Positions 1 to 64,000 of a stretch of 64,000 nucleotides of DNA are shown piece by piece. The position numbers were made by a program, and so were the translations under genes. Origin of the DNA: Candidatus Kaiserbacteria bacterium. Lineage in GTDB: Bacteria; Patescibacteriota; Minisyncoccia; Phycocordibacterales; Phycocordibacteraceae. The DNA is taken from positions 340,562-404,561 of the forward strand of contig OY969413.1 in the NCBI GenBank assembly GCA_963699165.1. Reading direction: 5' to 3'. Below the pieces are notes generated by a model. It saw only the letters and a program-made list of their open reading frames with translations. It ran no database searches and was not told the origin of the DNA. Numbering within the stretch: position 1 is the first letter of the stretch; every line of letters starts with the position of its first letter.

Positions 1-58
1 AGCGGATTTTTCAGCAGAAAAATACCGCGCTCATTTTGAGTGCAGTTTCCGCTCCTCG

Positions 59-1321
59 TTACCTCATCAACTTCGAACGAGCCCGGTGGTGGCGCGCGAG
101 CGAAAAACGGTGCGCCTCGGCATTTGCAAGAACGGCGTCTGACTCGCTCACGCCTGCACGGCGCGCGCCGATGACTTCGCGCGGCCGATGCCGCTCGTCT
201 TTCACCACCGCCGCGACGGGAATCTGAACTCCCACAGTCGCAAGAACACTTTCTGCCGCTTTTTTCTGCGTTGTACCGCCGTCAACGACTATTGCAGTTG
301 GAAATGTCCACTCGGGATGACCAAGCCGGCGCGAAAGAATTTCTTTCAGCGACGCGATGTCGTCATTTTTAGTCACGCCGCGAATGCGAAAGGTGCGGTA
401 CTCGCTCTTTACCGGAACACCGTCGACAACAACCGTCATCACGCCGATGGCGTTCGTTCCGGAAAGATGGGCTGTATCGTATGCCTCAATGCGCCCGCCG
501 CTCCGCTTTTCGCGCGACTCTTCGAGATGCTCGTCTTTAATGAGCGACACGTCCTGAATGTGGTCGAGCGCAAAAAGCGCGCGCCTCGCTTCTGTCGCAT
601 CTTCAAACCGTTCGTCTTTGGCGGCGGCTTTCATTTCCTTTTGAAGCGTCACGCGCAGCTCTTTCCCGCGGCCGCTAAGAAAAAGCATCACGCGGCGGAT
701 TGTGCGGCGGTACTCCGCCGCATCAATCGCGCGCGGGTATTGCCGAATCTGCGTATTGAATTCGATATGCGCCTGCTGATGCTTGCTCTTTGTTCCGACC
801 GGCTTCGGCGTATCAAAAAACGGAAAGATGCGCCGTATAAGCCGCAACCCTTCGCGCAATTGCGGGCCGGAGGGAAACGGACCGTAAATAGCGCGCAGTT
901 TGAATTTTGTTGGAAACAGCATCTCTTTATTTTTAAAATCCATATCTTTCCCGCGAACGACAAGCACGCGCGGAATCTCTTCTTCAGTGATAACTGCATA
1001 CAAAAATGACTTGTCGTCCTTGCCGTCGACGTTTGCGGCAGGCGCGTGCTTTTTGATGAGCGCGGCCTCGCGCACGAGCGCCTCGAGGACGGTCGGCGTC
1101 GCCTCATATCCGATGCGATCGGCTTTTGTCACCATATCGACAATGCGCGGACCGCGCGTCGCGATAAGGTCGTCATCGAAATACGAGCGCACGCGGTCGC
1201 GCAAGGAAGTCGCCTTGCCTACGTACAATATTTTCCTGCCTTGCTTAAAGAGATAAACACCCGGCACATCCGGCAGATTTGCTTTGCTAAACTCGCTTTT
1301 TTCCATAACCCTAGTGTGCAT
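59..1321 (-). CDS. uvrC: Excinuclease ABC subunit C (UvrC-like). Has GIY-YIG and RNase H-like endonuclease regions; ends at 420 aa with no C-terminal (HhH)2 region.
   Basis: N-terminal GIY-YIG motif (GVYLFK...ILYVGKA), UvrC-homology and RNase H-like region (RIEAYDTAHLSGTNAIGVMTVVVDG...AIVVDGG). In-frame stop at 59. Confidence 0.8.
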   Translation of the reverse strand: MHTRVMEKSEFSKANLPDVPGVYLFKQGRKILYVGKATSLRDRVRSYFDDDLIATRGPRIVDMVTKADRIGYEATPTVLEALVREAALIKKHAPAANVDGKDDKSFLYAVITEEEIPRVLVVRGKDMDFKNKEMLFPTKFKLRAIYGPFPSGPQLREGLRLIRRIFPFFDTPKPVGTKSKHQQAHIEFNTQIRQYPRAIDAAEYRRTIRRVMLFLSGRGKELRVTLQKEMKAAAKDERFEDATEARRALFALDHIQDVSLIKDEHLEESREKRSGGRIEAYDTAHLSGTNAIGVMTVVVDGVPVKSEYRTFRIRGVTKNDDIASLKEILSRRLGHPEWTFPTAIVVDGGTTQKKAAESVLATVGVQIPVAAVVKDERHRPREVIGARRAGVSESDAVLANAEAHRFSLARHHRARSKLMR

Positions 1322-1390
1322 TATTTAGCGCTTTTTCAAAGGGATTGACGGCATAACGAAAATACTGTACTAAATATTTAGAGATACCTG

Positions 1391-2451
1391 GGCACCCAAA
1401 CCCCTCAATTCGAACGACGGTTTTTTGCGCTCCTCTGAGCGCGTTGTTTCTTTTCCGCAGCATACGCCTCATCTGGCGTGAGTGAACCGAGCACATCCAT
1501 GAAGCGGCGATTCATCTTTGCTTCGAGTTTCTGCACAAATCTTTTTGAATACTTTGAAATATCCGAGCTTTTCGGGATGTACCGCCGCAAGTCCTTGTTC
1601 AGATTCTCGATTGATGGCTTCTCCCATGGCGCATGCACATGACAGAAATATATCTTCACCCCAAGCACCTTCTCTAGCCGTTTGTGTTCGAGAAAGAGAA
1701 TATCGTTGTCGAATGTGATGGTCTGCATCTCGGGATACCGCTTTTTCATTCTGCGAAGCGCTCGCTCCACGTTTCGCACTGACACTGGCAGGATCCGCTC
1801 CAGCAGGTTTTTGCGCACCCTGCGATCCCGCAGACCAAGAATGATGCCTTGACCGCTCTTGCCCGACACGATGAAGTCGCCCTCCATGTGACCCAATCCC
1901 CATCGCTTGTTGATTTTGCTCGGTCGTTTGTCGATCAGGCGCTTGTCGGCAATGTGTGGTTTCGATGGCCGAGAGCGTCGCCTCTTCTTGAATACCTTTG
2001 CTCGATGCGACTCGATCCGTCTGCCATACGGGCTCTTGATATATCGGCGTATAGCCGAGGATGAAGCATATCCGATATCCTTCTCGATCCGCTTCAATCG
2101 AAGTGAGATGTTTTCGGGCGACTGATCGTCGAAGAGATGCGCCTCGATGAACTTCCGGAGCTTCGGGTCGAGAGCAATCATCTTGCCGACCGCTCGGCTG
2201 TGTTTCCTTCGTACGTATGAAATGTGATGCGCATATGCAGCATCATACGGCCGTCCCTTCCTCTTCTTTTGCGTCTCGTACCATATGACACTCTTCGGTC
2301 GGTCGAGTGCATCTCCGACATCGTGCAAAGAGTATCCCTTCGCTAACAGTATCTGTATTTCGTCTCGTTCGGACCTTGTGAAGTGCGCACCGCCGGAGGT
2401 TTTTTCATTCGCTCAATGTATCAAACGTTCGAATTCAAAAGACTAGTCGCC
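1391..2451 (-). mobile_element. IS30-family insertion sequence, copy 1 (1061 bp) with 3-bp target-site duplication 'ctg'.
   Basis: Near-identical to copy at 23509-24569. Imperfect terminal inverted repeats sharing aattcgaacg. ctg at 1388-1390 and 2452-2454. Confidence 0.8.
1405..2328 (-). CDS. IS30-family transposase
   Basis: 307-aa ORF, basic, with a DDE-type integrase core. Almost identical to the ORF at 23523-24446. Confidence 0.8.
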   Translation of the reverse strand: MHDVGDALDRPKSVIWYETQKKRKGRPYDAAYAHHISYVRRKHSRAVGKMIALDPKLRKFIEAHLFDDQSPENISLRLKRIEKDIGYASSSAIRRYIKSPYGRRIESHRAKVFKKRRRSRPSKPHIADKRLIDKRPSKINKRWGLGHMEGDFIVSGKSGQGIILGLRDRRVRKNLLERILPVSVRNVERALRRMKKRYPEMQTITFDNDILFLEHKRLEKVLGVKIYFCHVHAPWEKPSIENLNKDLRRYIPKSSDISKYSKRFVQKLEAKMNRRFMDVLGSLTPDEAYAAEKKQRAQRSAKNRRSN

Positions 2452-2474
2452 CTGCGACCTGAAGGAGGTAACCA

Positions 2475-2789
2475 ATGAGTTCCTTACCGAGCTTACCCGC
2501 AGGATTGCGTGCTCTCATATGGTACTTGGACGAGCATGGACAAGTCCGAGTACCCCAGACACGTTTTCCGCGAGCCGCTAGGGATTTCCTAAGGGAGGTC
2601 TTTCGTAAACACGAACGCAACTTCGATAATTTTGACGGCAAAATTGCGAAAACAAAAACAGATTACAGTAAAAACAAGAATTCAACGGAAGCAGTTGTTA
2701 TTGAAGGGGATTTCTATTTCATCGATATTCTGTACGGCAACGGTGGGTGGTCAAGCAGAATCGTGTGGAAAGCGGAGGAGGACGACTAG
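2475..2789 (+). CDS. Hypothetical small protein (104 aa).
   Basis: Strong RBS gaaGGAGGtaacca 7 nt upstream of ATG. No recognisable motif. Confidence 0.4.
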   Translation: MSSLPSLPAGLRALIWYLDEHGQVRVPQTRFPRAARDFLREVFRKHERNFDNFDGKIAKTKTDYSKNKNSTEAVVIEGDFYFIDILYGNGGWSSRIVWKAEEDD

Positions 2790-2818
2790 GGCGTTATCGA
2801 GGTCTCCACATGGAGACC

Positions 2819-5455
2819 TCATCGCTTTTTATATGGGCGACGCAACGCCTTCTGCAAATATTCGCCCGTATACGAACCCTTTGTGTCCGCAACTTCTTCC
2901 GGAGTGCCTTTCGCGACTATTTTTCCGCCACCCGCGCCGCCCTCGGGACCGAAGTCGATGACGTAATCAGAACATTTAATGAGGTCGAGATTGTGTTCGA
3001 TGACGACGACCGTGTTTCCGCGCGCAACAAGCTCCTGCAAAATCTCAATGAGCTTGCGCACGTCTTCGTAGTGAAGGCCGACGGTCGGCTCGTCGAGAAG
3101 ATAGATCGTTTTCGCCGTCATCTTTCGATAGAGCTCGCTTGCGATTTTCACGCGCTGGGCTTCCCCGCCGGAAAGCGTCGTCGCGCTCTGCCCGAGCGTG
3201 AGGTATTCGAGGCCGGTCGCATTCAAACTCATAAGCCGATCTGAAATAGCGGGAATGTCGCTAAAAAACTTTTCGGCCTCTTCAACCGTCATCTGAAGCA
3301 CATCGTAAATACTTTTCCCGCGATAGGTGATTTCGAGCGTCTCTTTCATAAAGCGCTTGCCTTCGCAGATGTCGCAGGTCACGTACACGGTCGGCAGGAA
3401 GTGCATTTCGACGGCGATTGAGCCGTTGCCCTGGCACGCTTCACAGCGTCCTCCCGGCACGTTGAAAGAAAATCGTCCCGGTTTCCAGCCGCGTGCGCGC
3501 GCCTCGGCCGTTGCGGCGAAAAGGTCTCGGATCGGCAGAAATGCGCCCGTATACGTCGCCGGATTGCTCCGCGGCGTGCGGCCGATTGGCGACTGGTCGA
3601 TGAGGACGGCGCGCCCGATGTATTCGGTGCCGGTGAGGGACGAAACGTGCTCGAGTTTGGATTCGCGGCGAGCGGAGCGAGCCGCGATATTGCGATGCAG
3701 AATGTCGTACAAAAAAGTCGACTTCCCGCTTCCCGACACGCCGGTGATGCACACGAGCTTTCCGAGCGGCACGTCGATGTTTTGATTCTTCAGGTTGTGG
3801 AGCGTTGCTCCGCGAACTTTTATCCAGCCCTTTTCGCTTTCCCGGCGCTTTTCGGGAATCGCGATTTCTTTTTCTCCGCGCAAATATGAAAGCGTGAGCG
3901 AATTGCTTTCATTCGTTTTCGCGGTCAGAAGGTCGTCGAGCCAGCCGGATGCAACCACCTTTCCGCCGTGCACGCCCGCGCCCGGCCCAATGTCGACGAT
4001 GTAATCGGACGAGTAAATCGTATCCTCGTCGTGCTCAACCACGATGATGGTATTACCGAGCTCTTTCAGAATCAAAAGCGTTTTAATGAGGCGGTCATTG
4101 TCGCGCTGATGCAGGCCGATTGTCGGCTCGTCGAGAACGTACAGCGCGCCCGTGAGTCCGCTGCCGAGCTGCGATGCAAGGCGAATACGCTGCGATTCCC
4201 CGCCGGAAAGCGTCGCTGCAGACCGATTGAGCGTCAGATAATCGAGACCGACGTTTAACATGAATGAAAGGCGGCTGTCGATTTCTTTCAAAATAGGCGC
4301 TGCGATGTCGATTTTCATTTCTGAAAGTTCGATGGTGTCGACAAAGTCCTTTGCTTCTTTAATCGACATGTTCGTAAAATCGACAATGCTCTTACCCAAT
4401 GTTTTATCTTTTTTACTTTTCAGAAACACTCGAAGAGCTTCGGGTCGGAGACGTTTGCCCTCACAAACGGGACACGGCGCTTCGGAGAAGAGCGATTCCG
4501 TGCCGAGACCATGGCACTCGGGACACGCGCCGTAGGGCGAATTGAATGAAAATAAACGCGGCTCGACTTCGGGAAAGGAAGCGCCGTCTTCCGGACAGAT
4601 AAATTTTGATGAAAGCGTTTCGACCGAACCGTCGGCATGCTGAATTTTCACCAAGCCGTCCGCCTGTTTGAGTGCAAGTTCGAGCGCTTCCGAAAGCCGC
4701 TCTCGCGCCGCCTGCGTCGAACGCGCAAATTCAGACACGTAAATCGAATCGACGACGGCATCGATGCTGTGCCGTTTATTTCGGTCGAGCACGATTTTCT
4801 CGCGAAGCGATTGCTGTTTGCCGTCAATAACGACTTTTTCATACCCCTTGCCGAGCAGGTCGTACAACAATTGATAGTATTCGCCCTTTCGGCCGACGAC
4901 GACGGGCGCGAAAATAGTTACTGCGCTTTTATCCACGGCAACACCGAGCACACTGGTACTCGTGCCGGCGCGTTTCGCCTCGACGCGCGCAAATACCATT
5001 TTTATCATTTCTTCTTTCGAGAGCCGCACAATCGGCACGTCATGATGTATGCAGTACGGCTGGCCGGCGCGCGCGTACAGCACGCGGAGATAGTCGTAAA
5101 TTTCAGTTACGGTCGCGACCGTAGAGCGCGGATTATTTGAACGGCTTTTTTGATCTATGGATATGGCCGGCGAAAGACCGACGATTTCGTCAACATCGGG
5201 CTTCGCCATCTGATTGAGAAATTGCCGCGCATATGCGGAAAGCGATTCGACATACCGGCGCTGGCCTTCCGCGAAAATAGTATCAAAGGCAAGCGATGAC
5301 TTCCCGCTTCCGGAAAGCCCTGTGATGACGGTCATAGCGCCACGAGGCATCTCAACGGAAATGTTTTTCAGGTTGTGCGTGCGCGCCCCTTTGACCGCGA
5401 GCCAGTCGCTCCCGTGCTTGTGCGCATGTTCCTCTTTTGAGGTTTGTTTTTTCAT
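2819..5455 (-). CDS. uvrA: Excinuclease ABC subunit A.
   Basis: Two ABC ATPase modules with Walker [13 protein letters not shown] and [10 protein letters not shown]. Zn-finger CxxC pairs and LSGGE signatures. Start taken at MKKQTSKEE (ATG at 5455); ORF extends further upstream to 5542. Confidence 0.9.
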
Positions 5456-5693
5456 TTTATTTAGGGAAATTGAGTCGATCCTACACCAATTGGGACGCGA
5501 AACCCTGCCCGTGGAGGGGCAGGTACGGTATGAGTATAGCATTTTGCTTCTTTCGAAGCGAATGATGTGATTAGCGTTAAATGTACGTTAGTATCGGGTT
5601 GTTGACACTTTTCGCGTCGACGAGTTCATTGAAAGCGCAAAAGGCGCGGTACGATTTTGGTGTTCAGACCATTTAATCGTTAGCGCCTCTTGC

Positions 5694-6398
5694 ATGCACA
5701 AGAATACCAAATTGTTGCCGTACCAACGGCGTGAGATGTTCCGCAGATGGGGTATGGGAGCTCAAGCGACCCATTTGGCCCGAGAATACAAAGTCTCCCG
5801 AGAAACCGTATACGAGACACTTAAAGATGCCCGACTGAACGTCTTCGAGAATCGTTCCTCGATGAATCACCGATATCGCACCATCCTGTACGGGTTCCAA
5901 AAGCTTGCTCGCACCGAAAAGCGCGTGGGAGAGAAGCTCGCCCGCAAAGCCCATCGATTGAACCGATACGAGAAATCGATACCGGGTGAAATGCTGCATC
6001 TCGATACCAAGCGCCTGCCGCTCCTGCGAGGAGAAGCCGCCGCGCAACCGAGAGAATACCTATTTGTCGCCATTGACGACTACTCTCGTACCGCCTTTGC
6101 CGATATCTTCCCCGACAAGACCGCATACTCGGCCGCCATGTTCCTCGCCGAGAGCAAGCGAGTATTGCCGTTCCCCGTGACCGGCATCTATTCCGACAAC
6201 GGGAGCGAGTACCGGGGACGACCGGATCATCCGGTGGCGGCACTCTGCAGGGAAACGGGCATGAGCCAAGCGTTCACGAAAGTGAAGCATCCCTGGACCA
6301 ATGGAAAAGCGGAGCGATTCATCAAAACCCTCATGACCGAATGGCACGGGAAGACACGTTCCAATCACATCTCTCGAGCCCATCGCCGACTGACCTGA
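5694..6398 (+). CDS. IS481-family (rve-type DDE) transposase, apparently 3'-disrupted by the IS3 insertion.
   Basis: N-terminal HTH. DDE core D(HLDTKRL), D(SDNGSEY), E(NGKAERF). Only 234 aa versus 294-347 aa for the other IS481-like ORFs. The stop lies within the IS3 left inverted repeat. Confidence 0.6.
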   Translation: MHKNTKLLPYQRREMFRRWGMGAQATHLAREYKVSRETVYETLKDARLNVFENRSSMNHRYRTILYGFQKLARTEKRVGEKLARKAHRLNRYEKSIPGEMLHLDTKRLPLLRGEAAAQPREYLFVAIDDYSRTAFADIFPDKTAYSAAMFLAESKRVLPFPVTGIYSDNGSEYRGRPDHPVAALCRETGMSQAFTKVKHPWTNGKAERFIKTLMTEWHGKTRSNHISRAHRRLT

Positions 6399-6452
6399 CC
6401 CCCAAATTTCAGACCATGTTCTAGACGGGATTAACCGCTAGAATGACGTCAT

Positions 6453-6710
6453 ATGAAGCAATACCGCATCGCTCCTGAGGTGAAGGAACAAATCATTAAT
6501 CGAATCAAGAACGATGGTGTCACTGTCGCCCAAGCGGCCAAAGAGCATGGTATCCACGAGACCACCATCTATGGCTGGCTTGGTGCGAAAGTGCAAGACG
6601 GTACCGCATCTGTTCTTGAGATTGCGAGACTTCGAAAAGAGAATGACGAACTCCTTCGTCTTGTTGGACTCATGACGCTCAAGCTGTCTGAAACCCAAAA
6701 AAAGAAGTGA
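6453..6710 (+). CDS. IS3 transposase OrfA (HTH).
   Basis: 85-aa HTH protein. Slippery A AAA AAG just before its stop. Confidence 0.75.
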   Translation: MKQYRIAPEVKEQIINRIKNDGVTVAQAAKEHGIHETTIYGWLGAKVQDGTASVLEIARLRKENDELLRLVGLMTLKLSETQKKK

Positions 6711-7519
6711 GCAAAGAATCTCCGATTGGTACGCGCACAACAGCGCGTACTCTTGGTATAGCTCGTTCCACCTTCTGGTATCAAAAGAAGAAGCCTGACA
6801 AAGACTGGGCACTCAAATGCCGTATTGAAGAAGTCCTTCGAGAGTTTCCTTCGTATGGATACCGGAGAGTTGCCCTGTATCTCAAGGAGAACAAAAAGAA
6901 GGTTCAAAGAGTCATGCGACTCTTTGGTATCAAAGCATATCGAAGAAGAGGAAGACGGTGGAGGAAATCAAGGAAACAAGCCGTGGAGTATCCAAATCTC
7001 CTGATGCGGATTGTACCCGCCTATCCGCATCAAGCATGGGTCGCTGATTTCACTCATGTGTATTTCAAAGGGAAAGACATTCGTGTGGCAACCACCATGG
7101 ACGTATACACTCGAAGTGTCGTTGGGCTCGCCATTGGTACGCGAGGTGGAACCGTACTTGTGACGCAGGCATTGTGCGCGGCACTTCTCAACCATCCTCG
7201 TCCCACCATCTTTCACAGCGACAACGGAGTGGAATACAATGCCGCATCCTTCCGAGAGATGCTCATCAATTTCGGCATCAGCATCTCTCGCTCAAAAAAG
7301 GGCTGTCCGTGGGAGAACGGGTACCAAGAATCGTTCTATGGAAAATTCAAAACTGATCTGGGCGATCCCAATCGCTTCGATACGCTTGGTGAACTTGTTG
7401 CTGAAATCTATCAGACAATTCACCGGTACAACACCGTGCGTATACACTCAACACTCAAGATGGCACCGAGAGAGTTTGCGAAATCGCACATCACCCGTAC
7501 ACTATCTTCACTCGTCTAG
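6707..7519 (+). CDS. IS3 transposase OrfB (integrase core), in the -1 frame relative to OrfA.
   Basis: rve integrase core motifs. Frame is -1 relative to orfA, with slippery heptamer cccAAAAAAGaag at ~6697. Confidence 0.75.
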   Translation: MSKESPIGTRTTARTLGIARSTFWYQKKKPDKDWALKCRIEEVLREFPSYGYRRVALYLKENKKKVQRVMRLFGIKAYRRRGRRWRKSRKQAVEYPNLLMRIVPAYPHQAWVADFTHVYFKGKDIRVATTMDVYTRSVVGLAIGTRGGTVLVTQALCAALLNHPRPTIFHSDNGVEYNAASFREMLINFGISISRSKKGCPWENGYQESFYGKFKTDLGDPNRFDTLGELVAEIYQTIHRYNTVRIHSTLKMAPREFAKSHITRTLSSLV

Positions 7520-7557
7520 GAAGTGGTCTGAAGAATAGGGGTCGGTACACGTGGGTA

Positions 7558-8361
7558 TTAAGAACGAGTTGGCACAAGCGTTAATGATTTTAATAAGTAA
7601 GTGCGCGGATTTCCGAACAATTCCGGTGAGGAAAATCTGAAGCAGAATTCCCTCACGTATTGCTCGAGGTTCTCGCTCCAGTGATGATGATACATCCTCC
7701 GCACAAAGGTGCGGTATACGCCGAACACGCCTTCGATTTCGGAGGTATGTTCGAACTCGAATTTTGAATGAATGTCTCTGCTGTGGGAGACCGGCCATCG
7801 CTTGCCGACACCCCGGTATATCGAACCGCCATCGGTCCACAACTCGCTCCCCGGCTTCACTTTGGCAAAGAGAAAGTCCATCACGTCCGTCTTGTTCGGG
7901 AAGCGATTGTGCATGACGGTATAGGCAAGCTTTCTCGTTCCTTTCTGCTTGGCCATCACGAGAGCTGCGTTCTTGAAATATGCCTCGTCCATCTGCACGA
8001 TACGCTCGAGAATATGCTCTTCTTGGGGCAAATGCTCACGAAAGGTGGCATACCAGCGGCGTATCGTTCGTTCAGGCAAATGCGTGAGCTCCATGGCCTG
8101 CAAGACGGGTTCTCGTATCGTCCAGCACCAGAGGAGCATCCACCACGTCTGGAGCGGAAGCTTGAGGTTTGAGAGCCAGGTATGCGAGAGGAGCGAGAAC
8201 CTTCGGCGGCAGGCAACACACCGGTACCGGTCTTCGTACCGCACAATCCTGCGCGAGCGGCAGAGCGGGCAAAACACATTCTTTCCGAACAACGTTCGCC
8301 GCAAAAACTTTCTAATCTGCACTTCAGACGGAATTTGTTTGAGCGTGTACATAGCTTCCAT
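7558..8361 (-). CDS. IS1595-family (ISXO2-like) transposase.
   Basis: N-terminal zinc-ribbon (CPLCRS...CVACRRRF) plus DDE_Tnp_IS1595-like core. Element lies immediately adjacent to the IS3 right end. Confidence 0.7.
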   Translation of the reverse strand: MEAMYTLKQIPSEVQIRKFLRRTLFGKNVFCPLCRSRRIVRYEDRYRCVACRRRFSLLSHTWLSNLKLPLQTWWMLLWCWTIREPVLQAMELTHLPERTIRRWYATFREHLPQEEHILERIVQMDEAYFKNAALVMAKQKGTRKLAYTVMHNRFPNKTDVMDFLFAKVKPGSELWTDGGSIYRGVGKRWPVSHSRDIHSKFEFEHTSEIEGVFGVYRTFVRRMYHHHWSENLEQYVREFCFRFSSPELFGNPRTYLLKSLTLVPTRS

Positions 8362-8456
8362 GATACGGGAGCTGTGCCAACAGAGTCTGAATACCCGTAC
8401 ACGTTAAATTGACAGATATTATATTCATATTATGATTAGAACAGACTGCAACGTCC

Positions 8457-8876
8457 ATGGAGGTTCTTTCAATGCCGCGATTCCTAACCGCCGTCTTCGC
8501 AGCGCTTCTGATGTGCGGATTCGGCACCCCTGCGCTTGCGGATACGAAAGCGCAAAGCAACGATTCGACGACCGCGCAAAACCCCGACATTCGAACGGTG
8601 GTCGTCTGGTACAAAAACCGGACAGACGAAGATGTCTACTTTGACCTCGGCACGTATCAAGGCATCCGCATCGTCCACATGTTCGATCCCGGATCCTCGG
8701 GTTATATCCCTGTCTTCTTTATCGGACGGCAGACGACAGTGGTGATACCTATCGATGAGCATCCTGTTGACGACTATAACGAGGACAAATGGCGGAAGGC
8801 TGGGATACTCACCGTGACGAACCGCAAAGCGAAATTTCAATGGAACGGCAATGCGTCCGGAGATATCCATCACTGA
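8457..8876 (+). CDS. Hypothetical secreted protein (signal peptide).
   Basis: Hydrophobic N-terminus followed by ALADT cleavage-like site. No known motif. Confidence 0.45.
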   Translation: MEVLSMPRFLTAVFAALLMCGFGTPALADTKAQSNDSTTAQNPDIRTVVVWYKNRTDEDVYFDLGTYQGIRIVHMFDPGSSGYIPVFFIGRQTTVVIPIDEHPVDDYNEDKWRKAGILTVTNRKAKFQWNGNASGDIHH

Positions 8877-8979
8877 CTGACCTACTGGCACCCGCACGGG
8901 GAGTTGAGCATCGGCTCCTCTCCAAATGCCCGCAGACGTTGCGTCTGCGGGCATTCGCATTTATTTCTTGAACGCTCGA

Positions 8980-11031
8980 CTACGAACCCGAAAGCGCTTT
9001 GCGTTTTCGGCCTTTCTTTTTCGGACCGTTGCCTTCCAATTTGTAGAGCTCGTCGCGAATGAGCGCAGCCGTCTCGAAATCAAGCTTTTCAACTGCATCG
9101 GCCATTTCATCGCGCTTCCGGTCGATGAATGCCTGCGGATCGTCTTTGTACGCAATTGTATCGAGAGCCAGAAGTTCATCAATGGTACGCTCGTGCTCCG
9201 TGCGCATCGACGCGGCGATGTCGTGAATTTCTTTTTTTATGGTCATCGGCGTAATGCCGTGTTTCTCGTTGTAGGCGAGTTGAATGGAGCGGCGTCGATT
9301 GGTCTCGCCGATGGCGCGGTCAAGCGAACCGGTCATCGTGTCTGCATACAGAATGACGCGGCCGAGCACGTTGCGCGCCGCACGGCCAATCGTTTGAATG
9401 AGCGACGTTTCGCTCCGCAGGAATCCCTCTTTATCGGCATCGAGAATCCCAACGAGTTCCACCTCCGGCAAGTCGAGTCCTTCGCGCAAAAGGTTGACGC
9501 CGACAAGCAAATCAAACTCGCCCTTGCGAAAATTGGTCAGAATATCGATGCGGTCGATGGTCTTCACATCGGAATGCAAATATTCCGCCTTGATACCACG
9601 GTCGCGCAAAAATGACGCAAGGTCCTCCGCCATTTTTTTTGTGAGCGTCGTTGCAAGCGCGCGTCCTCCGCGTTTGATCACCAATTCCGCCTCGTTAATA
9701 AAGTCGGCGATTTGCCCCGGATACTGTCCCGTATCGCTCACGCCGCGAACCGTGAGTTCCGGATCAATGAGGCCGGTCGGACGGATGATTTGCTCGACAA
9801 CCTGCTCGGAGTGCTCGCGCTCATACGGCCCCGGCGTCGCGCTCGTGTACAGCACTTGTCCGATTCGCTGTTCAAATTCCTCAAACCGAAGCGGCCGGTT
9901 GTCGCGGGCAGACGGCAGGCGAAACCCGTACTCAACCAGCACATCCTTGCGTGATTTGTCGCCCGCATACATGCCGCCAATCTGCGGGACCGTTACGTGC
10001 GATTCGTCGATGACGGTGAGAAAATCCGCCGAACCGTCTTTTTTATGCGGGAAATACGAGAGCAAGGTATACGGCGGCTCTCCCGGTTTTCGCCCGTCGA
10101 AATGCCGAGAATAATTTTCAATGCCGTTCGTATATCCGAGCTCGCGAATGAGCGCAATGTCGTGCTGGGTGCGGCGCTTCAATCGCTCGTATTCAAGCGG
10201 CTTTTCTTCGCGCTTGAATTTCGCAAGCTGTTCTTCGAGCTCGAGCTTAATGTCTTCAATGGCGCGGTTGCGCTCTTCCTCGCTCGTGATGAAGTGTTTT
10301 GCCGGAAAAACGAAAACCGAGTTTGGCTCCGCAAGCCGTGCGCGAGACACCGGATCAAGCTGTTCAACGGCCGAAACGATTTCTCCTTCGAACACGATGC
10401 GGTAAATCGCGCGTTCGTTCACGGGCATGAATTCAAGCGAGTTTCCGATGGCTCGCAATTGCCCCGGATTCAAATCCGCCGTGGTGCGTTCAAAATAAAT
10501 ATGCACGAGCTTGCGAATGAGCGCCGCTCTGTCTTCCGTAGCTCCCTTCTCGATTTTTACGTGCACTTTTTCGTATTCTTCCGGCGAACCGAGGCCGTAA
10601 ATAGCCGAAACCGATGCGACGATGATGACATCTTTTCTCGTGAGCAATGCTTGCGTCGCCGCGTGGCGCAAGCGGTCGATTTCGGCGTTAATCATTGCCT
10701 CCTTTTCAATGTAGGTATCCGAATGCGCGATGTACGCCTCCGGCTGATAATAGTCGTAATACGAAACGAAGTAATGCACGGCGTTCTCGGGGAAAAATTC
10801 TCGGTACTCCTGCGCAAGCTGGGCCGCAAGCGTTTTGTTGTGCGCGAGAACGAGCGTCGGCTTGTCATAGTTCGCGATGACATTTGCAACGGTAAATGTC
10901 TTTCCGCTTCCCGTCACGCCGAAAAGCGTCTGGTGATGCAGTCCATCCTTCAATCCGCTTGAAAGCTCCGCAATGGCGGTCGGCTGATCGCCCGCAGGCG
11001 CCCACGGCGTATGCAGTTTAAAGTTAGCCAT
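8980..11031 (-). CDS. uvrB: Excinuclease ABC subunit B.
   Basis: GVTGSGKTFT Walker A, helicase motifs, YVSYYDYYQPEAY beta-hairpin region, C-terminal UvrB/UvrC interaction domain. Confidence 0.9.
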   Translation of the reverse strand: MANFKLHTPWAPAGDQPTAIAELSSGLKDGLHHQTLFGVTGSGKTFTVANVIANYDKPTLVLAHNKTLAAQLAQEYREFFPENAVHYFVSYYDYYQPEAYIAHSDTYIEKEAMINAEIDRLRHAATQALLTRKDVIIVASVSAIYGLGSPEEYEKVHVKIEKGATEDRAALIRKLVHIYFERTTADLNPGQLRAIGNSLEFMPVNERAIYRIVFEGEIVSAVEQLDPVSRARLAEPNSVFVFPAKHFITSEEERNRAIEDIKLELEEQLAKFKREEKPLEYERLKRRTQHDIALIRELGYTNGIENYSRHFDGRKPGEPPYTLLSYFPHKKDGSADFLTVIDESHVTVPQIGGMYAGDKSRKDVLVEYGFRLPSARDNRPLRFEEFEQRIGQVLYTSATPGPYEREHSEQVVEQIIRPTGLIDPELTVRGVSDTGQYPGQIADFINEAELVIKRGGRALATTLTKKMAEDLASFLRDRGIKAEYLHSDVKTIDRIDILTNFRKGEFDLLVGVNLLREGLDLPEVELVGILDADKEGFLRSETSLIQTIGRAARNVLGRVILYADTMTGSLDRAIGETNRRRSIQLAYNEKHGITPMTIKKEIHDIAASMRTEHERTIDELLALDTIAYKDDPQAFIDRKRDEMADAVEKLDFETAALIRDELYKLEGNGPKKKGRKRKALSGS

Positions 11032-12244
11032 GATAGTAGTTTCTCACAAAGTCTGCACGATACTCGTCGAATGTGCCATTAAGAAGCGCTTCGCGCGCAC
11101 CGGTGACAAGCTTCAAAATGAAACCGACATTATGCGTCGACGCGATAATCGAGCCGAGCATTTCGCCGGAGCGCACCAGATGCGACACGTACGCACGCGT
11201 AAACGGCTCAGTTCCTTGCACGACGCACTCCGCATCGAGCGGCGAGTAGTCGTCGCGAAACTGGCCGTTTCTCAAATGAAGAATACCCCGCTTCGTATAG
11301 ATTGAACCATGCCGCCCGATGCGCGTCGCCGCAACGCAATCGAAAAGGTCCATGCCGTTTGCAATGCCCTCAAGAATGTCTCCCGGCTCGCCGATGCCGA
11401 GAAAGTGTCGCGGCAATTCTTCAGGCAATGCATCGACCGCGGCGGAAAGCGCGCCGCGCATGTCTTCTTTTGAAAACGACCCGCCGATGCCGATACCATC
11501 GAAACCGAGCGACGCGATTTCTTTTGCGGATTCTCTGCGCAAGTCCTCGTGGCGCCCTCCCTGCACAATGCCGAAGATGGATTGTTTGTTTGCCGCGTCG
11601 AGATTTTGGCGATGCGCTTTGAGCGAACGGGCCGCCCACCGGTGCGTGCGGTCCATTGCTTCTTTTTGATATGCATAGGGCTCCGTCGGCGATGTGCATT
11701 CGTCAAATGCAAAGAAGATATCCGCTCCGAGCGCATGTTGGATTTCGACGGAGCGTTCCGGCGTGAAGCGATGAAGCGTGCCGTCGAGATGCGATGTGAA
11801 AGAAACGCCTTCGTCGTCGATGACGGCAAGCTGTCCGTGCTGGCTCGCGACGTCGGCATCGTACACTGCGACCGCTTCTTCCTGCGGCGCATCTTCTTTC
11901 GTAAACTTTGAAATCGTTTTTCCGAATGCGGCGCCAAGTGAAAATACTTGAAAACCGCCGGAATCGGTCATCGTCGGACCATCCCAGCCCATAAATTTTC
12001 CAAGACCGCCCGCATCTTTAACGATTTTCTCGCCGGGCTGCAGGTACAGATGGTACGTGTTTGCAAGCACGACTTCGGAGCCGAGCGCGCGAAGCGCGCT
12101 CGGCAAAATGCCCTTCACATTGGCTTTTGTGCCGACGGGAACAAACGCCGGCGTATTGATGATGCCGTGCGGCGTTGTTAGCACGCCGGCGCGGGCGCGG
12201 CCCTGCGGCGCCCGCTTTTGAATTTCAAATATTGTTGCACTCAT
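11024..12244 (-). CDS. tgt: Queuine tRNA-ribosyltransferase (tRNA-guanine transglycosylase).
   Basis: TPHGIINTPAFVPVGT and LANTYHL motifs. Start trimmed to MSATIFEIQKRAPQG; the ORF extends upstream to 12445 over the neighbouring gene. Confidence 0.85.
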   Translation of the reverse strand: MSATIFEIQKRAPQGRARAGVLTTPHGIINTPAFVPVGTKANVKGILPSALRALGSEVVLANTYHLYLQPGEKIVKDAGGLGKFMGWDGPTMTDSGGFQVFSLGAAFGKTISKFTKEDAPQEEAVAVYDADVASQHGQLAVIDDEGVSFTSHLDGTLHRFTPERSVEIQHALGADIFFAFDECTSPTEPYAYQKEAMDRTHRWAARSLKAHRQNLDAANKQSIFGIVQGGRHEDLRRESAKEIASLGFDGIGIGGSFSKEDMRGALSAAVDALPEELPRHFLGIGEPGDILEGIANGMDLFDCVAATRIGRHGSIYTKRGILHLRNGQFRDDYSPLDAECVVQGTEPFTRAYVSHLVRSGEMLGSIIASTHNVGFILKLVTGAREALLNGTFDEYRADFVRNYYHG

Positions 12245-12341
12245 AATATATATGTACCCTAACGCATCGGCACTCGATGAACAAATGCCAAAACGAAAGC
12301 GCGCGCCTTCGGTGCGCGCTTTCCGTTCGGTGTGAATCAGT

Positions 12342-12971
12342 TTAGTGATTCGTATATGGCGTATTCTTCTGGATTTTAACGACTTCGACTTCGAAAACAA
12401 GCGTGGCATTCGGCGGAATAACACCGCCGGCGCCTGCTGCCCCATATCCGAGTGATGGGGGTATTACCAGTTTTCGCTTGCCGCCGACTTTCATGCCGAC
12501 AACCCCCTCATCCCAGCCCGCAATTACTTGGTGCGCGCCGAGCGGGAACGTGAATCCTTGTGAACCGTGATTTGCCGATGCGTCGAACACCGTGCCGTTG
12601 GTGAGCGAACCGACGTACTGCACCGTAACGGTATCGCCCGCCGCAGCAGCCGGACCCTGACCGACTGACTCGTCCGTTATCTGAAGCCCGTCTGCAGTTG
12701 TAATCGTTTGACTTGCCGAGGAACCAGTTCCGTTTTCAGTAGGCATAGAGAGTTGTCCGGTTGATGATGAGACCTGAGTAATTTGCGAATCTCCCGCCGC
12801 GGCCGCCTGCGTGTTGTCCTGCGGCGTTGTCGTAGCCGTCGCCGCGGTTGATTTCCACGGCGACAGGCCGGGGAAGATAAAAATGACTGCTACCACGGCG
12901 ACCGCGAGAGCGGTTGCGATTCCCGTTTGCTTTGGATTCATTTTCGAATTATTTATTTCGTTATGCGCCAT
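12342..12971 (-). CDS. Membrane-anchored FKBP-type peptidyl-prolyl cis-trans isomerase.
   Basis: N-terminal TM helix, S/T-rich linker, C-terminal FKBP domain (VTVQYVGSLTNGTVFDAS...FPLGAHQVIAGWDEGVVGMKVGGKRKLVIPP). Confidence 0.8.
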   Translation of the reverse strand: MAHNEINNSKMNPKQTGIATALAVAVVAVIFIFPGLSPWKSTAATATTTPQDNTQAAAAGDSQITQVSSSTGQLSMPTENGTGSSASQTITTADGLQITDESVGQGPAAAAGDTVTVQYVGSLTNGTVFDASANHGSQGFTFPLGAHQVIAGWDEGVVGMKVGGKRKLVIPPSLGYGAAGAGGVIPPNATLVFEVEVVKIQKNTPYTNH

Positions 12972-13093
12972 AGGATATCACAGGTTATTCTTGAATGGAT
13001 TCGATTAGTTCGCGCAGCTTGGTGCGCAATTCATCGGGGGTGCATTCCCCAAGCCCCGACTGCAGTTCCTCGGAGTACTCTTCGGACATACGT

Positions 13094-15865
13094 TTATCGC
13101 GCGAGATAGCGTTCTCGAATCATGTTCTCGATTGTAGCACGGTCGCGGCCATAGGTAACGGATGACAAGAGGATAAGGTCGTCTATTTGCTCGGGATTTC
13201 CCGGCGGCAAATCCGGTGTGCGAATATCAAACGGTTTTTGCGGCATGCCGCCGGACAGAATTTTAACGTATGCGTTCCTGTTTTCAATATTGACGAAATC
13301 GGCCGTTTCGAAGACGGGGGCGAACTGTTTTGCAAAAAATTCCGCATCCTCTTCACCGACGCGAAACACTGCCATGTTGCCGACGTTGCCGAAAACGGCA
13401 TTGCGCGTTTTTTCTTCGATTTGATTCAAGAATTGGTGCGCAACAGCGAGCGACAGTTTGTATTTTCGCGCTTCGGAAAGAATTCCCGGAATGGTATCGG
13501 TCGTGACGTTTTGAAATTCATCGATATACAGATAAAACGGCGGGAACTGCGCGCGCGGATTGTCGGCGCGCGAAAGCGCAGCCATGAAAAGTTTGCCGAC
13601 GACAATGAGACCGAGTAGGTTTGCATTCCTTTCGCCGAGACGGCCTTTCGAAAGATTGATAAGCAAAATCTTTTTCGTATCCATCACTTCGCGAAATTTG
13701 AACGAAGATTCCTGTTGGCCCACAATCGGGCGAATGAAATCGTTCGCCGTAAAATCATCGAATTTGTTCGTGATATACGGCACAATGTTTTCGAGCGCGG
13801 CATCACCGCCCGCTTTTGTCGCTATCTCGGTCCAGAACTGGTTCACAATCGGATTCATGCTCTTTGCCAGCTTTTGTCTGCGGAATTCGCTGTTTGAAAG
13901 CACCCGCGCAATGTCGAGCATCGTTGAACCGCTCGACGGGTCTTCCATAACTAGCAACGTCGCATTTCTAAAATATTGTTCGAACGCCGGGCCCATGCTC
14001 TCCGGCACGTCGCCGTAGAGGCGATGGAAAATCGCGAGCAGCTCATTCACGATAAATGTTTTTTGTTCCGGGTGCGACAAATCGTACTCGAGGAAATTGA
14101 GACCGAGCGGCCGCGTGAGGTCGGCCGGGTCGAAATAAATCACATCGTTGTATCGCTCCGGTGGAACCGCCGCCAAAATGTCCAAAATATCCGAGCCGTG
14201 CGGATCGATAAAGCAACAGCCCTCGCCGTTTTGAATATCCTGAATAATCATCGACTTCATAAGTCCGGTTTTGCCGGTGCCGGTTTGACCGATGATATAG
14301 AGATGCCGCAGACGGTCTTCCGGATCGAGCCGCACTGACGTCTCCTCGCCGCGGTAGGTGTTTATGCCGAGCAGCGCGCCGGTTTGCGGAAGGGTCAGTG
14401 GCGCGGGCGCATGAGTAAAGCGCGCCTGCTTCAGGTGCGGCGACGAACCGATGCCGGACGGCGGGAAATGATACATCGTCGTCAATTCGCGAAGCGACAG
14501 CGGCAATTCGGAAGAATCCGGCAATCGAAAAGAAAATTGATCGAGGGCCTGCGCCGCGTCTCTGCCGCCCTGCCGCTTGAACTCGAGGCGGTTGCCCTGC
14601 GTATTCGTAAACTGATTGAATGCAGCTTCGAGCTCGCCGAGTATTTGTCCGGCCGCATGTTCGTTTTTTGATGACGCCACGAGCCGAACCGTTACACCGA
14701 CGATGGGCGCCGCCATCTTTTTCTCGACTTGCTCGATGTATGTTTTGTTTTCTTCGATTTGCCGCGTCTCCGCTTCCTTTGCCTTCTGCTCGTCTTTCGG
14801 CTTGCTCGAGAAAAATGTCTTGCCCACTTCAAGCGCGAGTTCGCCAATCAGGGTCTCGGGCGTGTTAAAGGCGGTTGAACGTTTCTCGCCTTTTCGAAGC
14901 GCCTGCAAAATTTTCCGATAATGCTTTACATGCCGGTCGCCGCGCGGCTCGATGATGAACTGCAGCGCCGCGCCTTCACCGACGTGCTGTATTTTTGCGA
15001 ACGCATTCGTAATCGCGTTCAGCGGGTCATAATCAAACTCGGTGTAGTCGGTGAGCGGAAGCGCCGGATTCGCGGCAAGATGCGCGACCGAGGCGAGCGC
15101 CGCGCCGCCCGGAGCGAAAATATTGTAATCGTACGGCTGCACCACGATGTGCGCATCCGGAAAAATAGCGAGCAGCTGTTTCTCGAAAAGATTGCGCTTC
15201 CCGTTCGGAACCGCGGCATAGAAACGAAGCTCCGGACTGTCGGCCGGCACGGCAAGCTCGACCGCGTAATAGTTCGGCTCGCCGGGGGTAGCGTCTTCGA
15301 CGGACATGAGGCCCGCATAAAACTGTTCCATGCCGGAAATGAGTTCTTTGAGTGTTTTTACGCGCGCATTTTGCTCGACGCCTTTCGGCGCGGGGAGCGC
15401 AATTTCGTACAGAGTCATTTTAAGCGCCTTAAAATGCGGCGCCTTCTCATCCACGCCCGGCACAAACAATCCGGTCGCAACATAGCGGACGAGATAGCGG
15501 TGAAAATCGTCGCCAAGCCGCGGATTGCGCAGCTTGTCCAATACCGCGAGCGCATTTTTGATTCCTTTTTCCTCCATCGTCTCCTGCAAACTTTTAATCG
15601 CGCTCTCATTGTCGCCAAGATTAAGTTGCCCCATGATTTCTTCGGCAGCCGCATTTATTTCATTTTTGTCGGAACGATACCCGTCCGACAAAATCGCTTC
15701 CGGCGCGGCGTGATGCTCGTGAATTTGCTCCGACACGATGCGCGTGCGCTCAAGCGCGCCGGGCGCTCGTCCGGTCTGCGCGATTTCCGCTTCTTTGCGC
15801 ATCACCTGCGAACGCAAATACGCGAGCTCCTCTTCGGGCGTAGACAACTTCGGGGACGATTCCAT
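13094..15865 (-). CDS. Large P-loop ATPase of the TraD/TraG/VirD4 coupling-protein type (or HerA-like), with a ~480-aa N-terminal domain of unknown function.
   Basis: Walker A HLYIIGQTGTGKTGLMKS, FIDPHGS, Walker B LYIDEFQNV, C-terminal TraG-D_C-like region. No TM helices detected. Confidence 0.55.
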   Translation of the reverse strand: MESSPKLSTPEEELAYLRSQVMRKEAEIAQTGRAPGALERTRIVSEQIHEHHAAPEAILSDGYRSDKNEINAAAEEIMGQLNLGDNESAIKSLQETMEEKGIKNALAVLDKLRNPRLGDDFHRYLVRYVATGLFVPGVDEKAPHFKALKMTLYEIALPAPKGVEQNARVKTLKELISGMEQFYAGLMSVEDATPGEPNYYAVELAVPADSPELRFYAAVPNGKRNLFEKQLLAIFPDAHIVVQPYDYNIFAPGGAALASVAHLAANPALPLTDYTEFDYDPLNAITNAFAKIQHVGEGAALQFIIEPRGDRHVKHYRKILQALRKGEKRSTAFNTPETLIGELALEVGKTFFSSKPKDEQKAKEAETRQIEENKTYIEQVEKKMAAPIVGVTVRLVASSKNEHAAGQILGELEAAFNQFTNTQGNRLEFKRQGGRDAAQALDQFSFRLPDSSELPLSLRELTTMYHFPPSGIGSSPHLKQARFTHAPAPLTLPQTGALLGINTYRGEETSVRLDPEDRLRHLYIIGQTGTGKTGLMKSMIIQDIQNGEGCCFIDPHGSDILDILAAVPPERYNDVIYFDPADLTRPLGLNFLEYDLSHPEQKTFIVNELLAIFHRLYGDVPESMGPAFEQYFRNATLLVMEDPSSGSTMLDIARVLSNSEFRRQKLAKSMNPIVNQFWTEIATKAGGDAALENIVPYITNKFDDFTANDFIRPIVGQQESSFKFREVMDTKKILLINLSKGRLGERNANLLGLIVVGKLFMAALSRADNPRAQFPPFYLYIDEFQNVTTDTIPGILSEARKYKLSLAVAHQFLNQIEEKTRNAVFGNVGNMAVFRVGEEDAEFFAKQFAPVFETADFVNIENRNAYVKILSGGMPQKPFDIRTPDLPPGNPEQIDDLILLSSVTYGRDRATIENMIRERYLAR

Positions 15866-15888
15866 TCCATCTAGTATACTGCACGAAC

Positions 15889-16506
15889 ATGCTTCAATTT
15901 TTGCTTGCCTGTATACATCTCGACCCGATGGCGATGATTGAGGCCGGCGGGTACCTCGGCATATCTTTTTTGGTCTTTGCGGAAAGCGGACTTTTTTTCG
16001 GGGTCGTGCTTCCGGGCGATTCGCTTCTGTTTACCGCCGGCCTTCTTGCCGCAACCGGAATTCTTTCGGTCGTGCCGCTGATTATATGCGTTGTCGTGTC
16101 CGCCATCGTTGGCGATTCGACCGGATACTGGTTCGGCGCAAAGGCCGGCGGCAATCTTTTCAAACGCGAGGACTCGCGTTTTTTTAAACGTCAATATCTC
16201 ACGCGAACGCAACGCTTTTTTGAAACCCACGGCGGCCGCGCCGTCGTCCTTGCCCGCTTCGTTCCCGTCGTGCGCACTATTGCGCCGATTCTTGCAGGCG
16301 CAGGCCGCATGCGGTACCGACGATTCTTGCCCTATAACGTATTCGGCGGATTGCTCTGGGGCACGGGCATGATTTTATTCGGCTATTTTCTCGGCACGCT
16401 GATTCCGAACAGCGAAAAATACGTATTGCCGCTTTCGCTCGCCATCGTCTTTCTGTCCCTCCTTCCACTCGGTCTGAATTTCATTCGGCGAAAACGCATG
16501 CCGTAA
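15889..16506 (+). CDS. DedA/SNARE-associated family membrane protein.
   Basis: Typical DedA pattern (FAESGLFFGVVLPGDSLLFTAG...ARFVPVVRTIAPILAG). Confidence 0.8.
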   Translation: MLQFLLACIHLDPMAMIEAGGYLGISFLVFAESGLFFGVVLPGDSLLFTAGLLAATGILSVVPLIICVVVSAIVGDSTGYWFGAKAGGNLFKREDSRFFKRQYLTRTQRFFETHGGRAVVLARFVPVVRTIAPILAGAGRMRYRRFLPYNVFGGLLWGTGMILFGYFLGTLIPNSEKYVLPLSLAIVFLSLLPLGLNFIRRKRMP

Positions 16507-16525
16507 TCGATTATACTTATCCCGT

Positions 16526-16819
16526 ATGCGGCATTTATACAACACCGGTTTCAGCAAGAATCACGATATGCTTCTGCCGCAATTGCAGATGCGGGGAAAC
16601 AAACTGTTCGGAACGGTCAATCACCCGGCGTACGGCACGCCGAAAAGTTCGCTCGCAATGCCCTGGTTCGAAATCAAGGGCGATAAGATTTTCACAACGC
16701 GGCACAACCCCCAAGGACACGATTTGCATCCGTGGTACGAAATACGCGGCAACGACGTGTATCAAACTATCAATCATCCGGACGGCTTGAGCCACATGCC
16801 GACATTCCGGATTAAATAA
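16526..16819 (+). CDS. Small protein with three ~25-aa tandem internal repeats.
   Basis: Repeats (R/K)G(N/D)xΦ(F/Y)xTxNHPxG...P(W/T)(F/Y)EI(R/K). No known family recognised. Confidence 0.4.
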   Translation: MRHLYNTGFSKNHDMLLPQLQMRGNKLFGTVNHPAYGTPKSSLAMPWFEIKGDKIFTTRHNPQGHDLHPWYEIRGNDVYQTINHPDGLSHMPTFRIK

Positions 16820-16851
16820 AAATATATCGTGTGTTGACCGATTAAAACCGT

Positions 16852-17196
16852 TCACGCGTGCTTCGGCTCGTCCCAAAAATCGAAAATCCAGTTGACGATG
16901 CCGAGCACCATGGAGAAAAGCAGTGCGGTCCAGAAATCGGAGACGAAAAACCCCGGTACGAGCAACGCCACGAGCATGACGAGCAGTGCATTCACGACAA
17001 GAGTAAAGAGGCCGAGTGTGAGAATGTTTATCGGGAGGGTAAGAACAAGAACTATCGGACGGATGAAGAGGTTGATTGCGCCGAACACGACTGCCGCGAT
17101 GAGTGCGCCGACAATAGTCACATGAATCCCCGGAACGAGATACGCGGCGATGCCGATTGCAACCGAAGCTAACAGCCAGTGAAGAAATATTTTCAT
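16852..17196 (-). CDS. Small 4-TM membrane protein (phage holin family 4 / YvlD-like fold).
   Basis: 114 aa, four hydrophobic helices, GxxxA-rich. Confidence 0.5.
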   Translation of the reverse strand: MKIFLHWLLASVAIGIAAYLVPGIHVTIVGALIAAVVFGAINLFIRPIVLVLTLPINILTLGLFTLVVNALLVMLVALLVPGFFVSDFWTALLFSMVLGIVNWIFDFWDEPKHA

Positions 17197-17227
17197 GCGA
17201 AAATTGTATCAGACGAATGCGAGCGGA

Positions 17228-17971
17228 TTAAGCGCCGCCCGCCGCGCGTACGATGGCGTACAAAAGCGCGGCACCGAAAAGCGTCATCGCGGTCGTCAGC
17301 GCGCGCGGATGGCGGTGATGGCTCTCCGGAATCAGGTCGCTCGCGGAAAGATAAAGAAATGTCCCGACAAACACGGAAAGAACAAGCCCGATGACGGAGT
17401 TTGGAATGCGGAAGAAAAGCGTGGACGCGGCGCCGCAAAGCGGCGCCGCTGCATCCACGAGCAACCACCGGCACGCACGCTTCCATCCGCCGCCGTTGCG
17501 CAAAATGAGATTGACCGTGTTGATGCCGTCTGAAAAATCATGCGTGAGTACGGCCGTCGTCACAATCATGCCAACTGCCGCAGACGCCTGAAAACCGATG
17601 CCAATGGCAATGCCGTCAAGAAAACTGTGCGCGGAAAGCGTCAGCGCGCCGAAAAATCCGCGCGGGACATTTTCGGAGTCGCCGTCTTCTTCGTGTGTGT
17701 GCAAAAGAATCAATCGGTCGAGGACGAGATAACCGAAAAAACCGAGCGCAATGAAAAGCGCGAGCGTATCGGGCGTATGATATGCGGTGCCGAGTTGAAT
17801 CGCTTCCGGCAGAAGATCAAACAGAGCGACGCCCGCAACGGCACCGGCCGAAAATCCGAGAATCAGATGCAGTTTGTCCCGGAATTTGAGCGCAAACGAC
17901 CCGCCCACAAAGGTCGAAACGGAAGCGGTAAAGGCGAGCAATAAGACGTTCATGCCGGAATAATACACCAC
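17228..17971 (-). CDS. ZIP-family metal (zinc) transporter.
   Basis: His-rich loop HEEDGDSE plus HSFLDGIAIGIGF signature. Confidence 0.8.
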   Translation of the reverse strand: MVYYSGMNVLLLAFTASVSTFVGGSFALKFRDKLHLILGFSAGAVAGVALFDLLPEAIQLGTAYHTPDTLALFIALGFFGYLVLDRLILLHTHEEDGDSENVPRGFFGALTLSAHSFLDGIAIGIGFQASAAVGMIVTTAVLTHDFSDGINTVNLILRNGGGWKRACRWLLVDAAAPLCGAASTLFFRIPNSVIGLVLSVFVGTFLYLSASDLIPESHHRHPRALTTAMTLFGAALLYAIVRAAGGA

Positions 17972-17987
17972 GAGCGCCGCAACGCGA

Positions 17988-18584
17988 CTAGAGCCATCCG
18001 AAAGCCGCTAGAATGTACAGAACGGCGAGCGTTGCAAGCACGGTGACGCCCCATGCGACCGCGGCGAGATGCGTCAGATCAGCAATACGGTCCTCGACAA
18101 CGCGCATTGAACGCCCGACCGTTACATATCCGACGCCGGTCGACGTATTGAAACGCACGAGTACGACCGCCTGCCGCACATCGGCGCGCGGTTGCCACGT
18201 TACGCGGGTTTCGGGTCCCGTCGGTGCGGAAAAATATTTTAGCGAACGCCACGAGTTCATATCGAACAGTCCCGCGGGAAGACGCGGCGGAGCGCCATCG
18301 AGAATTCCGGAGGATTCAAGCGGCGTGCCGGAAGAATCGTAAATCGCAGTCCACGAATCCAAGCTCGATGCAATGTCGATTGCCGGCGTTCCGGGCGCAA
18401 TCACATTTGCCGGCGTATAGTCGCGCGCAAGCGAAACAGCCGCATCCTCCGCGATTTGAATTTGCGGGTCGTTTAGCAACTGCCGATAGTTTTGCTGAAC
18501 GGCGAGATAAGAGAACCCGAAAATGCCCGTTATTGCGACAACAAACGGAACCCAGAGCACAAAGACCCGATGGAGATTTTTCAT
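17988..18584 (-). CDS. Hypothetical membrane-anchored exported protein.
   Basis: N-terminal TM anchor. No motif recognised. Confidence 0.4.
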   Translation of the reverse strand: MKNLHRVFVLWVPFVVAITGIFGFSYLAVQQNYRQLLNDPQIQIAEDAAVSLARDYTPANVIAPGTPAIDIASSLDSWTAIYDSSGTPLESSGILDGAPPRLPAGLFDMNSWRSLKYFSAPTGPETRVTWQPRADVRQAVVLVRFNTSTGVGYVTVGRSMRVVEDRIADLTHLAAVAWGVTVLATLAVLYILAAFGWL

Positions 18585-18643
18585 ATAGCAGTGATAACGC
18601 GCTACCTGCTCCGCAGGTAGCGCGTTATCACTGCTTGCAAAAA

Positions 18644-19375
18644 CTACTTCAGAAGCGCGTCGATTGCCGTTTTGAAATTCGCATACGGATACGCGCCTGC
18701 AATCATCTGAGTCCCGATCACGAACGACGGCGTCGCCGAGATGCCGAAATTCGCCGCCTCGTTTTTGTCTGCGTTAATCGCAGTATCGTATGCCGTCTGA
18801 TTCGCAGCAACGGCTGCCTTCACTGCGCTCAAGCTGATTCCGCTTACCGAGCCCGTCACTTTGTTGACAAACGTGAGATTGTCGGCCGCGCTCAAACTGT
18901 TTTCCTGCGGTTCCTGACTGAAGAGCGCGGTGCGCCATGCGCCAAATTGTGCCGGATACAACGCCCACACCGCGCGCGCGTATTCGGCATCAACCATTGA
19001 ATCGGGTCCGAGGAACGGAAAATCCTTGAAAACGATTTTCACTTTACCTGCCGCAACATAGTCCTGAACGATTTGCGGCAGTGTCGTGATTTCGAATTCT
19101 TTGCAGAACGGACACTGATAGTCGGACCATTCTGCGATGGTGACCGGCGCACTTGCCTGGCCGATGAACGGATTTCCGTCCGTCTTCACGTCTTTGATAT
19201 TGACGGCGACGGTCGGCTGCGTGCCTTGCTGTGTGCCGCCCTGTGCCGCCGCGCCGGAACCCGACGAGTGCGAACCGTTCCAAAGCACGGCGCCCGCTAT
19301 AAAAAGACAGCCGACGACGACTGCGATTGGTAAAAATTTGCCATTGCTTGAATCTGATGTTGTTTCGGTTGTCAT
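18644..19375 (-). CDS. DsbA-family thiol:disulfide oxidoreductase (membrane-anchored).
   Basis: CPFC active site and thioredoxin fold. Start set at MTTETTSD; the 435-aa ORF extension upstream runs antisense to the NUDIX gene. Confidence 0.8.
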   Translation of the reverse strand: MTTETTSDSSNGKFLPIAVVVGCLFIAGAVLWNGSHSSGSGAAAQGGTQQGTQPTVAVNIKDVKTDGNPFIGQASAPVTIAEWSDYQCPFCKEFEITTLPQIVQDYVAAGKVKIVFKDFPFLGPDSMVDAEYARAVWALYPAQFGAWRTALFSQEPQENSLSAADNLTFVNKVTGSVSGISLSAVKAAVAANQTAYDTAINADKNEAANFGISATPSFVIGTQMIAGAYPYANFKTAIDALLK

Positions 19376-19939
19376 ATGCGGGAAATGATACCATATACTC
19401 GGGACGTACAAGGGGGACATCGCATGAAAAAGGCAACATTGGCACTGATTATTCGCATGACAGGCGGGATTCTGGAAATCCTGCTCGGACTGAAGCGCGG
19501 CGGTCCGGAAATCGGCGAGGGTATGTATAACGGCCCGGGAGGAAAGCTGAATGAGGGAGAAACCCTGCCCGATTGCCTCGCGCGCGAAGTGGAAGAAGAA
19601 GTGGGCATTCGGCTCGACGCGTCGAAAGCGGTGAAAGTCGCAATCATCACTTTTCATCGGGAAGAAAAGGATTTCGAGGTTCACATATACCGCGTCGACG
19701 TCTCTGAAGGAGAGCCGCGCGAGACCGATAGCATGATTCCCCGCTGGTTTCCCGTCGACAAGATCCCGTGGGATCGCATGCACGCTTCCGATCGCGCATG
19801 GATGCCCGGATTGCTCGCCGGCAAAAAGTTCAATGCGCATGTGTACTATCGCATCGAGCTCTATCACAAGGACGGGAAAGAGATCAAAAAAGAGAGATTT
19901 GACCGGATTGAAATCTTTCTGTTCGAGGACCACGAGTAA
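19376..19939 (+). CDS. NUDIX hydrolase.
   Basis: Nudix box GGKLNEGETLPDCLAREVEEEVGI. The start may instead be MKKATLAL at 19424. Confidence 0.8.
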   Translation: MREMIPYTRDVQGGHRMKKATLALIIRMTGGILEILLGLKRGGPEIGEGMYNGPGGKLNEGETLPDCLAREVEEEVGIRLDASKAVKVAIITFHREEKDFEVHIYRVDVSEGEPRETDSMIPRWFPVDKIPWDRMHASDRAWMPGLLAGKKFNAHVYYRIELYHKDGKEIKKERFDRIEIFLFEDHE

Positions 19940-19986
19940 GCGGCCGCGCAAAACGCGGCCGCTTAACTATTGCACCCGCACGGCAT

Positions 19987-21057
19987 TTACTGATACTGAA
20001 TGTAAATCGGCGCAGGCGTAAGCCCTAAAATCTGCGCCATCGAAAGCATTCCGGTGGAAGGCGGCTTCACATCATTTTTGTAAAAAAGCTTCATGCCGGT
20101 AAATTGAACCGGCTCCGCGGCAATAACGTTTGTGTACGTTCCGATTTTCTTTGCTTGCGTTCCCCATCCGTCCTGATCCATGACAATCTGCACCTCCGGC
20201 AGCGGCTGAATTCTCCGGTAGTTCGTCACCATGTCTTCGGTAAACCGATGCACGATTAGAATTTTCGGCGGGAGATTATTTGCGCGCACAATCGCGGCCA
20301 AATGCTGCGCGGCGTAATTTATATCCGCGGCATCAAACGTGCCGATGACTCGGCCCGGCGGATTGCCGTATTTCATCGAAAATTCAGGGTCGATGGCGAG
20401 ATGCACCTGCGGCATCTTCAAATAATTATCGAGCATCGGCAATTCGTGCTGGAGCGTGCTTTGTCCGACCTGCACGTCGAGTATTACGATGCCGTTTACC
20501 TGCGCCGCCATGTGTATCGCAAGATCGATTTGGTCGTCCGGCATGCGGAGAATATATTTACCCTCTTTACCCGGACTTCCTTGTGCGACGACCGCAATGT
20601 ACTGAATGGCGGGTACAACCGGAGTCGAAGGGTCGGCCGCCGCCCAATCAGCAGATGCGTTCTTAAGCATTTGCAGCATTTGGTCCTGCGGATATTCGCC
20701 GAGCACGCCCATGCCTTTCGAATAAAAATTGCCGTAATACGCGACGACGCGCTTGAACGGCAAAATCGCTCCCGCATTCGGATACACCGTCTTCACCGGC
20801 CAACGGCGCAATGTCGTCGATGCAACCGCCCCGGTTGAAGTCGCCGCAGTCGTCCTGCTCAAATGCACATGCGCGAGCGCGAGCATCCGCGCGTCGTAAT
20901 CGGCCGTATCGAGCGGTGGAACCGCGGAGGTCAGCATTTTCGGCGTGCTCGAAGCGGCCGCGTCGTATTCGCTCCGGCCAAGGTCCGAGAAACCGAACGT
21001 GTAGACAATCACCGCCGCAACAACGGCAAGACAGGCGACCCGAAGGTATTTGGCCAT
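19987..21057 (-). CDS. Hypothetical membrane-anchored protein, possibly TIM-barrel glycoside-hydrolase-like.
   Basis: N-terminal TM. VVAYYGNFYS... pattern resembles GH-like/DUF4015 barrels. Low certainty. Confidence 0.35.
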   Translation of the reverse strand: MAKYLRVACLAVVAAVIVYTFGFSDLGRSEYDAAASSTPKMLTSAVPPLDTADYDARMLALAHVHLSRTTAATSTGAVASTTLRRWPVKTVYPNAGAILPFKRVVAYYGNFYSKGMGVLGEYPQDQMLQMLKNASADWAAADPSTPVVPAIQYIAVVAQGSPGKEGKYILRMPDDQIDLAIHMAAQVNGIVILDVQVGQSTLQHELPMLDNYLKMPQVHLAIDPEFSMKYGNPPGRVIGTFDAADINYAAQHLAAIVRANNLPPKILIVHRFTEDMVTNYRRIQPLPEVQIVMDQDGWGTQAKKIGTYTNVIAAEPVQFTGMKLFYKNDVKPPSTGMLSMAQILGLTPAPIYIQYQ

Positions 21058-21094
21058 GATTGCGGTATATTCTAGCTGAAATTTGCCCGCAGCG

Positions 21095-21337
21095 CTAAAC
21101 AATGAGCTTCAGCTTCTTTTCGCGCGTCAATCGTTTCAGAGCCGCCTCGCGAGCGCGAGCATCATGCAAGTTTGAAAATGTCTCCGAATACTTCAAAACG
21201 ACCGGCCGGCGTATTTTCGTATAATGCGCTCCTTGTTTGGAATGATTGTGCTCCCTGACCCGCTTTTCGAGATTGTTTGTGCAGCCGACATACAGAGACC
21301 TGTCGGCGCATTCGAGTATGTACACAAAATGAGGCAT
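21095..21337 (-). CDS. Small GIY-YIG nuclease-family protein.
   Basis: FVYILECADRSLYVGCTNNLEKRVREHN motif. Confidence 0.75.
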   Translation of the reverse strand: MPHFVYILECADRSLYVGCTNNLEKRVREHNHSKQGAHYTKIRRPVVLKYSETFSNLHDARAREAALKRLTREKKLKLIV

Positions 21338-21399
21338 CGCCTTAATTCTACATTGAGATATCCACTGATTTTTCATAAAGCGCATGGTACTGTCTTTTC

Positions 21400-22092
21400 A
21401 TGAATATCAAAGACAAGGTCGCGGTCATCACGGGCGCGTCGAAAGGCATCGGACTTGCAACGGCAAAGGAGCTTGCAAAACGCGGTGCAAAGGTTGTACT
21501 CGCGGCGCGATCGACCGCGGTATTGAAAAAACTTTCGGCCGAAATCCCCGATTCCCTCGCAATCGCTACCGACGTGTGCAAACCGAAAGACATCCGCAAC
21601 CTCGTTAGAAAAACACTCAAGACGTACGGTCGCATCGACATTTTCATAAACAACGCCGGACAGGGCTTGCGATCCCCGGTGGAATCAATCGACCTTGAAA
21701 ACTACAAAGCCATCATGGAGCTCAATGTGTTTGCAGTCGTACGCACAATGGAGGAAGTGATTCCGATTATGCGCAAACAGGGCGGCGGCATGATTATAAA
21801 CGTAAGCTCGATGGTCTCGAAAAATTATTATCCGGGACTTGCCGCGTACGCGTCCACCAAATACGCATTGAATGCCCTTTCATTTACCGCGCGCGTCGAA
21901 CTCGCGAAAGACGACATCGTCGTCAGCGTTTTCCATCCGAAAATGACCGCGACCGACTTCGGCGCAAACTCTCTCGGCGAAAAATATGATTCGTCCTCGG
22001 GTCGTCCCGGCATGGAAGTCGATACGGCCGAAGAAGTAGCGGAAAAAATCGCGGACCTTATCGAATCGGAGGAACCGGAAGCGCAGATGTGA
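21400..22092 (+). CDS. Short-chain dehydrogenase/reductase (SDR).
   Basis: TGASKGIGLATAKEL Rossmann motif, NNAG, YxxxK catalytic region. Confidence 0.85.
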   Translation: MNIKDKVAVITGASKGIGLATAKELAKRGAKVVLAARSTAVLKKLSAEIPDSLAIATDVCKPKDIRNLVRKTLKTYGRIDIFINNAGQGLRSPVESIDLENYKAIMELNVFAVVRTMEEVIPIMRKQGGGMIINVSSMVSKNYYPGLAAYASTKYALNALSFTARVELAKDDIVVSVFHPKMTATDFGANSLGEKYDSSSGRPGMEVDTAEEVAEKIADLIESEEPEAQM

Positions 22093-22214
22093 ATCGGCGC
22101 AAGCGTTTTCCACAGCGCCGATAGCACCCAAAGAGATTCGCGTGGTAGCTTGTTTAGATACGGACTTGATGTTCGTATAAAAACGCATCGCACATAAACA
22201 TAAGGAGAATGCAT

Positions 22215-22241
22215 ATGAAGTGCGCCTGCTGCAAGTGCTAG
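22215..22241 (+). other. 8-codon Cys-rich mini-ORF (MKCACCKC) with a good RBS.
   Basis: aaggaga 6 nt upstream. ATG AAG TGC GCC TGC TGC AAG TGC TAG. Immediately followed by a terminator. Confidence 0.3.
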
Positions 22242-22246
22242 AACCC

Positions 22247-22280
22247 CGGACGTCCGCAAGGACGTCCGACTTATTTTTTA
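22247..22280 (+). terminator. Rho-independent terminator.
   Basis: Hairpin cggacgtcc-gcaa-ggacgtccg followed by ttatttttta. Confidence 0.7.
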
Positions 22281-22344
22281 TATCAATGCTTGAAATAGAA
22301 AGCGTGTGATGATAAGAAAGGAGTTTCGCCTTCCTCACCACAAC

Positions 22345-22371
22345 GGGCGGCCTAATAAGCCGCCCGTTTTT
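22345..22371 (+). terminator. Rho-independent terminator.
   Basis: Hairpin gggcggc-ctaataa-gccgccc followed by gttttt. Confidence 0.7.
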
Positions 22372-22423
22372 CAATGGCTGCATAAGTTCAGATACATTTG
22401 GCAGTCCTCATAACCGAGGATAT

Positions 22424-23467
22424 ATGCGCATCAGAAGCAATTTCAGGGGTACGAAGGGCTGGTTGAGCATGTGGGAAAGGACGATACGATTGCGGCATAT
22501 GCGGAAACCAAAGGAAGTCGACAGACGGGTGAAGATATTGGGATTCTGGGACATGCACGGGACGGAGGCCACATACGACGCCTTTGGCACCTCGGAGCGC
22601 ACCTTGTATCGCTGGAAGGAGGAACTCAAAGCCCACGAGGGCCGCATTGATGCACTTGACCCGAAGAGCACTGCGCCGAAGGCGCGTCGAAGGAGGACTG
22701 TTCTGCCCGAGGTCGAGGATTTCATCATCCGCGAACGACAGGCGCATCCCCGGCTTGGGAAAGCAAAGCTTGCCGTTCTCCTGCGCGAAGAAGGGTACTC
22801 CGTGTCGGAGTCATACGTTGGGCGGGTCATTCTGGATTTGAAGAACCGCGGTCTGCTCCCGCAGCAGAGCCGGCTCTCGTTCCACGCACGTACGGGCAAT
22901 CACACGGAAACACCGCAGAAACGCCGTACCAAGCTTCGCCGCACCGGCAAGCGCGGCATGGAGCTCGATACCGTCGTCCGCTTCATCGACGGCGTGAAGC
23001 GGTACGTCCTCACGGCAGTGGACGTGGAGCGGAAGTTCGCCTTTGCGGGCGCGTATACGAACCACTCGTCGAGAAGCGCGGACGACTTCCTTCGCCGAGT
23101 CATCGAGGTCTGTCCCTTCGATATCGACGAGTTGCAGACCGACAACGGGAGCGAGTTCGCCAAACACTTCGAGGATGCCTGTGCCGAACTCGGGCTCACG
23201 CACTTTCACACCCGCCCCCGCACTCCCAAGATGAATGCCCACGTCGAACGATTCAATCGCACCGTCTCCGAGGACTTCATCATGCTGAATCGGGGCCTGC
23301 TGCGGGACGATATTCATTCCTTCAATCTGAAGCTTGTCGACTGGCTGATCTGGTACAACACCAAACGCCCGCACCAGTCGCTCGGCATGGTGTCCCCCTT
23401 GCGGTATATTGTGTGTACATTAACCGTCGGGGACTGCCAAAAGTACTGGACGCGTACACACAATTGA
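22424..23467 (+). CDS. IS481-family transposase.
   Basis: HTH followed by rve core (DNGSEF...HTRPRTPKMNAHVERFNRT). Confidence 0.8.
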   Translation: MRIRSNFRGTKGWLSMWERTIRLRHMRKPKEVDRRVKILGFWDMHGTEATYDAFGTSERTLYRWKEELKAHEGRIDALDPKSTAPKARRRRTVLPEVEDFIIRERQAHPRLGKAKLAVLLREEGYSVSESYVGRVILDLKNRGLLPQQSRLSFHARTGNHTETPQKRRTKLRRTGKRGMELDTVVRFIDGVKRYVLTAVDVERKFAFAGAYTNHSSRSADDFLRRVIEVCPFDIDELQTDNGSEFAKHFEDACAELGLTHFHTRPRTPKMNAHVERFNRTVSEDFIMLNRGLLRDDIHSFNLKLVDWLIWYNTKRPHQSLGMVSPLRYIVCTLTVGDCQKYWTRTHN

Positions 23468-23508
23468 CGATAATGCGTACGTACGTTACTGTCCGGCGGA
23501 GCTTGCAC

Positions 23509-24569
23509 GGCACCCAAACCCCTCAATTCGAACGACGGTTTTTTGCGCTCCTCTGAGCGCGTTGTTTCTTTTCCGCAGCATACGCCTCATCTGGCGTGAG
23601 TGAACCGAGCACATCCATGAAGCGGCGATTCATCTTTGCTTCGAGTTTCTGCACAAATCTTTTTGAATACTTTGAAATATCCGAGCTTTTCGGGATGTAC
23701 CGCCGCAAGTCCTTGTTCAGATTCTCGATTGATGGCTTCTCCCATGGCGCATGCACATGACAGAAATATATCTTCACCCCAAGCACCTTCTCTAGCCGTT
23801 TGTGTTCGAGAAAGAGAATATCGTTGTCGAATGTGATGGTCTGCATCTCGGGATACCGCTTTTTCATTCTGCGAAGCGCTCGCTCCACGTTTCGCACTGA
23901 CACTGGCAGGATCCGCTCCAGCAGGTTTTTGCGCACCCTGCGATCCCGCAGACCAAGAATGATGCCTTGACCGCTCTTGCCCGACACGATGAAGTCGCCC
24001 TCCATGTGACCCAATCCCCATCGCTTGTTGATTTTGCTCGGTCGTTTGTCGATCAGGCGCTTGTCGGCAATGTGTGGTTTCGATGGCCGAGAGCGTCGCC
24101 TCTTCTTGAATAACTTTGCTCGATGCGACTCGATCCGTCTGCCATACGGGCTCTTGATATATCGGCGTATAGCCGAGGATGAAGCATATCCGATATCCTT
24201 CTCGATCCGCTTCAATCGAAGTGAGATGTTTTCGGGCGACTGATCGTCGAAGAGATGCGCCTCGATGAACTTCCGGAGCTTCGGGTCGAGAGCAATCATC
24301 TTGCCGACCGCTCGGCTGTATTTCCTTCGTACGTATGAAATGTGATGCGCATATGCAGCATCATACGGCCGTCCCTTCCTCTTCTTTTGCGTCTCGTACC
24401 ATATGACACTCTTCGGTCGGTCGAGTGCATCTCCGACATCTTGCAAAGAGTATCCCTTCGCTAACAGTATCTGTATTTCGTCTCGTTCGGACCTTGTGAA
24501 GTGCGCACCGCCGGAGGTTTTTTCATTCGCTCAATGTATCAAACGTTCGAATTCAAAAGACTAGTCGCC
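23509..24569 (-). mobile_element. IS30-family insertion sequence, copy 2 (1061 bp), with no flanking target-site duplication.
   Basis: Collinear with copy 1 over the full 1061 bp with only a few substitutions. Flanks are cac / gag. Confidence 0.8.
23523..24446 (-). CDS. IS30-family transposase, copy 2.
   Basis: Differs from copy 1 by about three residues. Confidence 0.8.
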   Translation of the reverse strand: MQDVGDALDRPKSVIWYETQKKRKGRPYDAAYAHHISYVRRKYSRAVGKMIALDPKLRKFIEAHLFDDQSPENISLRLKRIEKDIGYASSSAIRRYIKSPYGRRIESHRAKLFKKRRRSRPSKPHIADKRLIDKRPSKINKRWGLGHMEGDFIVSGKSGQGIILGLRDRRVRKNLLERILPVSVRNVERALRRMKKRYPEMQTITFDNDILFLEHKRLEKVLGVKIYFCHVHAPWEKPSIENLNKDLRRYIPKSSDISKYSKRFVQKLEAKMNRRFMDVLGSLTPDEAYAAEKKQRAQRSAKNRRSN

Positions 24570-24990
24570 GAGCCACCCGAATATCGATTCGGGGCATCCG
24601 CTCCGGGCTCAGGGCACTCATTGTCGCTCATTACAAGTCGGCGTTGACCGGCGATGGTCTACGCCAAGGAGGAACGCCAGTGGGAACGAATCACAGTCCC
24701 CCGGGCACCGCGCCCCACTTGATGCAATATGATGCAATCACCGCCGGAGCGCAAGAGCGCGCGACGACGGTCACCGACGCGATCGCCGACAACTAGACCG
24801 GCGCCGAGCAGCGAACCGGTTAGGCCCAGAGGAGGGGCCAGATGTGACCCGATGTTGTAGTTAACATTTTACGGCGGGCGCTCCGAGATTCTCGGGCGCC
24901 CGCCCCCCGAACCTTCCCCGAAATCTCACTCTAGGCGTCGCTCACTGCGGCGCCTGTTTCTATTTATACTCGGACTTTCGCGTCAGATTT

Positions 24991-25326
24991 TTAATACAAC
25001 CTCCCGCCAAGTTGCGGGTTTCCTTTATCGGGGACAATCAAAATCACTTTCCCATTTTCGTCAGGTACGCCAAGCGTGAGTACTTCCGATTCAAAGGGGC
25101 CAATCCTTCGCGGCGGGAAATTCACGACGCCGAGCATAAGCTTTCCGACCAATTCGTCTTTGGTGTATAAATCGACAATTTGCGCAGAGGAATATTTGAT
25201 TCCGAGTTCTTCCCCGAAATCGATTTTGAGTTTATATGCGGGCTTTCGCGCTTCCGGAAAATCATTTACTTCGACTATCTTTCCGACGCGTATATCCAGT
25301 TTCTGAAAATCTTCGACCGTAGCCAT
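24991..25326 (-). CDS. tRNA-binding domain protein (CsaA/Trbp111/EMAP-like).
   Basis: MATVEDFQKLDIRVGKIVEV...KPAYKLKIDFGEELG matches the OB-fold tRNA-binding domain. Confidence 0.75.
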   Translation of the reverse strand: MATVEDFQKLDIRVGKIVEVNDFPEARKPAYKLKIDFGEELGIKYSSAQIVDLYTKDELVGKLMLGVVNFPPRRIGPFESEVLTLGVPDENGKVILIVPDKGNPQLGGRLY

Positions 25327-25329
25327 AGT

Positions 25330-25962
25330 TCAAATTGTCTGCGCAAAATAATCCGAAACGGCGACAGGTATCTCGTTTGGCGCTTCCACCAAACGGAACG
25401 GCTTGCCCTCCCGAAGGGTGTCCGGCGTCTGGAATCCCCACGTCACGGCAATTGAGTCCACATCCGCCCCTCGCGCTTCGCGAATATCGCCAAGCGTATC
25501 GGTGATGAAAATGCATTCGTCGTGCGTGACGCCGTATTTCTCGAAAACCATTTTTATTTTTTGCGTTTTGTTCCAATGCACATCCGAGCCCATAATCCAT
25601 TCAAAGTATCCCGCCAAATCGTGTGCGGCCAAAAACTCCGAAATGGCGTGCGAAAGCGTTGAAGAAATCACGGCGAGCGAATAATCTTTCTCAAGCGAAA
25701 TTATGACTTCGCGCATCCCGGGCACGATGTGCACCGCGCCTTTCATTCTTGCGGAATACTCCGAAATCGAATCGACCCCTTCCCGTTTTTTCGCGTTTCG
25801 CTTTGCCATCGCCTCTTTCCAATCATGGATATTGCCGTCAAATGCTTCGCGAAACTCGGCAATGGTCAAATCGGGATAGACCGACTTATATACGTTAAAA
25901 CCTACCTGAAAAGAATTTGCTATGACTCCGTCAAAATCAAAGAGTACGAATTTTTTTACCAT
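25330..25962 (-). CDS. HAD-superfamily hydrolase / phosphatase.
   Basis: FDFDGVIANS motif I plus motifs II-IV of HAD. Confidence 0.75.
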   Translation of the reverse strand: MVKKFVLFDFDGVIANSFQVGFNVYKSVYPDLTIAEFREAFDGNIHDWKEAMAKRNAKKREGVDSISEYSARMKGAVHIVPGMREVIISLEKDYSLAVISSTLSHAISEFLAAHDLAGYFEWIMGSDVHWNKTQKIKMVFEKYGVTHDECIFITDTLGDIREARGADVDSIAVTWGFQTPDTLREGKPFRLVEAPNEIPVAVSDYFAQTI

Positions 25963-26020
25963 GAATGAAGTATACCCGATGCTCTTTTACTTGGAAGCTT
26001 CGCTTCCAAGTAAATAAATA

Positions 26021-26344
26021 TCACTTGCTAAGAGACGTCACGATAACGAGGGCTATCGTCGCCAACGCAAGCACCCCTGTGGCCGTAGCTAAAATCCAAG
26101 TTGCACGAGTCAGAGCTTCTGCATGTTTATCTGCTGAATTCGATGCCTTATCAATTGCAGCAGACATTTCTTTTGTCGCTTCCTGTAGTGTCGCTTTGGC
26201 GTGATTTAAGGCCGTCGATGTTTTAGAGCCAGAATTGAATATAGCTACCGTAAGCTTATGGATGGCGCGGTTGATGCCAGTGCCGACAGTGCCACCGTTG
26301 GTATTTATATTTTCCCAATCATCGAGTTCCCAGTTATCAGACAT
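26021..26344 (-). CDS. Hypothetical protein with C-terminal TM helix.
   Basis: ORF only. Hydrophobic C-terminus. Confidence 0.35.
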   Translation of the reverse strand: MSDNWELDDWENINTNGGTVGTGINRAIHKLTVAIFNSGSKTSTALNHAKATLQEATKEMSAAIDKASNSADKHAEALTRATWILATATGVLALATIALVIVTSLSK

Positions 26345-26353
26345 GGCCTCAAA

Positions 26354-26719
26354 TTATTTTGCCGAGTTGCCTGTACACAAGTTCATATCGGACTCGTAAG
26401 TTTTGTAAAGCAACGCGAAATCTCCGGTTGGATTTGTTCCTAATTGAAGCATTCCGAACCCTGACGCGCTGGCGAAATCCGTAGTATCGCAAGAAGGTGA
26501 CGGCTGTTCTTTTTTACAGAGAGTTATAAAATCTCGGAGATACACATTCTGTGCGAGTTGCAAGCAAGTCTGTGCCTCAGCTTCGTACATCTTTTCCTTG
26601 CTTTGGATGAGCGATTGTACATTGCTTGTATTCGACGAACTTGAGGCCAAGAGAAAATGTCCGCCCAAAAAGCCGATGACCAAGGCGGCTATTCCCACGG
26701 CAGTAATTTTCATATTCAT
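26354..26719 (-). CDS. Hypothetical secreted/membrane-anchored protein.
   Basis: N-terminal signal/TM segment and conserved Cys pairs. Confidence 0.4.
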   Translation of the reverse strand: MNMKITAVGIAALVIGFLGGHFLLASSSSNTSNVQSLIQSKEKMYEAEAQTCLQLAQNVYLRDFITLCKKEQPSPSCDTTDFASASGFGMLQLGTNPTGDFALLYKTYESDMNLCTGNSAK

Positions 26720-26990
26720 GAGTTTATTGTATCGCTTTCACCCGCCTTGTAAACGACGTGTCTCGTGCGGGATAACCCACCTCAAACTGGCTGGGAGACA
26801 AGGACCGCGATTACGCTTATCGCTCCTTACAGGAGCAGTACACCTTAGGGAACGTCGTCGGTTTTACTTGGATAAAGCAAAACCGACGCGAATTCAAGCA
26901 AAAGAAAAGCTGCCCGTGCGGACAGCTTTTCTTGCAGTAATTCATCGTCGAAATCTGCTGATTTCGACGCGATTTTTACGCTTAAAAATC

Positions 26991-27065
26991 GGCTGGGGAG
27001 CTAGGGAACGATCCTAGAGTCTCCTGCTCCAAAGGCAGGCGTGTTACCAGTTACACCACTCCCCA
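26991..27065 (-). tRNA. tRNA-Gln (anticodon TTG).
   Basis: Reverse complement reads TGGGGAGTGGTGTAACTGGTAACACG-CCTGC-CTTTGGA-GCAGG...CTCCCCAGCC. This gives the U1-A72 acceptor pair, and a UGGGG...CCCCAGCC end architecture like E. coli tRNA-Gln. CCA is not encoded. T-loop atypical. Confidence 0.7.
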
Positions 27066-27738
27066 ATGACGCTACGATACCATATACCCAACCGTTGATT
27101 TTTCGATTCAGAATCGTGCTTGAATTCACTTTAATCCTTATGAGACCGTGATACAAGTCGGCTATATTTTTTCGATTCGTTTTTGGATTTCCCTTTTTGA
27201 AGTAGACTCTCTCGAGTTTGCCGTTGGGTATCGCTAACTCACGAGTCCACCAGCGCACAAAGGCAGGAGCATCGGTCTTCCTCGTCTCATGTACATATAA
27301 CTCCAAATAGATTTCAGATTGCGGAACCTTCATTTGCTCGAGCCATCGTAAAAACACCCGAATCATGCGCACGTCAGAATTGGCAAACATGATGCCCGTG
27401 CTTGGGGAATGCTCATATTGTTTCGAACCCTCTGCCCAATACAGCGCAATTCCGATTAACCAAAGTTCACGCTCTGAAAGATTGCCAATATCAACGACAC
27501 CGACTTGCTCAAACGAATGCGTTTCCAAAACTCGTGCGTCGTGCCGCGATTGCGCGCCTCGTAATCGCGCCGCAATACGCTTCTGCGTTATGCGTTGCTT
27601 TTGCGGCTTTGCGAGATGTACAGACTTTAACCATTCCGAGAGCGTCGACTTTGCAACGGGAATTTCTGACAAAATTTCAGAATACGTCCGTCCTAATTTT
27701 CGCAAAGCAATTGCTTTTTCTTTTTGTTTACTTTTCAC
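27001..27738 (-). CDS. HTH-domain protein with a possible degenerate LAGLIDADG-like motif. Its 3' end overlaps tRNA-Gln on the same strand.
   Basis: N-terminal HTH (KEKAIALRKLGRTYSEILSEIPVAKSTLSEWL). LWLIGIALYWAEGSK resembles LAGLIDADG/GxxDGEGS. The last ~21 codons are encoded by tRNA sequence. Confidence 0.4.
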   Translation of the reverse strand: MKSKQKEKAIALRKLGRTYSEILSEIPVAKSTLSEWLKSVHLAKPQKQRITQKRIAARLRGAQSRHDARVLETHSFEQVGVVDIGNLSERELWLIGIALYWAEGSKQYEHSPSTGIMFANSDVRMIRVFLRWLEQMKVPQSEIYLELYVHETRKTDAPAFVRWWTRELAIPNGKLERVYFKKGNPKTNRKNIADLYHGLIRIKVNSSTILNRKINGWVYGIVASLGSGVTGNTPAFGAGDSRIVP

Positions 27739-27793
27739 ACAGGTAGTATACCAGTACCAGTGCCGCTATTGATATTACTGATTGTGGAAAATC

Positions 27794-28597
27794 CTATCCC
27801 CCGCACACGGCTTTGAGTGCCGCGAGGTCGTCGGCGGTTGGCACGAGATTTCCGCTTTCGTTTTGCGCGTACATTATTGATTTCGGATTGGTGTTATGGC
27901 CAAGGCCGATGGCATGGCCGAATTCGTGCGCGAGAACGCGCTCAAGCTGGGTATTGCCGACAAATTCAAAGACGCTGATTCGCTTTCCGGAATCATCCTG
28001 CACGTACTCGCCTTCTTCAAACGTGTGGCCCGCCGTCTGGTCATACTGTTCTACTTCAGCGTTCAGCGATGCAATGCTCGCATTGTATCGTTCGACTTCT
28101 GCATTGATAGAATCCGCCGTTTGTTTGAGTGCATCGCGTTCAAGGTTTAATGCGGCCGCTTCGCTCGGTGTGGCGCCGCCATGCGCGTTTACCTCGCTCA
28201 CTTTTTGATTATACGACTGCTGGTCGGCGATAAATTGCGCCTGCGCTACATCGAGCGCTGTGCGGGCTGTGTCGGCATTTGCTTGGGCGCTTGCAATCGC
28301 GGTGCCGATTTTCGCATTCGCCTGCCGCTCGTCGTAAATCAAGCTGATTTTAAGCGCGGCGGTCGGGTCGTATTTGAGAATCGTCTTTCCTTCCGCCTGG
28401 TTCCAAATATCCGCAGCGGCTTCCGCTTCATTCAAAACCGCCGTGCTTGAAATTCCAAAACGCGGGTCAACGGCGCCGACGGAATACGGAATCGGCTCGG
28501 CGCACGGCCGCGTCTGTTGGTAATCGGCATACATGCCAGCTCCCGCAATCGCGACGACAAAACACAACACCCACCATCGAATTGCATCTCCGCTCAT
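27794..28597 (-). CDS. Membrane-anchored zinc metalloprotease (matrixin/M10-like HEFGHAIGLGH) with a coiled-coil region.
   Basis: HExxHxxGxxH zincin motif, N-terminal TM, long alpha-helical A/Q/E-rich segment. Confidence 0.75.
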   Translation of the reverse strand: MSGDAIRWWVLCFVVAIAGAGMYADYQQTRPCAEPIPYSVGAVDPRFGISSTAVLNEAEAAADIWNQAEGKTILKYDPTAALKISLIYDERQANAKIGTAIASAQANADTARTALDVAQAQFIADQQSYNQKVSEVNAHGGATPSEAAALNLERDALKQTADSINAEVERYNASIASLNAEVEQYDQTAGHTFEEGEYVQDDSGKRISVFEFVGNTQLERVLAHEFGHAIGLGHNTNPKSIMYAQNESGNLVPTADDLAALKAVCGG

Positions 28598-29649
28598 TCG
28601 GGAAAGAGTTCCAAAACGGCAAGCTCAAGCGGAAGCGACTTAATGGGCGCGTAGCGTATGCGGTCTGCCGCAGTGAGAAATGCGAGTATCGTTGTATGCG
28701 TAATGCCTTCTTTGGGCGACCCGGCTTTGCCGGGTTTAGCCTCGGCCGCGAATTTTTCAAGAGCGGAGAATTCGTCCGCGCCGAGCTCGTCAGCGAGCGA
28801 GGCGCGGAGTTCTGGGGCATAGCGCAGCAAAAGCGTCGAGCGCAGCGTTTCGAGCACAAGCTGCAGAAATATTTTCATATCGGCGTCCGACTTCACCGCC
28901 TGCTCGATTGCAGTGAGCGCGCCTGCGCGCTCGCCTTTGGCGAGCGCGCGTACGAGCGCATGCACCTGTTCCCTCTTCGGCGCGCCCGTTGCCGCTTCAA
29001 CCGACTCGCGCGAAAGCGTTTTCCCTTCCGTCGCCGCCAAAACTTTTTGAAGCACCGAAAGCGCATCGCGATACGAACCTTCCGCAAGCATCGCGATGAG
29101 TTCGCCCGCGTCCGGCGCAAGCGAGTACCCTTCTTTCTTTGCTACCGCCGCAGTCATTTTCGCTAAAATCGCACGCGTCGGTTTTTTAAATTCAAACACC
29201 TGGCAGCGCGACTGCACGGTTTCCGGCACTTTCTCCAATTCCGTCGTCGCCAAAATAAAAACCGCATGCGCGGGCGGCTCTTCAAGCGTCTTCAAAAAAG
29301 CGTTCCACGCGCTTTTTGAAAGCATGTGGACTTCGTCCAATATATACACTTTGTACGGCGACTGAAACGGCAGCGTGTACACGCCTTCGGTCAGAGCCCG
29401 GATGTCTTCGACGGTGTTGTTGCTCGCGGCATCTATTTCATATAAATCGTTTTCCGTGCAACCGATTGCGTTTGCAAAAATGCGCGCAACCGACGTTTTC
29501 CCGAGGCCTCGCGAACCTGAAAAAAGATATGCATGTCCGATTTTCTTCGACTTCACTTCTTCCTCGAGCGGCTTGGTAACCTGCTCTTGTCCGACCACGT
29601 CGGCAAATGTCGCGGGACGATACGTGCGGTAAAGTGACTGATGCGCCAT
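28594..29649 (-). CDS. dnaX: DNA polymerase III subunit gamma/tau (short form).
   Basis: YRPATFADVVGQEQV...GHAYLFSGSRGLGKTS and a clamp-loader AAA+ module. Confidence 0.85.
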   Translation of the reverse strand: MAHQSLYRTYRPATFADVVGQEQVTKPLEEEVKSKKIGHAYLFSGSRGLGKTSVARIFANAIGCTENDLYEIDAASNNTVEDIRALTEGVYTLPFQSPYKVYILDEVHMLSKSAWNAFLKTLEEPPAHAVFILATTELEKVPETVQSRCQVFEFKKPTRAILAKMTAAVAKKEGYSLAPDAGELIAMLAEGSYRDALSVLQKVLAATEGKTLSRESVEAATGAPKREQVHALVRALAKGERAGALTAIEQAVKSDADMKIFLQLVLETLRSTLLLRYAPELRASLADELGADEFSALEKFAAEAKPGKAGSPKEGITHTTILAFLTAADRIRYAPIKSLPLELAVLELFPE

Positions 29650-29720
29650 ACGGGCAGTATAACCCAAAAACGAAAGCGGTCTCAAAAGAGAGACCGCTTC
29701 CCGAACGCAGCATCCGAGCT

Positions 29721-30197
29721 TCACTCGTAATGCCAGTCGACGGGCATCCGTACTACACCCTCCCCCTTGGCAACGATTCGATTGTCAGCCAAGTCGATAA
29801 CGTCGACCGAAACCCGTGCGAGCCTCGCGTTTCCTTTGCCGCTAATCACGATGTTGATGCGGGGTACTGAGCCAACGTGCAAATCGCCCCTGAAGCTGAT
29901 TTGCATGGCGGAGAACACTACGCACGATATTTTGGCGGAAACCATTGCAGCCGCCCACGTGATGAGAGCCGTACCGGGCAGAATCATTCCGGATGCAAAG
30001 TTCTGGCGTGCTGCCTCCAGATCATCGCGATGCAGAGGATTGACGTCCTTGCTGTCTCCATCGATGCCATCTGCCATGCCGATGATTTTCTCGATGGTGA
30101 GGGGCGCGAATATCTTGCTGATTTCGACTTGCCAGAGAGCTCGGTTTGCAGTTCCAACTGCGTGAGCTCCAAGTGCTGACTTAGACATTCCAGACAC
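29721..30197 (-). CDS. MaoC-like (hot-dog fold) dehydratase.
   Basis: NPLHRD motif and hot-dog fold pattern. Confidence 0.7.
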   Translation of the reverse strand: MSGMSKSALGAHAVGTANRALWQVEISKIFAPLTIEKIIGMADGIDGDSKDVNPLHRDDLEAARQNFASGMILPGTALITWAAAMVSAKISCVVFSAMQISFRGDLHVGSVPRINIVISGKGNARLARVSVDVIDLADNRIVAKGEGVVRMPVDWHYE

Positions 30198-30307
30198 GGG
30201 TCACTCCTTCATTGGCGAGTTGCTTCTAACCTCTAGAATGCCCTATTTCGCGAAAAAATCAAGCAGCCCGTAATGGTTCAATAGCTTGGACGCGATATCA
30301 TCGCGTC

Positions 30308-31192
30308 ATGGCATACACACAAAACCCGCACATGCCCAAGGTCAGAAGGGATGCTGCAGACATGGTGAGGAGAGGATATACGCCCACCGAGGTTGGCCGT
30401 CGGTTCGGCGTCGGGTCGAGTACGGTATGCAAATGGGTGAAGAAGGCGAAGATATACGGGTATCATCCGATTCCGACGCTCTCATCAAAACCGAGGAATC
30501 ATCCAAACGAGCTGCCGTCGAAGATTGTGAACAAGATTGTCGAGAAGCGTCTCGTACTCAAACGCTCGGCCGAGGTCGTACACCGGGCGCTCGAAGACGA
30601 GGGTGTCTCGGTGTCGCTCTCGTCGGTGAAGCGGACGCTCGGTCGTTTCGGCCTCATCAAAAAGCGGAGCCCGTGGAAACGGTACCACCCGCACTCGGAA
30701 CGTCCGGAAGCCGCATATCCGGGCGCTCTTGTGGAGGTGGACACCATCCATCTGGCACTCCACGGCAAAACGGTTCTGTACGTGTATACACTAATCGATG
30801 TATACAGCCGTTGGGCGTACGCCTGGGCGACCCCGCGCATCAACTGCCGCGTCTCTCTCCTCTTCGTGAAGCGGGCACAGGTTGCGGCACCATTCCTGTT
30901 CGAGTGCGTGCAGACCGACAATGGCCCCGAGTTCTCCATGCACTTCACCGAACGCCTCTCGATACGCCATCGACACACGAGAGTCAGGCAGAGCAACGAC
31001 AATGCGCACGTCGAGCGATTCAATCGCACACTGCGTGAAGAGTGTCTTGATGCTCTTTCGATTGAGATACGGGCAATCAATGCGATTCTGCCGACCTATC
31101 TGAGCGGGTACAACACCACCCGCCACCACTTCGGGCTCGACCTCAAAACGCCGCTCGCCATATTAACAGAATGCGTCCAAGCTATTGATTAG
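30308..31192 (+). CDS. IS481-family transposase (third, distinct family member).
   Basis: HTH followed by rve core (DNGPEF...NAHVERFNRTLREE). Confidence 0.75.
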   Translation: MAYTQNPHMPKVRRDAADMVRRGYTPTEVGRRFGVGSSTVCKWVKKAKIYGYHPIPTLSSKPRNHPNELPSKIVNKIVEKRLVLKRSAEVVHRALEDEGVSVSLSSVKRTLGRFGLIKKRSPWKRYHPHSERPEAAYPGALVEVDTIHLALHGKTVLYVYTLIDVYSRWAYAWATPRINCRVSLLFVKRAQVAAPFLFECVQTDNGPEFSMHFTERLSIRHRHTRVRQSNDNAHVERFNRTLREECLDALSIEIRAINAILPTYLSGYNTTRHHFGLDLKTPLAILTECVQAID

Positions 31193-31231
31193 AAAACGGC
31201 AGCCGGTCGGATAAACCGCCGGCTGTTGGAT

Positions 31232-31663
31232 TTAGGTTGCGACCCGTTTCGTTTTGAAGTCAATTTCATCCGGGAGCGGCAAGAAATCCTCGCCACACGG
31301 TTCGAAAGTCGGCAAAATGCTTTCGGTCCCGGAAATTTCCTCCGGAGGCGTCACCGCAATGAAATGATTGCCTGCCGTGAACATCCGCATATGAGAAAGG
31401 CAGCCCGTCGTATCTTTCCACCACCCATCTCCTTTATCGGGTACTCTTGAAACTCTAAAGTGCTCGTTTTCTGCTCCGTTCCTATCTTGTGCCTCACAAG
31501 AACGAAACAAGAATGTTCCATTTGTCTCCCGGTGAAAGTACAAGATGAATCGAGGAAGATTGGATTGTTGAGTGGAAAACTCCACCAAAGTCAATCTTTC
31601 GCCCGGCCTCATCACCCTGTCGCCAATCAGCCGAGCAAACAATTTCCGTGATTGTGTTGTCAT
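31232..31663 (-). CDS. Hypothetical protein in a low-GC insert.
   Basis: ORF. Local GC is about 50% against ~57% background. Confidence 0.4.
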   Translation of the reverse strand: MTTQSRKLFARLIGDRVMRPGERLTLVEFSTQQSNLPRFILYFHRETNGTFLFRSCEAQDRNGAENEHFRVSRVPDKGDGWWKDTTGCLSHMRMFTAGNHFIAVTPPEEISGTESILPTFEPCGEDFLPLPDEIDFKTKRVAT

Positions 31664-31669
31664 TTCAAC

Positions 31670-32134
31670 TCACCCTTTCGTCAATGCGAGGTCGCCCGCC
31701 GTCGTTGTTTCTTCCGTCGAATCAAGCATGAAGGGCGGCGGGTTAACTTTCTTCCATGCACCCACCTCCCAATCAGCCGTGTCGTTTTCGGCGTCCGATG
31801 CGCTAACGAGCCAACGGACGTCGTCACTCCAGCGACCGTTGTACTCATCCAGCGGTTGTTTATCCGCCAAATGAGTACATATCGTTACAAACCTCTCGTG
31901 AGCGTCTTGCTCCGTTTCCGATTCCGAATTCAACCGTAAAACGCGTTTTGCCAGAAGACGATTGGAACTTCCGCGCTTCAGACCGCACGGTACCGTCTTG
32001 ACGTAGTACACGATGAACTCCTCCGCCGGAGGCATACTGCGATCGCCGCACCCATACTTGCATGCGAACAGAATAAGAGAGACGCTCCCCAATCTGTACT
32101 CTGCAATCTTTTGTACAGCAGAGCTTTTGACCAT
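31670..32134 (-). CDS. Hypothetical protein in a low-GC insert.
   Basis: ORF 7 nt upstream of the previous one. Same strand and same compositional shift. Confidence 0.4.
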   Translation of the reverse strand: MVKSSAVQKIAEYRLGSVSLILFACKYGCGDRSMPPAEEFIVYYVKTVPCGLKRGSSNRLLAKRVLRLNSESETEQDAHERFVTICTHLADKQPLDEYNGRWSDDVRWLVSASDAENDTADWEVGAWKKVNPPPFMLDSTEETTTAGDLALTKG

Positions 32135-32185
32135 GAAAGAACTCCTGTCTCCCTTTCTCGGGCGACGATAGCAACTTTTTTGAGT

Positions 32186-33223
32186 TTACGCGCTTCGCAC
32201 GTATTTATCAATAACTCGCGCGAGGTCGGCGGCGGATTCCGTCTGCATCAGCCGCAAGCGAAGCTCGGCCGCGCCGTCAAAGCCGGTGACAAATGCCTTG
32301 ATGTGTTTTTTGAGAACCGCGAAATTCTTTGGCGGCGTGATTTTTTCGAAATTTTCGGCAAGCGAGGAGAGCGCCGCGAGCTTCTCGGCGAGCGGCGTGT
32401 CTTCTGTTTTTCGTCCGGCGAAGACCCACGGATTGCCGAACATCGCGCGGCCGAGCATTGCGCCGTCGCACCCCGCTTCCGCGACTTTTGCTTTTCCATC
32501 CTCAAGATTTTGGACATCGCCGTTGCCGATGAGGAGCACCTTCGGATTGATGCGATTGCGAATCTCGACCGCTTTTTTCATAAGTTCCCAATCTGCGGGA
32601 ACAAGCGACATTTCTTTCCGCGTGCGCAGGTGAAGCGTGATGGCGGCCGGCTCGGCTTCGAGAAGCGCCGTGAGCCACTCGTCGAGCGACTCTTTGTTGT
32701 AGCCGATTCTTGTTTTCACCGATACCGGCAAATCGCTCGCCTCCTTTGCTGCGCGAATAAGCTCGACCGCAAGTTTAGGGTTTTTTACGAGCGCAGCTCC
32801 CGCTCCCTGCTTTTCGATTGCGCGGTCCGGACAGCCCATGTTTAGGTCGACGCCATCGAAGCCGAGTTCGGCCACAAGTTTCGCCGCATACGATATCATG
32901 TCCGGCTTCGATGAAAAAATTTGCGCGACTATCGGACGCTCGTGTTCTGTGAATGCCAAGTCGCGCAGAAGCGGATTTTCTTCGTCGCTCATTTTTTTTA
33001 TTTCTCTTGTCACGTTAGAGACGCCCGGCGAAGCCGAGCCAGGTTCCTGTGGAACCTTGTCTCTAACGTGACGCGTATGGTACAAGCCGTCCGCCGAGAC
33101 GAATTCCGTCCAGAAGACATCCGGCGCTCCGCTGTTGGCGACCAACGCGCGGAACGCAACATCGGTCACATCCGCCATCGGCGCCATAACGAAAAACGGT
33201 TTATGCAGTTTTTCCCAAAACAT
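32186..33223 (-). CDS. dus: tRNA-dihydrouridine synthase.
   Basis: MAPMADVTDVAFR motif and FMN-binding TIM-barrel. Confidence 0.85.
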   Translation of the reverse strand: MFWEKLHKPFFVMAPMADVTDVAFRALVANSGAPDVFWTEFVSADGLYHTRHVRDKVPQEPGSASPGVSNVTREIKKMSDEENPLLRDLAFTEHERPIVAQIFSSKPDMISYAAKLVAELGFDGVDLNMGCPDRAIEKQGAGAALVKNPKLAVELIRAAKEASDLPVSVKTRIGYNKESLDEWLTALLEAEPAAITLHLRTRKEMSLVPADWELMKKAVEIRNRINPKVLLIGNGDVQNLEDGKAKVAEAGCDGAMLGRAMFGNPWVFAGRKTEDTPLAEKLAALSSLAENFEKITPPKNFAVLKKHIKAFVTGFDGAAELRLRLMQTESAADLARVIDKYVRSA

Positions 33224-33238
33224 ATCCGCACACTAGCA

Positions 33239-34090
33239 CTATTTCTTTTTCAGATACACCTTGCCGTCAAAGCGCAAATCCACGTATTCAATCGAGCCGT
33301 CGGCCAGATTGAGATTGCCGGACGCGGATGTGAGCGCCGTAAACGCGTTCTGCTCGTTACCGAGAACATAGGTAATGCGAGTCCCGCTTTTTAAGTAATC
33401 ATCAATTTCGTCCGCGCGGAAAACGATAGTCATGACGGGCGAACCGAACGTGCCAAGCTGCCGCGCAAAATCGAACGCCGCCGGAAGTTTCCCGACGTTC
33501 GGCAGAGTAACGCCGAGCGGCGAACTTGATGCAGTGCGTCCCGACAGCGGTTCATATACCGAAAAAGCATTTATCGGTTGAATCGCATCGCTTGCCGTTG
33601 CATACACGAAGCCGCTTGCATCAAACAGGTAGCAGGCGGGTGTCGGCGGCTCCGCGGGAGTAGTGCTTGCGTTTTCTGCCGCGGCGGGCGCAAAACCGCA
33701 CCAGCGCGCAATCGGCACCCGAGTGTCCACTTTAATCGAGACGCTCGAGAGTCCGGTTCGAAAAATAGAAACTGCGGCAATGTCCGAGTCGGCCGCAAAG
33801 AGTGCCGCGCGAATGTCGGATTCCGGTAAGAAGAAAGTCGAATTGCGCGGAACCACACCGAAATAACTTCCGCGCATTTGCGATATGGCAACGTCCGCAA
33901 GGGATTGGTCGGCTCCGAAAATCTGCACGCGCGATATGCGTACGGCGTTCTGGTTGAGTTCGTAAACGATTCCGACGCACGCAAACAGAAGGATAATTAA
34001 AAAAACGATGAAGGCGCGGCGGCGGCGCAGCCGCCGCCGCGCCGCAAGTCCTTTGCTATCCCGCTTTGCCGATGATTGTCTTTCCGACAT
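33239..34090 (-). CDS. FtsQ/DivIB-like cell-division protein (N-terminal cytoplasmic tail, TM, POTRA).
   Basis: R-rich N-terminus, TM, VRISRVQIFGADQ...DVAIS POTRA-like start. Confidence 0.5.
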   Translation of the reverse strand: MSERQSSAKRDSKGLAARRRLRRRRAFIVFLIILLFACVGIVYELNQNAVRISRVQIFGADQSLADVAISQMRGSYFGVVPRNSTFFLPESDIRAALFAADSDIAAVSIFRTGLSSVSIKVDTRVPIARWCGFAPAAAENASTTPAEPPTPACYLFDASGFVYATASDAIQPINAFSVYEPLSGRTASSSPLGVTLPNVGKLPAAFDFARQLGTFGSPVMTIVFRADEIDDYLKSGTRITYVLGNEQNAFTALTSASGNLNLADGSIEYVDLRFDGKVYLKKK

Positions 34091-35324
34091 ACGGCACAAG
34101 AGCATCAGGCACCTTAATCGTTCCATCGGCCTGCTGATAATTTTCTACGATGGAAACAAGAATGCGCGGCGTCGGAATGGCGGTCGAATTAAGCGAATGA
34201 GGAAAGCGCATATTCCCGTCCGCATCGCGGTAACGGATATTCAAACGGCGTGTCTGGAAATCATGGAAGTACGAAGCCGAGCTGATTTCCCGATACGTCT
34301 TTTCTCCCGGCACCCACAATTCGATATCGTATTTTTTTACCTGTCCGAGACCCAAATCCCCGCCGCAGTTTACAACGGTGTGATACGGGATGTTCAACAG
34401 CTCGATAAATTCTTCGGTATTGTGATTCAGCCATTCGTGCAAACGAACAGATTCGTCGTGTTCGGCCTTGCACAAAACAACCTGTTCCCATTTGAAAAAC
34501 TCATGCACACGGATGAGCCCGCGTACATCCTTGCCGTGCGCACCCGCTTCACGGCGAAAGCACGGTGAGAACGCGAGAAATTGCACTGGGAAATCATCAC
34601 TGCTAAGCGTCTCGTTCATGTAATAGCTCATCGTCGCAACCTCAGCGGTTCCCGCGAGATAGTCGCCATCTTGCGTTTTATACAAATCTTCCTCGCCTTG
34701 CGGCAAATAACCGGTGCCGAGGAATGCTTCGCGCCGCACCAAGCTCGGCGCGCTAAGCGGCACCAATCCTTTTGCAGCGAAATGTTTCAGCGCTAATTGC
34801 CAAACGGCATTAGCAAGCAAAACGCCGTCTCCTTTTAAGAAGTAGCCGCGGAAACCCGCCACTTTGCTTCCCCGCTCAAAATCCGCGATGTCGAGCGCCG
34901 TCATGAGCTCGACATGGTCTTTCGGCGTGAACGCAAACTCGGTCGGCGTTCCCCATTTTTTCACCTCGAGATTATCGGCATCGCTTTCGCCGTCCGGCAC
35001 CGACATATCCGGAATGTTCGGGACGGTCAGCATCAACTTCTGCCACTCGACCATTACTTCTTTCAATTTCTCTTCGCTTTCGACCATGCCGTTTTTGAGC
35101 TGGCGCATCGCCTCAAGCAGTTTTTCTTTTTCGAATCCTTCGGCGCGCTGAATTTCATTGCTTCGGCGATTCTGCTCAGCGCGCTTCGTATCGAGCTCCA
35201 GGCGAAGTTTTTTCCGCTCATCGTCAACGGCAATCAGTCGGTCGATATCAACTTCCATGCGTTTTTTCGCCGCGCCCGCTTTGATAATATCCGCGTTTTC
35301 CCGAATGAAATGTATATCCAACAT
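34056..35324 (-). CDS. serS: Seryl-tRNA synthetase.
   Basis: N-terminal coiled-coil arm plus class II aaRS motifs. Confidence 0.9.
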   Translation of the reverse strand: MLDIHFIRENADIIKAGAAKKRMEVDIDRLIAVDDERKKLRLELDTKRAEQNRRSNEIQRAEGFEKEKLLEAMRQLKNGMVESEEKLKEVMVEWQKLMLTVPNIPDMSVPDGESDADNLEVKKWGTPTEFAFTPKDHVELMTALDIADFERGSKVAGFRGYFLKGDGVLLANAVWQLALKHFAAKGLVPLSAPSLVRREAFLGTGYLPQGEEDLYKTQDGDYLAGTAEVATMSYYMNETLSSDDFPVQFLAFSPCFRREAGAHGKDVRGLIRVHEFFKWEQVVLCKAEHDESVRLHEWLNHNTEEFIELLNIPYHTVVNCGGDLGLGQVKKYDIELWVPGEKTYREISSASYFHDFQTRRLNIRYRDADGNMRFPHSLNSTAIPTPRILVSIVENYQQADGTIKVPDALVPYVGKTIIGKAG

Positions 35325-35348
35325 GGTGTCTCCTAGTATACTGCACCT

Positions 35349-36203
35349 ATGGACATTCGCGAAATGAAAGACACGGAGCGGCCTGCAAAACTTTCAGAGA
35401 TTCCGCAGCCGCCGGAACGGTTGTGGATTTCCGGGTCGATGCCGCCCGCCGGAACAAAACTGCTTGCCGTTGTCGGCTCGCGCGCCTTAACGCGCTATGG
35501 GCAGGAAGCGTGCGAAAAATTGATTTCGGGACTTGCAGGATATCCGATTTCAATCGTAAGCGGACTCGCGCTCGGCGGCGACACATGCGCCCACCGCGCC
35601 GCGCTTCGCGCCGGACTGCACACCGTCGCCATTCCGGGTTCCGGTCTTGATGAGGAATTTTTATATCCGCGCGCGAACCTCGGACTTGCTAAAGAAATTC
35701 TGGCTGCGGGCGGTGCGCTTGTGAGCGAGCATGAGCCGCAGTACACGGCGCGCGCGTATGACTTTCCCTCGAGAAATCGGATCGTTGTCGGCATGAGCGA
35801 TGCGGTGCTTATTATCGAGGCAGGTGAAAATTCCGGCACACTTATTACCGCGCGGCTTGCGAGCGAATACAATCGCGAACTGCTCTGTATTCCCCACCGC
35901 ATCGGCGACCCGCACTCATTCGGCTCGCATCTGTTCATCCGACTTGGAGCGGCGCTCACGAGCGACCCCCTGCACATTCTCGAAGCACTCGGCATCGCCC
36001 CGCGCATGGAGAGCGCTGATTCCGCTCCAGTTGAACTTGATGGCGCGGAACTTGAAATCTGGGGTATGCTGGACGAGCCGAAGACGCGGGATGAAATTTT
36101 GCGAAGCACTGAAAGCGCAACGGGCGAAGTGCTCACGGCACTCGTCGCGCTTGAACTGCGCGGTCTCGCAAAAGAAGAATTCGGCCAATGGCACCGAGTA
36201 TGA
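35349..36203 (+). CDS. dprA: DNA processing protein DprA/Smf.
   Basis: LAVVGSR...IVSGLALGGDTCAHRAAL...GSGLD...GALVSE Rossmann-like DprA core. Confidence 0.85.
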   Translation: MDIREMKDTERPAKLSEIPQPPERLWISGSMPPAGTKLLAVVGSRALTRYGQEACEKLISGLAGYPISIVSGLALGGDTCAHRAALRAGLHTVAIPGSGLDEEFLYPRANLGLAKEILAAGGALVSEHEPQYTARAYDFPSRNRIVVGMSDAVLIIEAGENSGTLITARLASEYNRELLCIPHRIGDPHSFGSHLFIRLGAALTSDPLHILEALGIAPRMESADSAPVELDGAELEIWGMLDEPKTRDEILRSTESATGEVLTALVALELRGLAKEEFGQWHRV

Positions 36204-37000
36204 AAATCTATTCTTGGAACATGCTGTATCGGAACGCGGAACTCGACCGCGCTTTCGCGTTTATCCGGGAAAGCGATTTCGATATTTTTTGCCTTCAGGA
36301 AGTGCCGGAGAATTTTTTGGAGCGGCTGCAAACGCTGGATTGCAATATCGCCTACCGCACCGATGCGGAACGAGTATCAGCCGACGGGAGCGTGCGTATA
36401 TTCACCGTTATTCTGACGAAATATCCTATTGCCGGACAGGGTGAAATATCTTATGACGAGTATTGGCCGGATTACCCGCTACGCGCCCGCATTTTTACCC
36501 GGCTTATGAAGCCGTTTCATTTTGCGAAAATCGTGAACCGACACGCAGTGTTTGCCGATATCGTTCTTCCGAATATGCCGAGTCCGGTGCGCGTGTTCTG
36601 CATCCATCTTTCCTTAACGCACCCAGTACGGCGCCTTTCGGAATTCGAAGAGGTCATGACGTATTGCGACGATACCCGTCCAATGATTGTCTGCGGCGAT
36701 TTCAATATTCTTGAAGCGCCGCACATCACGATTTTGAATTGGATTTTCGGCGGCCGCCTGAGCGATTTCTTTCTCTACCGGCGAGAACGCGCGAACATCG
36801 AGCGCGTCTTTGCGAAATACAAATTGAAGAATGCGCTTCGCGGTAAAATCACGCATCCCCTCTCGCGCTCGCAGCTCGACCACATTCTTGTCTCGGATGC
36901 ATTTTCCGCGGCAAAAGCCGAGGTCATTCCCGACCGAATCGGCTCCGACCATCATCCGATTTTTGCCGAAATCGTCTTTCCACAACTTGACCATATATAG
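36188..37000 (+). CDS. Endonuclease/exonuclease/phosphatase (EEP) family protein.
   Basis: YSWNMLY...CLQEV and C-terminal GSDHHP motif. Confidence 0.75.
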   Translation: MAPSMKIYSWNMLYRNAELDRAFAFIRESDFDIFCLQEVPENFLERLQTLDCNIAYRTDAERVSADGSVRIFTVILTKYPIAGQGEISYDEYWPDYPLRARIFTRLMKPFHFAKIVNRHAVFADIVLPNMPSPVRVFCIHLSLTHPVRRLSEFEEVMTYCDDTRPMIVCGDFNILEAPHITILNWIFGGRLSDFFLYRRERANIERVFAKYKLKNALRGKITHPLSRSQLDHILVSDAFSAAKAEVIPDRIGSDHHPIFAEIVFPQLDHI

Positions 37001-37022
37001 GTGTCCGCGTTATGAGTGATGC

Positions 37023-39485
37023 ATGGACAAACGATTGCTTATCGTCGAATCGCCGACCAAGGCGCGTACTATCGGCCAATATCTGGGCAAGGACTATACG
37101 GTTCTCGCTTCGGTCGGCCATGTGCGCGACTTGCCGAAATCAAACAAAGACGCCGTCGATATCGAGGGCGGTTTCGTGCCGCGCTACGTCATTTCCGCAG
37201 ACAAGCGCGAGGTGATTGAAAAAATCGAGCACGCGGCCGCAAAAGTCGCGCCGAGCGAAATCTATCTCGCGACCGACCCCGACCGCGAAGGCGAAGCGAT
37301 TGCGTGGCACATCCAGCAAGTCGCGAAACTCAAAAAACCAAAGCGCGTGGTCTTCCACGAAATCACGAAGGCGGCCATCGAAGAGGCGCTCGCGCATCCG
37401 CGCATGATTGATGAAAATTTGCGCCGCGCGCAAGAGGCGCGCCGCGTTCTCGACCGCATCGTGGGCTACGACCTCTCCGGACTTATCTGGAAAAAGGTGC
37501 GCTACGGACTCTCCGCCGGCCGCGTGCAATCCCCCGCGCTTCGCATACTAGCCGAACGCGAGCGCGAAATTAAGTCCTTCATTCCCGTTACCTATTTTGT
37601 TTTGAAGGCGCTTTTTCGTGCGAAGGACGACGCATCAAACAAAATGGAGTTGCTGACTACGTGCGTAGAACAGCCCGCTTCAAGAGAAGAAGCCGAACGA
37701 ATTGCGCGAATGGGCAAAAGCGCAACGTGGAGCATCGCCGACATCGGCGAACGGGCCGAGGAGCGAAATCCGCGCGCGCCGTTCACGACGTCAACACTGC
37801 AACAAACCGCCTCGACGCGCCTCGGCTTCGCCCCGTCGCGCACAATGCGCGCCGCGCAAAAACTGTACGAAGCGGGCCATATCACCTACATGCGCACCGA
37901 CTCCGTCAATCTCGCGAAAGAAGCGGTTGCAAAAATGGCAGCGGTCGTCGAAAAGGACTTCGGGAAAGAATATCTAAAAATCCGCGCATACAAAACGACA
38001 AGCAAAAATGCCCAGGAAGCGCACGAGGCAATCCGTCCGACCGACCCGCTTCGCGAACATGCCGGCGCGACAGCCGACGAAGTCGAGCTCTATCAACTCA
38101 TCCGCATACGCGCACTCGCGTCGCAAATGGCGGCCGCGCAAATCATGCGCACAACAGTCACCGCAAAAGCCGACGCGGCTAAAGCTGCCGAAGGCAGCTC
38201 GCCCGACGCATCCTCGAGTGATGCGCCTAGGGATATTCCGCCTTTCACCGCAAGCGGCTCACGCACGCTCTTCCCCGGATGGCTCGCGCTCGATACGCGC
38301 GCGCGCGGCGAAGATGTCGAACTTCCAAAACTTGCCGTCAACTCTGCGCTTGAATTGCTGTCGCTTGATACGGAAGAGAAGCAAACCGAGCCGCCGAATA
38401 GATATACCGAAGCCGGCCTCATCAAAGAACTCGAGAAACGCGGCATCGGCCGTCCTTCCACGTACGCCTCTATTATGAAAACCATCGGGGATCGCGGCTA
38501 CGTGGAAAAGCTCGGGCGCGCTTTAAAGCCGACCGCGACCGGCATGGTTGTCTCCGGCTGGCTTGAGGAAAACTTTCCCGAATACGTGAGTGACACATTT
38601 ACCGCCGAAATGGAAAACGAGCTTGACGAAATCGCGCGCGGCGAGCGCGGCTATACGGAAACGCTTTCCGAATTTTACGGGCCGTTTGAGAAAGCCGTGC
38701 AGGCAAAGGACAAACTGCCGAAGGCGACATCGCTCGGCGATGCCGGAAAAGAATTCCCCTGTCCCCTCTGCGGGAGCCCGATGGAATTTAAACTTGGCCG
38801 CGGCGGCATTTTCATGAGCTGCAAGCGGTATCCCGATTGCACCGGGGTGCGAACCGAAGAAGGCACCGAGTTGAAGAGCGATGAGCCGCTCGGCATTCAT
38901 CCGGAAACCGGAGCTCCGATATATTTAAAAAACGGACGTTTCGGACCGTATGTTGAAATGCCCTTGCCGGAACCGGCACCCGAAACGAAAGTCGAGGCCG
39001 CTCCCGTAAAAGGCAAAAGAAAAAGCCGCGCAAAGAAAGTGCGCGTGAATGCAAAACGCGCAACGGTGCCGCCCGGCACCGACCTCGCGAAAATCACGCT
39101 CGCCGATGCGGTCAAATATCTGGCCCTTCCACGCGAGCTTGGCATGCATCCCGTCACCGGCAAACCGGTATTCGCTTCAACGGGACGCTTTGGACCGTAT
39201 GTCGGCAGCGATGGCGAATTTCGTTCGCTTAAGGCCGCCATTGCCGATCCATACACCGTGACGTTCGAGCAGGCCCTTGCGATTCTCGCCGAACCGAAAC
39301 GCCCGCCGAAAGGCGTCGAAATCGTGCGGGAAATAGGCAAACATCCGAAGACCGGAAAATCGCTCGTGCTCTACAAATCAAAGCAGGGTCTGTTCCTCAA
39401 AAAGGGATTGCGCCGCATCTATCTGCCCGAAACGGTAAAAGCCGACTCGCTCACGCCGGAAGAAGTCGCCGAATACCTAAAATAG
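37023..39485 (+). CDS. topA: DNA topoisomerase I.
   Basis: TOPRIM LLIVESPTKARTI. Catalytic Tyr region and C-terminal Zn-ribbons (CPLCGSPM...CKRYPDC). Confidence 0.9.
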   Translation: MDKRLLIVESPTKARTIGQYLGKDYTVLASVGHVRDLPKSNKDAVDIEGGFVPRYVISADKREVIEKIEHAAAKVAPSEIYLATDPDREGEAIAWHIQQVAKLKKPKRVVFHEITKAAIEEALAHPRMIDENLRRAQEARRVLDRIVGYDLSGLIWKKVRYGLSAGRVQSPALRILAEREREIKSFIPVTYFVLKALFRAKDDASNKMELLTTCVEQPASREEAERIARMGKSATWSIADIGERAEERNPRAPFTTSTLQQTASTRLGFAPSRTMRAAQKLYEAGHITYMRTDSVNLAKEAVAKMAAVVEKDFGKEYLKIRAYKTTSKNAQEAHEAIRPTDPLREHAGATADEVELYQLIRIRALASQMAAAQIMRTTVTAKADAAKAAEGSSPDASSSDAPRDIPPFTASGSRTLFPGWLALDTRARGEDVELPKLAVNSALELLSLDTEEKQTEPPNRYTEAGLIKELEKRGIGRPSTYASIMKTIGDRGYVEKLGRALKPTATGMVVSGWLEENFPEYVSDTFTAEMENELDEIARGERGYTETLSEFYGPFEKAVQAKDKLPKATSLGDAGKEFPCPLCGSPMEFKLGRGGIFMSCKRYPDCTGVRTEEGTELKSDEPLGIHPETGAPIYLKNGRFGPYVEMPLPEPAPETKVEAAPVKGKRKSRAKKVRVNAKRATVPPGTDLAKITLADAVKYLALPRELGMHPVTGKPVFASTGRFGPYVGSDGEFRSLKAAIADPYTVTFEQALAILAEPKRPPKGVEIVREIGKHPKTGKSLVLYKSKQGLFLKKGLRRIYLPETVKADSLTPEEVAEYLK

Positions 39486-39492
39486 CAAGCGG

Positions 39493-41109
39493 GTGTATAG
39501 TGTCCCCATGACGACCGCCAAAGAAATCATTGGCGCAATGGCGCATCCTTCGCCGGAGGATGTCGCTCTCGTTGAAAAGGCCTACGAATACTCGAAAAAA
39601 GCGCACGAGGGACAGACGCGCTATTCGGGCGAGCCGTATTTCATCCATCCGGCCGCTACCGCCAAAATCCTCGCCGAATACGGGATGGACGCAACGACCA
39701 TCGCGGCAGGCCTTCTGCACGATGCGGTTGAAGACGCGCGCGTCTCGCGCGAAGACCTCGAAAAAGAATTCGGGTCCGAATTGCTTTTCATCATCGACGG
39801 GGTAACGAAACTCGGCACGCACAAATACCGCGGCGCGGAACGCCACGCGGAGAGTTTGCGGCGGCTGTTGGTCGCGACCGCAAGCGACATTCGCGTGCTC
39901 ATCGTGAAGCTCGCCGACCGTTACCACAACATGCAGACGCTTGAGCATGTGCCGGAACATAAACGCCGCCGCATCGCGCTCGAAACGCTTGAGATTTACG
40001 CGCCGATAGCCGACCGGCTCGGCATGGGCAGGATGAAAAACGGTCTCGAGGACCTTGCATTCCCTTTTATCGACTCCGATGCGAGCAGCCATGTGTCCGA
40101 GGTTCGGAAATTAAAAAAACAGGAAACGGAAACCGGCCTTGCGAAAGTGCAAAAGGAAATCGGACGCGAGCTTGCGAAAAAAGGAATGCGCTCTTTCCAT
40201 ACCGACATCCGCATGAAAGGACTATGGAGTTTGCATAAAAAACTGGAGCGCAAACATGACGACATCAGCTTGATTCACGACATTGCGGCGCTCCGCATCA
40301 TCGTGCCGAGCATCGAGGATTGCTATGCGACCCTCGGCGTCGTGCACGCGCTCTACAAACCGCTGCCCGGAGAGTTTAAGGACTACATCGCTTTTCCGAA
40401 ACCGAACGGCTACCAGTCGCTTCACACGACCGTCGTCACGCCGGAGACCGGCATCGTCGAAATACAAATCCGCACGGAAGACATGCACCGCGACGCGCAG
40501 TTCGGCATCGCTTCGCACATGTCATACAAGCAATTGGGGAAAGACATCGGGAAGCTGGATAAGGAAGTCCAAAAAAATAAATTTTCTTCTCTGTCGTTTC
40601 CGTGGGTCCGTTCGCTCATTCCTTCCCTTATGCGCATGTCGCAAAAAGAGATCGGTGAAAAAGAACCGATGAAGATTCCGTTATGGCTCGCCGACCTCGC
40701 GAAAGCGCATGCGGAAATCGCCGGCTCGCAAGAATTCGTCGAAGGACTCAAGGAGGATTTTTTTTCGCACCGCGTGTTCGTGTTTACGCCGCGCGGCGAC
40801 GTCATCGACTTGCCGTCGCAATCGACGCCGATTGATTTTGCGTATGCGATACACAGCGATCTCGGCGACCATTTGCAGGGCGCGAAAGTGAACGGGAAAA
40901 TGGTCTCGTTTGATACGATATTGAACAACGGCGATGTCGTTGAAATCATCCGGCGCGATGCCGCACATCCGTCGCCGAAATGGCTCGAAACCGCGCGCAC
41001 GTCGCTTGCGCGAAGGCACATCAAAAATACGCTCGGCATCGTCACGAAGGCGACCCGGGCTTCCCGTCCGCCGCGCAACAAACGCGGAGACAAATCGGTT
41101 AAACCGTAA
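39493..41109 (+). CDS. Bifunctional (p)ppGpp synthetase/hydrolase (Rel/SpoT, short form).
   Basis: HD hydrolase HDAVED, synthetase domain, TGS domain. Confidence 0.85.
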   Translation: MYSVPMTTAKEIIGAMAHPSPEDVALVEKAYEYSKKAHEGQTRYSGEPYFIHPAATAKILAEYGMDATTIAAGLLHDAVEDARVSREDLEKEFGSELLFIIDGVTKLGTHKYRGAERHAESLRRLLVATASDIRVLIVKLADRYHNMQTLEHVPEHKRRRIALETLEIYAPIADRLGMGRMKNGLEDLAFPFIDSDASSHVSEVRKLKKQETETGLAKVQKEIGRELAKKGMRSFHTDIRMKGLWSLHKKLERKHDDISLIHDIAALRIIVPSIEDCYATLGVVHALYKPLPGEFKDYIAFPKPNGYQSLHTTVVTPETGIVEIQIRTEDMHRDAQFGIASHMSYKQLGKDIGKLDKEVQKNKFSSLSFPWVRSLIPSLMRMSQKEIGEKEPMKIPLWLADLAKAHAEIAGSQEFVEGLKEDFFSHRVFVFTPRGDVIDLPSQSTPIDFAYAIHSDLGDHLQGAKVNGKMVSFDTILNNGDVVEIIRRDAAHPSPKWLETARTSLARRHIKNTLGIVTKATRASRPPRNKRGDKSVKP

Positions 41110-42118
41110 ATCCGGTTATTGAATACAAGCCATCGTCGTCCGCGGCTTCCTCGGGCGCTGCCGGCGCAATCGGATCTTCGTGTGATAGTTGCGTTGTATT
41201 TGGGAAAACGGGCGGCGCATCCGTTTGCTCCGTTTGCGCAACCGCTTCGGCGTTGGACGCATGCGGCGCCGAAATTTTCTGCTCCGCGGCAAGCGCACTG
41301 ACCAGCTGATTCAAATCGTCGGGTGAGAAAAACTCAATCATGAGTCGGCCGCCTTCCGCGTTCGTTTCAATGATGACGCGCGTGCCAAGGGTTTCGGTGA
41401 GCGATTTTTCCATCTCAAGCATCTCCGGCGACTTGCGATGATGCGGCCGAACGCGCTCCTGCGCAATCGAACGGGCAATGCGCTCAGCAGTTCGCACGGG
41501 CAATTTCTTCAAAATGATTTCCTTGAAAAGCGTTTCCTGCTCTTCGGGCCGGCTTGTAAGCGCGAGCAGGGGGCGCGCGTGGCCTTCGTTTATTTCGCGC
41601 GCCACGATTGCATTTTGCATATGTTCGGGGAGCGTCAGGAGGCGCAAGCTGTTGGAAACGTATTCGCGGCTCTTGCCGATTTTTGCCGCGGTCTCCGCGT
41701 GCGAGATGCCGAATTCATCGATAAGTTTTTGCAATGCCTTTGCCCGGTCAATCGCATTCAAATCCTCGCGTTGAAGATTCTCGATAATGGCGAGTTCGAG
41801 TTTCGTGAGATTGCTTTCGCCGTGGCGGATTACGACCGGCAGCTGCTTGAGTCCGGCAATCTTGCTCGCGCGAAGTCGACGCTCGCCGGCGATGAGCTCG
41901 TACACGCTCTCGAGGCCGCCCTCCGGCTTTTCCTTTTCCGTGCGGCTGACCACCAAGGGTTGCAGCACGCCGTATTGGCGAATGCTCTCCGCGAGCGATG
42001 AAAGTCCCGCCTCGCTGAACTCTTTGCGCGGCTGATACGGATTGGGCACAATCCTGTCGATATCAATCCAAAAAACCGAGTCGTATTTTGTCGGCACGTA
42101 TCCCGCATCTTCGCTCAT
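41099..42118 (-). CDS. parB: ParB/Spo0J-like partition protein.
   Basis: ParB N-terminal box GERRLRA and an HTH. Confidence 0.8.
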   Translation of the reverse strand: MSEDAGYVPTKYDSVFWIDIDRIVPNPYQPRKEFSEAGLSSLAESIRQYGVLQPLVVSRTEKEKPEGGLESVYELIAGERRLRASKIAGLKQLPVVIRHGESNLTKLELAIIENLQREDLNAIDRAKALQKLIDEFGISHAETAAKIGKSREYVSNSLRLLTLPEHMQNAIVAREINEGHARPLLALTSRPEEQETLFKEIILKKLPVRTAERIARSIAQERVRPHHRKSPEMLEMEKSLTETLGTRVIIETNAEGGRLMIEFFSPDDLNQLVSALAAEQKISAPHASNAEAVAQTEQTDAPPVFPNTTQLSHEDPIAPAAPEEAADDDGLYSITGFTV

Positions 42119-42143
42119 ATGAAAAATATATTAGCATAGGTTA

Positions 42144-43805
42144 CTACTGAGTTCTCAAGATTTGAATAACCTCCTCAAGTGAAGAACCTTGCCGTGACCT
42201 GATCAATGAGAGAATATCTTCTCGGGCAAATCCCGCAACGTGCATGTCATCAGCCGCTCGTATGGCTTCTCCAAATAGCGGGCCGGGCTTAAATCCTAAC
42301 GCGATAAGATCCCTTCCAAATAAGACCGGCGCCGGTTTGTTTTCATAAATGCCAAGTTCGGCGGCTTTTTGCAACAGCCACTTGCCGGCAGGATAGTCTA
42401 TTGGCATGAATGACTTTTCTGGTTCGTCTGGATCAACGAAAGGTCCGCGACCGCGATGATCTGCTTCAGCAACGCAGACCAAATGTCTGAGTGTTGCAGG
42501 ACTGATTCTTGTTGCCAATCGTTTAATCGCCCCATCGCTAATCCGTATCCCTCCGTGCACCTCCTCAAGATAAAATATGGTAGGCCGTAAATGCTCGACT
42601 ACTACATGTGCAATCGGAATGCGCAACGAGGCCTCAATGCCGATTTCGTGGAGAAACCGTAACGCTGGCTCAGCGCCGGCTTCTTCGTGACCTATCGATC
42701 TGACGCGGCCGTCTGTTTCTTCCGTGGTCAGCGGCTTACCAAAATCATGACAAAATGCTCCCAGCATGACAAGAAGTGCGTCGTCTCCTTTCAACTGTTC
42801 TCGTTCAATAATTTTAGCCGCCTCATCTACAACCATTAGCGTGTGCATCCATACATCGCCTTCGGGATGCCATTCCGGCTCTTGGGGTGTATTTTGCAAT
42901 TCAATGAGTTCGGGGTGCATTTCATGAAAAATGCCCCACTCCATTGCCGTTTGGAGGCCGAGCGACGGCTTTCTGGATTTTAGAAATAACTTTATCCATT
43001 CTTCCCGCAAGCGCTCTTTTGGCAAATGCTTTAACTCGCCGCGCATTTCCCGCATAATCCTTGCCGTCGTGTCGTCAACCGTTAGACCAAATCGACCTAC
43101 GAATTGCACGCCGCGCAAAACCCTTAACGGGTCATCTCGAAACCGTTCCTCATCCGTAACCCGTAAAATCCTATGTTGAATATCATGTATACCGCCGAAA
43201 TAATCGTATATTTCTCCGGTCAAGATATCTTTCGCCAAGGAATTCATTGTGAAGTCGCGTCTACGGGCCGCCTCTTTAATGCTCATAGTTGGATCGGCGC
43301 TTATAGAGAAGTCCTTATGTCCTTTGCCGGTTTTTGACTCCCGGCGAGGCAGAGATACGTCGATATCAATATTTCCGATCCTGACTTTTAGAATTCCGAA
43401 CGCGGCTCCAACTTCATTAACATCCCCGAAGGCCTTCGCGAGTTCCCTAAGTTGATCCGGCGCAACGCCGTACACTTCGACATCGAAGTCCTTTGGGGGC
43501 ATGCCGAGCAACTCATCGCGAACGGCCCCTCCAACCAAACAAGCCCTTCCTCCGATTGCTTCAACCGCTTTTGCAAACTCAACGAGCTTTGCGAAAGCGT
43601 CGGCTTCTTCGATGAAGCCGCCATCAAGAAATCGTTCTCTTTCCTTCACCGCATCGGCTCTGTGAAGAATCTTTGCTTCCCAATACTCCGGGGTTTCTTG
43701 CGCGGCATGCAATAGGTGACGGCGCCTCTCCTTCACCGGCTCGGCTTGTATCTCCGCGGCAAGTGCATTGCGATATTTCACGTGTTTTTGATTTTCAATA
43801 CCCAT
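42144..43805 (-). CDS. cca: CCA-adding tRNA nucleotidyltransferase with HD domain.
   Basis: GGAVRDELLG polymerase-beta head and HD motif. Confidence 0.8.
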   Translation of the reverse strand: MGIENQKHVKYRNALAAEIQAEPVKERRRHLLHAAQETPEYWEAKILHRADAVKERERFLDGGFIEEADAFAKLVEFAKAVEAIGGRACLVGGAVRDELLGMPPKDFDVEVYGVAPDQLRELAKAFGDVNEVGAAFGILKVRIGNIDIDVSLPRRESKTGKGHKDFSISADPTMSIKEAARRRDFTMNSLAKDILTGEIYDYFGGIHDIQHRILRVTDEERFRDDPLRVLRGVQFVGRFGLTVDDTTARIMREMRGELKHLPKERLREEWIKLFLKSRKPSLGLQTAMEWGIFHEMHPELIELQNTPQEPEWHPEGDVWMHTLMVVDEAAKIIEREQLKGDDALLVMLGAFCHDFGKPLTTEETDGRVRSIGHEEAGAEPALRFLHEIGIEASLRIPIAHVVVEHLRPTIFYLEEVHGGIRISDGAIKRLATRISPATLRHLVCVAEADHRGRGPFVDPDEPEKSFMPIDYPAGKWLLQKAAELGIYENKPAPVLFGRDLIALGFKPGPLFGEAIRAADDMHVAGFAREDILSLIRSRQGSSLEEVIQILRTQ

Positions 43806-43910
43806 ATTCCAACTGCGCCACCCCGTGTCCAGCGTCGCCGCTCATATGTATGATATTTTATCATAGCGAGGTCCTTCAAATTCTCAAAGCAACCGCCGAA
43901 ATGGTGATAC

Positions 43911-43937
43911 TTGACATATCTATAAGTATGGTATAGC
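43911..43937 (+). promoter_or_regulatory. Candidate sigma70-type promoter (TTGACA, 15 nt spacer, extended -10 TGgTATAGC) driving the structured leader and tRNA-Leu.
   Basis: Read directly. Divergent from cca. Confidence 0.4.
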
Positions 43938-44221
43938 GTAATAATTCCGGCGATTTGCTGGCGCTTAAATGAGGACCTCTGATGTTGAATGCTGTTCGGG
44001 CGTGGTTAGCCCGTCCTCTTCTATGCAAGTTCGGCTTACACGGACAAATGGAGTCCGTCGTTGGGTCTAGGTTCCTAGACCCGTGCAGGAAGGAGTGGTG
44101 GGGGCCGTGTGAACGGTGCCACGTCACGATCTTCGAAATCTGAGCGTCCTCCCCCTGGATTGGTAGGCGCGAGGCGTTTCGTGTGACGCCATAGACACAA
44201 TGCAGAAGTGACACGACACTT

Positions 44222-44280
44222 CTGCTCCGTCTCGAGATGTGTGTCCCGACTGATGAGCTCGAAAGAGCGAAACGGAATGA
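44222..44280 (+). ncRNA. Candidate type III hammerhead ribozyme.
   Basis: GUC cleavage triplet (44229-44231). Stem I ucgaga/ucccga with loop ugugug. Core CUGAUGA. Stem II gcuc-GAAA-gagc. GAAAC. Stem III ACGGA:UCCGU with the conserved A15.1-U16.1 pair. Confidence 0.5.
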
Positions 44281-44315
44281 AATACGCGTAGTGATATGCT
44301 ACTCTGCAATCCAGA

Positions 44316-44397
44316 GCCGGGATGGCGGAATTGGTAGACGCAACGGATTCAAAACCCGTCGACGCAAGTCATGAGAGTTCGATTCTCTCTCCCGGCA
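44316..44397 (+). tRNA. tRNA-Leu (anticodon CAA), class II.
   Basis: GCCGGGA acceptor, D-arm, anticodon loop TTCAAAA, long variable arm, GAGAG-TTCGATT-CTCTC T-arm, TCCCGGC-A. No encoded CCA. Confidence 0.85.
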
Positions 44398-45072
44398 CAA
44401 CAGCGAGCGAAGCGAGGCGTTGTGCCGAGAAGCACGGCATCTGCATGCCGTGCGCGAGAGAATCGAATGGCTCGGCCATGTCCGAGGATCTGCGAGGACG
44501 GCGAGCCGGGGTCGAGAGCGCTTAGCGAATTGCGAATGCCTGGAGCAATCCGCTTAGCGACTCGCGGCCGATTCTCTCTCCCGGCACAACAGCGAGCGAA
44601 GCGAGGCGTTGTGCCGAGAAGCACGGCATCTGCATGCCGTGCGCGAGAGAATCGAATGGCTCGGCCATGTCCGAGGATCTGCGAGGACGGCGAGCCGGGG
44701 TCGAGAGCGCTTAGCGAATTGCGAATGCCTGGAGCAATCCGCTTAGCGACTCGCGGCCGATTCTCTCTCCCGGCACAACAGCGAGCGAAGCGAGGCGTTG
44801 TGCCGAGAAGCACGGCATCTGCATGCCGTGCGCGAGAGAATCGAATGGCTCGGCCATGTCCGAGGATCTGCGAGGACGGCGAGCCGGGGTCGAGAGCGCT
44901 TAGCGAATTGCGAATGCCTGGAGCAATCCGCTTAGCGACTCGCGGCCGATTCTCTCTCCCGGCACAACAGCGAGCGAAGCGATGCGTTGTGCCGAGAAGC
45001 ACGGCATCTGCATGCCGTGCGCGAGAGAATCGAATGGCTCGGCCATGTCCGAGGATCTGCGAGGACGGCGAG
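44381..45072 (+). repeat. Tandem array of a 189-bp unit (3 identical copies plus a 4th variant). Each unit begins with the last 20 nt of tRNA-Leu.
   Basis: Unit starts at 44381, 44570, 44759 and 44948. Each unit contains hairpins ggcacaac..gttgtgcc and gcacggcat-ctgc-atgccgtgc. It also has an inverted copy of the T-arm segment (gagagaatcgaa). Confidence 0.9.
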
Positions 45073-45197
45073 AAGGGCTCCCGGTTTGTCCAAGAGCGAA
45101 GCGATTGGTATCAAACCGCAGTCCTGTGAGGAGCGGAGAGCGCTTAGCGAAATGCGAGTCGCCGAAGGGCGCGACGCATTTCGGTTAACGACTCATA

Positions 45198-45857
45198 CTA
45201 CAGCTTTCCCACCAAGTCGAGGCCGGGCTCAAGCGTGTCGCCGCCCGGCTCCCACGATGCCGGACAAACCTTGCCTTTGTGCGTCTCCACATACTGCGCT
45301 GCCTGCAGTTTTCGCAACGTCTCGCTGGCTTTTCGCCCGATTGAATTGTCATTTACTTCCATCGTGCGAAGCGTTCCCGACGGGTCAATGATGAACGTGC
45401 CGCGAAGCGCGAGTCCTTCGTCCGGCGTGAGGGCCGCCTCGCCTCCTTCGATAAGCACGCCGAAGGCATAGGAGAGTTTTCCGGAAGGATCGGCCGCCAT
45501 TGGATATGTGATTTTCTTTATTCCCGCAGACGTGTCATGCCACGCCTTATGGGTGTAAACCGTGTCCGACGATACGGAAATTATTTCGGCGTTCAGCGCT
45601 TGGAATTTCGGATAGAGCGCGGCAAGCTCTTCGAGCTCGGTCGGACAGATGAACGTGAAGTCGGCCGGATAAAACGCAAGCACGACCCACTTGCCGCGGA
45701 GTTTTGACAAGCTCATCGTCTTGATTTCGTCCTCATGATAGACCTCAAATTCGAAGTCCGGCACCGTCTCGCCCACTTTCACCTGAAGCGTAAAGTCGCG
45801 AACCTGGTCGTGGAACTCGCCGCAATGCTCGCAATAATTGCTTTTTGTTTCTTTCAT
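45198..45857 (-). CDS. 2-Cys peroxiredoxin (AhpC/Tsa family).
   Basis: FTFICPTE peroxidatic Cys motif and resolving Cys near the C-terminus. Start at MKETKSNY. Confidence 0.85.
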   Translation of the reverse strand: MKETKSNYCEHCGEFHDQVRDFTLQVKVGETVPDFEFEVYHEDEIKTMSLSKLRGKWVVLAFYPADFTFICPTELEELAALYPKFQALNAEIISVSSDTVYTHKAWHDTSAGIKKITYPMAADPSGKLSYAFGVLIEGGEAALTPDEGLALRGTFIIDPSGTLRTMEVNDNSIGRKASETLRKLQAAQYVETHKGKVCPASWEPGGDTLEPGLDLVGKL

Positions 45858-45881
45858 AGGTGTTCGTATTATGGTGCGGCC

Positions 45882-46748
45882 ATGATACCATCCCGCCTGA
45901 TGGCTGCCAAAATACTTTGCATCGCCGGGCCAACTGCCTCGGGAAAATCCGTGCGCGGAATCGAGGAAGCGCTTTCGCGCTGCGGTGAAATCATCTCCGT
46001 CGACAGCCGCCAAGTGTATCGCGGGCTTGATATCGGCACTGAGAAACTTACCGCGGCAGAGATGCACGGCGTTCCGCATTATCTCATCGATATACGAAAT
46101 CCCGATGAACGATATTCAGCGGGAGATTTTGCGTCCGATGCAGCTCGATTGATTGGAGAAATATCAAGCCGAGGAAAACTGCCGATACTTGTAGGCGGGA
46201 CGCACTTTTATTTTGATGCATTGCTGCATGGATTGCCCGCAGCAGTCGACGCAAACCTGAAACTGCGCGATGCACTTGAAACATTGCCGACAGAGGAGCT
46301 TTACTCGCGCGTCCGCTCCGCGGACGCGCGACGGTCTGCCGAACTTGACCCGAAAAATCGCCGACGGCTCGTTCGCGCGCTTGAAATCGCCGCGGCAAAC
46401 GGAACGATTCCGGCGCGGACGAAGTCCGCGCCGGCCTATGAGTGCGAATGGATTGTCATCGACCCGCCGCGCGATGAACTGCGCGCGCGCATCGGCGCGC
46501 GGCTCGCGGGCGCCTTTGAGCGCGGATTGACTGCGGAGGTTGCGCGAATCCGCAACTCCGTTGCGGATTCGCGCTTAAATGAATTCGGCCTCGAATACAA
46601 AATCGTCGGCGAATATCTCCGCGGCGAGCGCACCGAGGAATCCCTCATGCCGGCGTTATCGGCAAAATTATGGCACTATGCCCGCCGCCAAAAAGCATGG
46701 CTGCGGAAACTACATGACGAAGGCACTATGGGAGCGACACTGCATTAG
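45882..46748 (+). CDS. miaA: tRNA dimethylallyltransferase.
   Basis: P-loop GPTASGKS and DSRQVYRGLDIGT motifs. Confidence 0.85.
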   Translation: MIPSRLMAAKILCIAGPTASGKSVRGIEEALSRCGEIISVDSRQVYRGLDIGTEKLTAAEMHGVPHYLIDIRNPDERYSAGDFASDAARLIGEISSRGKLPILVGGTHFYFDALLHGLPAAVDANLKLRDALETLPTEELYSRVRSADARRSAELDPKNRRRLVRALEIAAANGTIPARTKSAPAYECEWIVIDPPRDELRARIGARLAGAFERGLTAEVARIRNSVADSRLNEFGLEYKIVGEYLRGERTEESLMPALSAKLWHYARRQKAWLRKLHDEGTMGATLH

Positions 46749-47289
46749 GACAGAATGAGAGACCGAATTCTTCACCTGCTAATTGTGGATTTATGTCCGC
46801 GGTAGTCGTGACAGAAACATGCAATGTACACAGCACTGTATTTGATAGACCGGTCATCGAACGCAACGCATTCTCTGCCTTAAGTCGCGTTGCACCAAGC
46901 GGCTCGGCTTCAAGAATAATTTGAAACGATGAATCAGCAGGCGTGAATTGAATGCCGTATGGACTGCCTGTATTCGAGTTAACAATGTCATACACATTGC
47001 CAATCGGCAGGCCTGTTGGGATTGGAGTCACGCCGATAGTAAAGTCTTTCGAATATACAACCGCACCAGCTGTGGTTGAAAGTGGTAACGCACCAGTACT
47101 CCCCGTAACGTTAGTAGGGGTGGATGTCGTCGCTGGTGTACCAAAGGGATTTTGGTTTTGATTTTGTCCTGATCCACTTCCAGAACCCGGGGAAGGACGC
47201 AGGTACTGGACAAACAGAAAACCTGCCCATGCTCCAAGTCCCACAAGAATGAGCGCCCCACAAACGATGATGCTGTTGCGAATGTTCAT
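46726..47289 (-). CDS. Membrane-anchored secreted protein, paralog of 48371-48919 (partner of hydrolase module 1).
   Basis: TM, G/S/T-rich linker and a C-terminal domain alignable to 48371-48919 (SPY.I...F.I.L...FC...LP). Confidence 0.5.
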   Translation of the reverse strand: MNIRNSIIVCGALILVGLGAWAGFLFVQYLRPSPGSGSGSGQNQNQNPFGTPATTSTPTNVTGSTGALPLSTTAGAVVYSKDFTIGVTPIPTGLPIGNVYDIVNSNTGSPYGIQFTPADSSFQIILEAEPLGATRLKAENALRSMTGLSNTVLCTLHVSVTTTADINPQLAGEEFGLSFCPNAVSLP

Positions 47290-48305
47290 GGTGAGGTTGA
47301 ATTAGTGAACAGTGTACCTCTATCGCACAAAAGAGCGAGCATTGATTTCTCCTCACCCGCGAATGAAAGACCGCATTCCCGTGCGGTTGACCACGCGCTC
47401 CAATTCCAGCTCGAGTTGTATGTTGCTACTGCCTCGGCAATGTTGTTGCTAGCAATCTCTGCCGCAGCAACGCACTGAGCGTACAAAGATTCATTTATTA
47501 CTCTTGCGCCGTAGTCGGTTCCCGAGAAAGCGCTCGGGCAATTGAGTCCTGCCATGGAATGCACCGTAAGATTAATTTGAAATAGCCCCCATGAGAAAAC
47601 ACGGCCGTCATAACTCATTTTGTCGGTCGCACTCGCCTTGTCAGTCACACCGCCGCTCTCAGCCGTGCAGATTTCCGCAGCTTGAGAAGAAGCGTTCCCA
47701 AATGCGCTGAGGTTTGAAGGGCTGCAAGGACCGGATGTTGGTACGGTACACGAACCCGCTCCGCCTCCGCCGCCAGTTGTCGTGACGGGCGTCGTCGGCG
47801 TACTTCCCGTAATCGAACCCACATAGCCCGAACCTTCTTTGAACTGACCGAGAGAACCTTCTTGAATGAGGCATGGATTAATACCCCCCGACGTAATGAG
47901 TGACGACCAGGTACCCCACGTGGAGTCGCTTGGATGATAGAGCACTGCCATAACGGCATCCACGATGAGCCAACCCGCAAGAGCTACAACAATGCCGATG
48001 ACGATATTGAGCAATATTTTTCTCGCCGTACTTTGCGCGCCCGGATTAAACGGATTGACTACGAGCAGAAAGCCCGCATACGCAATCATGATGGGCGCCA
48101 CGAAGACGACGGCGATGGTGATAAGGAAACTGATGAGGTTATTGATGACGTCGATGACCATGCCCCAGCTTGCGGGGCAGAGATTGATGGCCGAGGGAAT
48201 GATGGGGTCGAAAAACGGTATTGCGGCGTGGGTTGCCGAAGGCAGCGCGAAAGTACCGGCGAGCGCCGAAACGAGAAGGAGTGCGGAGCGAAATCGCATA
48301 TTCAT
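47286..48305 (-). CDS. Membrane-anchored protein with a TrbC/VirB2-pilin-like N-terminal module (signal peptide plus two TM helices) and a C-terminal lytic-transglycosylase-like domain.
   Basis: N-terminal ~175 aa nearly identical to paralog 48927-49862. C-terminus has ESGG...GLFQIN...YNSS, resembling the SLT catalytic motifs. Confidence 0.5.
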   Translation of the reverse strand: MNMRFRSALLLVSALAGTFALPSATHAAIPFFDPIIPSAINLCPASWGMVIDVINNLISFLITIAVVFVAPIMIAYAGFLLVVNPFNPGAQSTARKILLNIVIGIVVALAGWLIVDAVMAVLYHPSDSTWGTWSSLITSGGINPCLIQEGSLGQFKEGSGYVGSITGSTPTTPVTTTGGGGGAGSCTVPTSGPCSPSNLSAFGNASSQAAEICTAESGGVTDKASATDKMSYDGRVFSWGLFQINLTVHSMAGLNCPSAFSGTDYGARVINESLYAQCVAAAEIASNNIAEAVATYNSSWNWSAWSTARECGLSFAGEEKSMLALLCDRGTLFTNSTSP

Positions 48306-48370
48306 ATCATACCGCCGCACGCAGCGAACGGACGCGGCTTTCCCCACCGAACACTCGTCTGCGCGGTGCA

Positions 48371-48919
48371 TCACGGAAGCGCGGTTGCTCCACGACAAAA
48401 GCTGAATTTCAAATTCGTATGCAAATAAGCGTCCGCAACGCCGGGCATCGTCACTACAAACGCATCAAGCCGGCACATGTCTTGCGCGGAAATGCCCAGT
48501 TTCTGCTCGAGTTCTTGCTGCGCCTGTAAACGGTATTGATCGACGGGATTCTTATACAACAGGATATAGAACGTCTGCGTATCGCCGTCGTATCCGATTT
48601 GGTATGGTGAGCCGGTCTGCGACGGGTCTAGTCCGCCCGAAAGTGCGTAATACGTCTCGTCCCCTTCGTCTTTGGCGACCGAGGAGTCGCTCAAAAAATT
48701 GCGTGTCGGAATTATTTTGCCGTCGGTACTCGGTACCGAAAATGCGTACGCGCTTGTTGTAGTCGCGACGACGGTGTTTTGCGCAATCGGCAATGTCGTC
48801 GTTGTTGTCGACGTCGGCACGAATGCCAGTTGTCTTTGCGATTCAAATATGCGAACCGCAATGAAAAAACTGCCGAGCAGAAGAAGCATTGCACCGAATA
48901 TCCATGCTGCTGTTTTCAT
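48371..48919 (-). CDS. Membrane-anchored secreted protein (partner of hydrolase module 2).
   Basis: TM, poly-Thr linker, C-terminal domain homologous to 46726-47289. Confidence 0.5.
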   Translation of the reverse strand: MKTAAWIFGAMLLLLGSFFIAVRIFESQRQLAFVPTSTTTTTLPIAQNTVVATTTSAYAFSVPSTDGKIIPTRNFLSDSSVAKDEGDETYYALSGGLDPSQTGSPYQIGYDGDTQTFYILLYKNPVDQYRLQAQQELEQKLGISAQDMCRLDAFVVTMPGVADAYLHTNLKFSFCRGATALP

Positions 48920-48926
48920 ATATGTA

Positions 48927-49862
48927 TCAATTACAACCGCACGATGCGCCGACGCTGACGTGCAAGTGGTCTGCCTCGGGACCTTGCCATGTCGAGCCGC
49001 AAGCGGTTGCGGCGCTTTCTATTGCGGCATTTTGCGCTGACGTTCCCCACGCTATGTCCACGGCATACGACTTCCCGACGCAGCTTACTCCCCCGTAATG
49101 GCAAGAGTGAACGGTATGCGCGCAGCCGACCGATTGTCCGCCCACGTCACACTCTTGAAATGTTTTCAAATGCTCCGGTGTAATCACGTGATCGGAAATC
49201 GACGTGACATCGAACCCCGTCTTCGTTCCCATGCATTGGATGAGTTGAGACAGGAGCGGAGAAGCGTCGCCCATTTCCGCTTGCGCATCCGGTTCGTAGG
49301 TAACCGATCCGCCGAGTGTCAATGTCGAGCCGCCCGTTGTAGTCGTTTCAACGGGATTGCTCCCAGAAATCGAGCCCACATACCCATTGCCTTCGTTCAA
49401 CTGATACAGCGAACCGGCCTGTGGCAAGCACGGAGGAATCCCGCCCGACGTAATGAGTGACGACCAGGTACCCCACGTGGAGTCGCTTGGATGATAAAGC
49501 ACTGCCATAACGGCATCCACGATGAGCCAACCCGCAAGAGCTACAACAATGCCGATGACGATATTGAGCAATATTTTTCTCGCCGTACTTTGCGCGCCCG
49601 GATTAAACGGATTGACTACGAGCAGAAAGCCCGCATACGCAATCATGATGGGCGCCACGAAGACGACGGCGATGGTGATAAGGAAACTGATGATGTTATT
49701 GATGACGTCGATGACCATGCCCCAGCTTGCGGGGCAGAGATTGATGGCCGAGGGAATGATGGGGTCGAAAAACGGTATTGCGGCGTGGGTTGCCGAAGGC
49801 AGCGCGAAAGTACCGGCGAGCGCCGAAACGAGAAGGAGTGCGGAGCGAAATCGCATATTCAT
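48927..49862 (-). CDS. Paralog with the same VirB2-like N-terminal module. It has a different, Cys/His-rich C-terminal domain, possibly a zinc D,D-peptidase.
   Basis: N-terminal region ~98% nt-identical to 47880-48340. C-terminus has SISDHVITPEHL...CAHTVHSCH (H-x6-D...H-x-H type). Confidence 0.45.
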   Translation of the reverse strand: MNMRFRSALLLVSALAGTFALPSATHAAIPFFDPIIPSAINLCPASWGMVIDVINNIISFLITIAVVFVAPIMIAYAGFLLVVNPFNPGAQSTARKILLNIVIGIVVALAGWLIVDAVMAVLYHPSDSTWGTWSSLITSGGIPPCLPQAGSLYQLNEGNGYVGSISGSNPVETTTTGGSTLTLGGSVTYEPDAQAEMGDASPLLSQLIQCMGTKTGFDVTSISDHVITPEHLKTFQECDVGGQSVGCAHTVHSCHYGGVSCVGKSYAVDIAWGTSAQNAAIESAATACGSTWQGPEADHLHVSVGASCGCN

Positions 49863-49976
49863 ATCATACCGCCGCACGCAGCGAACGGACGCGGCTTTCC
49901 CCACTGTCGTTCGTCTGATATCTTTTAGTCACGGCGCAACATCCTCCTCATCTTGCGCCTAATTTGGCATCGATTC

Positions 49977-50047
49977 GGGCCTATAGTTTAGAGGTAAAAC
50001 AGTGGTCTCCAAAACCACCGTCCCAGGTTCGAGTCCTGGTGGGCCCG
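49977..50047 (+). tRNA. tRNA-Trp (anticodon CCA).
   Basis: GGGCCTA acceptor, anticodon loop CTCCAAA, T-arm CCAGG-TTCGAGT-CCTGG, TGGGCCC-G. Confidence 0.85.
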
Positions 50048-50093
50048 CAAATCAAAAAACTGCCTTTAGGGCGGTTTTTTGATTTGCGGGCCC
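50041..50093 (+). terminator. Perfect 20-bp inverted repeat including the tRNA-Trp 3' end; likely bidirectional terminator.
   Basis: gggcccgcaaatcaaaaaac ... gttttttgatttgcgggccc. Confidence 0.6.
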
Positions 50094-50228
50094 AAGCACG
50101 CGCGGGGCGCGTGCGTCCAGAACTCGAAAACCTTGCGAGCATATTTTGCGATTTCCTGAAGCAAAATATCCGCAAGGTGTACTGACCCTGTAAGGGCCGA
50201 GAAGCGTAATCGCGGTCCTGGTGTCCCG

Positions 50229-50270
50229 CCAACAAGAAAAACCTGGACTGCTCCAGGTTTTTCTTGTTGG
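50229..50270 (+). terminator. Perfect 19-bp palindromic hairpin with A/T runs (bidirectional terminator-like).
   Basis: ccaacaagaaaaacctgga-ctgc-tccaggtttttcttgttgg. Confidence 0.6.
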
Positions 50271-50425
50271 CGAGTGCGGGAGATCTATCGAGCCAGCGGG
50301 CGACGCATCGTCGTGCTGTCGAGTGCGAGATGGCGAGGCGGGCTCCCGTTTTGTCCACGAGCGAAGCGATTGGTTTACAAACCGCAGTCCTTTAGGAGTC
50401 GCGAAAATTTTCGATCGACCCAAGA

Positions 50426-50470
50426 AGGTGATTCTGCTGAATCACCCAGATAGGTGATTCTGCTGAATCA
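50426..50470 (+). promoter_or_regulatory. Two tandem copies of a 19-bp site containing the palindrome TGATTC-TGCT-GAATCA. Candidate operator pair.
   Basis: aggtgattctgctgaatca at 50426-50444 and again at 50452-50470. Promoter (-35 TTGATA 50507-50512, 17 nt, -10 TATACA 50530-50535) follows. Confidence 0.5.
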
Positions 50471-50578
50471 GGCGAGGAAAGTATTTGTGAACGCAAAATA
50501 CAATCCTTGATATATTTCCCATTACAGTTTATACAAAAGCCAGGTACGGCTTTCGTCCGTACAGTTTGAGAGGTTTTT

Positions 50579-50863
50579 ATGTTCCGTAGTATCGCGCTCA
50601 AAGTCGCCACCGTTGACGGTGGAAGGCAAGTGTGCGCCATCGGACTTTCAGAACGGCAAATTAGCGAGCTGAAAGCGAGTCCACATCAACAGCTATTCCT
50701 GTCATTCGGCGACAACTCGTGCGGGGCCGAAATTTGGGTCGCGTTTGGACCGGGCGCAACGCCGGAAGGTTCTTGCCGAATCAGCGAACAAGCTGCTGCA
50801 GTGCTTAATCTCACGGCCGGCCTGAGCATCAGGGTATCAAATCCCTCGCTTCAATTCCTGTAA
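50579..50863 (+). CDS. Small protein (94 aa), possibly with AbrB/MazE-like swapped-hairpin DNA-binding repeats.
   Basis: RBS gagagg. LKVATVDGGRQVCAIGLSERQISEL and RISEQAAAVLNLTAGLSIRV resemble AbrB-type segments. Weak call. Confidence 0.4.
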   Translation: MFRSIALKVATVDGGRQVCAIGLSERQISELKASPHQQLFLSFGDNSCGAEIWVAFGPGATPEGSCRISEQAAAVLNLTAGLSIRVSNPSLQFL

Positions 50864-50912
50864 GAGCCGCACGGGGGAGACGCACCCCCGACGTGCGGCT
50901 CTTCCCTTTTAT
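50864..50912 (+). terminator. Bidirectional rho-independent terminator between the small ORF and metK.
   Basis: agagccgcac...gtgcggctct 10-bp stem plus tcccttttattt. Confidence 0.7.
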
Positions 50913-51893
50913 TTACTTGTCCCACACAAAACCGTTCCCGAAATGGCCGTACTTTGACGTCTCGCGAAATTGCGGTTTTCGGAGTTTCAGCAGTTTGATG
51001 ATGGCATGCGGTCGCAAATCGTATCCTTTGATTTCCTCTTGTTTGCCGTCAATCGTAACAACGGCCATAAGCGGCTCGGCAACGCCAATAGCGTAGGCGA
51101 TGTGCGCATACACTTCTTTCGCTTTTCGTTTCTTCAGATAGGCAACCGCGATTTTTCGCGCGATGTATGCCCCGCTTCGGTCCACTTTCGTCGCGTCTTT
51201 TCCGGAAAAACAGCCGCCGCCAAGAGGAACATTTGGGCCGTAGTTATCGACGGCGAGTTTTCTTCCCGTGAGTCCCGTGTCCGCATTGAACCCGCCGACG
51301 AGCCACTCGCCATTCGGATTTTTCAGCCATACTTTCTCAAGCTTCAAACCTTTCGCGAGCAATGGCTCGATTTCTTTTTTGACGACTTTTACAAGCGGCG
51401 AATTTTTACCGTAGTCGGCCTTGCACACCGAAGTCAAAATCGAAATCACGTTGCCGTTATCGACCGTCACTTGCGCTTTGCCGTCGGTTGCTCCCATCGC
51501 CTTGGTGAGTTTCCGCGCAAGCACGACTTCAAGCGGCAAAAGCTCCGGCGTTTCGCTCGTCGCATACCCGACCATAATTCCCTGGTCGCCCGCGCCGTCA
51601 TTATCGACGCCATGCTGGATTTCGGGACTTTGTTCGACGACATTCACCGTAATGCCGATGCCTTCGTTGTAGCCGCACTCTTTGTACACCTGCTCTGCTA
51701 TTTTTCTGATGTTGATGCGCGCCTTCGTCGTAAGCTCGCCGGTAACCGTGATGATGCCGTGGCCGCCGAGCACTTCAATCGCCGAACGCGTATACGGGTC
51801 CTGTGCAAGACATGCGTCGAGAATTGCGTCTGAAATCTGGTCGCACACTTTATCGGGGTGGCCAATTGAAACCGATTCTGCCGTCCTAATCAT
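50913..51893 (-). CDS. metK: S-adenosylmethionine synthetase.
   Basis: GHPDK and GGGCFSGKD motifs; shorter than typical bacterial MetK. Confidence 0.85.
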   Translation of the reverse strand: MIRTAESVSIGHPDKVCDQISDAILDACLAQDPYTRSAIEVLGGHGIITVTGELTTKARINIRKIAEQVYKECGYNEGIGITVNVVEQSPEIQHGVDNDGAGDQGIMVGYATSETPELLPLEVVLARKLTKAMGATDGKAQVTVDNGNVISILTSVCKADYGKNSPLVKVVKKEIEPLLAKGLKLEKVWLKNPNGEWLVGGFNADTGLTGRKLAVDNYGPNVPLGGGCFSGKDATKVDRSGAYIARKIAVAYLKKRKAKEVYAHIAYAIGVAEPLMAVVTIDGKQEEIKGYDLRPHAIIKLLKLRKPQFRETSKYGHFGNGFVWDK

Positions 51894-51919
51894 GTTGGTG
51901 AATTGCTAGATAATAAAAA

Positions 51920-52060
51920 CTCCTTCCGTTTAGGAAAGTGTCTTTATGTAGGAGACATTATCTTTCCCTTTCGGGATTGGATGGAGCACCTTCTTTAATT
52001 TCTTAAAGGGTTGCCGGGAGATTGTCGAGCCAATACTCTACCTCCGCTCTTGATAACGTA
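51920..52060 (-). ncRNA. SAM-I (S-box) riboswitch in the metK leader, with a terminator-like expression platform.
   Basis: Minus strand reads CGUUAUCAAGAGCGGAGGUAGAGUAUUGGCUCGACAAUCUCCCGGCAACC...AAGAAGGUGCUCCAUCCAAUCCCGAAAGGGAAAGAUAAUG. This matches the S-box consensus UUAUCAAGAG.GG.GGAGG.A.UGGCCC.A.GAA.CCCGGCAACC...GGUGC. A hairpin and U-run follow. Confidence 0.85.
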
Positions 52061-52141
52061 TGGAGTTGTCTTTGCATCATATAGTCACGAGACGCATTGC
52101 GCAAATTGCGCTGTGGAAATCGCCGCGGATTGAGAAATTTT

Positions 52142-53191
52142 TTAATCGGCGCTGATTTTCTGATAGACCAGTTTGGATATTTGCGCAATGACGGCGTCGA
52201 GCGCCGTGGGATTTTTCCCTTCGGTCATTGCGCACAAAAAGTACGGACGCGGAGTGTAGTATACGATTCCGCAATCGCTCAATTCGACGTCATTGACGAC
52301 GTTATTCGAGCCGTCGACGTGTTCTCCGTACTTGTGCGCTACCGTAATGCCGCTCGGTATACCCGCCGCAAGTCCCTCCGTATACGTTGACTGGCTCAAG
52401 TCCTCGAGAATTTGCTCCGAATCCGCCCAATTCAAGCTAAGCGTCCCGTTGTACAAAATTCGAAAGAATCTCGAATATTCACGAGGCGAAATTTTGTATC
52501 CTACCGAACTCGTCGCACTCGGAGATGGTATGGAAAGATCGCCGTACACGGCATCGAGCACTTGCTGATTTATCGAGTTGAGCAGCGTGTAGACGGCGCC
52601 ATTATCCGAATCGGTCAGCTCCTTCTCGACTAGCGCGGGCACCGTGTACGATTGCCCTACCTGAAGATCCGACGGCAGTGCGAAAGCAAGCTGTGCATTT
52701 ATTTGCGCGAGCGCGGGTGTGTAGGTAAGCGGCGTTGAAAGAAACTCGGGCTGCTGTTCCGCCTGCCGATAGGCGGCAATCGCCACCACGACCTTCAGCA
52801 TGCTGGCCGGATCATACAAATCGTTCTCGTTTATTCCCTCCCACTTGCCGCTGTTGAGGTCGCGCAAATACACGGCATATCGCGTAACCGTGCCGGCAGG
52901 AAGAGCGGAAACCGACGATTGTATTTCGCTCCGCACATCCGGAAAACCGTTGCCGAATTGGTCGCCCGGAAGCGAAATGCCGATGATGGGATGCAGAAGT
53001 TTGTACGGAGAAGACGGCACGAAAATCGGATGCGCTAGCGCGAGAAGATTTTCATAATATATTTTCGTCGCGAAATACGTTCCGGTGCCGACCATAAGTA
53101 TGGCCGCAACCACTCCGCCCACAGCAAGCGCGAGCGTTCGGGCGAATCTGCCCGATTGTTTCCGCGAAATTTCGTCTTTACTCTTTGCCAC
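52142..53191 (-). CDS. Membrane-anchored class-A beta-lactamase-like serine hydrolase.
   Basis: SMLK (SxxK), SDN and K(Y)G motifs, N-terminal TM. Confidence 0.65.
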   Translation of the reverse strand: MAKSKDEISRKQSGRFARTLALAVGGVVAAILMVGTGTYFATKIYYENLLALAHPIFVPSSPYKLLHPIIGISLPGDQFGNGFPDVRSEIQSSVSALPAGTVTRYAVYLRDLNSGKWEGINENDLYDPASMLKVVVAIAAYRQAEQQPEFLSTPLTYTPALAQINAQLAFALPSDLQVGQSYTVPALVEKELTDSDNGAVYTLLNSINQQVLDAVYGDLSIPSPSATSSVGYKISPREYSRFFRILYNGTLSLNWADSEQILEDLSQSTYTEGLAAGIPSGITVAHKYGEHVDGSNNVVNDVELSDCGIVYYTPRPYFLCAMTEGKNPTALDAVIAQISKLVYQKISAD

Positions 53192-53259
53192 CTACAACAG
53201 TATAGCAAAACGAACGCCCGTGAAAAACACGAGGCACGCAATGCATTCACGGCTTCATG

Positions 53260-54357
53260 TCAACGCCGACGTCGACGGTTGCTGTCTTCGGTCGTGTGGA
53301 AGAATCCGATCCAATTAAGAAATTCGCGGAATCGAGGCGGGAGCGGGTCTCTTCTTAACACAGGGAGTTTCCAATGTTCCTGCGCCTCGTTCGGCAAGGG
53401 TGCATGTTCGGGTTCGGAACCTGCTTCGTTCGGAGCGGTTTCTCTGTTTCGCCCATTCGCATTCGCAAAGAAACGAGGGTCGAATGCTGTTGGAATTTCC
53501 GGTCGCGGACTCTTTTCAGATATCTCGGCGGGTGTTTCAATTTTTCCTTTTAGTTCTTGCTTTTCCTCCGGTCCTTTCGGTCCAATGTCAGGTTCCGGCG
53601 CGGCGATTTCCGGCGCCGCTTGGTTCTGTCGTGTCTCCGATCGGTTACTTTCCGCGGCGGTAACCGCTCCCGCCTCTATCCACGACCCGACCTTCTCCCG
53701 CAATCTGAACACCGGCGGAAGTTTCTCGAGTATCGTCACATCTTTTGCTTCCATCGCCGCATTGATGATTTCTTTGATTCTGCGCGGCGGATACATCTGC
53801 CCTTTGAATTGCATATTCCCTACTCTGTCGAGCGACTTGTATAATTCTTCGATCGTAGTTGCTTCTTCAACTCGGCGGTGGCGCTCGACTTTTGGAACGA
53901 CAGCCACTTCAGGCATTTTCTTCGTCGATGAAGCCGCATCGGGCCCGGCCTTTTCGGCGGACGGCGGTTCGGCAGAATTCTCGGCTGAAGTTTTAGCGGG
54001 AGTGTTTTCGGACGACGGAACCGGCGTCGATTCTTGCACCGGAATATCGTTCGGATTCAGTATTGAGGCGGCCGTTTCCCGAAATCCGCCGATTTCCGGA
54101 ATGAGTCGAATGCTTTTCTCTTTCCTTTTAATTTGACGAAGTAACGCATTCAAATATTCCCTAACTTCCTGAGGACTTTGGTGTCGCAAATGGACATTGT
54201 TATCTTTCGCAAGCTCGTCGAGCTCCTTTTCGTTTAAATTATCGATGGCGATATGCAGCGCCTCAAGCGAATGCGCATTTTTTATTCCGTCGAAAAGTTC
54301 GTGTGCCGGTGCGGATTCAGTCGGAGCTGCTGCTGCGGGTTTGCTTTCGAGAGACAT
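53260..54357 (-). CDS. Hypothetical low-complexity (P/E/A-rich, disordered) protein.
   Basis: ORF only. Confidence 0.4.
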   Translation of the reverse strand: MSLESKPAAAAPTESAPAHELFDGIKNAHSLEALHIAIDNLNEKELDELAKDNNVHLRHQSPQEVREYLNALLRQIKRKEKSIRLIPEIGGFRETAASILNPNDIPVQESTPVPSSENTPAKTSAENSAEPPSAEKAGPDAASSTKKMPEVAVVPKVERHRRVEEATTIEELYKSLDRVGNMQFKGQMYPPRRIKEIINAAMEAKDVTILEKLPPVFRLREKVGSWIEAGAVTAAESNRSETRQNQAAPEIAAPEPDIGPKGPEEKQELKGKIETPAEISEKSPRPEIPTAFDPRFFANANGRNRETAPNEAGSEPEHAPLPNEAQEHWKLPVLRRDPLPPRFREFLNWIGFFHTTEDSNRRRRR

Positions 54358-54992
54358 AGCGGTTATATTAATTTTCGTACGTTCAGTATAGCAGGACTTT
54401 TTTCACCCGATCGGGCATGCAGCCGGTGAATTCCCGAATGCGGAAACCGCACTGCATTTCATCTTGAAACTTCTGCGATACTTCCTCGGTTCTAGTCGAT
54501 GAAAGCACCTTACGGCGGGAAAGATGCAACCGAGACGCGCCATTTGTCTCGCCGATTCGTTTACTCGAACCGGCTTACCAATCAGTTTATTCCCATGGGA
54601 ATTTTCCGCGCCATCGGTTCGGGCATGTTTCTTGCCATCATCGCTCTTATGATGCCGACTGTTTTCTCGGAACTTACCAAAACGCTTATTGTGTTTCTGC
54701 GGAGTTCTCAAGAAGCGCTCACGGCAGCCGGAATTCTTGCGTCGTATGCCGGACAGATTGCTCCGGTCCATTAAATTCTCAACCGCCTATCTTCGGAAGG
54801 TGGTTGTTTGATTACTGATGCCGACAAAATAAACGGTATCTAGCCAAATGAAGCCGTGCCGCGCGATTTTTGGCGGACAGCGCACCGTTCCGGCATGTAA
54901 TGGTTGCAACTCGACTTCGGCCATAGGTGCAGCAGGAGGAACTGCAGCGCATCGCGATGCGCAAGCTGTTTTATACACATAACCAACACTTC

Positions 54993-55193
54993 ATGAAAAA
55001 TCTTAACGTGCTTGATTGGATAGCGTTCGTGCTGCTCGTCATCGGCGGATTGAACTGGGGCCTTATCGGCTTCTTCAATTTCGACCTCGTGGCCGCTGCG
55101 TTCGGCGTACTGTCGGTCGCGAGCCGCGTTGTGTATTCCATAGTCGGTCTCTCGGCAATATACGTGATTTTCGTCCTCCTCGCGAAATCCTAG
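54993..55193 (+). CDS. DUF378-family small membrane protein.
   Basis: NVLDWIAFVLLVIGGLNWGLIGFFNFDLVAAAFG...SRVVYSIVGLSAIY is the DUF378 signature. Start chosen at MKNLNV. Confidence 0.7.
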   Translation: MKNLNVLDWIAFVLLVIGGLNWGLIGFFNFDLVAAAFGVLSVASRVVYSIVGLSAIYVIFVLLAKS

Positions 55194-55272
55194 AGCCGAT
55201 TCAATTGCGGAACCTCACGCCGCCGATGCAGCGAAGCTGCGTCGGCGGCGTTGCGCGCTATACTGTCAGCAC

Positions 55273-55833
55273 ATGAGCGATGAGTTGCAAGAAAAAACCG
55301 ATGAGGAGCTCGCCGCGCTTGTTCAAGGAAATAATGAGGCGGCATTCGGTGTACTTATGAGTAGGTATCAGCCGAAGATGCTTCGGTACGGCAGAAAGTT
55401 TCTATCGGAAAATGCTCCCATCGAGGACGTCGTGCAGGAAGTATTTATCAAGACGTATCAAAACATTCGAAGCTTCGATGCCTCGCGGCCGTTCTCGCCG
55501 TGGATATACCGCATCGCGCATAACATGTTCGCAAACACGCTTCGCACCGACAGCCGCCGGCCCTTCGTCACGGTCAACCTCGACCTGTTTTCGGCGCACA
55601 CGGCGTATGAAATCGACCCGGCGGGCGACGAAGAGCGCGAGGAAATGCGTGCGCTCGTGGAAAGCGGCCTTGCGTCGCTTGCCCCGATGTATCGGGAAAT
55701 CCTCGTGCTGTATTATCTGGAACAATTGGGCTATCGGGAAATCGCCGACGTGCTTCGCGTGCCGGTCGGAACGGTCGGCATCCGCCTGCGACGAGCGCGC
55801 GAGGCATTGAAAAAATATGTTGAACGAAACTGA
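55273..55833 (+). CDS. ECF-subfamily RNA polymerase sigma-70 factor.
   Basis: Sigma70 region 2 (YQPKMLRYGRKFL...DVVQEVFIKTYQ) and region 4 HTH. Confidence 0.85.
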   Translation: MSDELQEKTDEELAALVQGNNEAAFGVLMSRYQPKMLRYGRKFLSENAPIEDVVQEVFIKTYQNIRSFDASRPFSPWIYRIAHNMFANTLRTDSRRPFVTVNLDLFSAHTAYEIDPAGDEEREEMRALVESGLASLAPMYREILVLYYLEQLGYREIADVLRVPVGTVGIRLRRAREALKKYVERN

Positions 55834-56527
55834 TATCCAAGAAAGTGTGCTCGATAAAATCCGTTCCGGCGGCGCGCCGATGCATTCGCGGCGGTATTTC
55901 GTGCTGCGCGCGCTCCTCACGGGCGCCGTTGCCACCTTTATTCTCGCATGCGCGCTTTTCGTGCTCAGTTTTGCCGCATGGAGCTCGGCCGCAAGCGGCA
56001 AACAGTTCCTGCTCGAATTTGGCGAGCGCGGCGTCTTTGCATTTCTCGCGCTGTTCCCGTGGCAATTTGTCATTTTTTCTTTCGCACTCTTGGCCGTGCT
56101 TGAGCTTTTTATGCGCGAATATACGCCCATATACCGATTTCCGCTGCTGCGGGTCTTTGCGTGGATTGTCGGCATCGGCATCGTCGGAAGCGCCTTGCTC
56201 GCGCTCACGCCGCTCCATTCGTTTTTGCTTTCGGAAGCCGACCGCGATCGCCTCCCGATTATCGGCGGCGTATATGAGCAAATTCACGATTCGCACGAGG
56301 AACAGGGTGTGTATCGCGGAGACGTCACCGCATTTACCGCAACCGGCTTCGTCATTTCCCATAATGACAATGACCGCGACTCCGATGATGGAACGTGGAC
56401 CGTTGTGCCGCCCGCCGGATTTAATGCGCACACGCTTTCCGTCGGGGAGAAAGTGTATGTTGCCGGACCGCTCGTGGACGGAATCGTGCACGCCTACGGC
56501 GTTCATCCGCTTCCAAACGGCGAGTGA
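55817..56527 (+). CDS. Multi-TM membrane protein immediately downstream of the ECF sigma; candidate anti-sigma factor.
   Basis: Overlaps the sigma gene stop. Several TM helices. No zinc-finger anti-sigma motif seen. Confidence 0.4.
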   Translation: MLNETDIQESVLDKIRSGGAPMHSRRYFVLRALLTGAVATFILACALFVLSFAAWSSAASGKQFLLEFGERGVFAFLALFPWQFVIFSFALLAVLELFMREYTPIYRFPLLRVFAWIVGIGIVGSALLALTPLHSFLLSEADRDRLPIIGGVYEQIHDSHEEQGVYRGDVTAFTATGFVISHNDNDRDSDDGTWTVVPPAGFNAHTLSVGEKVYVAGPLVDGIVHAYGVHPLPNGE

Positions 56528-56561
56528 AATAATTATGAGCCGCCGGTGTATCAACTAGGTA

Positions 56562-57368
56562 ATGACTACTCCAAAACTTATCGCATTCGTTCGCGGGCAG
56601 CTCGCCGCAGGCGTACCTGCTGCCGCCCTTCGGCAAACGCTTATTGCAAACGGCTGGACGGAAAACGACATTTCCGAGGTATTTTCGGTTGTTGCGGGAG
56701 GAACGCCGGCGAAGACCGCGGCTGATGTCAGACCGGCTCAGCGAACCGCGCTCCCGGGCGGCAAAATCGCGCTTTCGGCAGGCACCATCGTTGTGTCGAT
56801 CGGGTACGCGTTGTGGGTCAATCTCGGCGGCGTGCAATCCGTAACGTCGGCGCCCGCATCTTTGCCGAGTCAGGACTTGCAGACACCTATAACTATTTCC
56901 ACGGTTGCACCATCGCCTTCCGCGCCATCACCGGCGAGCGCGAATACGGCGCAAATCGCAACGGCTCCAAAGTCGCCTCCGTCGGCCAAAGCAACGGCAC
57001 CGGCGCGTACGATCCCCGTGGCAACCGAGACGGCTCCTGCCGCACCGGCACCTGCCCCCGCCGCTCCGCCGAAACCCGCGGGCGCATATGCCGACGGCTC
57101 GTATACCGGCACGGCTGAAAACGCGTATTATGGAACCGTGCAGGTGAAGGCGGTTATTTCCGGCGGCAAGATTTCGGATGTGCAGTTTCTCCAATATCCG
57201 AATGACCGTTCGAACTCGAGATTCATCAACGGCCGGGCCATGCCGCTGCTTACGCAGGAAGCAATCTCGGCGCAAAATGCCAATGTCGACGGCGTCTCGG
57301 GCGCGACATTCACCAGCCAGGCCTTTCAGCAATCGCTCGCATCGGCACTTGCGCTCGCAAAAAACTAA
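56562..57368 (+). CDS. Membrane-anchored FMN-binding domain protein (NqrC/RnfG-like).
   Basis: C-terminal FMN_bind domain GSYTGTAENAYYGTVQVKAVI...VDGVSGATFTS; P/A-rich linker. Confidence 0.7.
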   Translation: MTTPKLIAFVRGQLAAGVPAAALRQTLIANGWTENDISEVFSVVAGGTPAKTAADVRPAQRTALPGGKIALSAGTIVVSIGYALWVNLGGVQSVTSAPASLPSQDLQTPITISTVAPSPSAPSPASANTAQIATAPKSPPSAKATAPARTIPVATETAPAAPAPAPAAPPKPAGAYADGSYTGTAENAYYGTVQVKAVISGGKISDVQFLQYPNDRSNSRFINGRAMPLLTQEAISAQNANVDGVSGATFTSQAFQQSLASALALAKN

Positions 57369-58883
57369 ATGAAATTTGTCGACGGTTTTCTGAATAAAAT
57401 CACGATGTACCGCCTTGTGCTGTACTATCTCGTCGCGCTGCTCGGCATTGCGGCCGTTTTTGGCCTGTTCGGCGTTCTTCCGTACAATCCCGCAAATATC
57501 GCCTTCTCGGCGGCAATCATCCTCGCGGTCTGCCGGGCGGCAAACACGATCTTCGCAAAAGCGTTCGGCGCAACAACCAACGTCGAATCGGTCTACATCA
57601 CGGCCCTCATTTTGGCGCTCATCATCACGCCGGTTGCCCCGACCGACCCTGCGGGCATCGGATTTCTCATTTTCGCATCGGCATGGGCGATGGCATCGAA
57701 ATACATTTTCGCAATCGGCAAGAAGCATATTTTCAATCCGGCCGCGTTCGGCGTCGCGCTTTCGGCGATTGCCATAAATCAGTCGGCAACCTGGTGGGTC
57801 GCAGGAAATATTCCGCTTCTGCCGTTCGTCCTTGTGGGCGGACTACTTATCGTCCGCAAAATCCGCCGCGAGGATTTGGTCGTTGCGTTTGCCATCGTCG
57901 CTCTTGTGACTATAGCGCTCACGGGCGGCGGCGATTATCTAAAGTCGATTTCGCAAACGCTTCTGCACTCGTCATTCTTCTTCCTCGGACTCGTCATGCT
58001 TACCGAGCCGCTTACCATGCCGCCGAATCGGTTTCTGCGCATTGTGTACGCATCAATCGTCGGATTTTTGTTTGCGCCTAACATTCATCTCGGTTCGCTT
58101 TATCTTTCGCCCGAGCTTGCGCTTCTCGTCGGAAATATATTCGTCTACATTGTCAGCCCTAAAGGACGCTTTATGCTGTCGCTCGTCGAGAAAAACAAGC
58201 TCGCCGACGGCACGTACGAATTCGTGTTCGCTCCCGACCGCGCATTCGAGTCCTTCAATCCGGGCCAATATCTCGAATGGACGCTCGGACACCGTTTTGC
58301 CGATAATCGCGGCAACCGCCGGTATTTCACCATTGCATCGTCGCCGACCGAAAATTCCGTGCATCTCGGCGTAAAGTTTTACGAACCGAAAAGCACATTC
58401 AAACGGGCGCTGGATGCGATGCGGCCGGGCGATGTCATATCGGTCTCGAATCTTGCGGGCGATTTTACGCTTCCGAAAAACAAAAAGAAGAAATTGGTAT
58501 TTATTGCGGGCGGCATCGGCGTCACGCCGTTTCGCAGCATGGTGCAGTATCTTGTCGATACGAGCGACACACGGCCGGTAACACTGCTCTTTTCAAACAA
58601 AACCGCGTCCGAAATCGCATACAAGGATGTCTTTGATGCGGCCGCAGTGAAAATCGGTCTCAAAACCGTGTATGCGCTGACAAACGAACCGGCGCCCGTT
58701 CCCGGCACCTATGCGGGTATGATTGACCGCGCGCTCATTGAACGCGAAATTCCCGACTTCGCCGAGCGCACGTTTTATATTTCCGGCACACACGGCATGG
58801 TTGAAGCATTCAAGAAGACGCTGCGCGGCATGGGCGTGTCGCCATTCCGCATTAAGACCGACTACTTCCCCGGTTTCGCATAA
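57369..58883 (+). CDS. Fusion of an RnfD/NqrB-like polytopic membrane domain with a ferredoxin-NADP-reductase-type FAD/NAD-binding domain.
   Basis: HIFNPAAFG and LTEPLTMPP motifs. C-terminal RYFTIASSP (FAD), GGIGVTPF (NAD). Confidence 0.6.
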   Translation: MKFVDGFLNKITMYRLVLYYLVALLGIAAVFGLFGVLPYNPANIAFSAAIILAVCRAANTIFAKAFGATTNVESVYITALILALIITPVAPTDPAGIGFLIFASAWAMASKYIFAIGKKHIFNPAAFGVALSAIAINQSATWWVAGNIPLLPFVLVGGLLIVRKIRREDLVVAFAIVALVTIALTGGGDYLKSISQTLLHSSFFFLGLVMLTEPLTMPPNRFLRIVYASIVGFLFAPNIHLGSLYLSPELALLVGNIFVYIVSPKGRFMLSLVEKNKLADGTYEFVFAPDRAFESFNPGQYLEWTLGHRFADNRGNRRYFTIASSPTENSVHLGVKFYEPKSTFKRALDAMRPGDVISVSNLAGDFTLPKNKKKKLVFIAGGIGVTPFRSMVQYLVDTSDTRPVTLLFSNKTASEIAYKDVFDAAAVKIGLKTVYALTNEPAPVPGTYAGMIDRALIEREIPDFAERTFYISGTHGMVEAFKKTLRGMGVSPFRIKTDYFPGFA

Positions 58884-58908
58884 AAAACCGACCTGCGCTG
58901 AGGTCGGT
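58881..58908 (-). terminator. Rho-independent terminator for the minus-strand yvcK transcript.
   Basis: accgacct-gcgctg-aggtcggt followed by a U-run on the minus strand. Confidence 0.55.
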
Positions 58909-58915
58909 AGGGTGC

Positions 58916-59110
58916 ACGAGATGAAAAGAAGAAAGAAGAAGGAATGAGGATGAAGAACGGGAAGATGGGATGAGAGAGAGAAAGAGCAGAATGATTGTGC
59001 GCGGGTGCGGGATTGTTAATAATTAACCCCGCGAAGAAAGAGCGAAAGGAGCTTGAAATGTATATAGAGATGATGTAGAGAACCGGAAAAGGGGAAATCC
59101 GAGTGACGAG
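58916..59110 (+). repeat. ~190-bp GA-rich polypurine/polypyrimidine tract.
   Basis: Plus strand almost entirely purine (gaaaagaagaaagaagaaggaatgaggatgaagaacgggaagatgggatgagagagagaaagag...). Confidence 0.7.
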
Positions 59111-59207
59111 CGTAAAGCCGTACTCGAAAAGTTCCGCGCAAGTCCGGATTTCTACAGTCGATTTCAAGCTCCCTCCGATTAGTACAACGCACGGCGTCGA
59201 AAAAAAG

Positions 59208-60206
59208 TTACGCGGAATGCGCGGCGGCTCCTCTCGAAACCGCATATTGCATGGGAAACATTTTCAAAATGGTCTTGCGAAGCGCGACGGCATCGGTCAG
59301 CACCTGATCCGATTCTGAAATCATCGCAAGCGGCACGGAAACGATTCTCGGGTCGCGCGGGTTTTTAAACGAATCGAGTTCGACTTTTTGTTCGAGCGAA
59401 TATTTAAGCAGGATATCTTCGGGAATCGCAGCGCTGTTGCAAATGATAGAGTCGGCTTCCCTGCCGAGGTATGTTTCAATCTTCTCGACGAAGTCGCTCG
59501 CGGTATAGTTATCCGTCTCGCCCTTTTTCGTCATGATGTTGAGTATCAAAATGATTTTCGCATGCGAGGCCCGCAGGGATTCTTCCATGCCGCGCGGAAG
59601 CAAAATCGGAATGATGCTGGAATATAAATCGCCCGGACAAACGACGATGTAATCGGCATCCTTGATTGCGTCCGTCACGCATTCCGATGCGGAAACTTCG
59701 GGTTTCAGATAAATTTCCGCAATGGAATGCACCTCGGGATTCCAGAGCGGATTCTTCGCAATAGTATCGATGTTGGTTTCGCCGAAAATGGTGTTGCCCA
59801 TGCGGAGCGAGGCGCACAATTCCGTTTTCTCGTTCGTGACCGGAAGCACGCGATGCGCGCCCAGTCCGGCAATCCGCCACATCGTCTCGAGCGCATCCTC
59901 CGTGCCGCCGACTTTCTCAAGCGCATGGAAAAGAAGATTTTTCACCGAGTGGGAGTGCAAAGCGCCGCCTTCGTAGCGGTACATGAGAGCTTTCGAAAGC
60001 GCTTCGTCGTCGCAGAGCGCGGCAATGCATTTTGTCACGTCGCCCGTATATCCGGCGCCGTTGTATTCCCGCTGAAGCACGCCGGTCGAGCCGCCCGAAT
60101 CGGTGCTCGGACAGATGCCGGTAATTTGGATGTCCGAAATGCCTTTGAGCGCAGCAAGCACCTGCGAATGTCCGGTCCCGCCGCCTATGGTGACAAATTT
60201 TCTCAT
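59208..60206 (-). CDS. yvcK: YvcK/CofD-like gluconeogenesis factor (UPF0052).
   Basis: MRKFVTIGGGTGHSQVLAALKG N-terminal motif. Confidence 0.8.
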   Translation of the reverse strand: MRKFVTIGGGTGHSQVLAALKGISDIQITGICPSTDSGGSTGVLQREYNGAGYTGDVTKCIAALCDDEALSKALMYRYEGGALHSHSVKNLLFHALEKVGGTEDALETMWRIAGLGAHRVLPVTNEKTELCASLRMGNTIFGETNIDTIAKNPLWNPEVHSIAEIYLKPEVSASECVTDAIKDADYIVVCPGDLYSSIIPILLPRGMEESLRASHAKIILILNIMTKKGETDNYTASDFVEKIETYLGREADSIICNSAAIPEDILLKYSLEQKVELDSFKNPRDPRIVSVPLAMISESDQVLTDAVALRKTILKMFPMQYAVSRGAAAHSA

Positions 60207-60285
60207 GGATGGTCTATGCATATGCAGACGGCGTTGGTATCAAAATATAACACGGCTCTTCGGGGTATAGTTTCAATTCGCTCCT

Positions 60286-60306
60286 CAAAAACCGCCTTTC
60301 GGCGGT
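60286..60306 (-). terminator. Terminator downstream of rpmG.
   Basis: accgcc-tttc-ggcggt with flanking A/T runs. Confidence 0.55.
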
Positions 60307-60318
60307 TTTCGGCTTGCC

Positions 60319-60474
60319 CTACTTCTTCGCTTCCTTGAAAACCACGCGCTTTCTAAGTGTCGGGTCAAACTTGGTGACTTCGATTTTGCGGGCAACGGAT
60401 TTCTTGTTCTTGCGCGTCCAAATAACGTGCGGCGACTTGGTCGAACGAAGCTTGATGAGGCGGTCTTGTGACAT
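60319..60474 (-). CDS. rpmG: 50S ribosomal protein L33 (Cys-less type).
   Basis: LIKLRSTKSPHVIWTRKNKKSVARKIEVTKFDPTLRKRVVFKEAK aligns to E. coli L33 ([45 protein letters not shown]). Confidence 0.8.
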   Translation of the reverse strand: MSQDRLIKLRSTKSPHVIWTRKNKKSVARKIEVTKFDPTLRKRVVFKEAKK

Positions 60475-60546
60475 GTGAAGAAATCTAACAGAATATGCGG
60501 TTTTCTGCAATGGAGCCAGTCGTATCCGCTAGCGATTTGTGATAGC

Positions 60547-61374
60547 ATGATTCCAATGGCAAACCACGGAGAACTGCCGCGATTCCCCACTTCCACGGAA
60601 GGCATAGTTGACAGCGCATACTCAATCTTAGCCAATGAGGAATGCACGGGCAGGACATTTCGAAAGCGCGTTGATGCTCTAATTCCTCTCGAAGAGCGGG
60701 ATTTCCACGAGGACGAATCAATTCCGGCAAAGGATATTCAAGAAGTTTTTTCGGCCGCAGAGTATCATTTGATTCACGAAGAGGCCATGAAAGCTCTTCT
60801 TGAGCGCGGGTTTGAACCTGTGACCATCAACGGCACAATAGATCCGGACGCCGAACTAAATGACCTTTTGAAACCAATCGTTATGAAATATTGGGAGAAT
60901 AACGTGGACGTCCGGGAATACGAACAAAACATTCGGGAGTACGAGTTGCATGGCGAACACGATGTACGAAATTGGATTGCGGAATCGATTGGTGAAACTC
61001 CTGATGTCGTTTCCTTCGGGGATAGAATCAAGATACAGAGTAGAGTCATTGCGAAGTATCGTGAAAATCCTTCAGTGAGTTTGAAAGAGCTTACGCCCGA
61101 TTGCGCGAGGGAGTACTTTAAAGAGAAAACTATTTCTAGTTTTGAGAATATGTCTCTAGATGTTTTCCGAAAAAAAGTAGCTGACGTAGAGCCGAAAAAA
61201 GGCAAGCCATTAAGCAAGGCCGACCTCGAAATAATGCAAGCTGCAGTAGTCAGTAGATTGCGCGAGAGCGACTTCGGCAAAATGTCGACTGTTGTTCAGC
61301 GTGCTATCTCAACCGTATATCTGGGCCGCATGGAAGCAAAAGAGGCGCTGGGGTTGAGTACGAACGACGTGTAG
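60547..61374 (+). CDS. Hypothetical protein (lower GC, ~47%).
   Basis: ORF only. Start uncertain (60475-60547). Confidence 0.4.
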   Translation: MIPMANHGELPRFPTSTEGIVDSAYSILANEECTGRTFRKRVDALIPLEERDFHEDESIPAKDIQEVFSAAEYHLIHEEAMKALLERGFEPVTINGTIDPDAELNDLLKPIVMKYWENNVDVREYEQNIREYELHGEHDVRNWIAESIGETPDVVSFGDRIKIQSRVIAKYRENPSVSLKELTPDCAREYFKEKTISSFENMSLDVFRKKVADVEPKKGKPLSKADLEIMQAAVVSRLRESDFGKMSTVVQRAISTVYLGRMEAKEALGLSTNDV

Positions 61375-61426
61375 TGGTAACGCGCCAGAATTTCTCCCTA
61401 GTTACGCGAGTGAGGTATATAAACCG

Positions 61427-63988
61427 TCAGGCAACCGACGCTTCGATTCGATTCTTTCGTGAGCGTGTCTTTTTCTCGACATCGAAGTATGGTTCGTTGT
61501 TTTTTATGGACACCGTCACTGTTCCACCTTCCATGACGCCGTGGTCAACCATCATCGACGCGAGCGGCGTCAATATTTTATCCTGGATGGCGCGGCGAAG
61601 CGGACGCGCGCCATATTGCGAGCTAAAGCCCTTCTCCGCGAGCCACTGCCGCACTTCCGGCTCGACGCGTAGCACGATGCGCTTTTGCGCGAGCCGCGTC
61701 ATCACTTCTTCGACTTGCGTGTCGACGATTTTCGCAAGCGCTTCTTTCGAGAGAACGTCGAAGATGATGATGTCGTCGAGACGATTCAAAAATTCCGGAC
61801 GGAAATGTTCGCGAAGCGCATCCATGACTTTCTCTTTCGTCTCTTCGTAGCGGGTGACGTCGGTTGCACCCGCGGTGCCGAAACCGATATGCGCGAGCCG
61901 GTCGATGAATTCACCGCCGATGTTGCTCGTAAGAACGATGATGGTGTTTTTGAAATTCACCTTGCGGCCTTTTCCATCCGTCAAATGGCCGGAGTCGAGC
62001 ACCTGGAGCAAAATGTTGAACACTTCGGGATGCGCTTTCTCGATTTCGTCGAACAAAACGACCGCGTACGGGCGATGGCGGATGCGCTCGGTGAGCGTGC
62101 CGGATTCTTCGTAGCCGACATAGCCCGGCGGCGCGCCGATGAGTTTTGCGACCGAATGCTTTTCCATAAATTCGCTCATGTCCACGCGCACGAGCGCATC
62201 GGGGTCGTTAAACATGAATTCCGCGAGCCGCTTCGAAAGTTCTGTCTTGCCGACGCCCGTCGGCCCGAGGAACAGGAACGAACCGATTGGCCGGTTCGGG
62301 TCGCTGATGCCGACGCGCGAGCGCTTCACCGCATCGGTCACCTTCTTTACGGCGATATCCTGTCCGATGATGTTCTTCTTGAGCGATTCTTCCATGCGGC
62401 TCAATTTCGCCGCTTCTTCTTCGAGCATGCGCGCGACCGGAATGCCGGTCCAGCGGGAGACGACCGCAGCAATGTCTTGCTCTGTGACCTCTTCGTTCAG
62501 CACGCGCCGCGATTTTTGGAGCGTCTTCAATCGCTTGAGTTTTATCTCGAGATCCTTCTGCAAATGCGGGATGCGGCCGTAACGAATTTCGGCGACAGTG
62601 CCGAGGTCGGCGGCTATTTCGGCGTTGTCCGCCTGCACCTTAAGTTTTTCGATTTCCGTTTTATTGGAGCGAATTCCAACCAAGACCTCTTTTTCATTTT
62701 TCCATTTAAGCTCGAGTTCGCTTGTCTTCTCTTTCAAATCCGCAATTTCTTCGTCGATTACTTTGAGCCGGCTTTTAATTTCCTTGGAGTCCTCGCTGTT
62801 TAAGTCCTTCTGAAGCGCCTGCCGTTCGATTTCGAGGCGGCGGATTTTGCGGTCGGTTTCTTCCAAAAGCGGCGGCTTGTTTTCAAGCGCGATGCGAAGG
62901 CCGGACGCGGCCTCGTCGATAAGGTCGATGGCTTTGTCGGGCAAGAAACGGTCGCTGATATAGCGCGACGAAAGTTCGACTGCTGCGACGATTGCGCCAT
63001 CGGTGATGCGTACGCCGTGGAAGAGTTCGTATTTATCGCGCAGGCCGCGCAAAATGGCGATGCCGTCTTCAATGGATGGCTCTTGTACGAACACGGACTG
63101 GAACCGGCGCGTGAGCGCGGCGTCCTTTTCGATGTATTTTTGATATTCCTTCAGCGTCGTCGCACCGATGACGCGAATCTCGCCGCGCGAAAGCGCGGGC
63201 TTCAGCATGTTCGATGCGTCAAGCGAACCCTCCGCGCCGCCGGCGCCCACGAGCGTGTGCAGTTCGTCTACGAAAAGAACGACTTTCCCTTCCGCGCGTT
63301 CGACTTCTTTCATTACGTTTTTCATCCGCTCTTCGAATTCGCCGCGATATTTTGTGCCCGCAATCATAAGACCGAGGTCGAGCGAGAGAAGCTCTTTCCC
63401 TTTGAGCGATTCCGGTACGTCGCCGGTCGCCATTCGCGCGGCAAGCCCTTCGGCAATCGCCGTCTTCCCGACGCCCGCTTCGCCGATGAGGACCGGGTTG
63501 TTTTTCGTGCGGCGCGCGAGAATCTGGATGACGCGGTTGATTTCGATGTCGCGGCCGATGACCGGATCGAGTTTGTTTTCCGCGGCAAGCTTCGTCAGGT
63601 TGCGTGCATATTTCGCGAGCGCGCGAAAACGTTTCGGCTCCGCCGGCTGGCCGTCTTTTGAATTTTTAATCTCTTTAAGAACGGCGAGCGCGCCGTCGCG
63701 GGTGATGGAAAAGCGCGTCAAAATGTCGGCTGCGGCGCCCGGATGTTCGATGACGGCAAGAAAAAGATGTTCCGTGCCGACAAAGGCATCGTTCATGCGC
63801 GCGGCGATTTTTCCTGCTTCCTCGAGCGCCTGTGCGAGATCCGGCGTCAGGTAAATCTGGTACGAGGGCGAAAGCACCGACGCGGTCTCGGGCGACTCCA
63901 AATGTTCCAGCACGGCATCGGCGAGCATAATGGTGTCGACTTCCATGCGGTCCAAGATGGAAAACACGAGCGATTCTTCCTGCAGCAC
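61427..63988 (-). CDS. clpB: ATP-dependent chaperone ClpB, N-terminus beyond the window end.
   Basis: Two AAA+ modules (GEAGVGKTAIAEGLA; GPTGVGKTELSKRLA) with long coiled-coil M-domain between. Confidence 0.9.
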   Translation of the reverse strand: MLQEESLVFSILDRMEVDTIMLADAVLEHLESPETASVLSPSYQIYLTPDLAQALEEAGKIAARMNDAFVGTEHLFLAVIEHPGAAADILTRFSITRDGALAVLKEIKNSKDGQPAEPKRFRALAKYARNLTKLAAENKLDPVIGRDIEINRVIQILARRTKNNPVLIGEAGVGKTAIAEGLAARMATGDVPESLKGKELLSLDLGLMIAGTKYRGEFEERMKNVMKEVERAEGKVVLFVDELHTLVGAGGAEGSLDASNMLKPALSRGEIRVIGATTLKEYQKYIEKDAALTRRFQSVFVQEPSIEDGIAILRGLRDKYELFHGVRITDGAIVAAVELSSRYISDRFLPDKAIDLIDEAASGLRIALENKPPLLEETDRKIRRLEIERQALQKDLNSEDSKEIKSRLKVIDEEIADLKEKTSELELKWKNEKEVLVGIRSNKTEIEKLKVQADNAEIAADLGTVAEIRYGRIPHLQKDLEIKLKRLKTLQKSRRVLNEEVTEQDIAAVVSRWTGIPVARMLEEEAAKLSRMEESLKKNIIGQDIAVKKVTDAVKRSRVGISDPNRPIGSFLFLGPTGVGKTELSKRLAEFMFNDPDALVRVDMSEFMEKHSVAKLIGAPPGYVGYEESGTLTERIRHRPYAVVLFDEIEKAHPEVFNILLQVLDSGHLTDGKGRKVNFKNTIIVLTSNIGGEFIDRLAHIGFGTAGATDVTRYEETKEKVMDALREHFRPEFLNRLDDIIIFDVLSKEALAKIVDTQVEEVMTRLAQKRIVLRVEPEVRQWLAEKGFSSQYGARPLRRAIQDKILTPLASMMVDHGVMEGGTVTVSIKNNEPYFDVEKKTRSRKNRIEASVA

Positions 63989-64000
63989 GAGCGCGGCAAG

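Follow-up and report, generated by a model that had tools for sequence, protein, structure and literature searches.

A solitary phage-type hammerhead ribozyme upstream of a tRNA-Leu gene in a Candidatus Kaiserbacteria chromosome

The locus and its hammerhead ribozyme

The window examined is a 64,000 nt stretch of a Candidatus Kaiserbacteria contig [GenBank accession OY969413.1], and all coordinates below refer to it. The genes around the ribozyme are housekeeping genes, with products that include DprA, TopA, RelA/SpoT, ParB, the CCA-adding enzyme, peroxiredoxin, MiaA, MetK and SerRS. No phage or integrase genes were found near the ribozyme, and a prophage context was rejected on this ground. 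The parB gene (41099-42118) is followed by the gene for the CCA-adding enzyme (42144-43805, reverse strand; identified via Pfam), which is divergent from a tRNA-Leu(CAA) gene at 44316-44398 on the forward strand. The tRNA gene was predicted by ARAGORN, scores 54.5 bits with the Rfam tRNA model and does not encode the CCA. The cmscan alignment shows an A·C mismatch at the base of its anticodon stem (44342-44358), and this mismatch is common to near-identical metagenome tRNAs. Between the CCA-adding enzyme gene and tRNA-Leu are, in order and on the forward strand, a putative promoter (P1), a hairpin-rich non-coding leader, a 9-bp hairpin, the ribozyme and the native promoter of tRNA-Leu. A tandem array of 189-bp units begins inside the tRNA gene.

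The segment at 44225-44277 on the forward strand is a complete type III hammerhead ribozyme with all of the core nucleotides present. Three helices surround the core. Stem III is open and pairs U44226-U44230 with A44272-A44276 (UCCGU/ACGGA), including the U16.1-A15.1 pair, and stems I and II each end in a loop. Stem I is formed by 44232-44237 (UCGAGA) and 44244-44249 (UCCCGA) around a UGUGUG loop, and stem II (GCUC-GAAA-GAGC, 44257-44268) pairs 44257-60 with 44265-68 and has G10.1-C11.1 as its closing pair. The core is made up of CUGAUGA at 44250-44256 and GAA at 44269-44271, which supply C3 U4 G5 A6 N7 G8 A9 and G12 A13 A14, together with the A15.1-U16.1 pair (A44272-U44230) and C44231 at position H17. 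The predicted self-cleavage site, placed from the hammerhead consensus, is between 44231 and 44232, after C17 (C44231). Hammerhead cleavage leaves a 2′,3′-cyclic phosphate on the 5′ product and a 5′-OH on the ribozyme body. One pair in stem I, A44235·C44246, is a mismatch that had been overlooked in the original prediction, which described a near-consensus type III hammerhead with all core nucleotides; that description is otherwise borne out by the sequence, the predicted fold and the family model described below.

When the 61-nt segment is folded alone, the minimum free energy (MFE) structure is the three-stem hammerhead. A pattern combining the core with its spacing matches the window at a single site and has 0 matches in 100 shuffled sequences. 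With the Rfam model Hammerhead_3 (RF00008, clan CL00010), the segment scores 42.4 bits (local E = 7.9e-8) with the full model, positions 1-54, aligned. The Rfam check proposed with the original prediction thus gave an end-to-end alignment, but one below the gathering score of 48.5 bits, so that the match is seen solely under permissive filters and a scan of the window at the gathering threshold leaves the hammerhead unreported. The score is 69.0 bits (rough E ∼5e-19) under a covariance model of 92 phage homologues, from which the window copy was left out. This is mid-range for the family, as phage copies mostly score 60-78 bits under the same model.

The sub-threshold Rfam score might be taken to indicate a chance resemblance to the hammerhead consensus. 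However, the absence of the pattern from the shuffled sequences, the 69-bit score with the family-specific model and 89% identity over 63 nt to phage hammerheads, which includes part of the flanking hairpin, all stand against it. Homology to phage hammerheads effectively refutes a chance origin, the probability of which is considered negligible.

The locus was found in two other assemblies only, a Logan contig (L021) and an NCBI MAG labelled Minisyncoccia (L022). These are independent assemblies of the same species and population, and their leader and ribozyme sequences are 100% identical to those of the window, which confirms the sequence and provides no comparative signal. The ribozyme is the only hammerhead in the window. 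Circular-RNA and retrozyme-like readings were rejected, as there is a single hammerhead and the 189-bp repeat units contain none.

A phage subfamily of type III hammerheads

When the exact 24-nt core was used to search the viral collection, two phage contigs were identified that carry hammerheads of the same unusual architecture. These score 44-45 bits with RF00008, and one of the contigs has three copies located between genes. Two degenerate patterns then retrieved more than 150 viral loci as a minimum (IMG/VR loci L026-L177), and 158 type III hammerheads, 114 of them distinct, were extracted from the matches listed. Among those matches, an 18-nt stem I hairpin of 6 bp with a UGUGUG-like loop is present in 138 of 160 extracted copies, and a 12-nt stem II hairpin of 4 bp with an RAAA loop in 150 of 160. 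The subfamily defined here, the UGUGUG-loop type III hammerheads (alignment A1, model R1), is represented by 92 distinct phage copies, excluding the window. The window copy has the 18-nt stem I hairpin, the 12-nt stem II hairpin and the G16.2-C15.2 pair that characterise the subfamily, and its UGUGUG and GAAA loops are the conserved loops of the family.

In the alignment of the 92 phage copies, 95.2% of cells are paired compared with 33-46% in slid controls, and covariation in which both sides change was seen for all six pairs of stem I and three of the four pairs of stem II; as the search patterns predetermined the core and one loop, and copies were extracted only if their stems were mostly paired, the informative signal is the covariation of the stems alone. 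Stem I is 99.8% paired across the 92 members, and the window copy falls short of full pairing at A44235·C44246. BLAST comparisons with phage copies give 83-89% identity over a region of the window that begins at 44208 or 44215 and extends to 44277. The similarity takes in the entire ribozyme together with the 3′ arm of the hairpin that precedes it, and stops exactly at the 3′ end of the ribozyme. In two of the phage loci (L043 and L057) stem I is UCGGGA/UCCCGA and fully paired, indicating that the mismatch in the window arose by a single derived G to A change.

Among the matches listed, the phage copies occupy tight gaps between cistrons, at a median distance of 30 nt from the preceding stop codon and 25 nt from the following start codon, with up to six copies in a phage locus of ∼13 kb. 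The contigs that carry them are genuine phages, and the copies are in replication-gene regions that encode a Sak-like annealing protein, an exonuclease and a primase-helicase. A member of the subfamily is also found just upstream of an early gene in cultured PaP3/LUZ24-like Pseudomonas phages, where model R1 matches Clew-1/PaP3-type phages at 58.9 bits (L249:1014-1066). In annotated Pseudomonas phages the hammerhead site is either unannotated or overlaps the start codon of a 'hypothetical protein'. The PaP3 hammerhead was reported in 2011 to be active in vitro (Perreault et al., PMC3088659, Fig. S6), and the construct used may correspond to the locus detected here. The same study proposed that long phage transcripts are processed into gene-length mRNAs.

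The window copy shares all core nucleotides, the three helices, the open stem III and a full-model alignment with RF00008, yet both the window (42.4 bits, with its A·C mismatch) and its phage relatives (44-45 bits) fall below 48.5 bits. RF00008 under-scores the short loop 2 and the UGUGUG loop 1 of this subfamily. Because homologous phage copies also fall short, the shortfall reflects the model and not the motif, and a large phage subfamily is systematically overlooked when the Rfam type III model is applied at its curated threshold, as in default annotation.

Compared with the intercistronic phage hammerheads of Perreault et al. (PMC3088659), the window copy has the same 6-bp stem I with a UGUGUG-type loop and the same 4-bp stem II with a GAAA/AAAA loop, and it is homologous in sequence to the IMG/VR copies. 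It differs in being solitary, in its location on the chromosome of an ultra-small (CPR) bacterium, outside any prophage, and in its flanks, which are a non-coding leader and a tRNA promoter and not two ORFs. Its setting is a cellular housekeeping region rather than a short gap between two phage ORFs on the same strand. The description that fits it best is that of a phage hammerhead from a known subfamily, present as a single chromosomal copy.

The ribozyme is preceded by a 9-bp hairpin, GCAGAAGUG-ACACGA-CACUUCUGC, at 44202-44225 (forward strand), which has a predicted energy of -14.2 kcal/mol and abuts stem III. Its 3′ arm is the part that is homologous to the phage copies. A hairpin in this position is a general feature of the phage family. 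For 127 phage hammerheads (L026-L177, among the matches listed), the 32 nt on the 5′ side have a median MFE of -12.8 kcal/mol versus -3.0 kcal/mol for random windows, and 73% of members reach -10 kcal/mol or lower versus 4.6% of random windows from the same loci (Mann-Whitney p = 1.6e-41). A strong, GC-rich hairpin that stops 0-2 nt short of stem III is present in ∼73% of the listed phage members. On the 3′ side, the 32 nt have less structure than random windows. Individual phages often carry more than one copy of a hairpin sequence; GGUGUCUUCAAAGACAC, for example, occurs three times in L027.

Of a type III hammerhead, only ∼6 nt stay with the 5′ product after cleavage. Cleavage would then give an upstream RNA with a hairpin-protected 3′ end bearing a cyclic phosphate, and a downstream RNA in which the ribozyme forms a compact 5′-OH cap ahead of an open ribosome-binding site. 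Alternatively or in addition, the hairpin may stabilise stem III by coaxial stacking. The strong 5′ hairpin and unstructured 3′ side suggest that the upstream mRNA is provided with hairpin-protected 3′ ends, a mechanism that could be tested in cultured Pseudomonas phages. The association with a 5′ hairpin is not mentioned in the main text of PMC3088659, where 'terminator' is absent and 'hairpin' is used in other senses only.

Promoters, insertion and possible roles of the ribozyme

The native promoter of tRNA-Leu is at 44277-44305 (forward strand), and consists of a -35-like ATGAAA (44277-82), a 17-nt spacer and an extended -10 element, TGCTACTCT (44297-44305). It starts at the last base of the ribozyme, and the extended -10 ends 10 nt before the tRNA gene. 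In relatives that lack the ribozyme, an extended -10 of the form TGnTAnnnT is present in 26 of 28, compared with a background expectation of 0.017 per 28 nt, and is exactly 10 nt before the tRNA in 16 of 28. In 15 of the 26, a -35-like xTGAAA precedes the -10 hexamer by exactly 17 nt. The entire conserved promoter is retained in the window with its spacings unchanged, and the tRNA-Gln gene in the window has an extended -10 identical to that of tRNA-Leu. With an intact, conserved promoter between ribozyme and tRNA, the tRNA-Leu is most likely transcribed autonomously on its own promoter, with a predicted leader of ∼3-5 nt.

The original prediction held instead that the tRNA is transcribed from the far promoter at 43911 and that the ribozyme severs the leader, and so defines or frees the 5′ end of the pre-tRNA. 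The placement of the ribozyme 85 nt upstream of tRNA-Leu holds for the cleavage site; between the end of the ribozyme body and the tRNA there are 38 nt. The two are on the same strand, and a terminator was not found between them, so that read-through transcripts would carry both. Shedding a highly structured leader (z = -3) could aid folding of the pre-tRNA, and the theta ribozymes discussed below offer a precedent on the 3′ side. However, the ribozyme and the tRNA are separated by the intact, conserved promoter. The type III topology also keeps nearly the whole ribozyme on the 3′ product, so cleavage would not usefully shorten the tRNA leader: ∼84 nt would be left and RNase P would still be needed.

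Recurrent juxtaposition of a hammerhead and a tRNA in one transcript was not found either. None of the 158 phage copies, among the matches listed, has a tRNA within 500 nt. A metagenome scan for tRNA-Leu(CAA) of this type recovered 71 loci (453 kb). The tRNA is identical in four of these loci and ≥90% identical in about 30, and model R1 detected no hammerhead in any of the 71. A pattern for the hammerhead to tRNA-Leu arrangement (CTGATGAG-N10-CGAAAC followed after 38-68 nt by the tRNA D-arm) gave 0 matches in the viral collection. Coupling of the ribozyme to the tRNA, with definition of its 5′ leader, is thus not upheld and is considered improbable.

Theta ribozymes, which are minimal HDV-like ribozymes, lie directly 3′ of phage tRNAs in hundreds of cases and have been suggested to cleave off the 3′ trailer (Kienbeck et al. 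2024, PMC10879173). Like them, the window copy is a small self-cleaving ribozyme that adjoins a tRNA gene on the same strand, but it is of another class, is 5′ of the tRNA with a promoter between, and has an arrangement that is unique among the loci searched.

In relatives, the spacer between the parB start codon and tRNA-Leu is 36-37 nt, which reveals the ancestral arrangement. Compared with it, the window lineage has a lineage-specific insertion of ∼2.2 kb between parB and the tRNA-Leu promoter. The block consists of the CCA-adding enzyme gene, ∼420 nt of hairpin-rich DNA and, at its very edge, the hairpin and hammerhead. Synteny of the CCA-adding enzyme gene is not conserved, and its neighbours differ elsewhere. 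The closest relatives of the enzyme are from CPR/Patescibacteria MAGs. The orthologous loci of five relatives have neither synteny nor a hammerhead, and model R1 found no hammerhead in the CPR relatives of the gene.

Several minor observations were made on this region. The G+C content of the CCA-adding enzyme gene (0.46-0.51) is lower than that of the adjacent parB (0.55-0.59), consistent with later arrival of the former at this location. In one relative with a 77% identical CCA-adding enzyme (L004:1-60, reverse strand), a tRNA-Leu(GAG) is divergent from the CCA gene, and downstream of that tRNA is a match to the DUF3800-IX RNA (44.8 bits, gathering 36.8 bits) that is cut by the end of the contig. 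The parB-tRNA spacer of relatives (L183, L191, L194, L213, L230, L231, L241 and others) contains two overlapping, divergent extended -10 elements around the palindromic GCATATGC. The TGnTAnnnT on the tRNA strand would drive the tRNA, and TGCTAAAAT on the opposite strand stops ∼7 nt short of the parB ATG, so that the parB mRNA would be leaderless.

Upstream of the leader, the putative promoter P1 (43911-43939, forward strand) was read from the sequence as TTGACA (43911-16), a 17-nt spacer and TAGCGT (43934-39), and would plausibly start a transcript near 43946. A promoter at 43911 had been part of the original prediction. Its elements and spacing are plausible, but a scan for consensus promoters did not list it and returned no canonical promoter upstream. 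P1 was missed because its -10 matches at only 3 of 6 positions.

The leader itself (43946-44201, forward strand) is rich in hairpins, with an MFE z-score of -3.0 for 43946-44231. It has no match in Rfam, and was rejected as a known RNA on that ground, and no similarity was detected by blastn or tblastx against phage, CPR and tRNA-Leu loci. When leader and module were compared with annotated phages and plasmids, only the tRNA matched, and an exact search of the viral collection for a donor, using leader-hairpin patterns and patterns for the hairpin plus ribozyme, found none. A 53-codon ORF in the leader (43982-44143, forward strand) has a good Shine-Dalgarno sequence and is probably not a gene. 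Its product has no match in Pfam or PHROG and its sole match in 1.84 billion proteins is a junk repeat translation, and the leader was rejected as a gene on that basis. A 112-aa antisense ORF has no homologue either.

Most likely, the ribozyme does not process the tRNA; it either trims a non-coding transcript made upstream or is a relic. The explanation preferred here, which is given about an even chance, is that a phage-type hairpin-hammerhead was acquired horizontally and serves as a 3′ end former that uncouples the upstream transcript from the tRNA. Rightward transcription from P1 would allow the ribozyme to fold and to cleave after C44231, releasing a structured RNA of ∼286 nt with a 3′ end made up of the hairpin and UCCGUC carrying a 2′,3′-cyclic phosphate. 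The ribozyme body, with a 5′-OH end, would stay on any read-through into the tRNA unit. By forming the 3′ end of the upstream transcript the module would keep it apart from the tRNA, a job that in phages it may do between adjacent cistrons. The tRNA-Leu would be made independently from the 44277-44305 promoter and matured by RNase P. Homology to the phage copies, the hairpin, the position at the edge of the insertion, the retained tRNA promoter and the activity of the PaP3 hammerhead count in favour of this explanation. The leader, which has no recognisable function or homologue, the stem I mismatch and a P1 that is only plausible count against it.

Folding predictions bear on whether the window copy can cleave. 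In a context of ±32 nt, the hammerhead fold is 3.2 kcal/mol less favourable than the MFE structure; the family median for this cost is 1.8 kcal/mol and 86% of members are at ≤4 kcal/mol. Repair of A44235·C44246 removes the cost entirely. In a 120-nt context the MFE structure prefers a competing pairing over the hammerhead, and the alignment column pair that holds the mismatch (11/23) is never unpaired in the 92 members. Both conserved loops, stems II and III, the accessory hairpin and all 11 core nucleotides are intact. Taken together, these observations make catalytic competence somewhat more likely than not. The likelihood of a selected cellular role is considerably lower. A solitary copy that is absent from the five CCA-gene relatives and the 71 tRNA-Leu(CAA) loci does not support purifying selection in the cellular lineage.

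The main rival is that the ribozyme is a neutral relic, carried in by the recombination that placed the CCA-adding enzyme gene beside tRNA-Leu, which is not used by the cell and is starting to decay. The copy is the only one, its surroundings are housekeeping genes among which no phage or integrase gene was found, and it is located exactly at the insertion boundary; none of the relatives examined has a hammerhead, and no canonical promoter was detected upstream. The derived G to A change moreover produced the only mismatch in stem I relative to the 92 family members. However, no damage is seen in the 11 core nucleotides, either conserved loop, stems II and III or the accessory hairpin, the copy scores in the middle of the family, and the A·C mismatch is mild with a folding cost within the family range. 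Acquisition may also be recent, in which case intactness and absence from relatives discriminate little either way. A relic is regarded as a real possibility, though one held with less than even confidence.

It is unlikely that the phage module was co-opted, either to produce a ∼286-nt hairpin-capped non-coding RNA ending in a cyclic phosphate or to provide a second, ribozyme-processed route to tRNA-Leu. If true, either version would represent a domesticated self-cleaving ribozyme with a role in cellular RNA maturation in an organism with a minimal genome. To our knowledge, little has been established about what hammerheads do in bacteria, and almost every copy described so far comes from a phage or prophage. 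A lone, near-intact phage-type copy in the core chromosome of a CPR bacterium with a reduced genome would amount to a datable transfer of a ribozyme from phage to host. Its position at a rearrangement boundary, next to tRNA-related genes, makes it a simple test case for the functional retention of such modules.

The 189-bp array and other small elements

The tandem array at 44380-45072 (forward strand) comprises 3.7 units of 189 bp that are ∼100% identical and begins inside the T-loop of tRNA-Leu. It belongs to the context of the ribozyme and not to the ribozyme itself, and may be the more unusual feature of the locus. Each unit is made up of the 3′ third of tRNA-Leu (CGAUUCUCUCUCCCGGCA) and a trailer of ∼170 nt that folds back on it, with a very stable predicted three-way junction fold (z = -6.2). 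As 189 bp corresponds to 63 codons, long spurious ORFs are created on both strands (44371-45129 forward and 44349-45002 reverse). Copy number differs among assemblies of the same species, with two units fewer in the MAG L022. No match to known ribozyme or RNA families, including those in Rfam, was found for the array.

A 12-mer in the trailer (window 44378-44467) is exactly complementary to the 3′ half of the T-loop/T-stem of tRNA-Leu, and a second segment of the trailer is complementary to the 3′ strand of the acceptor stem. Together these pairings produce the three-way junction, which competes with the cloverleaf. This 'anti-T-arm' 12-mer is also found downstream of tRNA-Leu in 4-5 of 28 relatives (L191, L221, L235 and L218), with one compensatory change in which U/G in the T-loop is matched by A/C in the trailer.

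At the end of the array is a 77-nt hairpin-forming element (45058-45133), which has an 87% identical paralogue at 50324-50398. The paralogue is about 280 nt downstream of tRNA-Trp (49977-50048), a gene that is followed by ∼500 nt of hairpin-rich non-coding DNA. The two copies are small repeated intergenic elements located downstream of tRNAs. A SAM-I riboswitch (51955-52059, reverse strand; 57.4 bits) is upstream of the MetK gene (50913-51893, reverse strand).

Follow-up and report, generated by a model that had tools for sequence, protein, structure and literature searches.

A 189-bp tandem array behind tRNA-Leu(CAA) and a family of small, structured, possibly mobile cassettes in Patescibacteria

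Directly after the tRNA-Leu(CAA) gene of a Candidatus Kaiserbacteria genome (Minisyncoccia, Patescibacteria), a 189-bp unit is repeated 3.67 times (44380–45072), each time opening with the end of that same tRNA. We asked what kind of element these units are, using the 64,000-nt stretch of DNA that contains them (hereafter, the window) and related genomes.

Organization and fold of the array

TRF detected a single array (44380–45072, period 189, 3.7 copies, 99% matches), in which units 1 to 3 are identical and the repeat-matching part of unit 4 (44947–45072, 126 nt) carries one G>T change, in agreement with the three identical units and one variant described by the first-pass annotation. The features of the locus are as follows.

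44224–44278, + strand: candidate type III hammerhead ribozyme (Rfam RF00008, 42.4 bits, E 1e-6)
44316–44398, + strand: tRNA-Leu(CAA) (ARAGORN; Rfam tRNA, 54.5 bits)
44380–44568, + strand: unit 1 (match to type-A core model R1 at 44456–44578, 61.9 bits, E 5e-16)
44380–44397, + strand: segment X of unit 1, the last 18 nt of tRNA-Leu, from T-loop C56 to the discriminator
44393–44426, + strand: T1 of unit 1, a GCGAAGC-capped hairpin
44419–44430, + strand: X'a of unit 1 (GTTGTGCCGAGA)
44432–44453, + strand: inserted hairpin of unit 1, which splits X'
44456–44467, + strand: X'b of unit 1 (GAGAGAATCGAA)
44469–44507, + strand: P2 of unit 1
44511–44568, + strand: P3 of unit 1
44569–44757, + strand: unit 2, identical to unit 1 (R1 match at 44645–44767)
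44758–44946, + strand: unit 3, identical to unit 1 (R1 match at 44834–44956)
44947–45197, + strand: unit 4, variant (families D2 and I7; same tail in loci L002, L164, and L165)
45198–45200, − strand: stop codon of the peroxiredoxin gene

Each unit had been said to begin with the terminal 20 nt of the tRNA, in the manner of attL/attR duplications. The 20-mer GATTCTCTCTCCCGGCACAA occurs four times, all within the array (0.01 expected), and the direct repetition of the tRNA end therefore stands; however, only its first 17–18 nt belong to tRNA-Leu(CAA), the last 2–3 nt being trailer. An inverted T-arm copy, GAGAGAATCGAA, was likewise found in every unit as proposed, together with a second inverted piece, GTTGTGCCGAGA, which complements TCCCGGCACAAC at all but one position. 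As to the attP-like architecture suggested, the inverted copy is no conventional attP arm: it pairs with the direct copy, closing a conserved, covarying three-way-junction core.

From X through T1 and X' to the end of the 5' half of P2, unit 4 matches the other units at 125 of 126 positions. It then carries an additional GAGCGAAGCGA-capped hairpin (the C segment, 45073–45133) and a diverged P3 (45136–45195), so that its diverged core runs past the array to 45197, and it has no terminal X2 (a second direct copy of X); it is probably the oldest copy of the array. An independent metagenome-assembled genome of the same strain (GCA_049279115.1, locus L002) contains unit 1, the variant unit 4, and the same tail, amounting to 1.67 copies and exactly 378 bp less than in the window; the difference between 3.67 and 1.67 copies may represent true copy-number variation or short-read collapse. 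This disagreement between two assemblies of one strain would fit an array expanded by assembly error, an explanation that we find scarcely credible, given that the full unit, the G>T variant, and the tail are present in both assemblies, that collapsing three identical 189-bp units in short reads gives exactly 1.67 copies, and that homologous cassettes occur in many other genomes.

Open reading frames of 252 aa (+ strand) and 217 aa (− strand) cross the array, and the former exists as a deposited protein. Two exhaustive searches (5.8 billion proteins and 1.84 billion cluster representatives) matched it only to itself, which speaks against a protein-coding repeat and agrees with the earlier view that the long frames are artefactual. 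The neighbouring genes encode the CCA-adding enzyme, tRNA-Leu, peroxiredoxin, and MiaA. Neither Phage_integrase nor Resolvase domains were detected in the scanned window ORFs of at least 180 aa, array neighbours included, and no gene for an HUH nuclease, TnpB, or an IS110-type enzyme was found in the window. When synteny was followed through the CCA-adding enzyme, relatives at 69–77% identity had other neighbours and no tRNA-Leu nearby.

The unit folds at −97.7 kcal/mol, with z-scores against shuffles of −4.8 (+ strand) and −6.4 (− strand). The sequence GAGCGAAGCGA occurs six times in the window against 0.12 expected, always on the sense strand and inside these elements; GCGAAGC is a hyper-stable DNA mini-hairpin reported at single-strand initiation sites (PMC13037366). 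X' can pair in two ways: with X, forming a long hairpin through T1, or with X2, in which case the resulting helix P1 closes the core. The two pairings become one and the same helix if the unit is circular or tandem. The junction of a unit circle would read ...GACTCGCGGC/CGATTCTC. In the predicted fold of the tRNA with one unit, X' invades the T-arm and the acceptor 3' strand, and the tRNA 5' strand pairs with X2. Because T1 of the window copy has no U-run and no terminator separates tRNA-Leu from the units, the array is probably co-transcribed with the tRNA. Searches with Rfam 15 (E up to 1) gave no ribozyme or other match inside 44380–45197, and Rfam matches across the window and 19 related loci comprised only tRNAs, one hammerhead, and one SAM riboswitch, with none to the core.

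The hammerhead candidate lies 38 nt upstream of tRNA-Leu and probably shares its transcript. Its score is below the RF00008 gathering score of 48.5, but the CUGAUGA and GAAA core, three helices, and a GUC triplet are all present, with one A.C mismatch in stem I and predicted cleavage after GUC, between 44231 and 44232. The 24-nt core and stem II are identical in two IMG/VR phage contigs, and stems I and III covary across these three sequences; the match at locus L009 scored 44.5 bits. No hammerhead was found upstream of tRNA-Leu in the relatives examined, and it does not characterize the cassette family described below.

A cassette family at tRNA genes and topA

All three tRNAs of the window carry cassettes, the array behind tRNA-Leu having a type-A core and the other two a type-D core (core types were named A to E). 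A 43-nt module is common to the tRNA-Trp and tRNA-Gln cassettes.

49977–50270, + strand: second cassette, at tRNA-Trp (sequence reading), with the following parts
49977–50048, + strand: tRNA-Trp, followed by terminator T1
50085–50094, + strand: X'a
50095–50115, + strand: hairpin
50118–50129, + strand: X'b
50130–50216, + strand: type-D core
50216–50231, + strand: decayed X2, followed by terminator T2
26787–27065, − strand: third cassette, at tRNA-Gln (27065–26991), with a type-D core ending in the shared module (26843–26801), plus a decayed copy of the tRNA 3' end

The unit belongs to a large family found at many different tRNA genes and at topA. Scans of genomes and metagenome contigs with local parsing showed the same architecture in other Patescibacteria, at tRNA genes for Leu, Trp, Tyr, Ser, Arg, Gly, Met, and Lys as well as within the 3' end of topA, with several cassettes per genome. 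The order is X, a hairpin or terminator, X' (inverted X), the three-way-junction core, and X2, within 115–210 bp. X' and X2 vary with the upstream gene, the arms always being derived from the local gene; this also holds at tRNAs that the search patterns did not select for (Trp at L027, L052, L063, L089, and L156; Leu-GAG at L092; Tyr at L141; Ser at L142; and Lys at L145). About half of the direct repeats are 18–24 nt long, extending from C56 to the tRNA end plus 1–3 nt, and many X2 copies lack their acceptor part. By our reading of the T1 sequences, an estimated 60% or so of relatives have an intrinsic terminator with a U-run between the gene and X'/core.

Nested or serial cassettes were observed at L156, L114, and L152, with an intact core beside the tRNA and remnants farther off, and tandem second units at L144 and L131, where both contigs break within them. 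Locus L064 has an identical tRNA-Leu and no cassette; L051 also has an identical tRNA-Leu, with no X' in the 87 nt left before the contig end.

Alignment of the cores showed that P1, P2, and P3 are conserved with covariation around a branched fold whose junction nucleotides are conserved as well. Of the cells, 94.5% were paired, against 80% after shuffling and approximately 45% with the partner slid; both sides had changed in 16 of the 27 pairs, and none of 500 shuffles reached the observed values. G.U pairs far exceed A.C, one G.U being conserved, and the structured strand is therefore the sense strand of the gene. At E values up to about 1e-3, every tRNA-linked match of model R1 (26 of 26) lies downstream of the tRNA on its strand, 23 at a distance of 22–75 nt; of the others, one, at 148 nt, is the latter core of a tandem pair, and two are window units 2 and 3.

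In five genomes, a type-A core lies inside the topA 3' end with the same order of X, hairpin, X', core, and X2. Here X2 is a 60–90-nt second copy of the coding end with the reading frame kept. In four of the five (L114, whose X2 is truncated, is left out), X and X2 differ at 8–12 synonymous and only 1–3 non-synonymous codons of 20, whereas only about 20% of random changes are expected to be synonymous. Both copies thus look shaped by coding selection in these four genomes. A gene end replaced by an element-borne copy has a precedent in prophage e14 at icd, which the topA pattern matches (PMC6379469). A search for an empty topA allele in the L029 species, with the protein bearing the X2-encoded tail as query, returned no same-species protein, the best match being 82% identical.

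Exact 24-mers of the unit had no match in genome contigs (GTDB representatives, among which the source genome evidently is not) or viral contigs, the type-A core and X..X' patterns had none in IMG/VR, and blastn of two units had none in phage and plasmid collections. Around 38 cassette loci, the recurrent neighbour families were housekeeping only (ParB, TopA, and RelA/SpoT), with no recombinase, HUH nuclease, TnpB, or IS110-type protein among them. We found no description of such elements in the literature. The cassettes form a previously undescribed family of tiny, highly structured, non-coding elements in many bacteria of the candidate phyla radiation.

Mobile cassette or structured RNA

Our leading interpretation, to which we assign a probability of roughly 45%, takes the 189-bp unit to be a mobile but non-autonomous DNA cassette, one that inserts at the T-loop position, restores the gene end, and has here been multiplied in tandem. 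Under this proposal, the cassette would bring X, the 3' part of the target gene in working form, and X2 would be the original end, displaced to the far side of the cassette. Integration would occur at a fixed point, before T-loop C56 or before CGAAAAC in topA, and would restore the gene end as prophage e14 does in icd. A folded single-stranded form would probably act, the X/X' stem mimicking a duplex target, with recombination by an enzyme supplied in trans; the array may have arisen by repeated integration beside the tRNA or by unequal crossing-over between X repeats. One architecture at no fewer than eight tRNA species and topA, with arms matching the local gene, is consistent with this proposal, as are the sense-strand covariation, the position of the core matches downstream of tRNAs, the selection on both topA copies, the nested, serial, and tandem arrangements, and the absence of a cassette from L064. 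The GAGCGAAGCGA excess and GCGAAGC hint at single-stranded DNA. The earlier idea of a miniature integrase-dependent element survives insofar as a non-autonomous element is a live explanation; no tyrosine or serine integrase was found in window ORFs of at least 180 aa or among recurrent neighbours; an integration hot spot with independent remnants, also suggested, is ill-suited to three identical units. Against mobility stand the absence of recombinase, HUH nuclease, TnpB, and IS110-type genes from the window and recurrent neighbours, of an observed excised circle, and of a filled and empty pair in any one species. In addition, a double-stranded circle of 125–230 bp would be hard to form, and the proposal does not explain how X' and X would be rebuilt once a core type reaches a different gene.

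Other points against a mobile cassette lead to RNA. Conserved junction nucleotides are typical of functional RNAs, a T1 without U-run, with the array probably transcribed alongside the tRNA, also suits an RNA role, and long-term coding conservation of topA X and X2 could instead result from the two copies being used in alternation at the RNA level. In the main rival explanation, which we judge unlikely, the core with P1 would be a structured RNA, produced when transcription from the tRNA or topA promoter reads through, and would act in cis or trans. For instance, X' could control how the 3' half of the tRNA folds, how it is processed, or how stable it is, or the products could be small RNAs with tRNA-like ends, the array raising their dosage. 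Covariation with G.U bias on the transcribed strand and the absence of a terminator behind the window tRNA-Leu agree with this; the predicted fold has X' invading the tRNA, and X' could therefore gate tRNA folding. The hammerhead candidate would set a defined 5' end. The processed multi-unit RNA of the first-pass annotation remains a rival; no ribozyme was found inside the unit. A U-run terminator before X' and the core in approximately 60% of relatives is odd for co-transcription, however, and an RNA role fails to explain an in-frame topA end copy with synonymous-only differences, nested and serial cassettes, or the presence of one core type at many genes, each time with arms rebuilt from the gene concerned; moreover, no Rfam family matches. 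Still within RNA, X-T1-X'-core might be excised from read-through transcripts like an intron, so that the gene body becomes joined to X2 and the excised segment possibly circular, while the internal X would keep unspliced or terminated transcripts functional too; we consider this improbable. The T-loop insertion point is a known position of archaeal tRNA introns, the tRNA 5' acceptor strand pairs with X2 in the predicted fold, a circular unit yields one consistent structure, and topA X and X2 look coding-selected in the four genomes with full-length X2. Splicing to the many acceptor-less X2 copies would nevertheless make dead tRNA, no known ribozyme or intron family matches, and no conserved terminal G, guide pairing to the 5' exon, or bulge-helix-bulge motif was seen; we know of no splicing enzyme in these bacteria. 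The hallmark by which tRNA-integrating islands are recognized is direct repetition of the tRNA 3' end. The units could also be a functionless attL/attR remnant of an integrase island or prophage, deleted to 189 bp and amplified by slippage or unequal crossing-over. Unit identity implies recent local amplification, and the upstream hammerhead is of phage type. A dead scar is nonetheless very improbable in view of a core conserved with compensatory changes across distant Patescibacteria and many genes, a size that is always 115–210 bp, the lack of an integrase remnant among the scanned window ORFs, and the lack of similarity to phage and plasmid records or IMG/VR contigs.

Several further candidates were discarded: template and variable repeats of a diversity-generating retroelement (X and X2 do not differ specifically at adenines), descent from a mature tRNA (X2 as a rule has no following CCA), group I or II introns (no matching features), translational bypassing (inapplicable to tRNA genes), template switching during replication that yields a simple inverted triplication (which leaves conserved cores common to different genes unexplained), MITEs, whose inverted repeats are fixed (cassette arms vary with the target), and type III toxin-antitoxin (ToxI-like), CRISPR, or TIGR arrays (period 189 nt, identical units, no spacers, and no such gene adjacent).

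Comparison with known systems

If the mobile-cassette proposal holds, these are among the smallest integrating elements known and show how a gene-less element could target essential genes safely through its own copies of the gene end and target sequence. A more far-reaching version, which we regard as doubtful, would make them a new class of minimal mobile element: a gene-less, single-stranded circle of 115–210 nt (DNA or RNA) with X' as target guide or mimic and a three-way junction recruiting a host enzyme, inserting at tRNA T-loops or topA with the gene end regenerated, the array serving as template for unit circles. If they are RNAs, core types A to E would be new structured RNA families linked to tRNA biogenesis in a poorly understood radiation. 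In either case, many tRNA genes of the reduced Patescibacteria genomes (about 1 Mb) are flanked on their 3' side by cassettes, which affect tRNA gene annotation, metagenome contig breaks, false protein calls such as the 252-aa ORF, and possibly tRNA expression.

As proposed for the cassettes, tRNA-integrating islands and prophages, including prophage e14 and phage 21 in icd, insert at one set position towards the 3' end of a tRNA or protein gene and bring a replacement gene end, leaving the displaced end as a downstream direct repeat with mainly silent differences (PMC6379469). The direct tRNA-end repeat of islands is found here (18 nt plus trailer, four times; mode in relatives 18–24 nt), whereas a nearby recombinase gene and a kilobase size with genes are not. 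Islands and prophages span kilobases with their own integrase next to attP; the cassettes are 115–210 bp and gene-less, and contain instead an inverted target copy and a conserved three-way junction.

Integron cassettes with attC share the succession of core site, short cargo, inverse core, structured centre, and core site. In integrons, a folded single strand brings core and inverse core together as a pair, and arrays extend from a primary site that stays fixed, so that the newest copy lies nearest to it; the same is proposed here. Structure may be conserved above sequence in the cassettes as it is in attC, since P1, P2, and P3 covary, but their junction sequence is conserved too. Unlike integrons, the array has no intI, attI, or Pc beside it, its boxes are 8–24 nt taken from the target gene instead of the 7-nt GTTRRRY core, and, unlike attC, its centre is branched with conserved nucleotides and its cargo is only a gene end and a hairpin. 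The borders read GCGGC/CGATTC or GTGAC/CGATTC, the paired boxes are the tRNA-derived GAGAGAATCG/CGATTCTCTC, and no RYYYAAC/GTTRRRY attC boxes were found.

CTX-phi and other Xer-dependent integrating elements (IMEX) may offer a likeness in their single-strand stem imitating a duplex target, tandem arrays, and host recombinase in trans, but they target dif, span kilobases, and carry replication and phage genes, and there is no dif-like site at the cassettes. CIMEs and MITEs are similarly small, non-coding, present several times per genome, and dependent on functions in trans; in MITEs, the terminal inverted repeats are fixed and the target duplications short, whereas cassette arms vary by site and equal the 3' part of the neighbouring gene. 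Retrozymes, satellite hammerhead repeats, and viroid-like circular RNAs resemble the array in their tandem units of 150–350 nt and compact branched rods. The likeness extends to a hammerhead candidate that probably shares the transcript of the array, but that single candidate lies outside the array and is absent from relatives, and no self-cleaving motif was detected within the unit.

Array and transcript context of tRNA-Leu

TRF analysis recovered the tandem array of 189-bp units after tRNA-Leu described in the first-pass annotation (44380–45072; period 189, 3.7 copies, 99% matches), with no difference among the sequences of the first three units. A fourth unit of 126 nt carries a single G>T change relative to the others and is followed by a 125-nt diverged tail that extends as far as the stop of a convergently oriented peroxiredoxin gene. 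The neighborhood is made up of housekeeping genes: topA, relA/spoT, parB, and the CCA-adding enzyme gene, the locus itself, then peroxiredoxin and miaA. As that annotation had also noted, each unit begins with the 20-mer of the tRNA-Leu end, which occurs four times in the window, only within the array (0.01 expected), and whose first 17–18 nt are the tRNA-Leu end from T-loop C56 to the discriminator. The inverted T-arm segment was likewise found in each unit, with the complement of the tRNA-Leu end split into two pieces (GTTGTGCCGAGA and GAGAGAATCGAA), and the predicted fold of the unit, two hairpins plus a Y-shaped domain, was far better than that of shuffled sequence (z of −4.8 on the + strand and −6.4 on the − strand).

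Features of the tRNA-Leu region and a further window RNA
44316–44398, + strand: tRNA-Leu(CAA) (ARAGORN, Rfam)
44371–45129, + strand: 252-aa ORF (NCBI/ENA protein deposit P0001)
44224–44278, + strand: type III hammerhead candidate (Rfam 42.4 bits, gathering score 48.5, E 1e-6)
51955–52059, − strand: SAM riboswitch (57.4 bits) upstream of the S-adenosylmethionine synthetase gene (50913–51893, − strand)

Both long ORFs across the array are artefacts that arise because the unit period is divisible by three, as had been supposed. Searches of 5.8 billion proteins and of 1.84 billion cluster representatives found no relative for the 252-aa ORF, and the deposited protein P0001 is a false gene call.

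In another MAG of this strain (L002, GCA_049279115.1), the locus comprises a complete unit followed by the identical variant unit and tail, so the duplication is real. An assembly artefact, which had been named as a refuting outcome and has the unequal copy number of the two assemblies in its favor, is extremely improbable given this shared duplication. The L002 locus is shorter by 378 bp (two units), which could be true variation or short-read collapse. Two short-read contigs from the same organism (L164, L165) stop exactly inside the "C segment" hairpin (window ~45081), suggesting that this hairpin recurs elsewhere in the genome or differs between strains.

Because the hairpin/terminator (T1) of the array has no U-run and a weak promoter-like site lies at 43911–43937 (our reading; not called by the scan), the array is probably co-transcribed with tRNA-Leu. 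The hammerhead candidate lies 38 nt upstream of tRNA-Leu and has one A.C mismatch in stem I; hammerheads in two IMG/VR phage contigs (L009, 3676–3730, and L008) have exactly the same core and stem II, and stems I and III covary across the three sequences. It was absent from the tRNA-Leu upstream regions of relatives. One Logan contig (L001, SRR27973122) ends exactly inside the hammerhead (window ~44272), which suggests that the population contains additional copies or variants of it. From the putative promoter to the hammerhead runs a ~290-nt leader (43940–44231, + strand) that folded better than shuffles (z −3.6) and had no Rfam match; hammerhead cleavage would release it as a separate RNA.

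Cassettes at the 3' ends of tRNA genes

A scan with the tRNA-Leu 3' 18-mer, covering one genome per species, returned many tRNA-Leu genes, and in several Patescibacteria a second copy of the tRNA 3' end lay 115–175 nt after the tRNA with an inverted copy between. The comparison with related genomes revealed the same layout beyond the window, and a metagenome scan for "T-arm 3' half, 30–60 nt, its complement" yielded 33 loci sharing it after tRNA-Leu, Trp, Arg, Gly, and Met. When the fetched loci were parsed, a sequence complementary to the 3' half of the tRNA's own T-arm lay within 160 nt for 37 of 201 tRNAs (about 1 expected by chance, by our calculation). These included unselected tRNAs with differing T-arms (Trp in L027, L052, L063, and L156; Leu-GAG in L092; Tyr in L063; Ser in L142), and in each the inverted copy (X') and the second direct copy (X2) both matched the respective tRNA, so the arms are target-derived. 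The general order of these cassettes is the 3' part of the gene (X), T1, X', a structured core of 50–150 nt, and X2; five core types were observed.

Core types of the cassettes
Type A: AARGNCCGGAG...GAGGNGGGGTCG...GTGAC; L045, L124, L131, window unit
Type B: AAAGGCTTTTCC...GCACCTGGCTAYGTAGTAGC; L029, L052, L134
Type C: AACTGGGAAAGGGAGAAAAC...GGAGCGAAGCGACG; L132, L145, L151, L155
Type D: AAGCC-hairpin-GGGTACTG-hairpin with TGTAA loop; L052 Trp, L086 Tyr, L135 Gly, window Trp and Gln
Type E: AACTCGG...GACTGCCCCGGGC; L138, L143

Several copies occur per genome: all three window tRNAs are occupied, since tRNA-Trp and tRNA-Gln also carry cassettes, both of type D.

49977–50270, + strand: tRNA-Trp type-D cassette
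26787–27065, − strand: tRNA-Gln type-D cassette
44405, 44594, 44783, 44972, 45094, and 50359, + strand: GAGCGAAGCGA sites, all inside cassette elements

One 43-nt module (GTGTACTGnnCCTGTAAGGnnCGAnAAGCGTAATCGCGGTCCT), whose hairpin shows a compensatory change, is common to the Trp and Gln cassettes, and the left part of the Trp cassette is the same as in the Leu unit (X'a, AGCACG...CGTGCG hairpin, X'b). Read on the sense strand, the unit hairpins have GCGAAGC-containing caps (GAGCGAAGCGA), found six times in the window and on the + strand only (0.12 expected); the same cap occurs in cassettes of other genomes (L063, L135, L137, L141, L144, L148) and in type-C cores. GCGAAGC is a hyper-stable DNA mini-hairpin of single-strand initiation sites (PMC13037366), and the caps fit, without proving, a single-stranded DNA stage.

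About half of the direct repeats are 18–24 nt long, spanning C56 to the tRNA end plus 1–3 nt, as expected if only the gene part need be identical. Three loci (L156, L114, L152) have an intact core beside the tRNA and, farther out, either what is left of the 3' part of a different type or a partial tRNA-3' copy, an order expected if new insertions land next to the gene. Second tandem units were found in L144 and L131, both on contigs that break inside the repeat, and arrays may be under-reported as contigs end in repeats. L064, with an identical tRNA-Leu, has a plain terminator and no cassette, and no X' was found in L051 within the 87 nt before the contig end.

The cassettes encode no enzyme. 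The only recurrent neighboring families were ParB, TopA, and RelA/SpoT, and IMG/VR and the phage and plasmid collections gave no cassette matches. A Pfam scan of window ORFs of at least 180 aa returned no tyrosine or serine recombinase domain, so the cognate integrase that had been proposed was not found there; only IS-type DDE transposases were present, at least 14 kb away. Literature searches returned no description of such cassettes. The IS load is notable for a ~1 Mb genome, with four rve-type DDE and one IS1595-type transposase ORFs, none beside a cassette.

5694–8361, 22424–23467, and 30308–31192: transposase ORFs, rve-type DDE and IS1595-type

Type-A core structure and its copies in topA

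In an alignment of 11 type-A sequences, including the window unit, the junction motifs were invariant, and the fold was a three-way junction in which P1 pairs X' with X2, P2 has a small internal loop, and P3 has a conserved G.U pair. Paired cells amounted to 94.5% on this structure vs 80% for shuffled alignments and ~45% with the partner slid; both sides changed in 16 of 27 pairs, and none of 500 shuffles matched the observed values. G.U pairs were far commoner than A.C, so the structured strand is the gene's own. The type-A covariance model (R1) gave window units 1–3 a score of 61.9 bits apiece and also matched numerous loci elsewhere. Every one of the 26 tRNA-linked matches with E ≤~1e-3 was downstream of the tRNA (Leu, Ser, Tyr, Trp, Met, Lys) on the same strand. 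The distance from the tRNA end was 22–75 nt in 23 cases; the remaining matches are window units 2–3 and, at 148 nt, the distal core of a tandem pair in L065. No Rfam family matched the cassette core regions. In the structural model, P1 and the X/X' hairpin become a single helix when the unit is circular or tandem, and one predicted fold explains both pairings.

The fourth unit looks like the oldest copy of the array: it lacks X2, its P3 has diverged with compensatory changes, and an additional hairpin lies where P2 and P3 meet. A 70-nt repeat at 45064–45133 and 50329–50398 (+ strand; 62/71 identical), a hairpin with the GAGCGAAGCGA cap, sits at the P2/P3 junction of type-A-like cores, namely this unit and a core-like stretch 3' of the tRNA-Trp cassette.

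Type-A cores were also found within the topA 3' end of five genomes, at the same codon (...MEGT|KTIPERC...); the window's own topA (37023–39485) has no such insertion.

Type-A cores in topA
L029, 1157–1361
L093, 5093–5200, − strand
L114, 4651–4738, − strand
L149, 6084–6174, − strand
L141, 9550–9658, − strand

The order is as in tRNA genes: coding end with stop (X), hairpin, X' (AAAGTTTTCG), core, and second coding end (X2), with a duplicated C-terminal stretch of 20–29 codons. The X2 frame is open to the stop in four loci and truncated after about eight codons in L114. In those four, X and X2 differed by 8–12 synonymous codons and 1–3 non-synonymous ones, whereas random change would give ~20% synonymous; differences in X2 between genomes were also largely synonymous, most clearly in closer pairs and the first 11 codons. 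Because the differences are mainly synonymous, both copies appear from their sequences to be shaped by coding selection. A precedent is prophage e14 in icd, which on integration supplies the gene with a substitute end, both copies staying functional as the element comes and goes or when it arrived recently from a relative (PMC6379469). Many TopA homologues in Patescibacteria are entered as "partial" proteins on short contigs; we suspect that topA 3'-end cassettes break assemblies there.

Proposed mobility, alternatives, and known systems

Our best explanation, at a probability of roughly 45%, is a non-autonomous mobile cassette amplified at tRNA-Leu. Such DNA would integrate at a fixed point, before C56 or, in topA, before CGAAAAC, and its own X would restore the gene. 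Within a folded single strand, X' would turn the X region into a duplex that mimics the double-stranded target, and an enzyme supplied in trans would use the core as its handle. The array itself could stem from repeated integration beside the tRNA or from unequal crossing-over between X repeats.

A structured RNA acting on the tRNA or downstream genes would account for the sense-strand covariation of the core, its conserved junction bases, and the predicted invasion of the tRNA by X', but terminators sit before X' in most relatives and RNA structural need alone does not explain the duplicated topA coding end, making this unlikely. Intron-like removal at the RNA level would agree with selection on both gene ends; with no intron or ribozyme features, and with the acceptor part lost in many X2 copies, we consider it quite improbable. 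The direct repeats of the tRNA end would also be left by a dead att scar amplified by slippage, which the conserved, covarying core makes very unlikely. A MITE was rejected since cassette arms vary with the target, as were a ribozyme satellite and CRISPR, TIGR, and ToxI arrays for the tRNA-Leu array.

The attL/attR reading of the first-pass annotation held for the direct end-repeats. The mobile cassette would act like elements that integrate at tRNA genes or other gene ends, but it lacks an integrase and is far too small. CTX-phi attP and integron attC sites work by a folded strand that imitates a duplex target. That a gene-less, target-mimicking single-stranded element constitutes a new class is a tentative and rather doubtful proposition; the cassettes share their order of parts with integron cassettes and differ from them in having no attI, integrase, or GTTRRRY boxes.

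What the first reader, a model, noticed from the sequence alone, without database searches (positions are those of the whole stretch)
45073..45134. 62-nt insertion element in the last repeat unit recurs downstream of tRNA-Trp
The fourth repeat unit carries a 62-nt insertion (aagggctcccggtttgtccaagagcgaagcgattggtatcaaaccgcagtcctgtgaggagc) after the motif ggcgag. A ~85%-identical copy sits 5.2 kb away at 50339-50398, downstream of tRNA-Trp. That copy is also preceded by ggcgag and by a degenerate fragment of the 189-bp unit (tcgagtgcgagatggcgag vs ggatctgcgaggacggcgag). Both copies keep a stem (cggtttg...caaaccg) with a compensated mismatch. This points to a small structured mobile or RNA element that travels with the tRNA-flank repeat family.
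Basis: seen in the sequence. Interest (0 to 1): 0.55.

Follow-up and report, generated by a model that had tools for sequence, protein, structure and literature searches.

The report
Widespread mini hairpin insertion element
The 62-base "insertion" is one copy of a previously uncatalogued ~50-70-base hairpin element whose 21-base tip is identical in hundreds of copies from Patescibacteria to Proteobacteria; it behaves like a miniature mobile element, yet its hairpin is kept by selection.

Summary
Window 45076-45123 and 50341-50389 are two copies of one hairpin (92% identical over 52 nt; none expected by chance).

- **Two details are wrong.** Copy 2 carries two uncompensated mismatches and no longer folds. 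Repeat units 1-3 have 8 other bases at the site, so it is not a clean insertion.
- **Family.** A scan of GTDB genomes with the tip GTCCANGAGCGAAGCGATTGG hit its 117-locus limit (about 1 expected). Hits are mostly Patescibacteria, with several copies per genome, plus Alpha-, Beta- and Gammaproteobacteria.
- **Structure.** The stems covary freely around the constant tip (92-95% paired against 24-40% in slid controls).
- **Mobility.** It occurs as a discrete 71-72-nt insertion without target duplication (empty and filled copies of a host repeat). It also occurs nested, in inverted pairs and in tandem arrays. Two close relatives lack it at the tRNA-Leu locus.
- **Selection.** It persists with compensatory changes at an orthologous paaB-paaC spacer.
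- **Not known.** No match in Rfam, phages, plasmids, E. coli, viral contigs or papers.

Best reading: a REP/PATE-like non-autonomous hairpin element recognised through its tip by an unidentified factor. The tRNA link is a tendency (23% of copies), not a rule. Interest is moderate to high.

The parts
45076..45123 (+). Copy 1, intact hairpin. Basal helix GGCT/AGTC (45076-79 with 45120-23). Internal loop CC / C. Outer stem CGGTTTG/CAAACCG (45082-88 with 45112-18). U89 and a TAT bulge, whose last base is T where the family has A, so the family's U-A pair is not formed here. Inner stem CCAA/TTGG, then tandem G.A, then GC/GC with a GAA loop.
   Evidence: Covariance-model hit 45078-45123, 62.8 bits, E 1e-13. 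The minimum-energy RNA fold equals the family consensus, -23.1 kcal/mol, z -2.5. Helices are supported by covariation in alignments A3 and A5.
45088..45108 (+). Invariant 21-nt tip GTCCAAGAGCGAAGCGATTGG of copy 1.
   Evidence: The exact pattern recurs in at least 117 loci of other genomes. All 21 positions are invariant or nearly so in A3 and A5.
45124..45164 (+). 3' tail of copy 1 (C TGTGAGG AGCGGAG ... GCGAGTCGCC). It corresponds to the tail CAGTCCAGCGGAG...GYGAGTCGYGG of the 69-72-nt form of the element, here with extra bases.
   Evidence: Comparison by eye with the tails listed. The part 45138-45159 matches the 189-bp unit at 22 of 23 positions.
50341..50389 (+). Copy 2, a decaying hairpin. 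The tip reads GTCCACGAGCGAAGCGATTGG (50353-50373). It has a U.C mismatch in the outer stem, a C.U mismatch in the inner stem and a 4-nt bulge. A short tail CTTTAGGAGTCGCG follows, to 50403.
   Evidence: Covariance-model hit 50343-50389, 43.1 bits, with two non-standard pairs marked. It does not adopt the consensus fold, z -0.3.
45058..45075 (+). Shared upstream flank (GAGGACGGCGAG AAG). It matches 50324-50340 (GAGATGGCGAG GCG).
   Evidence: The blastn alignment 45058-45133 against 50324-50398 is 87% identical. Repeat family D4.
44394..44426 (+). Related hairpin with the same 11-nt cap: GGCACAAC-AGC-GAGCGAAGCGA-GGC-GTTGTGCC. Its 5' strand overlaps the 3' end of tRNA-Leu. It is repeated in each 189-bp unit, at 44583-44615, 44772-44804 and 44961-44993.
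   Evidence: Partial covariance-model hits to model positions 17-27 at 44405, 44594, 44783 and 44972. RNA fold -20.2 kcal/mol, z -4.3.
44380..45072 (+). Tandem array of 189-bp units. Each unit begins with the last 18 nt of tRNA-Leu. Copy 1 abuts its 3' end.
   Evidence: Tandem Repeats Finder: period 189, 3.7 copies, 99% matches. Another assembly of the same strain shows 1.7 copies.
44316..44398 (+). tRNA-Leu(CAA), 678 nt upstream of copy 1.
   Evidence: ARAGORN and Rfam tRNA, 54.5 bits.
49977..50048 (+). tRNA-Trp(CCA), 293 nt upstream of copy 2. A degenerate second copy of its 3' end, carrying CCA, lies at about 50219-50236.
   Evidence: ARAGORN. Sequence read directly. The same layout occurs beside tRNA-Lys in L073.

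Best explanation
The 62 nt are one copy, and 50341-50389 a second, decaying copy, of a miniature non-autonomous hairpin element. The element is about 50 nt as a bare hairpin and 54-72 nt with its tail.

**Anatomy (shown).**
- A short basal helix.
- A 7-9-bp outer stem of free sequence.
- A 2-3-nt bulge.
- The inner stem CCAA/UUGG.
- Two tandem G.A pairs.
- A 2-bp GC stem closed by a GAA loop (variants GUA, GGA, GUAA).

**How it most likely works.**
- The element is copied into intergenic DNA as a discrete unit without target duplication. The site is usually after a G and in front of CTYC. This is shown for some copies.
- I infer that a trans-acting factor, not yet identified, recognises the invariant tip on one folded strand.
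- A single-stranded-DNA route, like that of REP/RAYT or IS200/IS605-derived elements, is the most economical guess. This is inference.
- Copies multiply within a genome with a genome-specific stem. They insert into each other, form inverted pairs and amplify in tandem.
- Once inserted, a copy is co-transcribed with its neighbours. These are tRNAs, ribosomal-protein genes, chaperone genes and others.
- The hairpin can then come under selection, probably as a stable stem-loop in the transcript. This is inference.

**In this window.** Copy 1 lies at the end of a fast-changing stack of tRNA-Leu 3'-flank modules. Copy 2 lies in the equivalent tRNA-Trp flank.
For: **Family and abundance**
- At least 117 loci hold the exact tip, against about 1 expected.
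- Several copies occur per genome: 7 in Niyogibacteria JACROR01, 5 in Azambacteria JACRAK01 and 5 in Brevundimonas DASYGX01.
- The covariance model finds further, diverged copies, up to 4 in one ribosomal-protein operon.

**Structure**
- The outer stem pairs in 92.5% of cells against 24-40% with slid partners, and 7 of 8 pairs change on both sides.
- The basal helix covaries (C-G 35, U-A 6) and has a conserved G.U in 35 of 43 copies.
- The inner stem covaries in diverged copies: CUAU/AUAG, CUAA/UUAG, UCAA/UUGA, CUGC/GCAG.
- In the inner part I count 7 G.U pairs and no A.C pair from the variants. This marks the + strand as the folding strand.

**Discrete insertion**
- The host repeat GGGCTRCG^CTTCCGTTAAGAT is empty in L015 and L042.
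- It holds 71-72 nt in L028 and in two places in L101.
- In L036 it holds 129 nt: a second, inverted element nested in the first.
- The same hairpin is a clean 58-nt insert in the T stem of a tRNA-Ile pseudo-copy.

**Other signs of mobility**
- The right end ...GAGTCGYGG is followed by CTYC in 12 of 17 distinct full-length copies.
- Tandem arrays occur in L084, L009, L038, L048 and L061.
- Inverted pairs occur in L044, L054, L036 and L042.
- Many copies sit at contig ends. Two short-read contigs of this strain break exactly at the element.
- Close relatives (peroxiredoxin in the same 90%-identity cluster) have tRNA-Leu(CAA) at the same place without the element.

**Selection**
- Four Burkholderiaceae genomes keep it between paaB and paaC. 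The tip is essentially constant (one A-to-G change in L106) and the stem shows compensatory changes, while flanking codons diverge.

**Orientation**
- By crude gene calls, the + strand runs with both flanking genes in 26 cases and against both in 11.
- With nearby tRNAs the count is 22 on the same strand against 7.
Against: - No transposase, integrase, reverse transcriptase or HUH enzyme recurs within about 4 kb of the copies.
- None is encoded in the 64-kb window, which has only DDE-type transposases.
- A search of neighbourhood ORFs with two Y1 transposase sequences found nothing.
- The element is absent from phage, plasmid and viral collections. No vehicle for transfer between phyla was seen.
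- In REP and IS200/IS605-type elements the conserved part lies in the stem or foot and differs between species. Here the tip is invariant across phyla, which fits a conserved host partner better than a private transposase.
- Retention with compensatory changes at orthologous sites argues for a host function.
- The site in this window is not a clean filled-versus-empty pair.
- The family was collected by its exact tip, so the invariance of the tip is partly built into the sample. Only the model-found diverged copies show which positions may vary.
Confidence: 0.5

Rival explanations
1. It is first of all a host cis-acting RNA. A very stable stem-loop in polycistronic transcripts (tRNA precursors, ribosomal-protein, chaperone and paa operons) has a tip bound by a conserved protein or RNase. 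It would mark processing sites or protect 3' ends. Its spread would come from duplication and occasional transfer, not from a dedicated transposition system.
For: - Orthologous retention with compensatory changes and an essentially constant tip between paaB and paaC in four Burkholderiaceae genomes, and upstream of tRNA-Gln in four Saccharibacteria.
- Conserved G.U pairs that exist only on the + strand.
- Tandem G.A pairs and GNA/GNRA-type loop variants.
- Sense orientation in 26 of 37 flanked cases and with 22 of 29 nearby tRNAs.
- Position right after stop codons of highly expressed genes such as S13, L2, L36, S10, S3, GroES and SSB.
- No associated mobility gene.
Against: - About 30% of copies are antisense to their neighbours. 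Among them are those abutting the start codons of dnaK, groEL, fusA, ftsZ and rpsL.
- Empty and filled sites, nested insertion, tandem arrays and genome-specific uniform stems are signs of mobile DNA.
- Copy 2 in this window is decaying.
- No Rfam family matches.
- The GNA loop closed by C-G is, from my own knowledge (Hirao and Yoshizawa), the hallmark of unusually stable DNA mini-hairpins rather than RNA ones.
- No expression data could be consulted.
Confidence: 0.3
2. It is part of the attachment site of small integrative elements that target tRNA genes. The hairpin would be an arm or core-adjacent binding site for a tyrosine integrase. Its presence beside partial tRNA copies would be an integration scar.
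For: - Hairpins lie directly at junctions of partial tRNA duplications. Examples are the tRNA-Gln 5' fragment (L058, L061, L097, L115), anticodon-loop junctions (L062, L080), T-loop junctions (L100) and the tRNA-Ile pseudo-copy beyond a 169-188-aa cargo ORF.
- The window's Leu, Trp and Gln flanks and L073's Lys flank all have a second tRNA 3' fragment starting in the T loop, preceded by a related ...TCGCGG tail.
- Anticodon and T loops are the classic integrase crossover positions (own knowledge, Williams 2002).
Against: - 97 of 126 copies have no tRNA within 500 nt.
- Many lie in operon spacers with no tRNA fragment.
- No integrase gene is near any copy or anywhere in the window.
- The element inserts on its own into a non-tRNA repeat.
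Confidence: 0.08
3. The functional strand is the opposite one. The reverse complement of the tip reads CGCUCUUGGACAA, which resembles the boxA antitermination signal bound by NusB/NusE.
For: 10 of 13 bases match the E. coli rrn boxA (UGCUCUUUAACAA), and the sequence is close to the Aquifex boxA GGCUCCUUGGCA. Both are recalled from my own knowledge. The inverted copies sit just upstream of dnaK, groEL, fusA, rpsL, rplF and rplQ.
Against: - In the 16S - tRNA-Ile locus L107, the paa operon, most ribosomal-protein spacers and most tRNA flanks, the transcribed strand is the other one.
- G.U pairs exist only on the + strand.
- The resemblance was noticed after the fact.
Confidence: 0.03

Closest known systems
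REP / BIME / REPIN elements mobilised by RAYT (TnpA-REP) transposases
   Same: - Short extragenic hairpins in many copies per genome.
- Uniform within a genome and different between genomes.
- Found singly, as inverted pairs around a short linker, and in clusters.
- Lie in operon spacers, often just after stop codons.
- Break short-read assemblies.
- Cannot encode their own enzyme.
   Different: - There is no GTAG or CGTC tag at the foot.
- The invariant part is the 21-nt tip, and it is the same across phyla. REPs are species-specific and conserved in the stem.
- The hairpin is longer (about 50 nt).
- No RAYT gene was found near any copy.
IS200/IS605-derived miniature elements (PATEs; the cyanobacterial 'Nezha' type), moved as single-stranded DNA by a Y1 HUH transposase
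   Same: - No terminal inverted repeats and no target duplication.
- Strand-specific hairpins near the ends.
- One flank carries a short preferred motif (CTYC) that resembles the element's own opposite end (CTCCC).
- Orientation bias.
   Different: - No TnpA or TnpB was found.
- The target motif is loose.
- The shortest mobile unit (54 nt) has a single large hairpin.
- The cleavage chemistry is untested.
Co-transcribed palindromic mini-elements: Neisseria Correia/NEMIS, enterobacterial ERIC, Rickettsia palindromic elements
   Same: - Small palindromic insertions tolerated in very tight gene spacing.
- They sometimes supply or overlap stop and start codons.
- They are transcribed with neighbouring genes.
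- In known cases they are processed by RNases or alter mRNA stability.
   Different: - Those elements are 100-150 bp.
- They are restricted to one genus or family.
- Correia elements have terminal inverted repeats and TA duplications.
- None has a phylum-spanning invariant loop.
d(GCGAAGC)-type GNA mini-hairpins (phage G4 and phiX174 origins)
   Same: The cap GC-GAA-GC, with loop variants GTA and GGA, is this motif and is flanked by tandem G.A pairs. In DNA it is exceptionally stable (own knowledge).
   Different: That is a structural motif, not a genetic element. No link to replication origins was seen here.

Membership tests
Any Rfam 15 RNA family | A match to a curated covariance model. | tested here: not met
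   No hit overlaps either copy even at E up to 10. Nothing but tRNAs reached gathering score in 18 carrier loci.
REP/REPIN (RAYT-mobilised) | Short imperfect palindrome, extragenic, many copies per genome. | tested here: met
   Hairpin with covariation. Five to seven or more copies per genome in a truncated scan. Where gene ends could be recognised, the copies lie between genes.
REP/REPIN (RAYT-mobilised) | Conserved GTAG (or CGTC) tetranucleotide at one end of the palindrome. | tested here: not met
   The feet of the hairpins read CTCCC..., ATAAG... or CATG.... No GTAG is present. CGTC appears only incidentally in the proteobacterial stems.
REP/REPIN (RAYT-mobilised) | Inverted doublets that form a larger hairpin. 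| tested here: met
   L044 2518(+)/2596(-), L054 3841(+)/3973(-), and L036 and L042 (+ copy, small GC hairpin, inverted variant).
REP/REPIN (RAYT-mobilised) | A RAYT (Y1 transposase) gene in the genome, typically flanked by the repeats. | tested here: inconclusive
Whole genomes were not searchable.
IS200/IS605-type miniature element | Insertion without target-site duplication, next to a short specific motif. | tested here: met
   Empty GGGCTRCG^CTTCCG against the same site filled with 71-72 nt, with no duplication. CTYC follows the right end in 12 of 17 copies.
IS200/IS605-type miniature element | Cleavage and strand transfer by a Y1 HUH transposase on one DNA strand. | not testable with these tools
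   This needs biochemistry or a whole-genome search for the enzyme.
Intrinsic (Rho-independent) terminator | G+C-rich hairpin followed directly by a U tract. | tested here: not met
   No T run follows either copy. The terminator scan lists only a chance sub-hairpin inside copy 2.
Integron attC site | R''/R' boxes RYYYAAC ... GTTRRRY at the base of the hairpin. | tested here: not met
   The bases of the hairpins read GGCTCC...GCAGTCC or TAAG...CTTA.
Integrase attachment site in a tRNA gene | Direct repeat of part of a tRNA bounding the inserted DNA, with an integrase gene inside. | tested here: inconclusive
   Partial tRNA repeats are present beside a minority of copies. No integrase was found. 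Most copies have no tRNA fragment.
Small self-cleaving ribozymes (hammerhead, hairpin, twister, pistol, hatchet) | A match to the family's conserved core. | tested here: not met
   No Rfam hit on the element. The only ribozyme-like hit in the region is a separate hammerhead at 44224-44278.

The most novel reading that the evidence does not exclude
The invariant tip may be the docking site of an undescribed machinery shared by Patescibacteria and Proteobacteria. That machinery could be a new class of enzyme that moves about 50-nt hairpins as single strands. Or it could be a conserved RNA-binding or processing factor that uses the hairpin as a punctuation mark in operons.

A more radical variant is RNA-mediated spread. 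Partial tRNA copies fused to the element's tail start just after T-loop position 58. They carry a CCA that the native genes do not encode, as a reverse transcript of mature tRNA would.
Probability: 0.2. Interest if true: 0.85.

Novelty: new variant of a known kind. Interest (0 to 1): 0.62.

Why it matters
- **Tiny genomes with spreading elements.** Patescibacteria have very small, tightly packed genomes. Here a roughly 50-nt element multiplies in the few bases between essential genes and next to tRNAs.
- **A handle on an unknown partner.** The tip is invariant from these bacteria to Brevundimonas, Burkholderiaceae and Coxiellaceae. That points to a recognition partner nobody has named, and the 21-nt motif gives a precise way to find it by phylogenetic profiling or pull-down.
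- **Practical uses.** The element explains assembly breaks in such genomes. It marks fast-changing tRNA flanks. It is a candidate for a new Rfam or repeat family.

Tried and rejected
- **Rfam.** Searches of both regions at E up to 10 and of 18 carrier loci found nothing on the element.
- **Sequence collections.** blastn against phages, plasmids and E. coli genomes gave only chance-level hits or none. An exact-pattern scan of 2.9 million viral contigs gave 0 hits.
- **Literature.** Full-text search for the sequence gave 0 papers. Searches for repeats or RNA motifs in Patescibacteria found nothing relevant.
- **Neighbour genes.** Clustering 2429 ORFs around the copies gave only housekeeping families. 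Y1 transposase queries gave no hit. A Pfam survey of the 49 largest window ORFs found DDE transposases but no integrase, reverse transcriptase or HUH enzyme.
- **Orthologous locus through the CCA-adding enzyme.** Relatives at 54-75% identity lack the tRNA-Leu neighbourhood, so this was uninformative. The peroxiredoxin cluster worked instead.
- **boxA on the opposite strand.** Rejected on orientation.
- **Kink-turn.** Rejected because the bulge is not next to the G.A pairs (read from the sequence).
- **Hairpin-ribozyme domain A.** The resemblance (CAGUCCUGU, and the stem CUGUUU/AAACAG seen in other copies) is a coincidence, because that stem varies freely.
- **tRNA-like closing stem for the flank modules.** It fits Trp and Leu but not Gln or Lys, so I dropped it.
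- **Strand test on the outer stem.** 11 G.U against 8 A.C pairs, which is uninformative.

Full report
**1. The observation**

tRNA-Leu(CAA) lies at 44316-44398. From its last 18 nt onward the sequence is a tandem array of 189-bp units (44380-45072, 3.7 copies, 99% matches).

The fourth, partial unit follows the consensus up to GGCGAG at 45072. Then come about 62 nt with no counterpart in units 1-3, and similarity resumes at GAGAGCGCTTAGCGAA.

A second copy of those 62 nt lies 290 nt downstream of tRNA-Trp. It is 92% identical over 52 nt and 87% over 77 nt including a shared upstream flank. A 34-nt degenerate pattern finds only these two sites, and 100 shuffles gave none.

Two details of the finding do not hold:
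- Units 1-3 have CCGGGGTC where unit 4 has AAGGGCTC plus 55 nt, so the site is not a clean insertion.
- The two copies do not compensate each other. Copy 2 has a U.C and a C.U mismatch and an extra bulge base. It no longer folds like copy 1 (RNA z -0.3 against -2.5).

**2. It belongs to a very large family**

I scanned one genome per GTDB species for the central 21 nt, GTCCANGAGCGAAGCGATTGG. About one chance match is expected in 596 Gb.

- Most hits are Patescibacteria: Azam-, Niyogi- and Yanofskybacteria, Paceibacterota, Saccharibacteria and Minisyncoccia.
- Single genomes contribute 5-7 copies even in this truncated list.
- There are also hits in Brevundimonas (including a cultured isolate), Caulobacteraceae, Afipia, Rhizobium, Rhizomicrobium, Rickettsiales, Burkholderiaceae and Coxiellaceae.
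- The proteobacterial loci have 60-72% G+C and G+C-rich stems, so they are not mis-binned contigs.
- The window itself comes from a Minisyncoccia genome.

**3. Structure**

Around the constant tip, the flanking bases form a stem whose sequence differs from genome to genome but stays complementary.

- On 38 diverse copies the proposed structure pairs in 92.5% of cells, against 24-40% when partners are slid. Seven of 8 outer-stem pairs change on both sides.
- On 43 copies of the subfamily to which the window copies belong, a basal helix is also supported. One pair reads C-G in 35 copies and U-A in 6. One position is a G.U pair in 35 of 43. RNAalifold predicts the same structure, omitting the outermost basal pair and adding a U-A pair beside the bulge.
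- A covariance model built from the first alignment finds exactly two full copies in the window and about 150 hits in the loci fetched.
- Its weaker hits show what may vary. The inner stem CCAA/UUGG becomes CUAU/AUAG, CUAA/UUAG, UCAA/UUGA or CUGC/GCAG. The loop GAA becomes GUA, GGA or GUAA. The 2-bp stem tolerates G.U or switches to U-A.
- Each 189-bp unit of the window also holds a different hairpin with the same 11-nt cap GAGCGAAGCGA, right after the tRNA-Leu 3' end.

**4. Where the copies sit**

No protein family recurs near them.

- 29 of 126 copies lie within 500 nt of a tRNA, and 22 of those are on the same strand.
- One subfamily starts exactly at the TAA stop codon of highly expressed genes (S13, S3, S10, L2, L36, GroES, SSB). 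A small, genome-specific G+C hairpin follows it.
- A mirror-image subfamily abuts the start codons of dnaK, groEL, fusA, ftsZ, rpsL, rplF and rplQ.
- Ribosomal-protein operons hold up to four copies, often as inverted pairs around the small hairpin.
- By crude gene calls, the folding strand runs with both neighbours in 26 cases and against both in 11.

**5. Evidence that it moves**

- A larger repeat of Azambacteria and relatives exists in an empty form (...GGGCTGCG^CTTCCGTTAAGAT...; L015, L042). It also exists with 71-72 nt inserted at that point (L028, and two places in L101), without target duplication. In L036 a second, inverted element is nested inside the first.
- In three genomes a pseudo-copy of tRNA-Ile carries the hairpin as a clean 58-nt insert inside the T stem.
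- Full-length copies end in ...GAGTCGYGG and are followed by CTYC in 12 of 17 cases. The element itself begins CTCCC.
- Tandem arrays of 54-, 69- and 74-nt units occur.
- Two genomes whose peroxiredoxin falls in the same 90%-identity cluster as the window's have tRNA-Leu(CAA) at the same place, next to that gene.
  - One has a 2-nt spacer and nothing else.
  - The other has a different flank module.
  - Neither has the element, the 189-bp array, the upstream hammerhead or the CCA-adding-enzyme gene.
- Another assembly of the window's own strain has 1.7 instead of 3.7 units. Short-read contigs break exactly at the element.

**6. Evidence that it is kept**

Four Burkholderiaceae genomes carry it at the same spot, with the paaB stop codon inside the stem and paaC downstream.

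- By eye, the flanking codons are only about 80% identical. The tip is unchanged apart from one A-to-G substitution in L106.
- The stem shows G-C to A-U and U-A to C-G compensation.
- One genome has it duplicated in tandem.
- Four Saccharibacteria likewise keep it upstream of tRNA-Gln.

This is not what a purely selfish, decaying insert looks like, although copy 2 of the window is decaying.

**7. The tRNA connection**

The flanks of tRNA-Leu, tRNA-Trp and tRNA-Gln in the window, and of tRNA-Lys in L073, share a layout. The tRNA comes first, then a module of 170-290 nt ending in ...TCGCGG, then a second copy of the tRNA's last 17-18 nt starting in the T loop.

In the Trp and Lys flanks a terminator hairpin, about 70 nt and the element follow.

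Elsewhere the element sits at junctions of duplicated 5' fragments that end in the D arm, anticodon loop or T loop.

- These positions are typical of integrase crossovers, but no integrase is present.
- In four cases the second copy carries CCA although the native gene does not.

I could not decide between an integration scar, a preference of the element for the R^TCC step of T arms, and an RNA-derived copy.

**8. What it is not**

- No Rfam family matches.
- It is absent from phages, plasmids, E. coli and viral contigs and from the searchable literature.
- It lacks the U tract of a terminator, the boxes of attC and the GTAG tag of REPs.
- Its reverse complement resembles boxA, but the transcribed strand is usually the other one.

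**9. Verdict**

This is a small structured element with many copies and strong covariation, and it inserts as a unit.

It resembles REP/REPIN and IS200/IS605-derived mini-elements in behaviour but meets neither definition. Its phylum-spanning invariant tip is unusual.

The most likely mechanism is copy-and-insert of a folded single strand by an unidentified factor that reads the tip, followed by a role as a stable hairpin in transcripts. Which molecule (DNA or RNA) and which partner are involved remains open.

Noticed in passing
window 44224-44278 (+): A type III hammerhead ribozyme-like sequence (CUGAUGA-stem II-GAAAC, GUC cleavage site) lies 38 nt upstream of tRNA-Leu. Rfam RF00008 scores 42.4 bits, below the gathering score of 48.5, at E 1.6e-7. 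The whole upstream segment is missing in two close relatives.
   Followed up: partly
window 44380-45072; L118 1100-2300: The 189-bp array, each unit starting with the last 18 nt of tRNA-Leu, has 3.7 units here but 1.7 in another assembly of the same strain (GCA_049279115.1). This is either real copy-number variation or repeat collapse in assembly.
   Followed up: partly
window 26793-26851 (-) and 50169-50227 (+): tRNA-Gln and tRNA-Trp are each followed, about 190 nt downstream, by the same 59-nt module (85% identical). It ends in a degenerate second copy of that tRNA's own 3' end with CCA. The same module (GCAAAATATCC..AAGGTGTAC...CCCTGTAAGGG) follows tRNA-Lys in another genome (L073).
   Followed up: partly
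window 42144-43805 (-); L144 and L145: The CCA-adding enzyme gene lies between parB and tRNA-Leu only in this strain. Two close relatives have parB directly next to the tRNA-Leu promoter region.
   Followed up: partly
tRNA genes of the fetched Patescibacteria loci and window 44399-44400, 50048-50049: I counted about 30 of 46 well-defined tRNA genes with the two bases CA, not CCA, after the discriminator base (for example ACAA, ACAC, GCAA). About 6% would be expected by chance.
   Followed up: no
window 1391-2451 and 23509-24569: A 1061-bp direct repeat (99.7% identical) encodes a 307-aa ORF with no Pfam match. It looks like an insertion sequence. The first 31 kb of the window also encodes four rve-type DDE transposases and one IS1595-type, which is unusual for a small Patescibacteria genome.
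   Followed up: partly
L004 2345-2911; L107 3447-3956: Between tRNA-Ile and its hairpin-bearing pseudo-copy lies a single cargo ORF (188 and 169 aa) that looks unrelated between the two genomes. These are small islets at a tRNA without any integrase.
   Followed up: no
window 50418-50470: A 26-bp tandem repeat (x2, GGTGATTCTGCTGAATC core) lies just after copy 2 and upstream of a 94-aa ORF with no Pfam match. It could be an operator- or iteron-like site.
   Followed up: no
window 47805-48347 and 49361-49904: Two neighbouring genes without Pfam matches (370 and 325 aa, minus strand) share a 546-nt stretch at 95% identity. This is a recent partial duplication between tRNA-Trp and miaA.
   Followed up: no
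window 51955-52059 (-): A SAM riboswitch (RF00162, 57.4 bits) lies upstream of metK (50913-51893). This is ordinary.
   Followed up: no
L073 about 4900-5010 (-): One copy has its 5' half-hairpin repeated three times and its 3' half repeated twice (GCTCCCGTTTTGTCCAAGAAC x3 ... GAAGCGATTGGCTAACAAAACGCAGTAC x2). It looks as if the hairpin had been extended by slippage or by abortive copying.
   Followed up: no
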